Shown one piece after another: positions 1 to 64,000 of a DNA stretch of 64,000 bases. The DNA lies in NCBI GenBank assembly GCA_964016885.1, contig OZ024742.1, forward strand, positions 190,402,001 to 190,466,000, written 5' to 3'. The position numbers and the translations under genes were made by a program. Each line of letters begins with the position of its first letter. Within the stretch, counting starts at the first letter, position 1. The notes below the pieces were generated by a model that was given only the letters and a program-made list of their open reading frames with translations, was not told the origin of the DNA and ran no database searches. Origin of the DNA: Eledone cirrhosa. Lineage: Eukaryota.

Positions 1-223
1 AAAATACTCAAGGCATGGCTTTTATAGAGGAGTGGTATTAAACCAGAACAATAATATCAATAATAAAATAACTAGATACTGAATAGTTAGACTAATAACA
101 TCAATATAAGTAAGAAATAGAGTGTAATGATAAATCTAGCATATTAAACGAACTGATATGATACAGATGTATGGAATTGACATGTGAAAACTGCTATAGG
201 GTACATGTCACTCTTCTTTCTTG

Positions 224-1037
<814 letters not shown>

Positions 1038-1410
1038 GTTATATAGAGATATATATGTTTATATATGTATGTATATATGTATGCATCTAAGTATGTATGA
1101 CTTCCAGCAACATATATATCTTTTTAATATTATATTTGATCATTATTTTGAACACAATCTACATGAATTAACATTACTGCATTTCAAAACTGAAGCCAAA
1201 CTAAAAATAGGTGAAAATAACAAATAAACCACAATAACACAACTTATATCTTTACAAACATATAACATACTCTGGTATGTTATGTTTGTATTATTTGTTG
1301 TGTATACATATTTGTTAAATGTAAATTCCATATTACATGTAACGATATAAAAACACAAAATACATATTAATGTTATAAAAATATAGTTTATGATAGCAGT
1401 ATAAAATTCA

Positions 1411-1503
<93 letters not shown>

Positions 1504-1761
1504 TAAAGATATAAAAATAAAATACATGCAAATATAAAGTGTATGCCACTGCTATAAAAAGGTTATACACGTTGAAGGTAAAAAATAAAATTTATTTTAT
1601 CGCTGTAAAAATACAAGTTAACGCTATACAAATACAAAAAGTATAATATATATAGAAACATTTAAATATTTTTCTGCAGCAGAGAATTTGATTGAAACTG
1701 GTGAGGTTTCGTTAGGTAAAGTTGAAATCAACGACGCGTTATATATATATATATATATATA

Positions 1762-2160
1762 TATTAATAAAAGGAATTCCAACTTTGTCTGATTTACTCG
1801 TTTTATTTACAATCCTTTAAAATTATAATGATATTATAATGAAATAGTATGGTAGAATATTAAATGTTAAATGTTAATTGAACAAGTACTTTCATGCTTT
1901 CGCAATCTTCAGGTTCATATTCAGTGGTGACAGTCAAGTTTGCAATTTTCAACTCTGAAATTTGCAATTGAAAATTGCAAACTTGACTGTCACCACTGAA
2001 TATGAACCTTAAGATTGTGAAAGCATGAAAGTACTTGCTCAATTAACATTTAACATTTAATATTCTACCATACTATTTCATTATAATATCATTATAATTT
2101 TAAAGGATTGTAAATAAAACAAGTAAATCAGACAAAGTTGGAATTCCTTTTATTAATATA
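1762..2160. mobile_element. Fold-back inverted repeat of HHR element family B (arms ~190 bp, ~14-nt spacer)
   Basis: 1762-1952 is the reverse complement of 1967-2160 with about 4 mismatches. Each arm carries an HHR. Confidence 0.85.
1880..1916 (-). ncRNA. Minimal type I hammerhead ribozyme (family B)
   Basis: Minus strand gaac-CTGAAGA-t tgc gaaa gca t-GAAA-gtac-TT-gttc. The plus-strand twin at 2004-2040 has a mutated core (CTTAAGA). Confidence 0.85.
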
Positions 2161-2207
2161 ATCTTCTATACACAATCATACACACCCGTGTATATCGTGT
2201 ATATTTC

Positions 2208-2258
<51 letters not shown>

Positions 2259-2262
<4 letters not shown>

Positions 2263-2862
2263 AAAAATTTCGTATTTCTAAAGAAATACGGTTTTAGGAA
2301 GCCATAGGATTGACTGGCCTGAATTGCATAGACGGTTGTCCTCCTTGCTTCTGCTGGACACCACCAGAGGGCGTCACCCCCCCCCCGTGTTTGCATAGCT
2401 ACGGCTTCCTAAAACCGTATTTCTTTAGAAATACGACATTTCTATACATATTGTATAAAGCTATGCTTGAAGCGAAATCTTATTTATTTTCTATTATAAG
2501 TTGAGCCAACTTATGCAGCTTCATATGGAAATGAGATTAATCCCCTCATTTACACAGACGATTTCTTGACTGATTTCATGTCCAGCAGTAGCAAGCGGTG
2601 GGAGGGACCGTCCTGACGAAGTCCAGTCAAGCCTGAAATGCATAGACGGTTGTCCCCCTTGCTTCTGCTGGACACCACCAGAGGCGTTAGCCCTCCCCCT
2701 CCCCCCCCGGTGTTTGCAAAGCTACGGCTTCTTAAAACCGCATTTCTTTAGAAATTCGAAATTACTATACATTTTGTATAAAGCTATGCTTGAAGCAAAA
2801 TCTTATTTATTTTCTATTATAAGTTGAGCCAACTTATGCAACTTCATATGAGATTAATCACC
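2259..2862 (+). mobile_element. Non-coding HHR mini-element, family C: inverted 5' stub plus ~1.7 tandem units of ~315 bp
   Basis: 2317-2545 is repeated at 2632-2862. 2259-2308 is the reverse complement of ~2397-2447. Second locus at 18297-18810. Confidence 0.8.
2607..2650 (+). ncRNA. Minimal type I hammerhead ribozyme (family C)
   Basis: accgtc-CTGACGA-agtc cagtcaa gcct-GAAA-tgca-TA-gacggt. Confidence 0.85.
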
Positions 2863-3449
2863 TAATTCGCTTAAAAATATTTCTTAAGTAATTAAAATAT
2901 AAAACAAATATGTCTCTCTTTCAATCTACTCTCTCACAACCACTATCTCTTTCTCTCTATCTTTCACTCTCTCTATTTATGAAGGTACCGGAAAACTCCC
3001 TTTTTATGAAGGTATCTGAACCCGTACTTCGATTTACGCGAAACTCGTTTTATTCCATTTGTATTTCAGGGGCAATTTCCTTTCAAAGTATTTTCCTATT
3101 TTGTTTTGGCTGTATTAAATTACAGACAAGCACACAATCACAGTTGTAGTAGTATATTGATAGATAGATAAATTCAAAATAAATAAACACCACCAAAAGC
3201 ACTACCACACTACTACCACCACCACCACCACACTAATACAAAGACCACCACACCATCACCACCCTCAGCCACTACATATTTTAAACTCCTGTCAATTAAT
3301 TAAACAAAAGCACAACACCAACAAAAAGCGCCCCCCCCCACACACACACACAGCCGAAGGGTTCAAAAGGTGATGTAGGAGATGGAGAACTTTGTCGTTC
3401 TTTACAGAAGATAAAAAAACATTTGTTGTTTCAAAGTAAAACATATTTT

Positions 3450-5225
3450 AATGGGATATATAGAGGGAAAGAGAATTTGGTGGTTTAGTGAGAGGGGGCA
3501 TTGTGAGAGAGTGTGAGGTATGTAGGGAGATATAGAAAGAGGGAGATAATTTGTTGGTTTAGTGAGAGGGTATTGTGAGAGTGACAGAGAGTGAGGTATG
3601 TAGTGGAATATAGAGAGGAGGAGAGAATGTGTTGGTCTAGTGAGAGAGGGGGAATTGTATGAGAGAAAGAGAGAGTGTGTGTGGCATGTAGCAGAATATA
3701 GAGAATGGGAAAGAATTTGTTGGTTTAGTGAGAGAGGGAGAATTAAGGCAGTGAAAGATAGTGAGTTATATAGTAGAATAGAAAGCGGGGAGAATTTGGT
3801 GCTCTAGTGAGAGAGAGTGGGGTATTAGTGGCATATAGAGAGGGGTGAGATTTTATTAGCTTATGAGAGAGGTGAGAGTTTATTAGCCTAGTGAGAGTGG
3901 GGAGTTAAGAGGGTGAAAGAGAGTGAGGTATGTAGTGGAATATGAAGAGGGGGAGAGAATTTGTTGGTTTAGTGAGAGAGAAGGTATTGTGAGAGTGAGA
4001 AAGAATGAGGTATGTATTGGTATATATAGAGAGGGAGAGAAATTTGTGGCCTAGTGAGAGAGGGGGAATTGTGAGCGAGAGTGAGGTATATAGTGTGATA
4101 TAGAGAGAGGGAGAGTATTTGTTGGTTTAGTGTAAGAGGGGAATTAAGACAGTGAAAGAGAGTGAGATATGTAGTGAATATGGAGAGGGGGAGAATTTGG
4201 TGGACTAGTGAGAGAGAGGGAATTGTGTGTGAGAGAGAGGGAGTGATGTGCGTAGTAATGGGGAGAGTTTGTTGAGAGAGGGGTAATTGTTAAAGAGAGT
4301 GAGGTATGTAGTGAGATATAGAGGCAGAGTGAATTTGGTGGTGTAGTAAGAGAGGGGGAATTTTGAGAGAGAGAGTGAGGTATGTAGTGGTATGTAGAGA
4401 GGGGGAGAGAATTTGGTGGTCTAGTGAGAGAGTGGGAATAGTGTGAGAGAGTGAGGTATGTAGTAGGATATAGAGAGGGAAGATTGATTGGTGGTCTAGT
4501 GAGAGAGGGGGAATTGTGAGAAAGAGTGAGGTATGTAGTGGTATAGAGTGAGGGGGAGAGAGTTTGTTGGTTTAGAGAGAGAGAGGGGGGAATTAAGTGC
4601 GTTGAAGAGAGTGGGGTATGTAGTGGATATAGAGAGGGGTAGAGAGTTTGGTATTCTAGTGATAGAGGGGGAATTTTGAGAGAGAGTGAGGTATGTAGTA
4701 TGATATAGAGGGTGGGAGAGAATTTGTTTGTTTAGTGAGAGAGGGAGAATTAAGAGAGTAAAGGAGATTGGGGTATGTAGTGGATATAGGGGTAGAGAAT
4801 TTGGTGATATGGTGAGAGAGATGTAATTGTGAAAGCGTTAGAGACTGAAGCATGTAGTGTGATATAGTGGGGGAGAGAGAGTTTGGTGGGATAGTGAGAG
4901 AGTGGGAATTACGAGAGTGAAAAAGAGTGAGCTATATACTGGTATATAGAGAGGGGAGAGAATTTGGTCATCTAGTGTGAGAGGGGTAATTGTGAGAGAG
5001 TGAGGTATGAAGTGGAATATAGAGGGTGGAGAGAGTTTGGTGGTTTAGTGAGAGAGGGGAAATTGTTAGAGAGAGTGAGGTATATAGTGAGATATAGAGA
5101 GGGGGAGGGAATTTGGTGGTCTAGCGAGAGAAGGAATTGTGAGTGTGAGGAATGTAGCGGTATTTAGAGGGGTGAGAAAGGTATATTGTTTTAGTGAGAG
5201 AGAGGAAATATTTTGAGAGAGAGTG
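3450..5225. repeat. Diverged purine-rich minisatellite, ~60-bp unit, about 28 copies
   Basis: Recurrent gagagagtgaggtatgtagtgg..atatagagaggggg.agaatttggtggtctagtgagagagggggaattgt. Confidence 0.9.
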
Positions 5226-5390
5226 ACAATATAATTGTAGGACGGAAGAGAACTGTTTTGATATTGGGTTTCGCAGGAAAGTGGGTGTGTATATGAGTGT
5301 GTGTGTTTATATATATATTTGTGTGTGTATATATATATGTGTGTATGTGTGTTTATATGTGTGTGTTTATGTATCTATCTATATATAAAT

Positions 5391-5468
5391 AAAGGGTGCC
5401 CCAAAGAAATGTATACACACTGGTTAGAATGTTGTTGAAGTGTGTATACATTTTTTGGACATCCTGTA
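5391..5468. mobile_element. Tiny Tc1/mariner-like MITE
   Basis: Imperfect TIRs agggtgccccaaagaaatgtatacacact / agtgtgtatacattttttggacatcctg, followed by TA. Confidence 0.6.
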
Positions 5469-5586
5469 TATATATATATAGTAATAATAATAAATTTAAA
5501 GACTGAAATCCAAAGAGGGCTCGATAAGGATAAATATATCAGATATATAAGAACCGTAGAGCAAATATTTATTATATATATATATA

Positions 5587-6282
5587 TTTCTTTAAGTCGT
5601 TTGGAAGCCTCGACAATGCAGATGGGTAAATCTCCGGGTAACAAGATCCGGTGGAGGAGAGAGAGATGTAAGTGGGTGTACGTTGAGATGCGTGGCGTGT
5701 ATAAGACTGTAACGTGTAGAGGAATGAAGCAAAAAGCGTAAAGGATAAAAATAAAAATAACAACACGAGAAAGAGTTACCTTGGGATAGATTTAATTGTC
5801 CCTATATATTTCTGATTCACATCCATCAACTGGGGTTTTTTTCTTGGGGGGTTGTCTGTCGGAAAGGTGCGAAACGTGTCCTCCGCTGTTCGTTGTTTTG
5901 AATATCTGAGGTATTCAGCAGAGCGCGCATGCGCGTGAAATGGGGTCGGTCAGGCGGAGGTCGGCGGCCGAAGTAGTTCTTTTATTGTGGGAGTGGGGTG
6001 GCGTTAGCTGTCAGTCCATTCTCTGCCTGTTTGGTGAATGTTACTGTGTGTGTGCGTGTGTTGTCTCGCTTGAGTGTGTGTGTGCGTGTGTTGTTGCCTT
6101 GTTCCTCTGTATTGACAGTGTAGTATGTTCGTATGGTGGAATGCTACTGTGTGTGTGTGTGTGCGTGTGTTGCTGCATCGTTTGTTAACTTAAACCAACC
6201 ACCTCATTTCGCTTCTCTCGGTTCGGTTGTTTAATTGTGGCCCTAGGCGTTTGATCCAAAGTGCTTCCTTGATACCTAACGT
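5587..6282 (-). mobile_element. 5'-truncated PLE family D (GIY-YIG C-terminal tip plus 3' UTR/pLTR)
   Basis: Homologous to 43742-44470 and 53957-54880, the last of which encodes GIY-YIG. All three share the same 3' end at (TA)n. Confidence 0.85.
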
Positions 6283-6381
6283 ATATATATATATATATAA
6301 TATAAGATCAAAAGATGGTTAAAAGAGTTCCAAGTATTTTATTATGCGCATCTTTTGATCTTATATTATTTATAATTTATA

Positions 6382-6512
6382 CGTCCCTTTATGATCTGAG
6401 TTCAAATCCCGCCGAGGTTGGCTTTGCCTTTCATCCTTACAGGGTCGATAAAATAAAGTACCAGTAATGCACTGGGTAATTGCTGGCCTTGTGCCTAAAG
6501 TAGAAACAATTA
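6382..6512 (+). mobile_element. tRNA-derived Meta-domain SINE, 5'-truncated
   Basis: B box gagttcaaatc, central gccgaggt..ctttgcctttcatccttac.gggtcgataaa, tail aaagtagaaacaatta. Confidence 0.85.
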
Positions 6513-6595
6513 TTTATACTCCAGTCCTACAAATTGTAGAGTGTTACTTATCCGATATTTTCATTGCTTTATTTATTACAATAAAACTCACCTCC

Positions 6596-6736
<141 letters not shown>

Positions 6737-7066
6737 GTGAGTATTTGTCTATCTATATTTATATATACATCTATCTATATTTACATCCAGTGTCGGGCTA
6801 GATCGATACAGATCGAACCATTTCGTATCCATATCCGTAAAATATAGTTATGGGTTCCGTATTTTGGGGGGATACAAATAATTGTTCCATTATGCTACTG
6901 TTTGCTTTCTATTGGACATGGTATGATATGATCTCGTAACTCCTGATAGAGTCGTAGGGGCACAATACTGACATACGGCGTCTCTTGAGCATTTTAAGCC
7001 TGGCGGAGCCCATAGCCCTCCAGGCCTGAGTACAGCAGATTTCTTCCAGAGATTGGAAGAATCAAC

Positions 7067-7300
7067 CCCCAGTACTATACCGGTACGCTTTTCATCGACC
7101 TCGAAAGGATGAAAGGCAAAGTTAAGTTAACCTCGGCGCGAACTCAGAGAACAGGCAGCCGGAACGAATATCATAAATCATTCTATCCGACTCTAACAAT
7201 TCTACCAATTCGCCGCCTATGGATATAACTGTTTCTACTTTTGGCACAAGGCCAGTAATTCACCAGTACATTACTGGTACTTTATTTTATCGACCCTGTC
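7067..7300 (-). mobile_element. Two fragments of the Meta-domain SINE
   Basis: aaggatgaaaggcaaagttaa..cctcggcg and gtttctacttttggcacaaggccag motifs in reverse orientation. Confidence 0.7.
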
Positions 7301-7559
7301 GATGGATATAATTGACATGGAAAAGTCAGTTGTATCCTCGGCTTTACATAAATAATTCTATCCCACACTATTAAATAATTCTATCCCACACTATTAAAAA
7401 GTAGAGTGGGGGTTGAACTATTGGTGGAATATAGAAGAAGAGAGAAAATTATACTTTATGATATTTCTTGTAAAAAGTCTTATTATATAGAATATTGAGA
7501 TATTTAGGGGATGAGAAGGAGGGTGAGAAGAAGAACGACCACAGCTACTACCATATACT

Positions 7560-7577
7560 TCTGCTGTTGCTGCTCTG

Positions 7578-7630
<53 letters not shown>

Positions 7631-7760
7631 GCTACTACTACTACTGCTACTGCTGCTGCTGCACTTCTACTACTACTACTACTACTGCTACTGCTGCTGC
7701 TGCTGCTGCTGCTACTGCTACTACTACTACTACTACTACTACTACAGCTGCTGCTGCTGT
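7560..7760. repeat. Compound (CTA)n/(CTG)n microsatellite
   Basis: Direct inspection; the other half of the array lies at 9341-9465. Confidence 0.95.
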
Positions 7761-7761
7761 T

Positions 7762-9340
7762 GTTTTTTTCTTACCGCAGGCGCCTGAGGATAACCCTCAG
7801 TAGCGCTAGACAGGTGTGTGGGAGACGCACGAGTTCATCCATGTTGGAGCCGAGTTGGTGGTGATAACAATCCACCACCAAGGCCGGACATCTCATCCAA
7901 AGATGTTCGGAGGATTCTTCTTCCTCTCCGCACAGACGGCATGTGTTTATTTCCGCTTGGCCGATCATATGGAGCCATCTCCTTAATGACGTGTGATGTC
8001 TACTGTGGAAGCGGACGAGATGGTTCCTATCTGCTTTGGAGAGAGTTTGCTCACTCTCTTCATTTGGGTGGCGGCTAAAGACTGATTGTTGACGTTGATG
8101 CTGGATCAGTGGTGGGCGAAATTCCCGGCAAATGACGGCGCGTTGGGTGGTGGCATCGATTGAACTTTCCAGCCTGGGGAGCCGTACTCGGTCAGGCTGC
8201 GGTGCACTGCGATGTATACTTGACGAAGATCTTCGGTATGCCAGCCCCAGGAGGTACCCTCCAAGGATGCGCAGGATATTGACGCGCTGTTGAAGTTTTT
8301 GGCAGATCTTTTTAACATGTTCCACAAAGGAGAGTGTCCTATCATATGTGACGCCCCAAAAGACGGGATTAGCGTTAAAGGATAGTCTTACCTAGTCAAT
8401 AGTAAAATTTGGTTGCCGCCTCGCTTCTGCACTGGATGTTCCAAAGAAGGTTGTCTCGCATTTTGTTGTGTTAATTGGGAGTTTAACTTCTTTACTCCAT
8501 GCTATCACTTTATCCACTTCCTTTTGTAACCGTTGCACTATTTCCTGCTTTTTCTTACCGCAGCACGCGATAGCAAGATCATCGGCGTATGCGCTGCTGA
8601 CATGTGTTGTGTTGTCGAATTGATCGAGTAGACCATTTATGAAGATTGTGAATAGCATTGGTGAAAGGATGGAACCTTGTGGTAGCCCTTCTTTAAACAC
8701 GCGACTGCGACCAGTGGTCCCATTAATTCGGAATCTTGCTATACGGTTTATAAACCTGGCGGATAACCACTCGATGAAACGCAGGGGAATGCCAAGCCTC
8801 ATCATATCTTGCAGCAGTCTTGTTCTCCACACACGATCATACGCACGGCTAAAGTCGAAGAATGTAGCAACGATGCGGTTTCAATCCAACGAATGGAACC
8901 CATCTTAAATGAACTGGGACAATCGGAGGCACTGATCGGTGGTGTTGCGCCCCTTTCTGAAACCAGATTGCCAGGGGCTAAGAATGGAGTGTTCCTCTAG
9001 CCACAAAGTTAACCAGTTCACAATCAAACGCTCTAAGAGCTTCCCTATCGTTGAGGTTAGCGCAATTGGTCGATAACTCCCCACGTCCGCCGGATCTTTC
9101 CCTTTTTTATGAAAATGGACGACAGTCGCCATTCGCCAATCTTGTGGGCACCAATTCTCCAACCAGCTGAAATTTAGTAGGTCTAACAATGTTTTTAAGG
9201 CCATTGTTGGTAGGTGTTTGATGAGATCTGGTGCTATCTGGTCGGGACCAGCCGCTTTCCCAGCTTTTATTTTGTTCAATGCTTTCTGTGGTTCGTCGAT
9301 AGTGAAGGCTGCTTCAATCTTATGTCTTGGTGAATTTCGA
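7762..9340 (-). pseudogene. 5'-truncated, frameshifted non-LTR retrotransposon ORF2 (RT + C-terminal CCHC), I-group/Ingi-like
   Basis: KAAGPDQI, SYRPIALTSTIGKLLER, QSGFRKGR, GLPQGSILSPMLF, AYADDLAI, CRLCGEEEESSEHLWMRC across several frames; short simple-repeat tail. Confidence 0.9.
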
Positions 9341-9427
9341 GCTGCTGCTGTTGCTGCTGCTACTACTACTACTACTGCTACTGCTACCACCACCACCACC
9401 ACCACCACCACCACCACCACCACCACC

Positions 9428-9465
<38 letters not shown>

Positions 9466-10053
9466 AAAAACAACAAGAACAACACACATTTTTCCATACT
9501 AATATTTCTAAAAATTCAGTTATAAAAAGAGGAAGACATGTTTAGTAAATGGCTAAAAGCTATGATAGCTACTAAAACACATCGAATATGGTGACGGGAA
9601 CCAATTGTCTGTTTTTTTAAATTTCCAAATTAACACAGATTTTTTCCATATATAGAACTAATGCTAGGTTTCTTATTTTAACTTTGTTTTGTTTGCTTCT
9701 ATATTTTTGTAATTTTTTTTATTATATTATAATTTTATTAATTTTTATTAAATATTAAAAAAAAATTTTTCGTTCTTGTCAAATATAAAATAAATTTGGA
9801 TTTCCGAATATTTATTTTTTATTTTTTTCACTCTTCTATGTTTTTCTCTTTTTTTTTATATTTGTCTCTCTCTCTCGGTCTTACATTTTCTTTCTATCTC
9901 TCATATTCTCTCTCTATGTCCCCCCTCTTTCTCTCGTTCGCCCTCTCTCACACATCTTCATTTCTCTCTCTGTTATATATATTTCAAACACACTCACCCA
10001 CTAATATCACGAATATATATTTATATTTGAGGAGACATGTATATAGAGATATA

Positions 10054-10217
10054 TGTGTGTACAAGTGTGTATACAAGTGTGTGTACAAGTGTGTGTGCAA
10101 GTGTGTGTACGAGTGTGTGTACAAGTGTGTGTATGAGTGTGCGTACGAGTGTGTGTATGAGTGTGTGTATGAGTGTGTGTATGAGTGTGTGTATGAGTGT
10201 GTGTATGAGTGTGTGTA
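10054..10217. repeat. 12-bp tandem repeat gtgtgtgtacaa/gtgtgtgtatga
   Basis: About 13 units, grading from the ...acaa to the ...atga variant. Confidence 0.9.
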
Positions 10218-10395
10218 TTTAAAGATGTCCGGATGAACGTGATAGAAGCGGAAAATTCCGAGTAGTAACGGTTTCAATGAAAATTACACTTATATATATA
10301 TAAGTGTAATTTTCATTGAGTCAGTATATATATATATATATTTCTTTTATTTATTTTTTTTTTTTCGAGGTTTTTGATATGAAATCGTGTGTCGA

Positions 10396-10977
10396 AACAA
10401 ATATTGTTATACTTGGGGAGGGTCATATTGTTGTAATAATATTACCAGAAATGATAACAGAACATAATCACTGTTTGGTTGGTTTTCGCTTCTGTATCTT
10501 TTATATCTCCACAGTTAATTCATTCGGTCCTCAATATTTACCATTGACTGACCAACGGTCAAAAATACAGATATAATATAGATATAAACACATATATATA
10601 GTCTAACAAAGTTCTTTCGTTGGACTTTCTGCAACATGATCAGTGATACTATTATGTTCCTCCTGTTGTATTGTATATCTACGCCAGAAAAAATGGCGTA
10701 GATATACAATACAACAGGAGGAACATAATAGTATCACTGATCATGTTGCAGATGTGCAACGAAAGAATTTTGTTAGACTATATATATGTGTTTATATCTA
10801 TATTATATCTGTATTTTTGACCGTTGGTCAGTCAATGGTAAATATTGAGGACCGAATGAATTAACTGTCGAGATATAAAAGATACAGAAGCGAAAACCAA
10901 CCAAAGAGTGAGTGTGTTCTGTTATCATTTTTGGCAATACTATTACAACAATATGACCCTCCTCAAGTATAACAATA
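10396..10977. mobile_element. Fold-back inverted repeat of repeat family E (arms ~290 bp, 7-nt loop)
   Basis: Apex tctacgcca-gaaaaaa-tggcgtaga. Single-arm copies at 17952-18230 and 22629-22860. An HHR-like 3' half (GAAAcaaatattgTT) lies at the left end. Confidence 0.8.
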
Positions 10978-11071
10978 TATATATATATATATACTTGGGA
11001 TAACTTTGAAAGGTTTCGGCTGGCATTGACCCAGGCCATGTCTAAATTAATAGCATTACGTATATAATATA

Positions 11072-11690
11072 CTAGCAGTGGTACCCGGCGTTGCACGGGA
11101 TAAGGTATTTTGGAACGCGGGCTGCCAACAGACCTAATCGTGGAAAAACTGCATGCCTGGACAATATGTCAAGAAAATAAACCGAATACTCTAATGGCTG
11201 GATACTCTTTAAGATTTTCCTCGATGAAACAGGAAAAATGCATGTTTTCACCTAATGCGGGCTCTAGGGGATCAAGAAAATGAATTTTTTTTATGTGCCT
11301 AATATGCTTTGAAATTTCAGGAAAATCGGCTAGACGTAACGCCTCCAAAAAGCCCTAAAAAGCTGAAAAAAAGATGTTTTTCACCTAATGCGGGCCCTAG
11401 GCCATAAAAACGTTGGATTTTCTTTGCTCACGCTATGAAGAAGAGACTGACTAATACATAGTTACAATTTCAAGGAAATCGGTCTGACGTAACGCCTCAA
11501 AAAACCCCTAAAAAGCTTAACAAACGCAGTTTTTCACCTATTGCGGCCCCGAGGAGAACAAAATGTTGAATTTTGTATGTGCAAAAGACTCCCTGAAACA
11601 TAAGTAATACACATGTAACGTTTGAAAAACATCGGTTGAGTACTTCTCGACAGCAGACATACAGACAGATATTATAAGGGAGCGACGTTA
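11072..11690 (-). mobile_element. Non-autonomous Helitron, 5'-truncated
   Basis: Minus-strand 3' end: hairpin cccgtgcaacgccggg + 8 nt + CTAG|T. Homologous to 24497-25150. Confidence 0.8.
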
Positions 11691-12177
11691 TGGTGTCTTA
11701 GCTGCATCAGTTGTCAGCCATAATCAAGCAGTATTCATCTGTCGAGGCTGCATTGTGTGAAATCTGCCTATGGGTAACAAGATGGCTGCCAAAGGGCATA
11801 TAAAGGATTCATTACCAGTCAACCCCCTAACACTCTTGATCACCTGTTTAAGTGCTTCTATTACATGTAACACTCTGCCACACTATAGCATTATATAAAC
11901 AAGACGCACGTGCTTGCCACACGTGTAACTATTGCACTCAATAACTGCTTACGACTATCCTATCGCATTAATTTCATGTTGTATTTTAACCTGTATTTTT
12001 GATTTTATCCTCTTTTAATATGAATGTAACCTCTAAATGTATACTGCCACACTAAATGCTGTAATGGATGTCGACCCACCAAGCAACAATGTTTGCATAT
12101 TTTGGCAATACTATTATGTATCTGTATGTCTCTTGGCTTGAAAAGGAGGTCATATAAGTGTTCATTCATTAATAAAT

Positions 12178-12224
12178 TGCTCCGAAGAATCCAAACCTCG
12201 GTTTGGAGGAAACAGTTGTAAGTA
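12178..12224 (+). ncRNA. Degenerate minimal hammerhead (U4C) at the 3' end of a PLE-like remnant (~11690-12262)
   Basis: tgct-CCGAAGA-a tccaaacc tc ggtttgga g-GAAA-cagttg-TA-agta, followed shortly by (TA)n. Confidence 0.6.
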
Positions 12225-12259
12225 TAAAAATGTTTTGAACAGATCTTTGATTCTTATAA

Positions 12260-12320
<61 letters not shown>

Positions 12321-12323
<3 letters not shown>

Positions 12324-12687
12324 TACTACTGTACGTCTGTATACATATATGTATGTACGTATACTTACTTATATTTAAGTAACAGCCGTACTAAGAGTGC
12401 GAAATTTCGTTTCATTTTTTCCGTTTATCGTTTTCGGTACCCCGGCCGATTAACTCACTCGATATGCAAATTAGGCTGTTCAGCCGTTAATATGCATAAG
12501 GAAAGTATATACTTTCAGACGTTCATCCATCTGGCAGGAAGGTATACGTTTCTGACGATAGCTAATAAGCTTGAAACTAGCACAGCGTTCCTTTGTCAGT
12601 GTTGAACAAATGAGCAACGGTGGTTGCTAGACACTGTACGGCTTAATTCGGGATGTTTGTTTCCAAACACACCGATAATTATAATAA
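12321..12687 (+). mobile_element. Family A HHR mini-element copy, cleavage site mutated
   Basis: Aligns with 398-755; CTGACGA...GAAActagCA at 12552-12582. Confidence 0.8.
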
Positions 12688-12717
12688 TGTTATTTTGTTG
12701 TTGGTTCATGAGGCTGG

Positions 12718-12979
12718 TGTAGTCTGCGACCAAGAGAGAAAGAGAGTAATGGTCTGTAGACCTCTGCGGCCTGAAAGTAGCGGTGAATCTTTCACATAGC
12801 TTGTAATAGCGTACTGCTCCGGTCGCTCTGTATAAAACCAGGGAACATACAGGCTTTATATACCTGTCGCTTTCTGTCTCCCACCTCGAGGGGATAGCCC
12901 ACGCATGAACCTGTTCACACCAAAAGGGTGGTGACCTAGGTGTCACCCAAGGTTCAAGGCGTGGACAGATCTCACTACA
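12718..12979 (-). mobile_element. Possible solo LTR
   Basis: Inverted termini TGTAGT...ACTACA and a minus-strand TATATAAA. The start tgtagtgaga matches the LTR at 51587. Confidence 0.4.
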
Positions 12980-13447
12980 TATACATATATGTGAGTCCCG
13001 AGTTCAATCGGGGGCAATCACTGTAAGTGAACCACTTAGTACATTATAGTTTTAACATTGCCGACACTGTTGGTTGTAGTGGTTGACGCCAGATCTGTCG
13101 AAACCGCATGTATACATGGTAGACAGCTGAAGACAAACAACCTCACACTCATGTTTGCGGTTCAATTCTTCGCTTGTGTTACCTGTGTTAAACCATGAGA
13201 TAGTTTCACGACTAAGGTATTCTAATGATTGAATAACTGAACAGTCATCGTTTAACCGATGAAGGTTCCTTCATTTCCTCAATAAAACCGCAATCTTCTT
13301 ATGTATTTCTACCTTATTAATTTTTAATATTAAGCAGCTTGTCGCTATATTTAAATAATTAATTCTATCTTGTCTTAATAGTTCTTATATTCTTACATCT
13401 ACCTCCAGACACATACACACAGATGCACACATATATAGAAAGGTGAG

Positions 13448-14265
<818 letters not shown>

Positions 14266-14484
14266 TGCTAACCATAACAAACTGTTGCCCAGAAGGAAAG
14301 ATTTTACTCTTCTCTGTAATTTACGTTCTCATCTATTACAGCCTCTGAGGTGATTACCTTCGGTATTTGTTGTAGTTGTCCCAGTTATCTATATTCATTA
14401 CATAGGATAAAGCTGTCTACATTGCATGAATTTTTAATATCATAACTTATGTCAATGTTGTCGTTGTCACCATAATCTTCGTTG

Positions 14485-14670
14485 TTGGGCAGTATCGGTA
14501 GAGGGTCGGACGCCATGCTTTGACGCATAGTGTTACGGCCTTTGCCATTCTGAGTTCAAATCCCGCTGACGTTAACTTTGCCTTTCATCCTTACGGGGTC
14601 GATAAAATATAGTACCTAGTAATGTACTGGGTAATTGCTGGCCTTGTGCCAAAAGTAGAAACAATTATTA
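14485..14670 (+). mobile_element. Meta-domain SINE
   Basis: A box ggcagtatcgg, B box gagttcaaatc, Meta core, (tta) tail. Confidence 0.9.
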
Positions 14671-14769
14671 TTGGTTATTGGTGTGATCGGACATCTTTTT
14701 GATTGCTACTGTAAGTCTATTTACCTGTCATAAATCATTTATTGTTAATTTTTGTTGTCGTAAAAGGTA

Positions 14770-15349
14770 CATAAGCCCTTGGATGTTGCCCTGTGAAGGG
14801 CAAACTATAATATTTGGACCTTTTGGCCCAAATATTTGAAGTTTGTTTTAGAAAAAAAAATTTTTTCCCGAAAAAAACCATGGCTGAGCCAAGCCCCCCT
14901 ACCGATTTTAAGTCTGCTGTCGTATGACAGCGGCTTAAAAGTTGAGAGGAGGAATACGGCAGACACAACTTGCACCGTCCTTAACATAAAAAAATATTTA
15001 ATACAAAAACAACATGCAACAACCAATATAACAACGCGACCACAAACTACATGAACAATGGCAGCAATAACAGCAACAGTGAGAACACTAACAGCTGTAA
15101 CAGCGACACCCAACACACACAGACGACAGAAACAACCCCGAAATTAACAATTCCACCAACAGCAACATGAATAGCGACAACACCAACATTAACAAAGAAA
15201 CAATGGTAGAAAACAAAAACATCACCAAGAATAACATCAACTGCAACAACGACAACAACACCAACGACAACACCACCAACGACAGCACTACCTCCACCAA
15301 CAACAACAACAAGACCAACGACAACACAATCACCACCACCACCACCACC

Positions 15350-15381
<32 letters not shown>

Positions 15382-17200
15382 CGGCAACAAAGAGAAAAAC
15401 ACTTTCGCTGCCGCAGCAGCCAAGAAAAGGCCATGCTCTAGCATGGACTTGGCGGACAAAGAGAAAAAGTTGGCATGGAAGCTCATCAAACAGGATCAAA
15501 CCTAGGAAGAGACCATGGAGAAAAATAAGTGTTAGAGTCCGTATTCCCAGGATTCCACCAGGACTAGATATGTGGTGGGACTCTTGGGATGCGTGATTGT
15601 GGAGGAGACAGGTGTCGTCCCAATAGAGGTAACCAGAACAGACATAGAGGACTGGTGCTGGGTTGATCAGGAGTTACTTCTCCAGATCAGACCTGAAGAA
15701 CCAAGGAAAATCCCGGGACGGTTCTACAAGTAATGACTGAGGGAAAAAGGCTGCACTATTCGGTTTCGGCGAAACAACACACTTGCGAGCCTTCTGCACT
15801 CAGATATTGAAAAGTGCAAGGGGTCGAAAGTATCCGCTGCTGCCGACGCCGCCGCCTCAACAACAACTGCAACAGCCAAGAATAACAGCAGGAACAACAG
15901 CGACAGCACCAGCAAAACCAACTGTACCACCGACAACGGCTACAGAACCACCACAAGCAACAACAATTGCAAAGACCACCAAGACCATCCAGGGGCTACT
16001 CCAAAGAAGCTCTCCTGCACACACACATTGAAGCACACAAACCCATGTACACATAAACCCATACACACACTCCCACTTACATCTGACACAAACACAACAA
16101 CCTCTTCATCACTGAACGAAGATGAGGAACACCAAAAAACCTAAAAATACAAAAAAGAAAACACAAAAAGAAACCTCTCGCACCAACAGCAAACAAAGAA
16201 GACAAACTCGCACCAAACATAGACACACATACGACAACACCCACCCCCGCAACAACACGACCGTCAACACATACACCATCTCCACCAACAACACTACCAC
16301 TAACACAAACAATTAAAAGAAAAAACACACAGCAACAACTCACAACCATAACACCTAACTTCATTTAGTTAGACAATCGAACTAAAAATTACTGAATCTC
16401 ATAACACGAAGCAAGGAAATAGAGAAAGAGGGGGAGGCGTTTAGCACCTGCACCTTCAAAGTGCCACAAACACTTTTGCTGGTGCGGGTGCCATTATAAA
16501 ATTATAAAACAATTAGAGAGAGCTTCACCAACGACGTGGGAACACCCAGTGTAAAAGCCTCGAGTAGGCTTTTAAAGGGGTTCTCAAAGGAACCCCACCA
16601 CCCAGACATGGAGGTCAAGGTAAGTAACCCTCTCTTTCTCCTTTTTTTCAGGCCACAAGTTTGTGATCTGCATAGTCGACCTAGATAGAACACGCAGACA
16701 GGAACCTTTTAACTGGAAGCTTAGCGCGTCTACAGCAACCGGATTAGCAAATTAGTTAAGCTGCTCTTGACAAGGGCCATCGTCAACACAAGTAGTGGGG
16801 CTCTCTCAAGAGAGCGAATAGAGTAGAATCCATAGCATTCAGTAAAGAAGTAGCGATAGGAAAAAATAAAACGGAAGGGGGATTAGTAACTAAATTAGAT
16901 GAGGCGATTAGGAGTGGCATTGCAGCCGACGTGCTAGCTGCGAGAATAGCACTAGACCATTTCTTCAATGCGAAACGCGAATGCTGCATTATTAGAGCTA
17001 AGTTCTCGCAAAATCTGGAGGAGTTATATGAAGATGAGCCCCGTAGATTGGAATGCCTGATGCAGCGGATCTGACGAGATGTACCGCCTAGGCAAGTGTG
17101 TAGAGTTTGTCCCATTCCATCCCTTTAAACTCTTTAACCACTTCCTTGTTTTTTGCCTTATCTCTCTTCTTCCCTATTATCTGTTCAACAAATTAAATCG
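14770..17200 (+). mobile_element. Decayed, internally deleted L1/Tx1-like LINE
   Basis: ORF1-like low-complexity region (TFAAAAAK..). ORF2 linker-like ESIAFSKEVAIGKNKTEGGLVTKLDEAIRSG..LDHFFNAKRECCIIRAK at ~16825-17030. Pyrimidine-rich 3' end with attaaa. Confidence 0.45.
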
Positions 17201-17563
17201 AGATAGTAGGAAAGAAATTGAAACGGATTTTTGTTGTTTTGATATTTGTATATATTAAAGTATTTTTTGTTAATGTTTATTATGCTCAGCGGTTAATAGT
17301 TATCTCGTGTCTGTATATCGCACACATATAGGCAACGATAATCCGAATGCGCGCTTATACATAAATACACACACACACACACAAACACATGAATACGCAC
17401 ATACATGTAATACGTGCTCTCTTCATCCTGTGTCTTTCCACCTCTTTCTTTCCAACCATGACCTTCCAGTAGAATTACAATGAGTGTCATTCAACAAAAT
17501 AGCCACCAATTCAGGGCATTATTCCTTCGGCAACGGCGGAAATGTTTCCAGTATCCTTATGTT

Positions 17564-17603
<40 letters not shown>

Positions 17604-17706
17604 TAAATACATACACAGACACTCGCACACACACACATAAATATATATATATATATATACCTATATATATATATATAACTATATATAACTATATATATAT
17701 ATATAG

Positions 17707-17788
<82 letters not shown>

Positions 17789-17899
17789 ATATCTATATAT
17801 ATAGGTGCATATATATTTGCTCTACTGTTCTTATATATTTGATATATATTTATCCTTATCGAGCCCTCTTTGGATTTTAGTCTTCAAATTTATTATTAT

Positions 17900-17938
<39 letters not shown>

Positions 17939-17951
17939 TGCATATATATAA

Positions 17952-18230
17952 ATTGTTATACTTGGGGAGGGTCATATTGTTGTAATAATATTGCCAGTAA
18001 TAATAACAGAACACACTGTTTGGTTGGTTTTCGCTTCTGTATCTTTTATATCTCCACAGTTAATTCATTTGGCCATCAATGTTTATCATTGACTGACCAA
18101 CGGTCAAAAATACAGATGTAAATAGATATATATAGTCTAACAAAGTTCTTTCGTTGCACATCTGCAACATCATCAGTGGTACTATTATTATGTTTCCCCT
18201 ACTGTATTGTATGTATTGTAGTGTCTAGCC
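17952..18230 (+). mobile_element. Family E repeat copy
   Basis: Aligns with 10400-10700. Confidence 0.8.
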
Positions 18231-18253
18231 ATTTTTATTTTATACATATATGT

Positions 18254-18284
<31 letters not shown>

Positions 18285-18296
18285 CACACACACATA

Positions 18297-18810
18297 TAAA
18301 TTTCGTATTTCTAAAGAAACACGGTATGTTTACTGGGTAAACATTTAGGAAGCCGTAAGCTATGCAAAAAACACCGGGGCTTACGCCCTCTGGTGGTGTC
18401 CAGCAGAAGCAAGGGTGACAAACGTCGATGCCTTTCAGACTTAACTGGTCTTCATCTGGACGGTCCCTCCCACGCTTGCGACTGCTGGACTTGAGAACAG
18501 TCGAGAATATATAGTTTTCTCGTCTGTGTTAATGATGTGATTAATCTCATTTGCATATAAAACTGCATAAGTTGGTTCAACTTATAATAGAATAGAAGTC
18601 CAGCAACCGCAAGCGTGGAAGGGAACGTCCTGATGAAGTCCAGTTAAGTCTGAAATGCTTCTGCTGGACACTATCAGAGCACGTAAGCCCCTGTGTTTTT
18701 TTGCAGAGATACGGCTCCTAAATTTTTACCCTGTAACATACCGTGTTTCTTTAGAAATAAGAAATCTCTACACATATCTGTATACAGCTATGCTCGAAGC
18801 CAAATCCCAT
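18297..18810. mobile_element. Family C HHR mini-element, two copies in inverted orientation
   Basis: 18297-18595 is minus sense (core CAGATGA, mutated). 18598-18810 is plus sense (CTGATGA at 18630, cleavage site deleted between tgc microhomologies). Confidence 0.8.
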
Positions 18811-19208
18811 TTCTATATATACTATGTACATACATAGGCACACAAATGGACGCCCATATTCGCACACATACCCATACATTCACATTGTAATTATGTCGGA
18901 ATGCTGAGCTCGATAACAAGATGAAAGACGTAAGAAATTGGTCAGCGTGCAGTAAGACAATTAATTCCTGCTCTCAAAAAACAACAACATCAAAATCAGC
19001 AACAACTAGTAGTTTTAGCGCTGTCGCCGCTACCACCACCACCACCACCACCACCACCACCACAACAACAACAATAACAACAACTGCAACAACAGCAACA
19101 TGTATTAATGAGTAAAATTATAAATATTGAATTAGTTTCCATAGTAATTTTATAATAGATTTTAATCCTTTAAGCACACAAAGGAAAGAAAGAAGACAAA
19201 GACGAAGA

Positions 19209-19255
<47 letters not shown>

Positions 19256-19574
19256 AAGGAGAAAAGTCTGTATTAAATATGTTTATGTGAAATAATCGTA
19301 TTATTGACGCTGTGTGTATATATATTATTGCTGTTATTTGCCAAGTTTAAATGTATATATTAGTATGTATGAAGTATGTATGTATGTATGTATGTATGTA
19401 TGTATGTATGTATGTATGTATGTATGTATGTATGTATGTATGTATGTATGTATGTTTGTATGTATGTATGTTTGTATGCATGCTTATATGTAAGTATATA
19501 TGTATGTTTGTATGTATGTATATATATTACATGTATGTATTACATGTAACTATATAAGTATGTATACATATATA

Positions 19575-19752
19575 AATGGTGGCTGCCAACTTGTTTTCGA
19601 GTACGGCCACTACTTTATATCCATGTAGGAGAACCCCTACCGATGCACTGAACGAGTGTGACTTTTCAGTCCAGCCAGAGACTTGAAAACTCTGGTTTAT
19701 ACATATGCATATATGTACAATTACTGACACATAGTGATGGGCCCATGGTACA
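19575..19752 (-). mobile_element. Fragment of RTE-related non-autonomous element
   Basis: Aligns with 55795-55960. Confidence 0.6.
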
Positions 19753-19815
19753 TATATATATATAAATGCATATATACATACATACATATATATACATACA
19801 CACACACACACACAT

Positions 19816-19866
<51 letters not shown>

Positions 19867-20284
19867 TTAGAAATATCGAATTATGGGAATCTTGAGATAA
19901 TATGTATGTATGTTTATATGTATGTATATATTATATGTATGTATTACATGTAACTATATAAGTATGCATATATATACATACATACATACATACACATATA
20001 TATACATACATGCATACACACATATATATATATATACACACATTAGAAATATCGAATTATGGGTGCCTTGAGATAATATTAATGATACATTTATTGTATG
20101 TTTACTTTGCGATAAAACATGGCGTGATTTAAGTAGAGTAAAACAAGAAATTCAAGGAACTGTAATATAATTCACACTAGCAATATGGCGGCTGAATATA
20201 TTGGAGTGCTGCACAATATATTTCAGTCATATTCAGTATTGTACATTATATTGAAGTACAAATTAAGACCATGAGTCTGTAAAA

Positions 20285-20635
20285 CATACATGTGAGTGTC
20301 TGTCCGTGAAATATATCCACATGTACAAGGTCCGAACACAAAAGAAGAACCAAAATCACACTGTCACTGTCTCCGTCCCTCCCTCTCTCTCACTATTATG
20401 AGCAAATGGGTGGCCCATGTGGCTGGCGGCTCTGGCGGACAGTATAGGGAAGGCGTTTCCCTTGAGGATGGTGAGGGAGACGCGCTTGAAGAACCATTGC
20501 AGCGAGGCTCACACCTACTGGAGGCCAACTCTGTGCCGATGGTAGTGAGCAGAGTAAGCCCTAGGGCCAAGGACACCAGAAGAATCCACTCGGGCTCGAC
20601 CGCAAATCTGTCGGAGGGCGACCGATATACATTAT
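20285..20635 (-). pseudogene. 3' end of a CRE-type non-LTR element (restriction-like endonuclease C-terminus)
   Basis: Frameshifted VDSSGVLGPRA..LLTTIGTELASSRCEPR..QWFFKRVSLTILKGNAFPIL resembles the CRE 'QRLS..IQRGNA' motif. Confidence 0.65.
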
Positions 20636-20694
20636 AGTATTGTACAACTAGTATATTACAGTATTATACAGTTGAATGCATTTTATAAGCGTAT

Positions 20695-21032
20695 AAGACC
20701 CCTTTCGGTCACAAATGACCATGGGATTTGTACTTAGAAAGATCCTCTCCGAGACACAAGTCCGGGCAAGATTGTTTATAGCAGATCAGCAGTCACCCGT
20801 GCATACCAGCCCACCCCTCTTTCCACGCCATCAATGTTGTCCAAGGGAAAGGCAATGGCCGAAACAGCTTGGCCCCTGTGACGTAGCAACTCATTTCTAC
20901 AGCTGAGTAAACTGGAGCAACACCAAATAAAATGTGTTGCTCAAGGACATAACGCAACACCCGCTTCGAGAATTGATCTCAGAACCTCACCATTGCAAAC
21001 CCTATGTTCTAACAACTAAACCATGCCTTCAC
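20695..21032 (-). mobile_element. tRNA-derived SINE, second family (CORE/V-like central domain)
   Basis: Minus strand gaaggcatggtttagttgttag (A box), degenerate B box, tgtccttgagcaacacattttat...actcagctgtagaaatgagt. Confidence 0.7.
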
Positions 21033-21332
21033 AGCTAAGTATATTACAGTACAATATTTAACAGTATTATAGAGTATAATGAAGTATAATGCAGTACTGT
21101 ATAGTATCGTATTTTACAGTATAGTACTATATAGTACAGCACATTCCAGTATATTATGGTATAGGACAGTATTGTTTCGTACGGACTGTACATTTGAATA
21201 TAATAGAAATATGTTTTCTGAAATGGGTAATATTTGATAAGAGGCATAATTTAATTTAGTGCTCCTCGTGTTTGTTTTCTTTAACTTCATTAATAAAAAA
21301 ATATTCTCGAAGGAAATTATACACACACACAT

Positions 21333-21371
<39 letters not shown>

Positions 21372-21383
21372 CATGTATAATTT

Positions 21384-21466
<83 letters not shown>

Positions 21467-21617
21467 TAATTTTGAGTATATGTTGGTTGTATACCAACAC
21501 CTCAGTATGCAGATGGAGCACTCGACGAAGTGCGCAGGTTGGTTTGGTTACTCCGGAGTAATGTAAAATAAAATAAAATAAATAAGTCAAATGTTTAAAA
21601 ATTTGGCTTCGTTTATT

Positions 21618-21672
21618 ACTGCTATATATATTTCGGTGACAGCCATCTTTGGCTGTGACTTCTTCAGGCAGT
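21618..21672 (-). ncRNA. Minimal type I hammerhead in a PLE-like tail (~21478-21990)
   Basis: actgc-CTGAAGA-agtc acagcca aaga tggctgt cacc-GAAA-tatata-TA-gcagt, immediately followed by AATAAA. Confidence 0.85.
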
Positions 21673-21989
21673 CAGAATTAGTGTGGTAGAGACGAGTACA
21701 CATGTTGTTGAGGTGTTTAACTTTGTCAATACTCTGATATGCCCAGTTCCTGGTTGGGTTGTTATTTCATTGAGGAACTGGAATCATATGAATTTAAACA
21801 AACGAATTTCAGCGTCAAAGGACCTCTTCTCCTCTCATTGGTCAGTTTTTAGAACATTCCTCAGTCAAAAGTCTATAGAAATTCGTTCTGAGGCAAGGCA
21901 ATCTGTAGTGGTTGTTATTGTTATTGTTATTGTTAGGTACATCTGACTTCTACTCTTATGTTGGTAGTGGTGTTGTTGTTGGATTTGGC

Positions 21990-22023
<34 letters not shown>

Positions 22024-22024
<1 letters not shown>

Positions 22025-22628
22025 TAGCCGAATTACTCGGACCTTGCTGCGTTCACACATTATTTTGTAAGAAAATGATGATTGATTTTAAATCAGTGAT
22101 ATAATTTATGGAGAAAAATTCTGCATTTCAATATTACTCAATGTAAAATGTAATGGATGAAAAATTGGAAAACATTATTTTTTGTAATATATCAAATCAA
22201 CATTACATTATCAAATCTTATTCTTATTTTGTTTCTTGTAAATAATTAAAAAAAAAACATTAATTCAAAACTTGATTTCATGTTTGTGTAAAGCATTATT
22301 TTATTTGGGCTTCCAAAATTTTCACTATATGGGGTTTAACCCCCATTAGGGTGTCTTAATATTACTAAAATTTGCTGAAATTGTGTGAATAGGCATCGTA
22401 TCTTGTCATTTACCTATGGTTTAAATATCATATAAATCGAAGGGAAAACATTTTTAGCGGGTGTTTGTGCCCCCGGGGAACCCTTTGAATAAAATGAAAT
22501 ATACTTATCCAAGTACCCTGGGCAATATAGTTTCAGAATATATATAGTTTTGGGGGTCTCTCTCCAAAACCATAGGAGGAGTTCGTGAACAAACAAAAAT
22601 ACAGGAACTACAACTTTATATATATAGA
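22024..22628 (-). mobile_element. Non-autonomous Helitron
   Basis: 5' TCTATATATATAAAGTTG at 22628; 3' degenerate hairpin + CTAG|T at 22024. Confidence 0.75.
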
Positions 22629-22862
22629 AATTGTTTTGCAAAGTTTTTCATATGAAATCGTGAGTCGAAACAAATATTGTTATACTTGGGGAGGATCATA
22701 TTGTTATAATATTGCCAGAAATAATAACAGAACACACTCACTGTTTGGTTTGGGTTGGTTTTCGCTTCTGTATCTTTTATATCTCCATAGTTAATTTATC
22801 TGGCAATCAATGTTTATCATTGATTGACCAACGGTGAAAAATACAGATATAAATATATATAG

Positions 22863-23006
22863 CACTTTAAGAAAACCCACTGTACGAATAAGAAATGTAT
22901 CATATGTAGAATGAACCCCCAGATAAATTGTAAAACTAAAAATGTATTCTATAGCATAAGATGTACAGAGGGTACTTGCAGAAACATGACTAGGACATAC
23001 ATAGGT
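22863..23006 (+). pseudogene. PLE GIY-YIG fragment
   Basis: HCTNKKCIICRMNPQINCKTKNVFYSIRCTEGTCRNMTRTYIG: Cys linker plus xFY...YIG. Confidence 0.65.
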
Positions 23007-23330
23007 GACCACAATGTGGCTGAAAATGATATGGAAAAGATCCATACGTACGTAGGCCTTCCAGGCGCTATTAGATCTGATCACCATATAGTGACAAGTT
23101 GCGCCAATCATCATTGTGGGGCTAGGCATGATCCCTAAATGCATTACATCTTTCAGCAAAAGCCTTGGGATACGTGACTTCATAGACAGGGCCCAATTTC
23201 TAACATCACAAGCACTGCCAGAATCCTACGTAATATATTGAGCCTCTGACATCAGGGACTGATCTGAGGCAAATTAACACGTGACACCTAACAACCGATC
23301 GATAGAGAAAACTTACAAAAGGAGAAAAAA
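23007..23330 (+). pseudogene. 3' end of an RLE-type (R4/NeSL-like) non-LTR element
   Basis: EKIHTY..L, PIIIVG.LGMIP, STARILRNILSL* in broken frames, then a short UTR and an A-rich tail. Confidence 0.6.
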
Positions 23331-23337
23331 AATATAT

Positions 23338-23980
23338 TTGGTAGATTAGCAGTATCGGTAGAGCGTCGGAAATTACGTTTGCGGCATATAGTTATGGCCC
23401 TTTACATTCCGAGAGTAAATCCCACCGAGGTTAACTTTTCATTTCATCCTTACGGGGGTAATCAAATAAAGTACCAGTAATGCACTAAGTTCCATTTAAT
23501 CGACTTTCTCCTCCCCTTCAAAATGCTGGTTTTATGTCTAAAATAGAAACAATTATCATTGGTGGATTGGCAGTATCGGTAGAGGGTCGGACGCCATGCT
23601 TTCCAGCATAGTTACGTCCCTTTACGATCTGAGTTCAAATCCCGCCGAGGTTCACTTTGCCTTTCATCCTTACGGGGTCGATAAAATAAAGTACCAGTAA
23701 TGTAATGGGTATTTGCTGGCCTTGTGCCTAAAGTAGAAACAATTATTATCAATATTATAAGGGCGGTGGATTGGCACTATCGGTAGAGAGTCGGACAACA
23801 TGCTTTGCAGCATAGAGTTACGACCCTTTACGGTCTGAGTTCAAATCCCGCCAATGTTAACTTTGCCTTTCATCCTTACGGGGGTCGATAAAATAAAGCA
23901 CCAGTAACGTACCGAGGTCGAGTTAATCGACTTTCCCCTCCCACCAAATTGCTGACCTTGAAAAGTAGAAACAATTATTA
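23338..23980 (+). mobile_element. Three head-to-tail Meta-domain SINEs
   Basis: Units at ~23338-23556, 23560-23750 and 23761-23980, each with A/B boxes and tail. Confidence 0.9.
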
Positions 23981-24222
23981 ATATTTTATATAACTAATAT
24001 AGAATGAAGCTTGGCAGAAATTCGTTTTCCATGAAGTGTAGAATATTTTCATTGTTGTAGAGTTCCTGGCGTAATGCTTTACGTACTGTCAACTAGGAAA
24101 ACTACTTTTACATTTCTTTCAATTTTGATAATTTTCATGTTGAAAATGAATAATATTAATCAGGATAATATAGATTTTATACAGGAGTGTTGTTGCATTT
24201 CTACAACTATGAAATGTAAACC

Positions 24223-24333
<111 letters not shown>

Positions 24334-24364
24334 ATACACACGCACACACACACACATATACACT

Positions 24365-24436
<72 letters not shown>

Positions 24437-24496
24437 AAGAAAGAGAGGGAGAGACACATATATGTACATATTTATAAATATATATATATATATATA

Positions 24497-25381
24497 CTAG
24501 CAGTGGTACCCGGCGTTGCACGGGATAAGGTATTTTGGAACGCGGGCCGCCAACAGATCTAATCGTTGAAAAACTGCATGCCTGGACAATATGTAAAGAA
24601 AATAAACCGAAACTCTGATGGCTGGATAATCTTTAAGATTTTCCTCGATGAAGCAGGAAAAATGCAGGTTTTCACATAATGTTTTTTTTTTATCTGCATA
24701 ATATGCCTTGAAATTTCGGGAAAATCGGCTAGATTTAACGCCTCAAAAAAGCCCTAAAAAGCTGAAAAAATAAAGTTTTTCACCTAATGCAGGCCCTAGT
24801 GTTGGATTTCTTTGCTTACGGTATGAAGAAGAGACTGATTAATACATAGTTACAATTTCAAAAAAATCGGCCTCACGTAACGCCTCAAAAAACCCCTAAA
24901 AATCTTAAAAAACGCAGTTTTTCACCTAATGCGGACCCTAGGAGATAATAAAAAGTCGAATTTAATGTGCATAACGCCCCTTGAAACATAAGTAATACAC
25001 ATGTAATGTTTGAAAAAAATCGGTTGGGTACTTCTCGAGTTTTAGGGATTCAAACTCACAAACACACACACAACCAACAGGCATCCTCAGGGAAGTGACG
25101 TAATGCAGACAGCAGACATACAGACAGATATTATAAGGGCGCGACGTTATATGTATGTATCTATCTAAAAAGAGAAAGACTAAGAATTATAGAGATCGCT
25201 AAATCGCCTAATGCGGTCCCTAGGGCATTGAAAATTTGAAATTCTTTTGGCTCAGAACACTCCGTGAAACATAAGTATTACATGTGTAAAGTTTGAAAAC
25301 AGTCGGTTTGGTGGTTCTCGAGTTTTAGGGATTCGAACGCACACACACACAGACAGACATCCTCAGTTTTATATATATAGA
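24497..25381 (-). mobile_element. Complete non-autonomous Helitron
   Basis: 5' TCTATATATATAAAACTGAGGATG; 3' hairpin cccgtgcaacgccggg + CTAG|T; internal sub-repeats cacctaatgcgggccctag. Confidence 0.85.
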
Positions 25382-25880
25382 CTAGCAGAAAACCACCCGG
25401 TGGGCGGTTTTCTGCTAGCAAATCTAGTGTATATACTGATATTGTTGAGATTTGGATGAGAAATGTTTTCGGCACCACATGTTCACCGTCTCTCGGTGTG
25501 TCTTTTATGCATGTATAAATATATATGTTATCTATACGGTGAAATCTTTGAAATAAATATATGTTAAAACGAAAAAGGAGAAAAAGAGATTAGTGACGGA
25601 AATATAAACGTTATGATACATAAACATTATGATATAACGATGAAAATATATAAACGTTTACGATAAAACGATGGAAATAGAAACGTTTATATATAGTGAT
25701 AGGCCGAAACACTCGTAAGCCGAAACACTCGTAAAGCGAAAAGTATAAATAAAGATTAATGTAATGAATTTGAAAAGCATAGAGATTTGAAACCGCGTCT
25801 ATTTGTTTCCTTGGCATTTTTTACAGACGGACAGACGGACAAACAAACAGAGAAATGCCCATTATATATTATAAGTAGAC
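25382..25880 (-). mobile_element. Second Helitron-like element abutting the first
   Basis: 3' CTAG at 25382 with an adjacent hairpin; cagacggacagacggacaaacaaacagagaaatg 5'-type motif near 25825-25880. Confidence 0.5.
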
Positions 25881-26102
25881 TTGGCATGGTGTCAAGTCAG
25901 AACCGCCTCGAACTGGTTACTTCTGGCTTGTGCAAGGTGTCTCTATAGCAACCAGCGATTCCCTCGGCCTCAGTGACCAAAGTCAGTGGAGAGAGGAATG
26001 TAATGTTTCTATAGCGACAGTGTTTCTCTTGGTAGTACCAAAGTGGAGAAAGGAAGGGGAAGGTAGTATTTCTGTAGCACCTACATTTGAGTTTTAGGGA
26101 AG

Positions 26103-26140
<38 letters not shown>

Positions 26141-26158
26141 GAAATGTCCATATATTTC

Positions 26159-26221
<63 letters not shown>

Positions 26222-26409
26222 TACACACACAGCAATGTATATATATTTCTGTGTGTATATATATTACACACACAGAAATGTATATATATTTCTTAGAACA
26301 AAATTATTATTAATGTTTTCCTGTACATAACAATTGGAATTGAAAAATTACTTTTGAAATTATTAGTTATTTTACTAATGCTTAGATATGTAAAAATGAA
26401 GCAATGTTT

Positions 26410-26603
26410 CTAATAATTGTTTCTACTTTTGGTACAAGGCCAGCAATTTCACAGTACATTACTGGTACTTTATTTTATCGACCCCGTGAGGATGAAAGGC
26501 AAAGTTAACCTCGGCGGTATTTGAACTCAGACCGTAAAGGGACGTAACTCCATGCTATGAAGCACGGTGTCCGACTCTCTACAGATTCTGTCAATCCACC
26601 GCC
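26410..26603 (-). mobile_element. Meta-domain SINE, full length
   Basis: Reverse complement of the consensus, starting ggcggtggattg. Confidence 0.9.
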
Positions 26604-27527
26604 CTAATGTCTGTACGTAATGAGGGAGTGAGAGGGGAGAGAAAGAAAGGCAGAGGTGAAGTGACGAAGTGACTCTCTCCTCCTCCTCCTCCATCTCCCC
26701 ATTCGTCACAGCGATAGAGGGGAGGAATGTTAGTGTGTTACAAAGAGAAAGAGTGAGAGTGAGAGAAACAGACAGACTAAAAGAGATGGATAGCCGGAGA
26801 GAGAGATAGCAACCACGCGCGCACGTGTTTCCACTGTCGGACAGACAGCAGAGAAATTGCTGGTTATATATTATAAGGAGATGTGTGTGTGTGTGTGCGT
26901 GTGCGTGTGCGTGTGCGTGTGCGTGTGCGTGTGTGTGTGTGTGTGTTTGTTTGAACGTATGTGATGTAAATATTTCTGTATATAAATACATACGTATATA
27001 AGCCGATGCATCAGACTGTAGTAATACCAAATAAGAAAGGGAGAATTAGTTGTATTAGTATCAAAGTATTCGGATTTCCTACACACTTCAATCATTAAGA
27101 ATTGATGACTGAAGTGATAGGAATTGAGTAGAAGTTAAAGGCAAAACAGAACAAAGGATGTCGGAATAGAGCCGTGGTGGTGGAAAAGAAACATAAGTTG
27201 TTTTACGATTCATAAAAGATATAATGATATGTTTGATAGATTAAGTGGTCGACATTACTGGACGTTAATGTTAGAGAGATCAAAGTGTCCATACTGTGTT
27301 ATTTCTATCAACATTTTCAGGGCATTTCCCAGATAAATAGCGTATATACTCGTGTTTAGACAACACCGGTAGATAGATTGCTCCATCATGTTCATACATT
27401 TACGATAAACTACATATTTTTAATTGAAGCTTGTTGGTCAAGTGGATGACTCACATGCTAGTGTTTCATGTAGTATATTCGTGGAAAGGGACGCGACTTA
27501 TACAGGCATATATACAGTATTATTTTG

Positions 27528-27630
27528 TCGAGGTTGACTTTGCCTTTCATCCTTACGGGGTCGATAAAATAAAGTACCAGTAATGCACTGGTTAATTGCT
27601 GGCCTTGTGCCTAAAGTAGAAACAATTATT
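27528..27630 (+). mobile_element. Meta-domain SINE, 3' half
   Basis: Meta core and tail. Confidence 0.85.
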
Positions 27631-27965
27631 TTATCATGTAACTGGTTTCACTCATTAGATTGTAGCCATTCTGGGCCTCAACATTGATTTAATGATAATT
27701 CCCCAAACCCCAATCATGGCATAACCATACTCGTCCTTTTCACTTAACATGTTGTAGTCTTGAAACTGTAAAACCGGTAACGTATTGTAAATAAATCTTC
27801 TTAAAGACACCAATTGCATTTCAGGAAAGTTAACCAGCAATCTTTAAAAATCTCCCCACCGAAGTTAACAAAGAACTTACTAAATCTACAAAACCAAATT
27901 GTAAAATTATGATGCTATAAAATTAAATTAAATTGTTTAGAGCAACAAGTGAAGCCATTCTTTTC

Positions 27966-28044
<79 letters not shown>

Positions 28045-28064
<20 letters not shown>

Positions 28065-28272
28065 AAAGGTAAACAGAAATAAAAACACAATCAGTACAGT
28101 ATGTGGAAGGAATATATTAGGTTAACGCTTGAAATAGCAGGAAGAGGGTCTTAATGTTTCAGACGCTAGTCCTTCAACAGAAGAAAGAATGAGAAATAAA
28201 TAGATTGAAGGGACGGGTGGGGTGGAATTCGAAAAAATGTCTTTAGATAAAAATAACAGGTCCATTCATGTT
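28045..28272 (-). mobile_element. PLE-like tail with degenerate HHR (28148-28184)
   Basis: CTGTTGA-aggac tagc gtct-GAAA-cat-TA; homologous to 57185-57404. Confidence 0.7.
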
Positions 28273-28310
28273 GACACACACACACATATATATATATATA
28301 TTTATGTCAG

Positions 28311-28837
28311 GTCACTCTTGAGTGCTACTGGTAACATGTAACCCAGTACAACCTGTCGCATTGTCGGATCGTTGGCGACTAAACCGGCAACCCCACCAAG
28401 TTTACTTGGTGAGGAGGGGGATTTGGGACACCCTGCAGGACAAAAAACTAAACCTGACAAACGGCGGAAGAACTCATAAAAGTCAACGGCCATCGAAAAG
28501 TGTGTAAATATGTATATACACATGTACCGTGCGGTTAAACCACTGGGAGTGAAGGACCCCTAGCCTTTGTCAGGGCATTCTTCTAGGAAAAGGCAACTCA
28601 GGAAACTGGGATAACTCCGATATATAATCTGCGGCTCAGTAGTTACCGATGATGTTGATCTTTTCTTCTTTTCGGGTTATAGCTACTGTCGCTCAGAAAG
28701 TGGGATTGTCTCAGTGCACAGTCTTTCCTCACTTTAAAATATATCTTCACGCACAGGCATTGCACGATAGAATTAATTAATAATTATTAATAATCATATA
28801 TCATGCAATGGCCATACTCGATAACGAGGGAGGCAGT

Positions 28838-28843
<6 letters not shown>
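28311..28843 (+). mobile_element. RTE-related non-autonomous (ORF-less) retroelement
   Basis: Reverse-complement homolog of 34192-34812. Motifs ctaggaaaaggcaactc and gtgcacagtctttcctcactttaaaa..cacgcacaggcattg resemble RTE/AviRTE 5' UTRs. Confidence 0.55.
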
Positions 28844-28902
<59 letters not shown>

Positions 28903-29059
28903 CATGTGCATATCTACGAAAGTGTGATGTCTTTAAAGATTTAGATGAAGACGCAATGCTAGAAATACATAGCTTGAAGTTAAGTGGAATTTTCATTTGT
29001 AATCACCCCTGTATAAATGTATGTATGTATGTATATATGTATGTATGTATGTATGTATG

Positions 29060-29290
29060 TTATCTCTTTCTCTTAATTTCGAGTATATTTTTTTGACCGG
29101 CCACCTTCCTGGTGGCAAGGTTGTAAAAGAAAAGAAATTGTCATCCCTTGAATCGCAAGAATGTTTTGCAAATGTTGAAGGTGCCAGCTATCGCAGCCAT
29201 TTGTAGACTATGAATTAGGGAGCTGCGCTCTTTGTCCGCAAATCCAAGTTCAGTCATACTTTGGTCCAAGCGGGTTGGTATATAACCCGT
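29060..29290 (-). pseudogene. 3' end of an RLE-type non-LTR element embedded in (TATG)n
   Basis: GYIPTRLDQSMTELGF..LIHSLQMAAIAGTFNICKTFLRFKG*, then an ~80-nt UTR; (TATG)n on both sides. Confidence 0.65.
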
Positions 29291-29369
29291 ATGTATGTAT
29301 GTATGTATGTATGTATGTATGTATGTATGTATGTATGTATGTATGTATGTATGTATGTATTTATGTATG

Positions 29370-30400
29370 TTCAGCCTCAGGCGTCTCACTGGAACTCTAA
29401 GGTACTGAGTAACTTGATCAGAGAACTTCTGTATGCAGATGATTGTGATCTCTTTGCAAACTTATGGATTCTTTTTCCAATACGCGCAGTGCTTTGGGAC
29501 TGAAAATCAATCTGAAGAAGACTGTCGTCATGTACCAACCTGCTCCAGATAGAGTTTTCAATGAACCTTCCATATAGGTATACGGTCAAAAGCTGAAGGT
29601 TGCTGGCATATTTGTGTATTTGGGGAGTACTCTGAGTGTGACCTGCTCTCTGGATGCAGAAGTTGGTCAGCGTGTTAGTAAAGCAAGTGAGTCTTTTGGA
29701 AGGCTCAGCGACAGTCTCTGGTGCAGGCGAGGAATCACAATGAAGAACAAGGCGAAAGTGTATGCTGCATGTGTACTGTCAGCATTGCTGTATGCGTGTG
29801 AGACATGGGTTGCCTACAAACGGCATATTAAAAGACTGGAACGATTTCACGATGTCTCAGAAAGATGCTCGGTATCAAGTGGCAGATGCATGTGAGTGAT
29901 GTTGAGGTCTTTAAGAGAAGTGAGTGTATGAGCATTGAAAGTATCATCCACCAACGACGTTTGCAATGAACCGGACACCTCTACAGAATGGAGGATGATC
30001 GAATCCCGAAACAACTTTTGTGTGGCGAGCTTTGTATAGGTAAGAGATCACCTCACAAACCAAAGCTCCGATTCAAGCATTGGGTAAAGGACTCATTGAA
30101 AAAAACAGGTTTGATGGTGGCTGACTGGGAGATAGAAGCTCTTGAAAGAGAAGCTTGGCGTGGAATGGTGAATGATGGGCTCCATAATGTTGAAGACAGA
30201 CGCATAGAGCACGAGAAGATCAAGCGGGGTGGGCGCAAGCAATACCATGGTGTATTTCTCAAAACGATCGGTGTCTCCGTTGAATTGGTGTGCCTTGAGT
30301 GTGGAAAGATTTGCTTGAGCAAATCTGGTCTCAGGAGCCACAGTTGCAGTCATGTTCAAAGAGAACCAGTGAACTATGATCTCCTCGGTATTGTGAAGGT
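29370..30400 (+). pseudogene. 5'-truncated RTE-clade (BovB/AviRTE-like) LINE RT C-terminus
   Basis: IRELLYADD, YLGSTLS, SKASESFGRL, LLYACETW, MEDDRIPKQLL.GEL, C2H2 CLECGKICLSKSGLRSH; frameshifts and a stop. Confidence 0.9.
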
Positions 30401-30405
30401 TTACA

Positions 30406-30451
<46 letters not shown>

Positions 30452-31260
30452 GCATGCGTGTATATGTGCCTATGAGATTTATAAGTTTTCCTTTACTTTA
30501 TTGAAGTTTATAAGTTTAATCACTAGAATGAAATATATCATTAATTAAGGAAGAAATAGTGTATATATATTATGACAAATGAATTAAATATAGTGCTGGA
30601 CATTGCTAAATTTTAAGATATTTCGTAAGTGTCGTAATATGATAAATTCATCTGAATATTTGTGTTGCTTGCTTTAAAGAATCCTGTCATTCCAAGGCTG
30701 CGGTGTAAAATATTTGATTATATTACCAACAGCAGACCATAATTATGAGGATGTATCTCAACTTATTATCAAGGATCAATAACTGTGAGTGGTGTATCAA
30801 CTGATCAAAGGCTGTTCTCACATTCACAAAGCTTTTGATGTGACAGTCACACTAGCGAGATGTATCGCTTCATTTTCACAACTTCGCATAGTTTCTGACC
30901 CAGAGAACATTATCTGCTCAGTTATACTTGCGTATATGGCGTAGTGTTAACGGGAATGTTACAACAGTATTCCATGTTGTCAAAAATATAAATGCATTCT
31001 CTTCTACTTCCATATGAGTGTTATCCTGCCATAGGAATAGCGATGAATGTTCATTCATATATTTATGTTTATTTAGATGTTTCTTTTCATACTAATGTAA
31101 TTCCCATTAGCAAGCAGATATTTCTGCAAGTCTGTTTGTCATTATATACATATTAACGCACACGTATTCGTTGAATCAGTGTTATAAAAATAATATTTTT
31201 AATATGGCGATATATTTTGATGAAAGCTTTTCGACCTCTATAATTTTCATGATCACAAAT

Positions 31261-31413
31261 GCAGGCATATTTGTGTAGTTAAGGTGTTTACTTCTCAACT
31301 ACATGGTCCCAGTTTCTGTCCCTTTGCATGACAACTTGGGAAAGTATCTTCTACTATAGTTCACCAATGCTTTGATAGTGAAATTTTCTATATGGGAACT
31401 CAATGGAAGCCTC
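31261..31413 (+). mobile_element. Old tRNA-derived SINE, third family (related copies ~43176-43345 + and ~42205-42296 -)
   Basis: gcaggc..tgtgtagttaag..cttgggaaagtatcttctactatag. Confidence 0.55.
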
Positions 31414-32044
31414 TCAGCTCTCTCTCATTCTTTCTTTCTGCATAAGTCTAATATGTAAAATTGTTTCTCTGAGTGATATCGTATCTGTATATTTTATCCA
31501 TTCATTGAGATGTCTAAGCAGTAGTGACAAATAACCTTTTAATTATTATTAACGATACCATTCATTGTAGAGTTGATTTAGACAGATTTTTGGCTGCTAT
31601 TTCTAGCGACATTATAAGCCCGTTGCATTGTCCTAATATATATAGAGAGACTTGATCATTTAGTATTTTAACAAAGCAATATCTTGGACAGTAGCGGTTT
31701 CGACAACAACATCTTATGTATAATTTATGATCATTACTACTCTTTTTCCAAAGAATACTCCCCTAAGGAAAAACGAATTCCATAGTAGATTATTCCATTG
31801 ATTTGAAATTACCACTACTGCTTCCTCCTTTTGCAACCATGGCAGGGTGACATTTATATGAGTAAAACTCTCTTATTTTAATCCGTCTGACTTACATTCT
31901 CCTAAATAAAGATGTTTGGCATAAGTATATGTTATACATAGACACACACGCACATATATATATATATAAACCGTCGGGAAAGGTGATTATTTAAATCGTT
32001 TTTTAATTTATTTAGAGAATTGTTTGATAATTGCTCGCTCCGCT

Positions 32045-32119
<75 letters not shown>

Positions 32120-32377
32120 GGAGGTGAGTTTTATTGTAGTACAATAAAGCAATGCAGATATCGGATAAGAAGCACTCTACAGTTTGTAGGACTGGAGTAT
32201 ACATAATATATAAGATCAAAAGATGGTTAAATGAGTTCCATGTATTTTATTATGCGCATTTCAAAAACAAATATCATCATGCAATAACATTTGTGTTTTC
32301 ATCAGATAAAATATGAGGACATGATATGAAGGTTAAAAACACTTGTGGATAGTGCAGTTTTAAATCAACATATCATA

Positions 32378-32409
<32 letters not shown>

Positions 32410-32867
32410 CATACACACACATATGTATATATATATACATACATACATACACACACACACATATGTATATATATACTCATACATACACCCAGTAGTATTT
32501 ATATGTATACATCATATCAATATTTGCGTAAGATTTGTTAGGCGAGGCGGCGGTGCAGATTGTTATTTATTCAGAATTAGTGAAACATAGGAAAACTATC
32601 TTGAAAGAACCAGCTACAAAAACCGAAAAACAAATCGGTAATTCCTCATAATCATTATATCATTTAATTAGTGCTAGATTTTTTTGGTGCGTTCTTCAAA
32701 ACATATTGTCTTCCTATTAACATAATTATCGCCACCAAAAAGATATACTTTTCTAAGTTTCTTTACAAAAACTCTATGTTATGTTTGTTATCTATGTTAT
32801 GAATAATAAAATAATAACGTATAGATATTCTGAAAATAAATAAATAATATATGTGTGTCTGTTTGTA

Positions 32868-33003
<136 letters not shown>

Positions 33004-33029
33004 AATATATATACATACATATATATATG

Positions 33030-33081
<52 letters not shown>

Positions 33082-33145
33082 CATATATATACACACATAT
33101 ATATATATACATATATATATATACATATATATATGTATATATATA

Positions 33146-33193
<48 letters not shown>

Positions 33194-33237
33194 TATACAC
33201 ACATATATATATACATATATATATATGTATATATATA

Positions 33238-33982
<745 letters not shown>

Positions 33983-34191
33983 ATATATATATAAACAGAG
34001 AAAGTGTGGTAAGAAACCAGGTGGACCATAACGCATCAGAGTACTCGACACTTGGGGTAGTAGGGTGGATAATATGAACAGATTCAGGACCCAGACTACT
34101 AACTCCTGCCGTTTCGACAGCTAGATCCGAACTAAAGCACCAGTATTCGAGCGGCGAGAATCATATATTTACACTGACACACACACATATA

Positions 34192-34812
34192 TGATGGCTG
34201 CTCCCTCGTTATCGAGTATGGCCATTGCACGATATACCATTATTAATAATTATTAATTAATTCTATCGTGCAATGCCTGTGCGTGAAGATATTTTTTAAA
34301 GTGAGGAAAGACTGTGCACTGAGCCAATCCCACTCTCTGAGCGACAGTAGCTATAACCCGAAAAGAAGAAAAGATCAACATCAGCGGTAACTACTGAGCC
34401 ACAGGTTTTATATCGCAGTTATGCCAGTTTCCTGAGTTGCCTTCTCCTAGAAGAATGCTCCGAGAAAGGTTAGGGGTCCTTCACTCCCAGTGGTTTAACC
34501 GCGCGATTGGGTGTCCAGCCCGACTATTTCTATGTCCCCGCGCATATACATACACATTCACCCACGCACATACACATATACTTATACATACATATGTACA
34601 TGTGTATATACATATTTACACACTTTGGGATGGCTGTTGACCCTTATGAGTTCTTCCGCCCTTTGTCAGGTTTTATTTTTTGTCCTGCAGGGTGTCCAAT
34701 CTCACCCTCCTCACCAAGTAAACTTGGTGGGTTTGCCGGTTTCGTCGCCGACGGCCCGACCATGCAACAGGCTGTACTGGGTTTCATGCTACCAGTAGCA
34801 CTCAAGAGTGAC
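34192..34812 (-). mobile_element. RTE-related non-autonomous element (second copy)
   Basis: Aligns with 28311-28843. It supplies the spurious N-terminus of the 413-aa ORF. Confidence 0.6.
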
Positions 34813-34857
34813 TCGACATATACATATACATACATACATACCCCCCCCCCCCCCCCT

Positions 34858-37110
34858 GAAAAACCGAAAATAATTAACATTTCAAATACAAACCTCTCAG
34901 CCCAACATGTAAAAATTCTCTCCAAAGGTCTGAAATTCACACCAACACCACAATACCCTAACCCCAACGAGATAAATGACGATATCTCACACTTCTGTAG
35001 AAAATTACGTCTCACAGAGGAATTCTTTGACAAGGAGAATAACGACGAATCAATTGTACGGAATAAAAGCAGCTACAACCCAACAAAAGGTAGAAACAGA
35101 GTTCTGGACAAATTTTGTGACCACATAGCTACCTTCCCATACCATGAACTACCGCAACCTAAACCCAAACCCAACACAAGTCGAAGGGAATGGGAGATTA
35201 TCCATGAACTAAAAAACAATACGGACATTGTAATTAAGGAAGCGGACAAGGGAAGTACTGTTGTCATTATGGAGGCTGAAAAATATAAAAATTCTATGTT
35301 CTCTCTCTTACAAAATGCTAATTACTATGAAAGAGTAAAAAACTACCAGCAATCAAAAATAATGACCAAATTAAACACACTGATTTATCGATACCAGGAA
35401 GACCTAACTAAAAATGAACGCGATTATTTAACAAATTTTGAATACAAAACCAGCAACCTTTACGGACTTCCGAAGATCCACAAATGTAAAATAATCAACG
35501 ATGCCTGTAAACAATCCACCTCTACCTGCGTGAACACACAATACCCCACAGACCTTAAATTAAGACCAATTTTAGCGGGCCCACAATGTGAAACACACAG
35601 ATTGAGCAACTTTATAGACATACTACTGAAACCAATACTGAAACACATACCAAGCCTTGTAAGAGACGATCTGGACCTCTTAAACCACCTCCCCAAACAT
35701 GTCAACAACGACACTATTATTGTGTCTTTCGATGTAGTGAATCTCTAGACAACGATCCCACACCAATACGGACTAGAAGCAATAGGATTCTGGCTAGAGA
35801 AATATCCCAATGAGATACCTGACAGAATAGAAAAAAGCTTCATCACCGAGGGATTAAAATTCATCCTACAGAACAACTTTTTTGATTTCGATGGCAATAC
35901 TTACAAGCAAATATCGGGGACTGCGATGGGCACAAAAGCCGCTCCAACTTATGCCAACTTAGTCATGGCATACTTAGAAGTCCAGATATATGAACAGTCC
36001 AAATCAAAATACGGATTGAACTTCCACAAATATTTATCAGAGAATTGGAAACGCTACTTGGATGATTGCCTCATTCTTTGGTCCCACACACTCGACCAAC
36101 TGAAGGATTTCAAAAACTTAATAAACGGCATCAATAACCACATCCAATTCACAATGGAATACAGCCAAGATCAACTCCCATTTCTGGACATCTTAATCAC
36201 AAAAAAAGACACAAATATCGAAACTGACATACACTACAAACCAACAGATTCCAAACAATATCTGCTATTCACCTCCAACCATCCAAAGCACACGAAGACG
36301 AACATTCCTTTTAACCTAGCAAGAAGAATTTGCACAATTGTCTCCAATTATGAAACGCGAAATAAAAGACTTCAAGAATTAAAGGAAATTCTACTTGAGA
36401 GAGAGTACCCACTATTACTAATAAATAATGGAATAGAAAGGGCTAAAGCAATAGGCATTGATGAATTACGGAAACAGAAACAAATTCAAGGTACGTCCAA
36501 TATTCTATCATATATCTCAACACACAACCCAAGAAATGCGGAAGCTTACAACACTATTCACAATAACATCCCACTACCAAAACAAACCCCAAGAATGAAA
36601 AAAGCCCTTGAAACACACAAAATAATCAAAAGCAAAAGACAACCAAAATCACTGAAAACATTACTCACCAATGCCAAATTACCTACCACAAACCCACAAC
36701 CAAGTATCAAAAAATGTGGTCGCTCTAATTGTGGAACCTGCACTCACCTCATTGAAGGCAACACGTATACATTTAAATCAGGACAAAATTTTACTGTAAA
36801 AAATCACTTCACTTGCTCATCAAAAAATCTAATTTATGCCATTAAATGTAAAGGATGCAATGAAGATTATATAGGACAAACTAAATTCACACTCAGAAAC
36901 AGAATGACAGTTCATCGCGAACAATTACGAGATCCAACCACGAGACAGATACCACTAAGTGCACATCTAGACATTTGCGCAAGTAATAAGACACCCAAAT
37001 TCCAAGTCTTCCCATTTTACCTTTGCGCTAACAATACAACAGAACAAATGCGAATAAATAAGGAAAATATGTTTATTCAAAAATATAGACCAACATTAAA
37101 TAAGGTTTAA
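34858..37110 (+). pseudogene. Penelope-like element ORF (RT + Zn linker + GIY-YIG), Naiad-like, one in-frame TAG at 35746
   Basis: IINIS..LSKGLKFTPTP, IKEADKGS, LYGLPKIHK + ~24-aa insert + RPIL, SFDVVNL*, GTAMGTKAAP, RYLDD, CGRSNCGTC, LIYAIKC..C.EDYIGQT. The 413-aa and 394-aa ORFs are in the same frame. Confidence 0.95.
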
Positions 37111-37619
37111 TATACATTATGTCAACACCACAATATGACATACACACACACACATAACACCTTCTACTTTAGAAAACAAAAACCCGAACTAAATAAACCT
37201 TAACATACGTTTGCACTGGCAATACAACAGCAAACACGAAAAAGTAAGGAAAATATGTTCATTCAAAAATATTCCTACTAAAGGAATCACTTTCCTACAC
37301 ACACACATACACACACACACAATATATATATATATATATATATTCTCTTCATCTTAACATGCTAACCATACTCCCACACACATAACACCCATACACACAC
37401 ATAACAACCCCCACACCTACAACTCCCTCCCCATTTCTACTAATAGAACCACTTTCCTACTCACATATATATATACACACACACAAAATATATATTCTCT
37501 CCATCTTAACATACTCGCACACACACACATAACACCCATATACACACACACACAACTCCCTCCCCCATCTCTACTAATAGAATCATCTTCCAATACACAC
37601 ACACACACACACACACACA

Positions 37620-37664
<45 letters not shown>

Positions 37665-38174
37665 GCACACAAATAAACATACATATCTTCAGTCTCAATA
37701 GAAAATCTGAACTCTGACACCCCGGCGAGCTGGCCATATTCACTGAACCAGAACATTTCTCCCAATCCCTTTTCTCTTGACCACTATCTCTCCATTGTCA
37801 TAACATTCACTATAAAGACTACAGAATAGTTTTCCAAATAAGGGCGCAAAAATGTAATAAAAACTTGTTCATGTGACAGCCAAATTTCATTTATTACCAA
37901 CCAAAAAAAAGCCTTCGTGAGCCTCCTTTTTTCAAGTAAAAAGAAATTCAAACACTCATATATGAAAAAACAACCTGTGACAACCCCCCACCCTCTCTTA
38001 TTTGAAGAACTATTGTAACGCGAACTGGCGCGAAATTTATTATAATTATTGATAAACCAATCAAATTACTTCTCGAAAAACCTGGAATTTCGAGCCACTT
38101 TTTCCATATAAAACAAGTAACATTCAGAGACCAACCAGATGTGAGAAAAACCACAGACCCTCCATCTCAACTCA

Positions 38175-38212
38175 CCTTTTGAAAAGCAGAAGAACTGCGA
38201 AACCGGTAAAGG
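38175..38212 (+). ncRNA. Minimal hammerhead with U3:A8 variant core
   Basis: cctt-TTGAAAA-gcag aagaa ctgc-GAAA-ccgg-TA-aagg, then AATAAA. Confidence 0.75.
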
Positions 38213-38343
38213 AACCAAATAAATATATATATTTAAAAAAAAAAAAAGACTTCAGTTGCATTTTCGATTTCATCTCTTTTTCTTTATACTTTCACTCGTG
38301 TAGGACACCTCGGTTATTTTTCATTTTGTAAAAAAAACCTCAC

Positions 38344-38386
<43 letters not shown>

Positions 38387-38393
38387 TATATAT

Positions 38394-39120
38394 ATATAAA
38401 TTAGCGAGAATCGCATTTCGGCTATTGGAAATTAGCGAAAAACAACTTCCGAGATGTGTGGCAAGCCCTCCATAGAAACGAGTCAACTAGAGCAACAACA
38501 TACGTTAAAAGGCCCAAAACACTGAGATGATGGTTAAACCATCATCCGCAAAGCCATAGAAACGACCAAGCTATTCGGGTCAAACAAATAATAAAATATG
38601 ATTGAAAATTATACCCGGACCCCCGGAAACGGTGGTAAAATCCAATATGGCGTTTCTGCAACTCCTCAATCAGGTACTGTCTGCTTAAACAAATAATGTT
38701 AAGCTTTTGGTATGATGATCGAACAAGGAAGTCACTTTTTCAACAGGCATTTAGTTCTATGCAAAGCTAAGGGACTGATCGTTATCTGAACCCACATGGG
38801 GGGTTAGAAGGAAGACAACCTCTAGTCTTGGCGGATGAATTCAGTATGTGTGGTTATTGCAAAATTGCAAAATATCACAAAACGAATTAAGCTCTCAACA
38901 GAATAGTTTTTAAAATTAACATAAGCTATTAATCAGTCAATAGAATTAACTAAAAAAATCAAAAACATTAACTGGTTAATAGCTAGACTCTGGAGATTAA
39001 TACAAAATATAAATTAGAGAGAATCGCATTTCGGCTATTGGAAATTAGCGAAAAACAACTTCCGAGATGTGTGGCAAGCGCTTTATAGAAACAAGTGAAC
39101 TAGAGCAACAATATACGTTT
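38394..39120. mobile_element. (TA)n-flanked ~612-bp unit with ~115-bp terminal direct repeat
   Basis: 38396-38507 is repeated at 39009-39119 with few mismatches; no ORF. Confidence 0.6.
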
Positions 39121-39129
39121 ATATATATA

Positions 39130-41629
39130 CTAGCAGAAGTACCCGTCGTTGCCCGGGTGTAAGTCGACCTTTGGTCTGTTAGAATGTGTGAAAGTTACTT
39201 CCCGCGCATCACAGGTTCAAAACTTTGAACTTCAATGGAAAAAAATAGGTTAGTAGACACAGGTGTGTAATTTATTAATTGTAGTTACACAGTGTATCGT
39301 TGAAATTGTTCTCTGCACGACTGACGGAAGTCAAAATCGCTTGATATTGAATGTTCAGTTAATTTAAAGGAGGGTGAAAATGTCGATTACATTCAGGTAT
39401 TTTTTTTTTTACAATTTTTGCGCTCACATGTGCAGAAGAAGAATTAAAAGGGCCTTTATCTTAACCGCGGCATAATGGCGAGTCTTTTGTGACAGTTTTA
39501 GAGAATATAGGACGTTCCTGTAAAAAGTTTTCCCATGTGTAACTTTGCCTTGTTTTTTTGCGCAAACTCGAGCCCCGCTTCAGTTTTATTGACTTTTTAC
39601 ATCAATGCGTGATCTCTGAAGTAGATTTGAGTAGCTAAAAGCCTGTACCGGTAAATTTGCTATAGGTGAAAAAAAGTTGATCAAAATTGTATCTAGGGTT
39701 ATTGCCCTTTGCCACAGCCTCAAGCCTCGTCTGACGGGATGTTGGTGATTCCTCCGTCAGCGCTTGTTGGCGACGAAGGCGAACATCAGCAAGCCTTGTC
39801 GTACGTGATGTTGGTGACTCAACCAGCCGGGAAAGACGTCTATCAGCGAGTCGAGATTCGCGCTCAGCAGGTGTTTCCTAGAGAAAATTAATTAATTCTA
39901 CTGGTTAGCTAAGCCAATGGCAGTGTCAATAGTAAATGAGAAAAGTCTAACATGAACAAAAGGGAATCAAGGTAAGACAATAAATTTAATATAACTACGA
40001 TTAGAATGTTGTAGTTGCTTAAAAGTGGTGACAGTTAGGATAAACGCAGTACTTGCTAACATTAAGGGAGAATATTGCATAAAAAATTAATCAATTGTGA
40101 ATGAACTCATACCTGAGAACGCCTAATTCGTTGTCTCAAAGCAATAGCTGTACCTTATTTGGGGGTAAGTCTTGAACGTTTCCGTGTGGGCATAACGACG
40201 TGTAACGAAGCTGTTAGGTTAGAGAGAGGTGATTAAATACAGAGAGAGATGACACCAGATTCGTTAACATGGTTACTGGTGAATGGGAAGGTTTGGAAAT
40301 ATGATTACAATAACTTACCGAATTTTCCCGTCTATAAATTGCACTTAAAATAATTAAATTTAATCAAAAAACAGCTCTGCGCTTTATACTCCGGTGAGCT
40401 TTATGTATAAATAATACAATGGTAATCAATCACGGCTCTAACAGAAGTAATAGATCTAGACTAAAAGTAAAGAAGATAGCATTTTCTGGTTGGCCTTACA
40501 CGCCGTTGCGCGGACCTGATTTTAAATGATACGCCTTATATCCTGGTGAGCTTTATAGAGCGGAAATATCTATTGGAAAAGAATACGAATTCATGACCAA
40601 GGTGTGACAACATAGGCGTCTATACAGCGCCTGAAACAAACTTGTCCAAAACCCTAGGATTTTTCTCGTTAAGTATCCACCCAAAAGGAACCGTTTTTTA
40701 GTTACAAAAAATAACCAAAGTGTATAGTAGCTATATTTATGACATATCATGCCAAAAAGAACAATATATTCAAAAAATGTTCTAAAGTACATTCAATCTC
40801 TCTTTTTGACCGATATCTTAATAAGCAAGTTATCGATTTTTTTTTGGCTGTCAGTGTCTATCTACATGCAGGTGTGCACGTGTGCGCAATTAATTGCAAA
40901 TACGCTCATAACATTTAGTCGTAAGCAGAACAAAAAATGTCATTAGAAGTGGGATAATAATGAAGGCACAAACCCTGGTGAACTGACGTTTAAACACCCG
41001 AAAAGTTACTCACTTCCTGTGCAAAAGACTGTATTATAAATTAAGTAATTTTTTAGAATCTTTTGTTTAAAAAAGGAAAATATTGGTACGACGTAAATGT
41101 TTTTACTTGTATTGTATGTGTACAATACAACTTGGTCAACGTATTATTTAGTAATTTTTTTTCAAAAAGCATGATTATTTAAGACTGTTTGAAAATTTAC
41201 TCACAGCTTTTAGGTTCACAAAAGACACCATTAAATTTGGTTCCCTTTTCAGATAGGGATAATACTGTATTTCCACTTGAATAAGGTGGAATATGAAAAG
41301 AGAAACTCTTTAATGGTCGGTCGTTTACTGAGACAGCTGGGAAGACATGCAGCTGGCCGTCCAATCAATAACGCACGTCCTTATATGGGCATATGAAATT
41401 TATTTTTATTGCACCAGATGTAAACTAAGAGTTCTTGTGTTCGAATTCACATAAAATTTCATTGGAATCGAAAAATATTCTGTCATAGGGCCCGATTATC
41501 GATTTTTCGAAAATTTCAAGTAGCCTATTCCACTCTACGCGTTGAGTTTTATATATGTGTGAGGTTTCATGAAAATTGGATGAACGGTGTAGCCTGCAAG
41601 TTCGGTACACTAAACAATGTCCATCTTCC

Positions 41630-41640
<11 letters not shown>
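39130..41640 (-). mobile_element. 2.5-kb Helitron deletion derivative
   Basis: 3' hairpin cccgggcaacgacggg + CTAG|T at 39130; 5' (TA)-rich start tatataaagggaagatg; internal STPR-like coding remnant. Confidence 0.75.
39635..39877 (-). pseudogene. STPR-like repeat exon (RepHel N-terminal remnant)
   Basis: After acceptor ttttctctag: ETPAERESRLADRRLSRLV ESPTSRTTRLADVRLRRQQALTE ESPTSRQTRLEAV...; the E(S/T)P..R..RL repeat has one 23-aa spacing. Confidence 0.65.
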
Positions 41641-41689
<49 letters not shown>

Positions 41690-41984
41690 ATTTACGCCGT
41701 AACTATATTTTTTCTTAATATATTTTTATAAAGAATATGTTGATAATTATGATGATGAGGAGGATAATCAAGATGATATGATGGGTTCTCCGTCTGTTAC
41801 AATGATAAGCATTTCGATTGATCGACAACATTGAATGATTCAATGTTGTGAGTGTGTGATAATTTGGCAGACACGTGCACTCCTAACGTTATTCTAAAAT
41901 CAAACCAGCTTGATAAAAATGGGACAATATGTATCCTCGAATTTCAAGTAGCATCCAACGAACTTCCATTATTCTTCCATCAAA

Positions 41985-42176
41985 GGCGGTGGATTGGTAG
42001 TATCAGTAGAGGGTCGGACGCCATGCTTTGACGCATAGAGTTATGGCCCATGCCATTCTGAGTTCAAATACCGCCGAGGTTAACTTTACCTTTCATCCTT
42101 ACGGGGTCGATAACATAAAGTACCAGTAATGCAATAGGTATTTGCTGGCCTTGTGCCAAAAGTAGAAACAATTATT
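41985..42176 (+). mobile_element. Meta-domain SINE, full length
   Basis: A/B boxes, core and tail; flanking duplication attattcttccatcaa (TSD). Confidence 0.9.
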
Positions 42177-42399
42177 CTTCCATCAAGCTAATTTCACTTA
42201 CAATGCTGGGATCGACACTTGCCCTGGATTACAGGCAGTGGGATCGAACCCGATACCCTATGATTGCGAAAACGAACGTGTTAACTACTCAGCCATATTT
42301 ATAAATGTTGTTTGCTGAGTATTATTGTATTCTTCTTCTTCTTCTTCTTCTTCTTCTTCTTCTTCTTCTTCTTCTTCTTCTTCTTCTTCTCTGAAGCCG

Positions 42400-43100
42400 A
42401 AGCACCAGCTCCTGAAATTCATTTATTTAATTCAACTTCCTGCCCTTCTCGTGAAAACGGCCCCGAGATATTTCAACTTCTCCACTTATTTCAATGGAAC
42501 TACATTCACATGCAGAGAACCCTCTATAGGATTCTTGAAAGGACGTCTCAGTTTTGACTGCACGGATATTCATTCCTGCCATGCAGCAATTTAGCATCAA
42601 ACCTATTCATTACAAATCAGAAATCGCCTTCCAACGAGTTTTGTAGCACCATGTCGTCTGCAAATATCAGCCAACTAATGTTAGAGGTGCCGGTTTTGAT
42701 ACCACTTTCGAACTGGCTGCATATTTTAATCCTGTTCATGAAGATTATGGAGAGGAGAGGTGACAATACATATCCTTGGCAGAGTTTAACACCCACATTG
42801 AATGGTTTTGATATTTATCCGGATAGAGATGGTAGCGTATTCGTATATGGATTTCAAGGCAACAATAAGCTGTCGGTTTATTCCATACTGCAGTAGAATT
42901 TTCCACAACAATTCCGTTAATCGAAGTTGTATGACTTTTCGAGTTCTGCGCATCAAACATATACCCCTTGCAATACTTCTACGACGCAGAATGAAGACTT
43001 GGTCTGCTATGCTACGCCCGGCATGAAAACCACACTATTCATCAGTTAGCTTGGACTCAACAATATCCCTACATCTCTTTGTCAGACACTTAGCTTTGAC
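42400..43100 (-). pseudogene. Old RTE-like RT fragment
   Basis: QGYVLSPLL and NISWLIFADDMVL in broken frames. Confidence 0.55.
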
Positions 43101-43641
43101 TTTATTGTGTTGAGTATTGTCCTCTATAAAATGGTTCAGCAGTTGCTTTTCAATGTATTTTGACACCCTAGTGGATGCAGGTATGGGGGATTGGTTATAA
43201 AGTTTGTTTTGCAGGGATAAGGTTCATGGTTCAATCCATTTGTTAGTTCTTTTGGGCCTGTGTCTTCTACGAAATTATCGGGTGGACACAAAAAGTGTGA
43301 ATGTGAGTGGAATTCGGGCGAGGAAAACGTATGGATGCTCGTTACAGGAAGTGTACAATTAATTCATTGTTACACAACACACACGTCGAGCTAATATACA
43401 TTTGTCCGCCACTTACACTTTGGATCAATGACAGGTAATAAAGATGATCGGACACCAAAGTAGCCCTCGTTGAAACTGATGATATTTCATATAAAAAAAT
43501 TGAAACGAAGATAATTGTGGATTGAACCCAAAGCACAGAGAATCAGAACAAATAATGCAGGGCATATAAAATGACGCTTTAGCGATTCCCTCAAGTCGAA
43601 GCCTATTTTAATATTTGATGACGAGCACTCAGTTGTACTAA

Positions 43642-44470
<829 letters not shown>

Positions 44471-44620
44471 TATATATATATATATATCCGTATGTTTGTC
44501 TGTATTTTTACATACATACATACATACATTCATATATGCATGCATACATGCATTCAAGCATGTACGCATGCTTGAATCAAAACGCAGGAAATAACTGTCA
44601 AAACAGTCAATCGCTATCAA

Positions 44621-45322
44621 TAATAATTGTTTCTACTTTTGACACAAGGCCAGCAATTAATCAGTACATTACTGGTACTTTATTTTATCGACCCCGTAAG
44701 GATGAAAGGCAAAGTTAACCTCGGCGGGATTTGAACTCAGAATGGCAAGGGCTGTAACTCCATGCGTCAAAGCATAGCGTCCGACCCTCTACCGGTACTG
44801 CCAATCCAGCGCCCAATAATAATGATTTTTAGTAGAGGCACAAGGCCAACAATTTTTGGGGAGAGGAAAGACGATTAAATCGACCCCAGTGCGTGACTGG
44901 TACTTTATTTTACCAACACCGTAAGGATGAAAGGCTAAGTTAACCGCGGCGGGAGTTGAACTCAGATCATAAAAGACCGTAACTCTATGCTGCAAATCAT
45001 AGCGCCCGACACTCCGCGGCGGGAGTTGAACTCAGATCATAAAAGACCGTAACTCTATGCTGCAAATAATAGCGCCCGACACTCTACTGATACTGCCAAC
45101 AATAATGGTTTCTCATACAGGCACAACGCCAGTAATTTCGGTGGAGGGCAAAGTTGATTCAATCGACCCCATTGCGTGACTGGTAGTTTATTTTATCGAC
45201 CCCGTAAGGATTAAAGGCTAAGTTAACCGCGGCAGGATTTCAACTCAGATCATAAAAGACCGTAACTCTATGCTGCAAAGCATGGCGTCCGACACGCTAC
45301 CGATACTGCCAATCCACCGCCC
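44621..45322 (-). mobile_element. Array of three Meta-domain SINEs plus a ~70-bp internal duplication
   Basis: Units ~44621-44812, 44826-45098 (44944-45013 duplicated) and 45105-45322. Confidence 0.85.
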
Positions 45323-45682
45323 TAACCGCTATAAATAATAATAACGTAAGAAAATCAGGTAGAATACACTTAGATATAAAAAAGCATGGCAGCAATCATT
45401 ACGGAGCATCTAAATTCGTATTTCTCGAATTTCAGCCGAACACGTTAGCCACGACGCCAAGAGCCGACTGACAACAGATTCTATTCAATTCAAGAGATAC
45501 ACTTAACAACTTGCCACTAGAAGACGAAGTAAACAAAACATAATTTATTGAGAGGTTTGTATGATTTGAAATGCAACAATAAATAGTTATACGTACATAT
45601 ATAATGTACGAGAGAAATCTTGCCATTTTTTAATGTATGTATATATTAAAAAGTATGTAACAGAAATTACAGAGGTGATGTG

Positions 45683-45728
<46 letters not shown>

Positions 45729-45816
45729 GGGGTAACAAATAATTGTTATATGCAGTCCACTTAGTATAGCAAACCGTGTCACTCTTCTTTCCTGATTTAT
45801 ATATATATATATATAT

Positions 45817-45875
45817 ATAAATGTAAGTATGTATGTATACGTACATACATACATGTATACAGACGTACAGTAGCA

Positions 45876-45941
<66 letters not shown>

Positions 45942-46693
45942 TATACATATATGCATACAGGTACACATACATATATGCACGCATCAGTTTAGCCGACGTT
46001 TATTATAACGCCGCTTTGTTCGTTTGTTTGTCAACAAACCGAACAGCCTGAATTTATGCCATACGGTGTTAAGGCAACCACGTCACCTTTTTGTTCAACA
46101 CTGACACAGGAACGATGTACTAGTTTCAAGCTTGTTAGCTATCATCAGCACCGTATACCCTTCTGCCAGATGGTTGAACGTTCGAAAGTATATACTTTCC
46201 TTATGAAAATTAACGGCTGAGCAGCCTAATTTGCATATTGAGTGAGTTAAATCGGTCAGGCATACCGAAAACGATAAGTTGAAAAAAATGAAAACGAAAT
46301 TTCATTTCTCACTCTTAGTATGGCACTTACTTAAATGTAAGTATGTATGTATACGTACATACATACATGTATACAGACGTACAGTAGCATGCATATATAT
46401 ATATATATATATACATATATGCATACAGGTACACATACATATATGCACGCATCAGTTTAGCCGACGTTTATTATAATGCCGCTTTGTTCGTTTGTTTGTC
46501 AACAAACCGAACAGCCTGAATTTATGCCATACGGTGTTAAGGCAACCACGTCACCTTTTTGTTCAACACCGTATGGCATAAATTCAGGCTGTTCGGTTTG
46601 TTGACAAACAAACTAACAAAGCGGCGTTATAATAAACGTCGGCTAAACTGATGCGTGCATATATGTATGTGTACCTGTATGCATATATGTATA

Positions 46694-46783
<90 letters not shown>

Positions 46784-46897
46784 TGCTACTGGACGTCTGT
46801 ATACATGTATGTATGTACGTATACATACATACTTACATTTAAGTAAGTGCCATACTAAGAGTGAGAAATGAAATTTCGTTTTCATTTTTTTCAACTT
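45817..46897 (-). mobile_element. Family A element: ~1.5 tandem units (period 514 bp) plus inverted segment
   Basis: taaatgtaagt at 45818 and 46332; inversion at 46565 with aacac microhomology. Confidence 0.85.
46112..46154 (-). ncRNA. Minimal type I hammerhead (family A)
   Basis: acggtg-CTGATGA-tagctaacaagctt-GAAA-ctag-TA-catcgt. Confidence 0.9.
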
Positions 46898-46916
46898 ATA
46901 TATATATATATATATA

Positions 46917-48080
46917 GTGAAAAATGGAGCGCGAACAAAACAGAGAGGCAGTACGAACAAAGCTTTATTAGTTTCATGCTCTTGAGAGTGGGAGGGGGGG
47001 AGGGGCTAACGACGTTTCGGACATAAGCCCTTCTTTAGGCGAAAAGTGTGTGGGGGAGAGACATTTAGAAAATAAGGGGGGGGGGAACGGTGGAAGCGGT
47101 ACAAATAAAAATAAATATAAAAAAAATAAAAATAAAAATAAACATGATGATAAACAAGTGGTGGGAGTGTGTGTATATATGTGGGGGTACGCACGTGTGT
47201 GGGGTGTTTATACGTATTGTGGAGTAGGTGGGGTGGTTGGAAAAAAAAATTTTGTGAATATGTCCGTGGGTAAATTCCTAAGGTAGTTCCGTAGAGGGTG
47301 TGGTGAGCTGCCGGATATTTTCCTTGTAATGGAGTTGATGGTGGGAACGATGGCCGATGTGTGTAATCCGTGGTTGTGTTGGTCGGAAGAGGGGAGATGT
47401 GGGGTGCGCGCGCAACAGGAAGTGGTCAGAGAGTTAAGGCAGGAGGAGGGTAGAGGAGACTGACAGGTGGAGAGGGTTGTGTGTCTGCGTGTGCAGATAA
47501 GTGGTCAGAGGGTCAAGGCATAGCAGCAGTAGAGGAGAATGGCAGGTGGAGAAAGTCAGTGTTTCAGTGTGTGCGGAGGTGCGGTGGACAGGGGAGAGGA
47601 TGGGTAGGTGTGAAAGGTGGGGTGGGGAGGCGGCCGTGCGGGGTGATGGTGTGTGTATTAGTAAAGGTGTTAGTGGGATGTGTGTGGGTGTGTGTGTGGA
47701 GGGGTGTGGGTGGAGCGGGGAGAGGGAAAGAAAGGTGTGGGGGAAGGTGGAGGGAGTGTAGTGTACTGGTGTGTGTGTGCGTGTTTGGATGAGTGTGTGT
47801 GTGGTGAAGGGTGTGTTAGTGGGTGTTAGTATACTGGTGGTGGGGAAAGGGTTGAATGCGTGTGTGTTAGTGGGGTTCTGTGGTGGTAGGGTGTGTAGAG
47901 TGGGTGGTGTAAATGGGTGTGGGTGTGTGTGTGCGGGGTCGGGGGGATGTCAGTGGTTTTAGTTGTGGGGTGGTGGGAGTGGATGTGTGGGTGATGGTTA
48001 GTGGTGGTAGTAGGGTGTGTGGATGGTGTGACTACGTGTATATATGTACTGGTGGGTGTGTGCGTGATAGGGGAGGGGGG
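46917..48080 (-). mobile_element. PLE-like AC-rich 3' region with degenerate HHR (47006-47042)
   Basis: CTAAAGA-agggc ttat gtcc-GAAA-cg-TC, downstream AATAAA, ends at (TA)n. Confidence 0.6.
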
Positions 48081-48414
48081 AATATATATATATACATATA
48101 TATATAATGAAAAATGAAAAATTAGAAATAAAAGTTAGGATTATCCATCAACAGTTGTCTACTAGGCATCATAGATATTTCTACGCATTACAGACAATAA
48201 ACCTCCACCTAGGGCGATTCAATAGCTAAAATAAGATATTGGGATAAAAAGAAGTGGGTGGAGAAAGAGAAGGACATGTGAACAGACACGTTGGCTGAAA
48301 CAACGTAAAGGGAGGAAACATATATATATATACAAATAAAATACAGAGTTACTAACTCATATTGATACCCTGCAATTAACAAGCTCAAAGTATAAATACT
48401 GCGCATATAATAAT

Positions 48415-48565
48415 GCTTTGATGCAAAGAGTTACATCCCTTTACGATCTGAGTTCAAATCCCGCCGAGGTTGACTCTGCCTTTCATCCTTACTGAGTCGA
48501 TAAAATAAAGCACCAGTAATGTACTGGTTAATTGCTGGCCTTGTGCCAAAAGTAGAAACAATTAT
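48415..48565 (+). mobile_element. Meta-domain SINE, 5'-truncated
   Basis: B box, core, tail. Confidence 0.85.
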
Positions 48566-48912
48566 ATAATAATATATGTAGAAATAAACACAGTAAATTG
48601 TGTGTCTAAATTTACAAGGGTAGAAATATCACATTGGTTCGATAGATTTAACCTGAAGCAAACGTAAGATATATAATATATATATATATATATACAGACC
48701 GTCTCAATAACTATTTCATCTCTCAGGGCGAAACAGATTAAATCTCTAATTTGTCCGAGAGATGAAATAGTTATTGAGACAGTCTGTATATAGATATATT
48801 ATATATCTTACGTTTGCTTCAGGTTAAATCTATCAAACCAATGTGGTATTTCTACCCTCATAATTTTAGACACACAATTTACTGTGTTTATTTCCACATA
48901 TATTATTATATA
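48564..48912. repeat. Fold-back inverted repeat (arms ~165 bp, diverged)
   Basis: 48564-48731 versus 48750-48912. An HHR-like 3' half (GAAAtagTTattgag) lies next to the apex. Confidence 0.85.
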
Positions 48913-49223
48913 TATACATATAGCGAAAGGTCTGTTTCCTACACGCTCATGAATTCATCCAGTTTATACTGATCGAATAACCATGTTGCTTGTTTTTTCT
49001 TCCCATCTTCGGTTAGCCTTCCCTTCTTGTTGTTTACTTGTCTCACTCGCTTTACGCGTTTCACTTGTCCCAATAACTTATTTTAGTTATTGCTCGCACC
49101 AACGTGAGGTATATGATTTTTAATGCGATGAAATACCACTGATCGTTGGCAAATCACTGATGAGGGACTAATTTTATAATATGTAATCCATGTGCAACCA
49201 TGCAGTATTCTTCGCCCCATATT

Positions 49224-49278
<55 letters not shown>

Positions 49279-49329
49279 TATATATATATACATATAAATG
49301 TACACGCATACACACACACACACACACCC

Positions 49330-49408
<79 letters not shown>

Positions 49409-50085
49409 GCTAACGTAAACCCATAACACTAAAACCACGCAGATATGCATGCGCACTCGCTCTGCCTCTTTCTCTCTCTCTCTCTCACACACATACACAG
49501 GCATACACATACACACACAGTTGCCTGCACATACACAACACACCTTCATACATATTTCCCCAAAGCAGTCATGATCACCGTCAAATAAAAATGAATAGAA
49601 ATTAAAATAGCTCCTACAATAATGCTGAAACACATGTTCATACTGACACACACTTATATATCAGATATATATGAGATATATACGCTGGTATTACTTTTTG
49701 TGGCATAATTTAAAAAAAGTTCATCTGAGTATGCATAGAAAGTTTTCAAATATGAAATATTTAAAAATTAACTTTAATCTTGTGAATTTTTTTCCCGTCG
49801 TGATTTAAAACAAAATGACGGTATAATTTCCCGACAGCGAAGTTTTCTTCCGTATTAACTATTTTTTTTTATTGATTTCAAAGAATTAATAGAATGTTAT
49901 AAAATACTTTGAAGTTCCTATATTAGAAAAAAATTTATGTACATATTTTGCCGAATTCTTAGTTTCTTGTCTAGGAGCTGGAATCGGAATTTCAATTCCC
50001 TCCCCCCCTCTCTTTCTCTCCCTCCCTCTCTCTTCCTCTCCCCCCCCCCCTCTCTCTCTCTCTGTTTATATATATATAAATATAT

Positions 50086-50151
<66 letters not shown>

Positions 50152-50333
50152 TGTATATGTATATGTATATATATATTCGTGTGTATTTGGTGAAAATATA
50201 AAGATATACATGCGTATAGATATATACATCTATCTATGTAGCTGCATACAAATACTCACATATAAATTTATATATGTTATAGGTAATCAGATCACATATT
50301 TTTGGACGCGTAAGTTTTTTCATATATATATGA

Positions 50334-50402
<69 letters not shown>

Positions 50403-50415
50403 TATATATATATGC

Positions 50416-50447
<32 letters not shown>

Positions 50448-50526
50448 ATATATATATACATACAAATATATATATATATCCATACACACACACACATACA
50501 CACACACACACACATATATATATATT

Positions 50527-50605
<79 letters not shown>

Positions 50606-50979
50606 GCTTATATGCGTGTGTGTGTGTATGTATATATGCGTGAATAAGTGTGTGATTATAAATGTATATACAGACAGTAGTATGTTAGGGCTATATGTTT
50701 CAAAATATTCTGTGGTTGTACACAACAGTAAACAGGTGTTTTCTCTTTTTTATGTTCTGTTATTTCTAGATTTTTTATGTTGTGTTATTTCTAGATATAT
50801 ATACATATAAAGTAAATAGTCACGTAAATATATACATACATTCATTCTTTCATACACAAACACAGAAACATACACAAGCACACACTCATATGTCAACATA
50901 TATTGATAGACATATATAATATATAGGTTAATATACATATTCGTCTCTCTTTCTCTCTCCTGATATATATATATATATA

Positions 50980-51025
<46 letters not shown>

Positions 51026-51129
51026 TACACACACACATATATATGTGTGTGTGTGTGTGCATGTGCATGTGTGTATATATATGTATGTCTATATCTATAT
51101 ATATATATCTTTCTACATATACACACACA

Positions 51130-51176
<47 letters not shown>

Positions 51177-51286
51177 GTATATATATAATATATATATATA
51201 CATAAACACACAAACACACGCTTTCTCTCTCTTTCTCTCTATCTTACACACACACAAACACACACATACACATACACTCCCCTCCC

Positions 51287-51342
<56 letters not shown>

Positions 51343-51586
51343 TTATTTGCAAGCGTATATGGAACGACAAACATTATACATAAACAAGAAGCAACCTCTG
51401 TAAACCAAAATATCATAAAATTGAAAATAAAAATTCCCAGTGAAAAACCAACGTAAGAAATTGAGGTTTTCCGCTTGAAAACTCCCATTGGTCTCTTTTG
51501 TTTTAAATCGATTAGAATTGTAGCAAATGTTTGCTGTGTATCAAATGAATATAAGTCTAACATTAAGTGAACCTCACTGAAGAAGG

Positions 51587-53814
51587 TGTAGTGAGAGTCG
51601 CCTCTCTTGTTATGACGTCAAGTCAAAGATTGCATTTTCTAACGGACAGTTGGACTCCCTCCGAACTGATAACATCTTCCTAGGGACCTCCACATGAAGG
51701 GGCCTAGGGATGGACATGCATTCCGATCCTTTCTTACTGCTGTTTGCTAACATATAACTCCAGGTATGAACTAACATTTATGCACATACCACTCCATCAA
51801 TAAAACATTTGTTACGTTGATAAGCTCTGTTGTTTTTACTCTGATACCAATGCATACATACCAATAACTTCCAGTGTATTCAATGGAGTCATAACATATA
51901 AAAAATAGAATATATTCCCATCGGATACTGACTAGCTATCCTCTACACCTGATGACCATATATCTTCTAAAGTGGTGACATCCGAAGATAAATCAAGAAA
52001 ACGCAGCCTATTTAATTTCGCCATTCGCTTTAATGGTAACATCGAATGACTTATTAAACTGTTGATTCGCGCAGACAACTAAAACGAACACACAGACACA
52101 CGTTGAACTTTTTGTTTGGACAAACCTTTACTCACCTAGGTGACGTTATTTCGGACAAAAAAAAAAAAATTCCTCTAACATGGATTTTTTCTCCGACTCT
52201 GTCTACAACGAAAAATAGAAGTAATCTTTTTCTCAGCAGCAAACAAACAAGAAAACATTTTGCTCTTCACCTCACGTGTCTCACGTGTTTACATCGTGTA
52301 AATATGTTTCACTCACTGGATATATCCTTCGTTCTTCTCACAACGAACACTAAAAAAAGACTTGGACTCCTGTATTCTTATATTCAACATGTCAATTTTG
52401 ATGAACATTACAGCTCGCTTACTCATTCAACTAAGCCTTTTTCGCTACTTTTTCATCACTTTCACAAAAAAATTGAACTCTCGCAATATTTTTAATACAA
52501 AGTGAATAAAGGCTTTCCTTATTTTTCATCATATTGTCACGTTCACACACACATTTTCCAAAATGGCTGCCAACGACCTGTTCCACTATCATTTTCGCGC
52601 CATTTTCTCGCGCAAAAGATATATTTTTTTTATTCAACTTGAGTTTAACCTTGTTTCGGCACGTGTGGGAGCACACATGTCGACTCACTGAGATAACACA
52701 CGCCATAGATAATGTTTTTGCCAAGGATTCTCCAGTCTTAAGCTATATTCTCCTATTTGCCGGTTTAAAAATTTACCACGTAAATTTGCCGTTGAAAACT
52801 GCGCATTTATTCAGAATGCTTGTTTCGCTGGCCTCTTGACTCATCCAGGTGAACGCGTTCTCAACATCGACCATCAACTTTGGCTGTTATTTCTAGAACT
52901 TTGCGCAACTCATTTTTTTTCTGGGAAACTTTTTACTATGAATTGAAACAACTTCGAAAGGCTATCTCACTCCGCGAGACAACAACATCAACAACAACAA
53001 CAGCAGCTTCATCTGTGGTCTAGCAACAACTAAAACCAGCAGAACCGACTAGAGAATTTATTTTTGCAGTTCTCTTCCTGTGAAAAATTTCCCACCAGCC
53101 TTCGAAGGTTGGGAATTTTACGTTTGAACACAGAACAGAAAATAACTGCATACATTCTCTCTGGAAATTCATTTTTCAGCCCTGTTCTTCTGCCGCAATT
53201 TGTGCTTACATACCTGTGAACTTTATTTTGAACATTTGAACTTTGTTTATAATTATGTTCGAGCACGTTTCTTTGCTCGTTTGACCTCTTCTTTTAAGTT
53301 GGTTACATTGTATCGTTGTGTGATGGATAGATAGATGTCCAGCCGTTCTCTGGCCAAGAGCGGTTGGCTACATTGTATCGTTGTGTGATGGATAGATAGA
53401 TGTCCAGCCGTTCTCTGGCCAAGAGCGGTTGGCTACCTTGATGTCTATCATTAATCTTTGCATGCTTATATTTTGCTGTTTGATTTTGTTGCAGACATTA
53501 TTTGCTTTTGATAACTTTCATACCTGGTTTTTAGTATAACTTGCTCGCCATCTCACTGCATGCATCGGCCGTTGTATCGATGTTTTCCTCGTAAAAATCT
53601 AGCGGCAGGTAATGTAGTGACAGTCGACTCCCTTGTTATGACGTCAAGTCAAAGATTGCCTTTGCTAACGGACAGTTGGACTGCAGCCTCCGAACTGATA
53701 ACATCTTCCCAGGGACCCCCCATCAAGGGGCCTAGGGATGGACATGCATTCCGATCCTTTCTTACTGCTGTTTGCTAACATATAACTCCTGGTATGAACT
53801 GACATTTATGCACA
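51587..53814 (+). mobile_element. Decayed LTR retroelement: 5' LTR 51587-51947, truncated 3' LTR 53613-53814
   Basis: ~200-bp direct repeats; TGTAG...CTACA termini, TATA-like catataa, AATAAA; purine-rich tract before the 3' LTR; tggtgac PBS-like motif; 63-bp tandem duplication at 53301-53436. Confidence 0.6.
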
Positions 53815-53874
53815 CAACATATATATACACATACATGGAAGATCTTTTCCTATAATTTTGTTATACATATATAA

Positions 53875-53955
<81 letters not shown>

Positions 53956-53956
53956 A

Positions 53957-54880
53957 ATATCTTTAAGTCGTTTGGAAGCCTCGACAATGCAAATGGGTAA
54001 ATCTCCGGGTAACAAGGTCCGGTGGTGGAGAGAGAGATGTAAGTGGGTGTACGTTGAGATGCGTGGTGTGTATAAGATGTGTGAGATGTGTAGAATGAAG
54101 GGAAGAGTATAAAGGATAAAAATAAAAATAACAACACAAGAGAGAGTTACCTTGGGAGAGATTTAATAGTCCCTATATATTTCGGATTCACATCCATCAA
54201 CTGGGTTTTTTTTCCGGGGTGGGGGAAAAGGTTGTCTGTCGGACAAGTCCGGAACGTGTCTTTTGCTGTTTGTTGTTTTGAATATCTGAGGTATTCGGCA
54301 GAGCGCGCGTGCGCGTGAAATGGGGTCGGTCGTACAGAGGTCAGCGGCCGAATGAGGGAGTGGGATGGCGCTAGCTGTCAGTCCATTCTCTGCCTGTTTT
54401 TTAAATGTTACTGTGTGTGTGTGTGCGTGTGTTGTTGCCTTCTTCATCTGTATTGGCAGTGTAGTATGTTCGTATGGTGGAATGCTACTGTGTGTGCGTG
54501 TGTGTGTGTAGTTGTCTCGTTTGCGTGTGTGTGTGTGTGCGTGTGTTGTGTGTTGTTGCATCGCTTGTTAACTTAAACCAGCCATTTCATTTCGCTTCTC
54601 TCTGATCGGTTGTTTATTTGCGGTTGCAGTCGTTTGATAAAAAGCGCTTCCTTGATACGTAACGTGCCGACGTTTCTTTCAGTCGCTAGAATTGTGACAA
54701 TGGGCCTTCCGTCTTTGTTTCCGCATTTGTCCATGTGTTTCCGGAAAGACGAGGCCCTGGTTTTAGTGTGTTCCTTGATCCGGATGTGTAAAGGTCGAAT
54801 TGTGCTACCTATGTAGTATTGGTTGCACCTGTCACATTCTATCTTATACACGACGTATGTGCGTAGGCAACAGTTAGCAT
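53957..54880 (-). mobile_element. PLE family D, longest copy
   Basis: Shared 3' UTR plus the GIY-YIG coding segment. Confidence 0.9.
54573..54880 (-). pseudogene. PLE GIY-YIG endonuclease domain, 5'-truncated
   Basis: VVYKIECDRCNQYYIGSTIRPLHIRIKEH...HMDKC...LRIKEALFIKRLQPQIN. Confidence 0.9.
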
Positions 54881-55018
54881 AGTAATAATAATAAATTTGA
54901 AGACTAAAATCCAAATATATATATAATAAATATATATATATATATGTATATATACTTACATACATACTTACATATATACATACTTATATATATACACACA
55001 CACATGTATATATATATA

Positions 55019-55679
55019 TATCAATTAGAAATAGATTGACATATATATATATATATAAAATAAACATATGAAACAATCACAGGTAATAATTTGTAAAGAA
55101 TGTAAGCACACATAGCTAGGTAGGTATCTAATTAAAGTTTAACTAGAACTTCAAATATAGATACCTTTTAAAATGATTAATCTCCTTTGTATATATTTCT
55201 TTAAGTAAGAAAAATATTTCACCAATTAATCCGTAAATCACAGTAGTTAAATTCCCGTATGGTCACCAAAGGAGAAGAAGATAACTATCTGCGTTTACAA
55301 AGCAAATGCAAATCTGTGAATGACTCGAACCACGTGTTGCATTTAAAAAAAATACACACATTGCACAACGTCATCCCAGCGTCATCCCATTGCACAACGT
55401 CATTCCAACGTAATCCCAACGTCATCCCGGTGGCGTGAATAGGACCATCGACAGCCAGAAATAGCAGCCGAGTCTATTCAACTGAATATTTCTTACTTAA
55501 AGAAATATATACAAAGGAGATTAATCATTTTAAAAGGTATCTATACTTTAAGTTGTAGTTAAACTTTAATTAGATACCTACCTAGCTATGTGTGCTTACA
55601 TTCTTTACAAATTATTCCCTGTGATTGTTTCATATGTTTATTTTATATATATATATGTCAATCTATTTCTACTTGATAT
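55019..55679. repeat. Inverted repeat, arms ~200 bp, ~265-bp spacer
   Basis: 55019-55218 versus 55484-55679; the spacer holds caacgtcatcc tandem units. Confidence 0.85.
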
Positions 55680-55794
55680 GTAATGTTCGGATCTATTCAC
55701 TGGAATGTTTGAGCTTATTCTACAGTGGATATGGCGCATGCCTCTCAGACATGACAATCCTTAATTTTAATTTTGGATATATATCTATATATAT

Positions 55795-56187
55795 ATGGTG
55801 GCTGCCAACTCGTACGGCCACTACTTTATATCCATGTAGGAGAACCCCTACCGATGCGCTGAACGAGTGTGACTTTTTAGTCCAGCCAGCGACTTGAAAA
55901 CTCTGGTACAAACACTACACTTGTGATAATTATTGACCATAGTGCTGGGCCCATGGTACCATGTGACGACAAGTGCAGAGAGATCTCCAGATAAAAATCA
56001 ATGCCTGTGTCGTGAAGCTTTTATAGTGAGCAAAGGCACTGCACAAAGCCAGTCCCACTTTCTTAACCAAGATGATATTTACCAAAAAGAAGAACAAGTC
56101 AACATCATTGAATACCATTAGGTTTGCAGGTGTTATATCAGAGTTTTCCTTCTCCTAGAATTCTGCCTTGACAAAGGCTAAGGGGTC
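55795..56187 (-). mobile_element. RTE-related non-autonomous element, sister family
   Basis: Shares caatgcctgtg.cgtgaag, aaaagaagaa.a.tcaacatca and ccttctcctagaa motifs with 34192-34812. Confidence 0.55.
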
Positions 56188-56195
56188 ATCTCTCC

Positions 56196-56249
<54 letters not shown>

Positions 56250-56364
56250 GGAGAGATGACCCCTTAGCCTTTTTCATATATATATATATATGTAGGAGGT
56301 GAGTTTTATTGTAGTACAATAAAGCAATATCTTTAGTAAAATATCTATAGTAAAATATTTAACA

Positions 56365-56865
56365 AACACACCATAAAATTTTCTTATTCTACATCCTCCA
56401 ATATTTCCAACATTATCTCTAAACACAACAATAAAATACTAAATACTAAATCTCTTCCTTCCAACGCTGAATTTCATAATAACAGTAATAGTACACCCGA
56501 CGTCATTGTAAACCCTAGGCTAATTTCTGTAAACCCAAATACAACGTCAAACACAACTTCGCTAAATGTTCATAATCCAACTCTAAATCAAGAAACTATT
56601 ATTCCTATCGCAAACAACTTCTCCAATCCAATTCCTTCTATAGATAACACTAGGTCACTCATTAATAATCTCTCTAATTGCAACTGCCCTATTAAAAATA
56701 AATGTCCTCTCAACAACCATTGTCTTCATAAAAACTTAATTTATGAATGTAAAGTTATAACTAGCACCAATTCCTTCACCTATTTTGGCTCCACTTCCAG
56801 CTCGTCTCTATAATCATCATTCATCTTTTAAATACAAACTTAAAAGAACCAACACGGCTCTCTCA
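56365..56865 (+). pseudogene. PLE endonuclease remnant, Hydra-like lineage
   Basis: TIKFSYSTSSNISNIISKHNNKIL ... CNCPIKNKCPLNNHCLHKNLIYECKV..TYFGST / RLYNHHSSFKY..TALS. Confidence 0.75.
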
Positions 56866-57283
56866 CACACACACACATATATATATATATATTGTACATA
56901 TATAGTTACATACACACATGCACACACGTAGATAGACAGATAGACACACACATCCATATATGTCATATATATGTGATAAATATATGTTACAAAGAGTAAC
57001 GTATAAAACCTCTAGCTATAACAATGTGTTAATTAGGAATAATGTTTGTGAGAAACTAGATTATATGGCGTACACCCTACCATCCCTATATTACTTGTGA
57101 ATGAGTAAGCGAAAAGTAAACCGGTTTATCCCATTCTTCTAAAAAACAAATCATACACAAAACACCAGCACCAACAGTTTTGCAAGAGATGTCAATATGA
57201 ATGGACCTATTCTTTTTATCTAAAGACATTTTTTCCAATTCCATCCCGCCCGTCTCCTTAATCTATTTTACTTCTCATTCTTT

Positions 57284-57318
57284 CTTCTGATGAAGGACTA
57301 GAGTCAGAAACGTTAAGA
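57284..57318 (+). ncRNA. Minimal hammerhead with weak stem I, in PLE-like tail 57185-57404
   Basis: ctt-CTGATGA-aggac taga gtca-GAAA-cgt-TA-ag. Confidence 0.6.
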
Positions 57319-57459
57319 CCCTCTTCCTGCTATATCAAGCGTTAACCTAATATATACCTTCCATATACTGTACCGATTGTGTTGTTATTTCTGTTTACCT
57401 TTTACATACATACATATATATATATATATTTATATTTATACACACACACACACACACAC

Positions 57460-57548
<89 letters not shown>

Positions 57549-57551
<3 letters not shown>

Positions 57552-57740
57552 AGAAAATGAGTTTTTTTTACAAAATGAAAAAATAAGAGATTTCCTACAC
57601 CAGTGAAAGTATAAGGAAAAAAAATGAAATTGAAAATGCAACTGCAGTCTTTTAAAAAATATTTATTTGGTTCCCTTACCGGTTTTGCATTTCTTGGGCT
57701 TTTCAAAAGTAGAATTGAGATGGAAGTGTTGTGGTTTTTA
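57549..57740 (-). mobile_element. 3' terminal fragment of the Naiad-like PLE
   Basis: Aligns with 38145-38350; retains the TTGAAAA core and ccggTA. Confidence 0.85.
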
Positions 57741-57748
57741 TGTATATA

Positions 57749-58497
57749 CTAGCAGTATGGCCCGGCGTTGCTCGGGGATCTAAACATAGATTGGCATGTT
57801 TTTCCCTCCTTTCTGAAACAGTTTCGTCGTATGTTCACCAATTGATGCAGGAGTCCTAATAAAAAGCGAAGTAGCCTTGGGTGAATAGGTAAAAAAATTT
57901 CCATTAAGATTTTTCAAAAGCATGTAATTGCGTTCCCTCTCTTTTTTGTTGTTGTCTTTGCTGATATCGAGCCTCGTGAAATAAATACGTTTGTTTATAT
58001 TTTGTTATTGTGTATGCAAAAATATGTGTACACAAATATATAATTATATATATATAAATTAAAATAACAAATAAAAGTTTAAGCGAATAATCGTTGCTTT
58101 CACCCTTAACGGGATCTTCTGAAACAAAAAAAAATCAATCTGTGAACGCAGAAGTAAATATTTCGAAAAACGTTACACACTATATATATACACACACTAT
58201 ATATACACATATTCACACACACACAGATAGCGAAGTGAATGTCGTAATGCAGACAGCCATACAGACAGATATTATAAGGGCGTTATAGCTATGGATCTAT
58301 CTAAAAAGACAGACTAAGAAAGAGAGAGAGATCGCTAATCGGCGCCTAATGCATTGAACATATGAAATATTTTTTGCTCAAAACACTCACACAACCATAA
58401 GTATTACATGTATAAAGTTTGAAAAAATCGGTTGGGTGGTTCTCGAGTTTTAGTGAGTCAGACAGACCGACATACATTCTCGGATTTAGATATATAA
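57749..58497 (-). mobile_element. Non-autonomous Helitron containing a family H fragment
   Basis: 3' hairpin ccgagcaacgccgg + CTAG|T; 5' region homologous to 25100-25380. Confidence 0.7.
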
Positions 58498-58584
<87 letters not shown>

Positions 58585-58667
58585 GTGTGTCCCGGGTTCA
58601 ATCCGGGGGTAACCACACTAAGGAAGTTACACAATACATAGCAGAGTATATATATTTAATATAGAAA

Positions 58668-58771
58668 TGGCTTCTACAGGACTAGAACTGTTTTATTCGA
58701 AGTAAATCATTAGGAAAGCCCTATCCTGATGATTTCCTTCGAATGAAACAGTTCTAGTCCTGTAGAAGCCG
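58668..58771. repeat. ~100-bp palindrome of two back-to-back HHR fragments
   Basis: Right arm CTGATGA-tttccttcgaat-GAAA-cagt-TC; the left arm is its diverged reverse complement. Confidence 0.8.
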
Positions 58772-59330
58772 TATATATATATATATTCATAGGAAGACAG
58801 TCATGACTCACTCTACTACACTAAGTATTGAGAACTCTGGTGCGTTATGGTCCACCTGGTGCGTTATGGAACCTTACCACACAATGTTTGTTATATATAT
58901 ATATATATTATAAGTACAGATTAAAATTTAAGCAAAGAATCCTTGGTTTTACCGTTAACGGGATCTTCTGAAACTGAGAAAAAACAATCTGTGGACACAG
59001 AAGTAAATATTAAAAAAAAAGATTACAGCCGAAGGAAAACAGGAAGATGATACTTTGGTTCGTGAAGACGTTCTCTGGTGATGGACGAAAAATATGCGAG
59101 GACAATTACGTCTACACGGATTTTACTCTTCACATTTATTATAACTCTAACTATATATATATGTATTTTAATTATGTCTCATATAAAATAATACAACTGG
59201 CTATCCGCAAAATACGTATAGTTAGCACCCCAAACGTATAATTGGGATTATACTAAGGTATATCCTAATGTTTGTTGAGTGAGACGGAAGCCGGTCGGAG
59301 TATTGCTTAAAGCTTTCTCTGTTAATGTAT

Positions 59331-59367
<37 letters not shown>

Positions 59368-59551
59368 TAGACCACCCGTGATCCGTTGGGTCACGTTCAC
59401 TTCAAAATGTTTTTTTTAGAAATCATGTTCACTTAAAGATAATTTTTAAATAATTACAATATACACAGGCATGTATATAATGTGAAATGAAACCGTGTGT
59501 GTATGTATATATATATATATATATATATAACTGTGTGTGTGTATATACACA

Positions 59552-59588
<37 letters not shown>

Positions 59589-59700
59589 TGAGTGTATGTA
59601 TATACAGACGATATAGATATATATATGTATGTGTGTGTGTATATATATATGTGGGTGTCTGTGATCTATATACACTGGTGATAGGTACTCACACACACAC

Positions 59701-59732
<32 letters not shown>

Positions 59733-59771
59733 TCACATATATATATACACAACAAAACCAGCTCTCTCGCC

Positions 59772-59818
<47 letters not shown>

Positions 59819-60041
59819 CCTCTCTTTCTCTCTCTCTCTGTTTATGAAGCTACATGGAAAAACCCTACATCTCCTAATCCCGTACTCCGATTCACGCGAA
59901 ACTTGTTGAATTCCATTTGTATTCACATTTCAGGGTAAACTTCCTGTCAAAGTATTTTCCTCTTATGCACCCTTTTGGCTGTATTGCATTAGAGACAAGC
60001 AAGCAAGCAATCACAGAGTTTTAGTAACGGTAGTAGTAGTA

Positions 60042-60091
<50 letters not shown>

Positions 60092-60475
60092 TGCAAAATA
60101 CACTATATATACATTCATATATATATATATATATATATATACATATTAGCAGATCCACTGATCAGCCAGATTTGCATATCAGCAGACTGGTCAGTCAGTT
60201 TCCTGTACACGAGCGATAAATGGCCGGCTTTGCCAAATTCAGATAAAAAAGAAAATTTTTTTTTTCGCTCTACATGGCTGAATACAATAAATGTAATCTG
60301 AGGTTTTCGAATATTAATAATAACATTCGATTCGTTAGTAATTATGCAAACAAGCCTCTGTTTCACTAGCTCTGGCAGTTTGGCAGGTGAACAGTGAGCT
60401 GTACAGATGAATGGTGATACTCAGAAACATTAGTGTCTGCAGCTCTGTCCACAGATATTGTAGAGAAAATATTTA

Positions 60476-60969
60476 TTAAAATAACAGATTAATGTTTAAG
60501 CAAAGAAACGCTGCTTTCACCCTTAACGGGATCTTCTGAAACTATCAAAGTCAATCTCTGAACGCAGAAGTGAATATTTCAAAAAACGTTGCGACCTGAG
60601 GAAGACAGGAAGAAGATACTTTGGTTCGTGGAAACGTTCCCTGGCAAAGAACGAAAAAAAAACGAAGATAAATATTTGCTCTATGGTTCTTATATATTTG
60701 ATATATATTTATCCTTATCTTTATCCTTTGTCTTTGCGTGTAATTGTTTTTCACTGCTCCAAATAATGACGTATTATATTCGTTTTTTCCCGTTCTTTGC
60801 CAGGGAACGTTTCCACGAACCAAAGTATCGTCTCCATGTCTTCCTCCAGTCACAACGTTTTTTGAAATATTCACCACTACGTTCAGAGATTGACTTTGTT
60901 AGTTTCAGAAGATCCCGTTAAGGGTGAAAGCAACGATTCTTTGCTTAAACTTAAATCTGTTATTTTAAT
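60476..60969. mobile_element. Family H inverted repeat (arms ~190 bp); other copies ~58060-58180 and 58913-59100
   Basis: 60476-60666 versus 60779-60969; HHR-like scaffold in each arm. Confidence 0.8.
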
Positions 60970-60974
60970 AAATA

Positions 60975-61024
<50 letters not shown>

Positions 61025-61144
61025 TATAGACATAGAATATTCGAAAATATTCTGTATGTTTATAATAAACATTTTGAAGACCTAATCGCTATAGAATAGA
61101 ATACGTCACGTATTACAATTAGATTCTCGATAAAAGCAAGGGAA

Positions 61145-61187
61145 GTAATCTACGCGTTTCATTCTCGTTAGAAATCATCAGGACTAC
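61145..61187 (-). ncRNA. Minimal type I hammerhead
   Basis: gtagtc-CTGATGA-t ttct aacg agaa t-GAAA-cgcg-TA-gattac. Confidence 0.9.
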
Positions 61188-61369
61188 ATATCCAGTGCTT
61201 TTATCGAGAATGACACAGCTAGAGACTTATAGAATACTTAGCTGTGTACAGGAACTGGTTTGAAAGAGCGGTTGTCAACATGCCAACACAAGAGCAAGAC
61301 TGACTGGTTCATTCTACTGACATGGCTATAAAATTGAGGCTTGTTTGCATAATTGCAAACGAATCGAAT

Positions 61370-61555
61370 GTGGATTGGCAGTATCGGTAGAGGGTCGGAC
61401 GCCATGCTTTCCAGCATAGTTACGTCCCTTTACGATCCGAGTTCAAATGCCGCCGAGGATGACTTTGCCTTTCATCCTTACGGGGTCGATAAAATAAAGT
61501 ACCAGTAATGTACTGGGTAATTGCTGGCCTTGTGCCTAAAGTAGAAACAAGTATT
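61370..61555 (+). mobile_element. Meta-domain SINE inserted in an inverted-repeat arm
   Basis: The flanks join to match the reverse complement of 60246-60358. Confidence 0.9.
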
Positions 61556-62313
61556 AATGTTCGAAAAACTCAGATTACATTTATTGTATTCAGCCATGTA
61601 GAGCGAAAAAAAAAGTTTTCTTTAAATATATATATATATAATTTTTTTCCCTCCTTTCGTGGATCGTAGTTGTCTCCCCTTCCCACTTAATGACGCTATA
61701 ATACTTCCTCAGTCAAAAACTGCTGGAATTTCAAATTTGACGGTCATTCGATGCGGGAAGGAGCAGCTTAACGGACACGATTTTTAACTGTGGTAAGAAA
61801 TGTTTTTCTTATATCAAAGTTTATTGGGCTTCCACTGATGATTTATAAGCGCCCACCTAAATATATTCTTACATGAATGTATATTAGGCTTCTACATAAA
61901 CTGGAAATATTCTCTGAATTTGTAGAAAACTTATAATGAAACAATTGTTTGGAAAGAGAGATATATTTTAACTTTAATTATATCTCATAAAATAATACAA
62001 CTGGCTTTTCCACATAATACATATTGTTAGCACCCCAAACACTTAAATTGGGTTTATATTAAAATATAACCTAATGTTTGTTGAGTGAGATGGTTACCAG
62101 TCAGAGATTAGCTTTAAACTATCTCTGTTATTGTATTAATTATTGTATTAATTATTATATATATATAAGGATTAAAATACTGGAGCGTGTTGGAGTTAAA
62201 CGCCCTCTTCGTATTATAGAAATGACAGTAAAAGGTATAGCTCAATGTAATTAAACAGAGCCGAAGAATTATGAAAATAAAACAAAGAAGCCTTCAATAC
62301 ATCAAAAGTCTTT

Positions 62314-62358
62314 ATTAGCCAACAATGTTTCGTCCTATTAAGGACTCATCAGGGCAAT
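62314..62358 (-). ncRNA. Minimal type I hammerhead
   Basis: attgcc-CTGATGA-gtcct taat aggac-GAAA-cattg-TT-ggc, then AATAAA. Confidence 0.88.
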
Positions 62359-63112
62359 CAAAACCACAAGAAGCACTATCGGCCAATACAAGCCGAAAAC
62401 TCCGAAGAATATGGAGTGTACATACACTAAAGTATTGGAAGATTATGGGTAAAAATATATAATAAAAATCACTAAGGAGGTGGATAACATTTTGAACCAT
62501 ATTACAAATATAGTCCAAAGCAAAAAACTAGAGCTAAACAAAGGTGGTTATATAGAGCGGGAATTATAGTACTATATGTAATACAATATAATATAATATA
62601 ATATACTTGTAACAATATTAAAATTAAAATTAAAATTAAAAGGCACAATATACATATGTATATATATACGCACACGTACGCACATATACATATACATCAA
62701 TACACATTTCCATCATTAACAGCACAAATTAAACCTTATTAAGAGTTTAAATATAAATAAGCATAATAGGAATAAAAATAAAATAATACGTATATCTAAT
62801 ATACAGTATAACATTAAGTAATGAAATGATTAAAACTAACACATATAATATATAATAAACTATATAATTATATAATATATAATATAATATAATAGATAAT
62901 CTCCGGTTAATTTACACAAACAATATAAATGTCACAATAACACTATAATAATAATATAATAATATATAATATATAATGGCATGTAAGTTAACAAATCAAT
63001 TCATATAGAGTTACAGAGCAGGTGAGAAAAAAAAATAAATTGTACACAACCCCAAATTATGATGGTACAAAAATATAAACATCTTACATGATATATAAAA
63101 AATTTAACATAT

Positions 63113-63301
63113 CATAATTGTTTCTACTTTAGGCACAAGGCCAGCAATTACCCAGTGCATTACTGGTACTTTATTTTATCGACCCCGTAAGGATGAAAGG
63201 CAAAGTCAACCTCGGCGGGATTTGAACTCAGAACGTAAAGGGACGTAACTATGCTGGAAAGCATGGCCTCCGACCCTCTACGATACTGCCAATCCACCGC
63301 C
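63113..63301 (-). mobile_element. Meta-domain SINE, full length, near consensus
   Basis: Reverse complement of the consensus. Confidence 0.9.
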
Positions 63302-64000
63302 ATCATATTTAACATATCATAATGGTACATTTAACATATCATAATGGTACATAAAATCATCGGTAAGTAATAAGGATCAATAGTACATTTACAAAGAGTT
63401 GAATAACAACTTCAATATAAAATAATGAACATAATATAATATATAATTACTTATAATTACAAGGTTGGTAAACAGACACATATGTGAATGAGTGAATAAG
63501 GGCCAGACAGAAAATACTATGCACAGTAGTATTAATAAATAAATAAATAAAATCGACCGGAAATCAAAAAGCAAAAACAAAAGTATTTACTTAGGTCTCA
63601 CATGCAGTTAAGTAAAAACTTAAGAAACAACCCGGATAAATGACTGGAAAACCCTATTTGATAAATTAATATTGAAAATATTTAAAATACCTAATAAGGC
63701 AATACAATATTAGCTATGGTTTAAGTAATCAAAATCCCTAAACATTAATATTTCACTATAAATATATATAGAAAGGAATGAAATATTCTACTATCATTTA
63801 CATAACGATATCTAAAAAACTGACTTAAGCAGAATTATGGTAGGCTAATGTGGACAGAAAAAAAGAAATGTATGGAGGATACAAAGGAGCATAAAATCAT
63901 AATCAATATACTGTATTATATAATAGAAAGGAGCATAAAAAAGGGGATTAAATATAATCATAAAATATTTGAAGGGGTTAGCAATAAGTTTATGTGTGCA

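What the first reader, a model, noticed from the sequence alone, without database searches (positions are those of the whole stretch)
2259..2862. Family C: ~315-nt retrozyme-sized monomer in 1.7 tandem copies
The first unit starts within the HHR (3' half at 2317-2337) and the next HHR lies ~315 nt later, so cleavage-to-cleavage would release a ~315-nt RNA. That is within the size range known for metazoan non-LTR retrozymes. It has the same inverted-stub-plus-tandem architecture as family A despite unrelated sequence. The second locus (18297-18810) is two copies in inverted orientation.
Basis: partly seen in the sequence, partly recalled or inferred. Interest (0 to 1): 0.7.

Follow-up and report, generated by a model that had tools for sequence, protein, structure and literature searches.

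The report
Penelope-mobilised 320-nt hammerhead retrozyme family
This is a damaged copy of a high-copy, ~320-base non-coding repeat that carries a hammerhead ribozyme motif and is likely pasted around the genome by the enzymes of a Penelope-type retrotransposon, a known kind of element whose likely helper can be pointed out here.

Summary
The repeat is real: an inverted stub, then 1.7 tandem units spaced 314 nt cut-to-cut. But this copy has one complete hammerhead (stem II mismatched) and one half-ribozyme with a core change, so release of a monomer from this locus is doubtful. The family is large (921 exact hits of a 31-nt ribozyme motif), closes on itself, and was continuous with a coding frame in 0 of 90 loci, so it is not merely a pLTR. 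Copies show the Penelope-like (PLE) insertion signature: variable 5' ends, (TA)n targets, inverted arms and two fixed 3' ends. In 34 of 36 inverted pairs with both ends canonical, one arm uses each end. The terminal ~120 nt resemble only one of four coding PLE families tested (z 5.2), sharing a motif that is that family's predicted start codon, and the long end lies 27-28 nt past it in both. Verdict: a new member of the known non-LTR retrozymes (non-autonomous PLEs), with a candidate helper clade and docking signal. Transcription, cleavage and circles are untested.

The parts
2216..2258 (.). (TA)n microsatellite, the inferred target site at the outer end of the inverted arm
   Evidence: 109 of 125 canonical family ends run into (TA)4+
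2255..2307 (-). Inverted 5'-truncated arm (unit positions 72-124) whose outer end is the short 3' end (S)
2306..2320 (-). Junction piece: reverse complement of hammerhead stem-loop II, where the inversion switches to the sense arm
   Evidence: sequence, position
2317..2337 (+). 3' half of a hammerhead only (GAAT in place of GAAA); equivalent cut position 2330/2331
2331..2644 (+). One full unit, cut position to cut position, 314 nt
   Evidence: folds with z -4.94
2391..2413 (+). Box 1 (TTTGCAT..GGCTTCC..AAA), shared with coding PLE family 3; repeated near 2714-2736
2463..2476 (+). Box 2 (ATGCTTGAAGC), matching the predicted start-codon motif of coding PLE family 3; repeated at 2786
2579..2673 (+). 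Complete type I hammerhead with long stem I extension: stem I 2606-2612/2645-2651, core 2613-2619, stem II 2620-2623/2631-2634 (mismatch at 2622), GAAA 2635-2638, 2-bp helix III, predicted cut 2644/2645
2645..2867 (+). Second, partial unit (to about unit position 218); runs past the usual long 3' end and is not followed by (TA)n
18297..18597 (-). Second locus, arm ending at the short 3' end; subfamily with a ~20-nt extra hairpin; hammerhead core changed (CAGATGA at 18458-18452)
18597..18812 (+). Second locus, arm ending near the long 3' end; core at 18630, cut site and 3' strand of stem I deleted

Best explanation
This is a decayed copy of a high-copy, ~320-nt non-coding repeat with a type I hammerhead motif (a non-LTR retrozyme) that is likely inserted by the reverse transcriptase-endonuclease of a coding Penelope-like element. 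Shown: the unit closes on itself, has fixed 3' ends at unit positions ~120-124 (S) and ~156-171 (L), variable 5' ends, (TA)n flanks and frequent inverted arms. Inferred mechanism: an RNA holding more than one unit length (an uncleaved tandem transcript or a ligated circle) is bound by the PLE protein at a two-part signal around box 2; the endonuclease nicks both strands of a (TA)n tract; one nick primes cDNA internally at L and the other at S; the two truncated cDNAs are joined head to head, giving an inverted pair with the tail on one arm only. The likely helper is the coding clade called family 3 here (RT plus C-terminal GIY-YIG, ~873 aa). The hammerhead has a 2-bp helix III with a palindromic loop and would cut well mainly as a dimer in tandem transcripts.
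For: Copy number: 921 exact hits of a 31-nt motif, reversed control 0; 2979 first-look candidates. Closed unit: 11 natural cut-to-cut monomers of 312-334 nt. Ends: 125 of 153 arms in 90 loci end at S or L; 109 of these 125 run into (TA)4+, against 4 of the 28 other ends. Inversions: 40 of 60 ribozyme-anchored loci; of 58 head-to-head pairs, 36 have both ends canonical and 34 of these are S+L (18 expected, p about 1e-8). This matches the two initiation sites, two-strand extension, AT-rich targets and predicted dimer of the anole PLE (PMC11167929) and the one-sided tail (PMC8557442). Ribozyme covariation: stem II AGGC/GCCT in 73 and GAAC/GTTC in 9 of 126 motifs, plus one compensatory stem I pair (a few loci overlap, so counts are slightly inflated). 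Helper: the family C terminus scores z 5.18 (0 of 1000 shuffles) against the family 3 terminus and z<=1.26 against six termini of three other coding families; box 2 opens the family 3 frame and homologues start at the same aligned position; median distance from this ATG to the (TA)n run is 27 (family C, 66 of 153 boxes have a run), 27.5 (family 3, 12 of 12) and 28 (other subfamilies, 23 of 30); S lies 15 and 13 nt upstream of it.
Against: No RNA evidence either way. The window copy itself is damaged and its outer 3' end is non-canonical. The helper link rests on ~110 nt of degenerate similarity first noticed by eye, against only four coding families in a genome with tens of thousands of PLE candidates; a closer parent may exist. 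Beyond the first four codons no trace of the family 3 N-terminus is detectable in family C. Long arrays are rare (1 of 60 anchored loci reaches 2 units), unlike satellite-like retrozymes. 28 of 153 ends are non-canonical.
Confidence: 0.82

Rival explanations
1. The unit is only the pseudo-LTR of a coding PLE, and most copies are its 5'-truncated remains.
For: The insertion signature is that of PLEs; pLTRs carry hammerheads; only 150 of 3663 candidates were scored in the frame search.
Against: Upstream of the ribozyme the sequence returns into the previous unit; 45 5' junctions without an inverted partner share no common upstream sequence other than family pieces and unrelated repeats. PLE frames within 3 kb of copies have their own termini or are separated by (TA)n. 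In 100 loci of four coding families, family C-like DNA appeared in 2, both beyond the element's own end. The one 855-aa frame was a different LINE inserted into the ribozyme.
Confidence: 0.07
2. A non-autonomous PLE that never forms circles: copies come from uncleaved transcripts of tandem master loci and the ribozyme is incidental to insertion.
For: Most arms read through the cut site; the anole PLE inserts from uncleaved RNA and ribozyme mutants do not matter in vitro (PMC11167929); 8 of 9 Xenopus dimers did not cleave (bioRxiv 10.64898/2026.07.22.740005); 14 of the 17 rare variants shared by tandem units lie in two loci that look like local duplications. This differs from the best explanation only in the RNA form.
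Against: Compensatory changes keep the ribozyme stems between subfamilies about 67% identical, which implies selection on the fold; monomers fold compactly as circles (z -2.1 to -6.3 in 11 of 11, 20 shuffles each); repeated 5' truncation should erode more-than-unit copies, yet 25 of 60 anchored loci have an arm of at least one unit.
Confidence: 0.4
3. A DNA-level repeat (MITE-like or locally duplicated satellite) whose inverted arms are terminal inverted repeats.
For: Inverted arms flank many copies; a few tandem units look locally duplicated (L003, L025).
Against: The arms differ in length from copy to copy, have unequal fixed outer ends (S versus L) and random inner ends; 20 of 60 anchored loci have no inverted arm.
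Confidence: 0.02

Closest known systems
Metazoan non-LTR retrozymes (Cervera and de la Pena 2020, PMC7229834; passages and Discussion read)
   Same: Canonical type I hammerhead in a non-coding ~300-nt tandem unit, GC about 45% or lower, monomer inside the 170-400 nt range; PLEs proposed as the helper.
   Different: Mostly dispersed copies of 0.5-1.4 units with inverted arms rather than long arrays; circles and expression not shown here; helix III is the short, amphibian-like type.
Non-LTR retrozymes as non-autonomous PLE derivatives (Li, Clavereau, Pollet, bioRxiv 10.64898/2026.07.22.740005; parts 1-3 of 5 read)
   Same: Same overall conclusion, reached in Xenopus from pLTR homology and co-occurrence.
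   Different: In the parts read there is no analysis of insertion ends, inverted arms or a shared docking motif; here the similarity is confined to ~110 nt around the helper's predicted start codon. By their criterion (two complete ribozymes) the window copy is not active.
Poseidon PLE of Anolis, PAc (Frangieh et al. 2024, PMC11167929; parts 1-2 of 4 read)
   Same: Two internal initiation sites bounding a tail, downstream of the hammerhead; AT-rich targets; both strands extended.
   Different: PAc is coding and its sites lie about 111-118 nt inside the ORF; here the sites straddle the start-codon motif. Its sequence file (.gbk) could not be read, so motif sharing with PAc is untested.
PLE insertion architecture and non-autonomous Chlamys elements such as MRC1 (Craig et al. 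2021, PMC8557442; passages read)
   Same: Partial tandems, inverted 5'-truncated copy, 30-40 bp tail often at one end only, (TA)n targets; non-autonomous elements resembling autonomous ones at their 3' ends.
   Different: Chlamys/Naiad lack canonical hammerheads; the tail here is about 40-47 nt.

Membership tests
Non-LTR retrozyme | Canonical type I hammerhead in the unit | tested here: met
   Core, three stems and covariation; 35 of 53 aligned rows pass an intact-core pattern; Rfam gave no hit
Non-LTR retrozyme | Short (about 170-400 nt) head-to-tail unit, low GC | tested here: met
   11 monomers of 312-334 nt, GC 0.40-0.45
Non-LTR retrozyme | No protein coding, not part of a coding element | tested here: met
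   0 of 90 loci continuous with an ORF; (sampled, not exhaustive)
Non-LTR retrozyme | Two complete ribozymes in tandem (active locus), in the family | tested here: met
   7 of 90 loci
Non-LTR retrozyme | Two complete ribozymes in tandem, in the window copy | tested here: not met
   Upstream ribozyme is a half with GAAT; lowers 'active locus', not family membership
Non-LTR retrozyme | Transcription, self-cleavage and circular RNA | not testable with these tools
   No run on record as RNA was offered
PLE-mobilised element | 5' truncation with fixed 3' ends and a tail | tested here: met
   125 of 153 arms end at S or L
PLE-mobilised element | Inverted 5'-truncated copy with the tail on one end | tested here: met
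   40 of 60 loci inverted; 34 of 36 canonical pairs are S+L
PLE-mobilised element | (TA)n target bias | tested here: met
   109 of 125 canonical ends versus 4 of 28 others
PLE-mobilised element | Shared 3' signal with an autonomous PLE in the same genome | tested here: met
   Family 3 only, z 5.18, same end spacing; a closer partner is not excluded
Autonomous PLE pLTR | Continuity with an RT + GIY-YIG ORF | tested here: not met

The most novel reading that the evidence does not exclude
The copies record how retrozymes integrate: a canonical-hammerhead RNA keeps only a degenerate two-part docking signal from a PLE (the region around the helper's start codon), and the helper primes both target strands at two different fixed sites, always one of each, on a circular RNA. 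That would name a helper clade and a ~110-nt transferable signal for animal retrozyme mobilisation and give genome-scale support for asymmetric two-site priming by a PLE dimer.
Probability: 0.35. Interest if true: 0.62.

Novelty: new member of a known kind. Interest (0 to 1): 0.4.

Why it matters
Which enzyme inserts animal retrozymes has been proposed (PLEs) but, in the papers read, not shown. Here the end geometry and a shared motif point to one coding clade with intact frames in the same genome, so the question can be tested in vitro with an existing PLE assay. The element class itself is already described.

Tried and rejected
Rfam: whole-window scan listed only microsatellite-driven miRNA matches among the 150 of 283 rows shown; no hammerhead among 6 matches in 2262-2900. 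Coding parent: a 30-aa frame of the unit hit an 855-aa open frame, which proved to be an RTE-type LINE (label recalled) inserted into a copy's ribozyme; seven other fetched loci with longer frames were read-throughs into flanks or neighbouring elements. ORF-remnant idea: a profile of 32 N-termini of the family 3 clade did not score family C. The near-intact PLE in the window (34858-37110) and two further coding families do not share the terminus. Rolling-circle test: units within a locus are closer than between loci (tandem 5.9% versus 9.3%; inverted 7.1% versus 9.4%), and share more rare variants (4.1 and 2.1 per kb versus about 0.5), but this does not separate circles from tandem masters, conversion or local duplication. 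Expression: no RNA holder listed; three runs of unrecorded kind from one sample gave only contigs, used only for the base at 2622. Constrained folding shows the complete ribozyme's stem I can pair with either cut-site strand at similar energy (-120.9 versus -118.8 kcal/mol), so cutting of the upstream site by the downstream catalytic half is not excluded. Earlier scan notes: nothing. Literature searches; none returned a description of this family, but only open-access text was searched and bioRxiv supplements were not visible.

Full report
Observation. The window lies in a 3.0-Gb, microsatellite-rich genome; the organism was not determined. After a (TA)n run, 2255-2307 is an inverted copy of 2399-2451, and 2317-2550 repeats at 2631-2867. 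Against a natural monomer the main arm is 1.71 units and the cut-to-cut distance 314 nt. The second locus (18294-18812) is an inverted pair of a related subfamily. A complete type I hammerhead sits at 2606-2651 inside a long stem I extension (z -5.28, 0 of 200 shuffles). The upstream ribozyme is only a 3' half with GAAT for GAAA, preceded by an inverted piece of stem-loop II. The complete one has a private stem II mismatch at 2622. Neither ribozyme of the second locus is intact.

The family. A 31-nt ribozyme motif occurs 921 times exactly, control 0; DNA searches gave 2979 candidates for this subfamily and 3367 for a sister about 67% identical (the sets may overlap). I analysed 90 loci: the 30 best matches to the window copy (biased to long copies; L001 is the window itself) and 60 taken in order along contig C1 from the first 100 listed motif hits (close pairs merged, one of seven copies of a regularly spaced cluster, one place already held). 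Eleven natural monomers are 312-334 nt, 40-45% GC and fold compactly as circles. Between subfamilies three of four stem II pairs and one stem I pair change compensatorily. Helix III is 2 bp with a palindromic loop, the type reported to need dimers (PMC4209133; PMC7229834). Seven of 90 loci have two intact cores in tandem; among the 60 anchored loci the longest arm has a median of 0.93 units, 25 reach one unit and 1 reaches two.

Insertion signature. 5' ends are scattered; 125 of 153 3' ends fall at unit positions 110-140 (S, mode 124) or 154-176 (L, mode 171), and 109 of them run into (TA)n, against 4 of 28 other ends. Forty of 60 anchored loci carry an inverted arm. Of 58 head-to-head pairs, 22 have at least one non-canonical end; of the other 36, 34 combine S with L (p about 1e-8), while unpaired arms end mostly at L (30 of 40). 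Partial tandems, an inverted truncated copy and a one-sided tail are the published PLE signature (PMC8557442), and two internal initiation sites with both target strands extended were shown for an anole PLE (PMC11167929). That two nicks prime one cDNA each, at S and L, is my inference from these.

Not a pLTR. No copy continued into a coding frame of its own: neighbouring PLE frames have their own termini, 5' flanks share nothing but family pieces and unrelated repeats, and in 100 loci of four coding PLE families (25 each) family C-like DNA occurred in two, both beyond the element's end. A frame search scored 150 of 3663 candidates; the only very long frame was another LINE inserted into the ribozyme. 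The test is a sample, not a census.

Candidate helper. Coding family 3 (873 aa, RVT_1 and GIY-YIG) also has two 3' ends about 45 nt apart. Its last 120 nt align with the family C terminus (z 5.18, 0 of 1000 dinucleotide shuffles), while six termini of the other three families give z<=1.26; the similarity was first seen by eye. The shared parts are box 1 and box 2; box 2 is the first ATG of the family 3 frame and aligns with the starts of its homologues, and recurs in further coding subfamilies (457 exact hits of one variant). The long end lies a median 27 nt after this ATG in family C, 27.5 in family 3 and 28 in the other subfamilies; the short end lies 15 and 13 nt before it. Four of five coding-clade loci checked carry a minimal hammerhead variant 130-138 nt before the ATG, close to the 132-141 nt in the window copy; family 3 itself has only a doubtful variant at 232 nt. 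No protein-level remnant is detectable past the first codons. The clade of family 3 was not assigned.

Mechanism, likely: transcript of more than one unit, cut by dimeric ribozymes and possibly ligated to a circle (untested); bound by a family 3-type protein at boxes 1 and 2 (inferred); two-strand nicking of (TA)n and priming at L and S (inferred); head-to-head joining of truncated cDNAs (end pattern shown). Units within a locus are more alike than between loci, but this does not prove a circular template.

Comparison and verdict. The family meets every retrozyme feature testable here; the window copy fails the two-intact-ribozyme criterion for an active locus. That retrozymes are non-autonomous PLE derivatives is already argued (bioRxiv 10.64898/2026.07.22.740005) and PLE help was proposed earlier (PMC7229834). 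Four searches of open text returned no account of this family or of such an end analysis in a retrozyme. It is a new member of a known kind; the added value is the quantified S/L asymmetry and a testable helper and signal. Interest 0.4.

Noticed in passing
window 34858-37110 (+): Near-intact coding PLE (RT, CX4CxxC linker, GIY-YIG; Neptune-like by the motifs in PMC8557442) with one in-frame stop at 35746-35748; many copies elsewhere have a 775-aa open frame and 97-98% identity, so the family is young.
   Followed up: partly
window 1765-2157: Long palindrome made of the terminus of coding family 2, which has the DKT and CxCX5C motifs described for the Hydra clade.
   Followed up: partly
window about 630-680 and 33492-33639; 32305 (-): Two further, unrelated hammerhead families; the 32305 type has a very long stem II and also occurs as inverted pairs in L147 and L268.
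   Followed up: no
L001 (window 2867), L018, L067, L045: Four arms end at unit positions 217-224, next to a short palindrome and without a (TA)n run; possibly a minor third end or chance.
   Followed up: no
L271, L255, L258, L259 (pLTRs); L155, L121: Coding PLE pLTRs carry minimal hammerhead-like motifs with altered cores (CCGAAGA; CAGTTGA or CAGAAGA by eye) instead of CUGANGA; activity unknown.
   Followed up: partly
L198 1961-5614 (-): Very young coding PLE family (99-100% identical C-termini) with a 1218-aa frame holding a long asparagine-rich insert.
   Followed up: no
G000:C1:143.35-143.80 Mb and C12:17.08-17.48 Mb: Family C copies recur at about 60-kb spacing on one strand, marking large tandem duplications.
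   Followed up: no
window 3452-5177; 7771-9498 (-); 54576-54914 (-): A ~76-80-nt GA-rich minisatellite, a broken LINE RT, and a GIY-YIG fragment of coding family 3.
   Followed up: no

What the first reader, a model, noticed from the sequence alone, without database searches (positions are those of the whole stretch)
38175..38212. Natural U3:A8 compensatory hammerhead (UUGAAAA)
All three stems, GAAA and the GUA site are perfect, but the core is UUGAAAA. Established: C3 and G8 form a Watson-Crick pair in the active fold, and U3-A8 swaps can retain activity. The double change recurs in the diverged copy at 57673-57709 and partly at 3370, so it is a family trait that CUGANGA searches would miss.
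Basis: partly seen in the sequence, partly recalled or inferred. Interest (0 to 1): 0.75.

Follow-up and report, generated by a model that had tools for sequence, protein, structure and literature searches.

The report
Known U3:A8 hammerhead in Penelope retrotransposon
This is a small hammerhead-shaped RNA motif carried by thousands of copies of a Penelope-like jumping gene; its swapped U3:A8 core pair is real and shared by the whole family, it likely cuts RNA only weakly and as a pair of copies, and this kind of swap has been in print since 2011-2014, so it is a new example of a known thing.

Summary
The motif is real. It is a type I minimal hammerhead at 38175-38212 with a UUGAAAA core, in the terminal repeat of a Penelope-like element (RT + GIY-YIG). 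U3:A8 is a family trait: of 13,143 genomic matches, none has canonical C3:G8. Sister families in this genome keep U3:A8 while helices I and II change in compensating fashion. In foreign Penelope loci, 25 of 25 coding-strand hammerheads pair positions 3 and 8 (C:G, U:A, A:U, G:C).

It is not new. Natural U3:A8 was reported in 2011. A Penelope hammerhead with the same UUGAAAA core was reported in Schistosoma in 2014. This scan has also noted the same kind of motif in other genomes.

The two in-window supports are weak: the 57.7 kb copy is decayed, and the 3370 match is at chance level and has C at position 8.

Genomic copies show no pile-up of ends at the cut site, so uncut RNA was likely the main template. 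Cleavage itself is untested. Verdict: new member of a known kind, low interest.

The parts
38175..38212 (+). Type I minimal hammerhead motif (helix I 4 bp, helix II 4 bp, short palindromic helix III)
   Evidence: covariation across families
38179..38185 (+). Core box UUGAAAA: U3 at 38179 and A8 at 38184 in place of C3 and G8
   Evidence: family counts
38202..38207 (+). Palindrome ACCGGU (A15.1 to U16.1), predicted to form a 6-bp helix III between two copies
   Evidence: dimer minimum-energy fold; palindrome kept with changed letters in relatives
38208..38208 (+). A17, the predicted cleavage-site base (cut would fall between 38208 and 38209); predicted to pair with U3
   Evidence: position by hammerhead numbering
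34857..37110 (+). 5'-truncated Penelope-like ORF (RT, Cys-rich linker, GIY-YIG), broken by a stop codon at 35746-35748
   Evidence: the full-length relative L091 has about 400 more N-terminal codons
37111..38288 (+). 3' non-coding region / pseudo-LTR that holds the hammerhead; its 3' part also lies upstream of the ORF in tandem copies (5' boundary of the repeat not defined)
   Evidence: L091, L092, L093; 38288 is a recurring 3' end of copies
38289..38356 (+). Optional 'tail' present on one arm of many insertions, followed by (TA)n target sequence
   Evidence: read as a tail by analogy with PMC11167929
38134..38147 (+). Commonest 5' boundary of short genomic copies (inferred RNA 5' end or transcription start, about 70 nt before the cut site)
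   Evidence: 13 of 30 arms sampled by a downstream anchor
57519..57739 (-). Decayed solo copy of the same repeat; hammerhead remnant at 57673-57709 keeps U3/A8 but has lost G12 and half of helix II

Best explanation
The motif sits in the terminal repeat of a very abundant Penelope-like retrotransposon family and is likely a genuine, weakly active minimal hammerhead ribozyme of the already described U3:A8 subtype. Shown: the anatomy, the position about 1.1 kb after the ORF and about 180 nt before the start codon in tandem copies, the near-fixation of U3:A8 in the family, and compensating changes in helices I and II and at 3:8 across relatives. Inferred: U3 and A8 form the core Watson-Crick pair as C3 and G8 do. 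Helix III is too short for a monomer, so two copies would pair through ACCGGU into a double hammerhead and cut after A17, trimming tandem or read-through transcripts, probably slowly and perhaps with help from the element's protein. A predicted U3-A17 pair would slow it further. Most new insertions were likely copied from uncut RNA, starting inside the repeat and running to an RNA 5' end near 38136, which would explain thousands of short copies that carry an intact hammerhead. This particular insertion is a dead element (truncated, with a stop codon).
For: 0 of 13,143 family matches have C3:G8; the 59 with C3 keep A8, and 58 have U3 with a non-A at 8. 11,586 carry the full U3/A8/A17 30-mer. 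On 10 hand-picked family representatives, 95% of cells pair and 10 of 12 pairs change on both sides; 0 of 500 shuffles reach this, and slid controls pair 31-41%. In 87 foreign loci, 25 of 25 coding-strand hits (22 loci) are Watson-Crick at 3:8 although the descriptor left both free: 19 C:G, 4 U:A, 1 A:U, 1 G:C; shuffles gave 2.0 hits in all. The predicted dimer fold is the double hammerhead. RT and GIY-YIG domains. Tandem pLTR-ORF-pLTR copy L091. Literature: U3:A8 natural and active in vitro (PMC3088659, section read); about 1,300 U3-A8 min-HHRs and weak dimer-dependent cleavage of a Schistosoma min-HHR (PMC4209133); protein-assisted cleavage and uncut RNA as main template (PMC11167929).
Against: No cleavage assay exists for this sequence. 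Near-fixation within the family reflects recent copying, not selection; only between-family covariation argues for selection, and those rows were hand-picked and share ancestry. Helix I is only 2-3 bp in the sister families and in the older subfamily. No loop 1/loop 2 tertiary contact is evident. Genomic 5' ends show no peak at the cut site (6 of 52 truncations at 38209, 5-7 at each neighbouring position), so there is no in vivo footprint of cleavage. U3-A17 pairing is predicted with probability 0.56 in the monomer.
Confidence: 0.8

Rival explanations
1. Self-locked hammerhead: in this family U3 pairs with A17 and extends helix I, so the RNA is practically inactive on its own and is switched on only by protein binding, or not at all.
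For: Monomer and dimer minimum-energy folds both contain U3-A17 (dimer -20.3 versus -18.9 kcal/mol without it). The analogous C3-G17 pair is the published explanation for poor activity of G17 minimal hammerheads (PMC3884650, passages). None of the 25 foreign coding-strand hits has a Watson-Crick 3-17 combination, nor does the published Schistosoma UUGAAAA motif, which has U17.
Against: The predicted gain is only about 0.7 kcal/mol per site. The sister family with U3:A8 and C17 also shows no 5' ends at its cut site (0 of 30), so the missing footprint is not specific to A17. A17 recurs in several sister families with covarying stems, which suggests the fold still works.
Confidence: 0.12
2. The fold is kept for something other than cutting, such as RNA dimerisation through the palindrome or a binding site for the element's protein, and catalysis is vestigial.
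For: No cut-site footprint in either family. In a lizard Penelope element, ribozyme mutants did not affect insertion in vitro, and no RNA reads ended at the cut site (PMC11167929). Naiad elements proliferate without canonical hammerheads (PMC8557442, passages).
Against: The 3:8 pair belongs to the catalytically active fold (PMC3884650) and is kept as a Watson-Crick pair through several switches on the RT tree. A purely structural role would not obviously need that.
Confidence: 0.07
3. Chance look-alike or assembly error in an AT-rich repeat.
For: Weak folding energy (z -0.94) and no Rfam hammerhead match.
Against: Strict descriptor hit seen once in 30 shuffles. Thousands of identical copies. 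No other letter at 38179 or 38184 reached 10% in contigs of four public runs. Covariation. Same position as hammerheads in other Penelope elements.
Confidence: 0.01

Closest known systems
U3-A8 minimal hammerheads of Cercyon Penelope-like elements, Schistosoma mansoni (Cervera and De la Pena 2014, PMC4209133)
   Same: Type I minimal hammerhead in a Penelope terminal repeat; U3-A8 covariation; the supplement's S. mansoni(4) row has the same seven core letters; palindromic helix III; thousands of mostly solo copies.
   Different: Here there is no extra base before helix II, helix II is 4 bp, and helix III has a 2-nt palindromic insert. Position 17 is A (U in the Schistosoma row). The host is probably an octopus, and there are about ten times more copies.
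Metazoan PLE hammerheads with a small palindromic helix III (Drosophila, shrimp, Saccoglossus rows of PMC4209133 supplement)
   Same: Short helices, palindromic insert in helix III, predicted dimer-dependent activity; some lack the extra base before helix II and have A17.
   Different: Those rows have the C3:G8 core.
Natural U3:A8 hammerheads (Perreault et al. 2011, PMC3088659)
   Same: Same compensatory core change, described there as natural and as already shown active in vitro.
   Different: Not tied there to Penelope elements in the passages read; combination with A17 not mentioned in them.
Poseidon element PAc of Anolis carolinensis (Frangieh et al. 2024, PMC11167929)
   Same: Hammerhead at the repeat/ORF junction; two 3' ends giving an optional tail; AT-rich targets; no sign of RNA ends at the cut site.
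   Different: PAc has C3:G8 and its hammerhead overlaps the start codon. This element has the Cys-rich linker that Penelope/Poseidon lack, and its hammerhead lies about 180 nt before the start codon.

Membership tests
Hammerhead ribozyme (type I) | Three helices around the core, ends closing in helix I | tested here: met
   helix III only 2 bp as a monomer
Hammerhead ribozyme (type I) | Core U4 G5 A6, A9, G12 A13 A14, A15.1-U16.1, H17 | tested here: met
   invariant columns (partly fixed by the search patterns)
Hammerhead ribozyme (type I) | Canonical C3 and G8 letters (CUGANGA) | tested here: not met
   U3/A8; 0 C3:G8 of 13,143
Hammerhead ribozyme (type I) | Watson-Crick pair between positions 3 and 8 | tested here: met
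   U:A here; 25 of 25 foreign coding-strand hits pair at 3:8
Hammerhead ribozyme (type I) | Compensatory changes in helices I and II among relatives | tested here: met
   all 4 pairs of each helix change on both sides
Hammerhead ribozyme (type I) | Match to an Rfam hammerhead model | tested here: not met
   no hammerhead family among 7 matches at E<=10 in 38100-38300
Hammerhead ribozyme (type I) | Site-specific self-cleavage | not testable with these tools
   needs an assay; the indirect genomic footprint was negative
Minimal hammerheads of Penelope-like elements | Located in the pLTR, repeated on both sides of the ORF in tandem copies | tested here: met
   L091, L092, L093
Minimal hammerheads of Penelope-like elements | Short palindromic helix III allowing a dimer | tested here: met
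   ACCGGU; dimer fold; palindrome covaries
Minimal hammerheads of Penelope-like elements | Extra base between A9 and G10.1 (common, not universal) | tested here: not met
   absent here and in the closest relatives L160, L163, L240; also absent in two published rows
Endonuclease-positive Penelope-like element | Single ORF with RT and C-terminal GIY-YIG carrying two cysteines between GIY and YIG | tested here: met
   (RVT_1 28.8 bits, just under its 29.6 cut-off; GIY-YIG above cut-off)
Endonuclease-positive Penelope-like element | Partial tandems, inverted 5'-truncated arms, optional tail | tested here: met
Neptune or Nematis clade | CX2-5CxxC zinc-finger linker between RT and endonuclease | tested here: met
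   CX4CxxC in the translation; criterion from PMC8557442
Neptune or Nematis clade | RT groups with named clade references | not tested
   no named reference elements were in the tree

The most novel reading that the evidence does not exclude
In this family the U3:A8 swap, combined with A at the cleavage site, builds a lock into the ribozyme: U3 pairs with A17 instead of A8 and holds the RNA uncut until the element's own protein or a dimer partner releases it. This would let uncut RNA serve as template and would help explain why this family is about five times more abundant than its C17 sister. It would be a natural, selected use of the 3-17 trap so far described for engineered G17 variants.
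Probability: 0.12. Interest if true: 0.5.

Novelty: new member of a known kind. Interest (0 to 1): 0.2.

Why it matters
As a variant it matters little, because U3:A8 Penelope hammerheads are published. Practically, more than 13,000 hammerhead motifs in this genome are invisible to CUGANGA descriptors and were not matched by Rfam, so ribozyme counts are underestimates. The sister families (U3:A8 with A17, C17 or U17) are a ready natural series for measuring how positions 3, 8 and 17 interact. The 5'-end data add genomic support to the in vitro view that Penelope elements insert mostly from uncut RNA, which leaves the purpose of their hammerheads open.

Tried and rejected
Rfam: no hammerhead model matched the motif region; the window-wide search was swamped by microsatellite matches and only 150 of 447 were listed. 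A weak MALAT1 model match (E 3.5) was rejected as chance.

Cleavage footprint: 100 of 465 matches to a junction pattern were classified. 48 were indels and were dropped; the 52 truncations showed no peak at 38209. The automatic sorting of indel versus truncation is imperfect for a few rows. One anchor-sampled arm (L110) starts exactly at 38209, but that is 1 of 30. The C17 sister family gave 0 of 30, so the idea that A17 explains the missing footprint was not supported.

Expression: no RNA holder listed. The gap at 38208-38251 in laid contigs is the tool's repeat skipping, not cleavage.

The 3370 'copy' was rejected. Single origin of U3:A8 in this genome could not be shown (support 48); no one-clade test was run.

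Papers not held: Lunse et al. 2017, Przybilski and Hammann 2007, Nelson and Uhlenbeck 2008a,b. They may already cover 3:8 swaps, position 17 effects or cephalopod examples.

Full report
Observation. The window reads, at 38175-38212 on the + strand, helix I 5' arm, core UUGAAAA, helix II (GCAG/CUGC, 5-nt loop), GAAA, the palindrome ACCGGU, A17 and the helix I 3' arm. A descriptor that left positions 3 and 8 free found 3 loose hits in the window. This was the only strict one, and 30 shuffled windows gave 1 strict hit in all. Rfam gave no hammerhead match in 38100-38300 at E<=10. The copy at 57673-57709 belongs to the same repeat (84% over 237 bp) and keeps U3/A8, but G12 is lost and helix II has 2 of 4 pairs. 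The 3370 match scores 33, equalled or beaten by 5 other tiles of 838, and has C at position 8, so I do not count it.

Context. The motif lies about 1.1 kb after an ORF remnant (34857-37110, stop at 35746-48) with a C-terminal GIY-YIG domain. The window comes from a 3.0 Gb genome. The closest named protein among the 120 listed of 2,477 hits is an Octopus bimaculoides protein at 75% identity, so the host is probably an octopus (inference). Locus L091 holds a full-length copy: an inverted arm, the repeat with the hammerhead about 180 nt before the start codon, the ORF (RVT_1 and GIY-YIG) and the repeat again. Copies end at two recurring places, 38288 and about 38356, often as inverted pairs in (TA)n. 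This is the partial-tandem, inverted-arm, optional-tail layout described for Penelope-like elements (PMC8557442, passages; PMC11167929, parts 1-2 of 4). The CX4CxxC linker points to the Neptune or Nematis groups rather than Penelope/Poseidon; I did not test this with named references.

Family trait. In the 30 best-matching loci, 44 of 45 alignments covered the motif, and all 44 had UUGAAAA (selected by similarity). A pattern that left 3, 7 and 8 free gave 13,143 exact matches, with 0 for the reversed control. Of these, 59 have C3 with a purine at 8, and all 59 are C3 with A8, so none is canonical. 58 have U3 with another base at 8 (27 G, 19 C, 12 U by my hand count). Purines at 3 with A8, and C3 with a pyrimidine at 8, were not counted. 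11,586 carry the full 30-mer with U3, A8 and A17. The rare single changes look like mutation after insertion; this uniformity shows recent copying, not selection.

Covariation. Patterns that did not require pairing inside helix II or in helix I returned sister families with different stems and the same U3:A8 (528 matches, first 100 listed; 2,585 matches with a base other than A at 17, first 100 listed). Three are linked to ORFs 51-58% identical to this one. On 10 hand-picked representatives (7 from this genome, 3 foreign), 95% of cells pair and 10 of 12 pairs change on both sides; 0 of 500 shuffles reach this, and slid controls pair 31-41%. The three foreign rows were chosen by a pairing descriptor, and relatedness is not corrected. 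Among 87 foreign loci encoding relatives, the descriptor gave 28 hits. 25 lie on the coding strand in 22 loci, all Watson-Crick at 3:8 (19 C:G, 4 U:A, 1 A:U, 1 G:C). 3 lie on the other strand (U:A, U.U, C.A), close to the 2.0 expected from shuffles. On an RT tree of 27 rows (23 foreign loci with a hammerhead hit, 4 from this genome), the non-C:G states are scattered, so several switches are needed. Whether this genome's families share one origin is unresolved (support 48).

How it likely works. Helix III has 2 bp as a monomer. The predicted best fold of two copies is the double hammerhead with a 6-bp helix III, as proposed and weakly shown for metazoan Penelope hammerheads (PMC4209133, parts 1-2 of 4; review section PMC6765202). 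U3:A8 should replace C3:G8 in the active fold (PMC3884650, passages; PMC3088659, section 8 and passages). Both the monomer and dimer folds also pair U3 with A17 (probability 0.56 in the monomer; -20.3 versus -18.9 kcal/mol in the dimer). This mirrors the C3-G17 pair blamed for poor activity of G17 minimal hammerheads. None of the 25 foreign hits has a Watson-Crick 3-17 combination. This is a prediction only.

Is cleavage recorded in the genome? Apparently not. Of 30 arms sampled by an anchor downstream of the cut site, 25 begin upstream of it, 13 of them at 38134-38147, and 1 begins at 38209. A targeted junction search gave 465 matches. Of the 100 examined, 48 were indels, and the 52 truncations were spread without a peak (6 at 38209; 5-7 at each other position from 38206 to 38211). 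The C17 sister family likewise had 0 of 30 arms starting at its cut site, which counts against the U3-A17 pair as the reason. The simplest reading is that uncut RNA with a 5' end near 38136 is the main template and that reverse transcription starts inside the repeat, as shown in vitro for the Anolis element.

Comparison with what is known. Perreault 2011 reported natural U3:A8. Cervera and De la Pena 2014 reported U3-A8 in Penelope hammerheads of Schistosoma, about 1,300 hits, found only after their descriptor missed it. Their supplement (file 2, one search and part 2 of 3 read; file 1 not searchable) lists a Penelope row with the same UUGAAAA core. Searches turned up no paper on a cephalopod U3:A8 family or on a U3-A17 pair (search listings; a 2026 preprint on animal retrozymes had no hit for the terms tried, and its supplements are closed). 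Four relevant papers were not held, so absence is not established. Earlier notes of this scan describe the same kind of motif in other genomes with the same verdict; I saw them after reaching my reading.

Verdict. Real, family-wide and supported by covariation, but a new member of a published kind. Cleavage is untested. The remaining interest is the predicted U3-A17 lock and the natural A17/C17/U17 series. Interest 0.2.

Noticed in passing
L202:1969 (+) and L206:117 (+): Penelope-linked hammerheads with A3:U8 and G3:C8 cores, each with good helices. Single contigs; natural purine-3 cores were not seen in the passages I read.
   Followed up: partly
L170:2216, L205:8 and 2650, L240:2161: Further U3:A8 Penelope hammerheads in unrelated samples, on separate branches of the RT tree, all with U or C at 17. 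L240 and neighbours are filed in bacterial genome bins and are probably animal contamination.
   Followed up: partly
L319-L367; L311-L317: Sister Penelope families in this genome with U3:A8 and C17, U17 or A17; the C17 family has about 2,000 copies and only a 2-bp helix I.
   Followed up: partly
window 62318-62355 (-): Canonical CUGAUGA type I hammerhead with a 4-5 bp helix II and possible extended helix I; family not determined.
   Followed up: no
window 57283-57318 (+): Degenerate canonical-core minimal hammerhead (C11.1 lost), 350 bp from the decayed U3:A8 copy; an intact look-alike lies at L313:4396.
   Followed up: no
window near 10737 (+) and 18176 (-): Two related hammerhead-like motifs with a 6-7 bp helix II but weak helix I; likely another decayed family.
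   Followed up: no
window 33401-33730 and 56179-56266: Long perfect inverted repeats (148 bp at 33492-33639 and more; 88 bp around (TA)n), the first repeated elsewhere in the genome.
   Followed up: no
window 54612-54869 (-): Distant GIY-YIG fragment, 29% identical to this element's endonuclease.
   Followed up: no
window 38394-38506 and 39007-39119: 94% direct repeat right after the element's tail; probably a different repeat.
   Followed up: no
L062; G000:C1:350295754: Two sister-family copies with U3 and G8 (wobble), possible intermediates or mutations.
   Followed up: no
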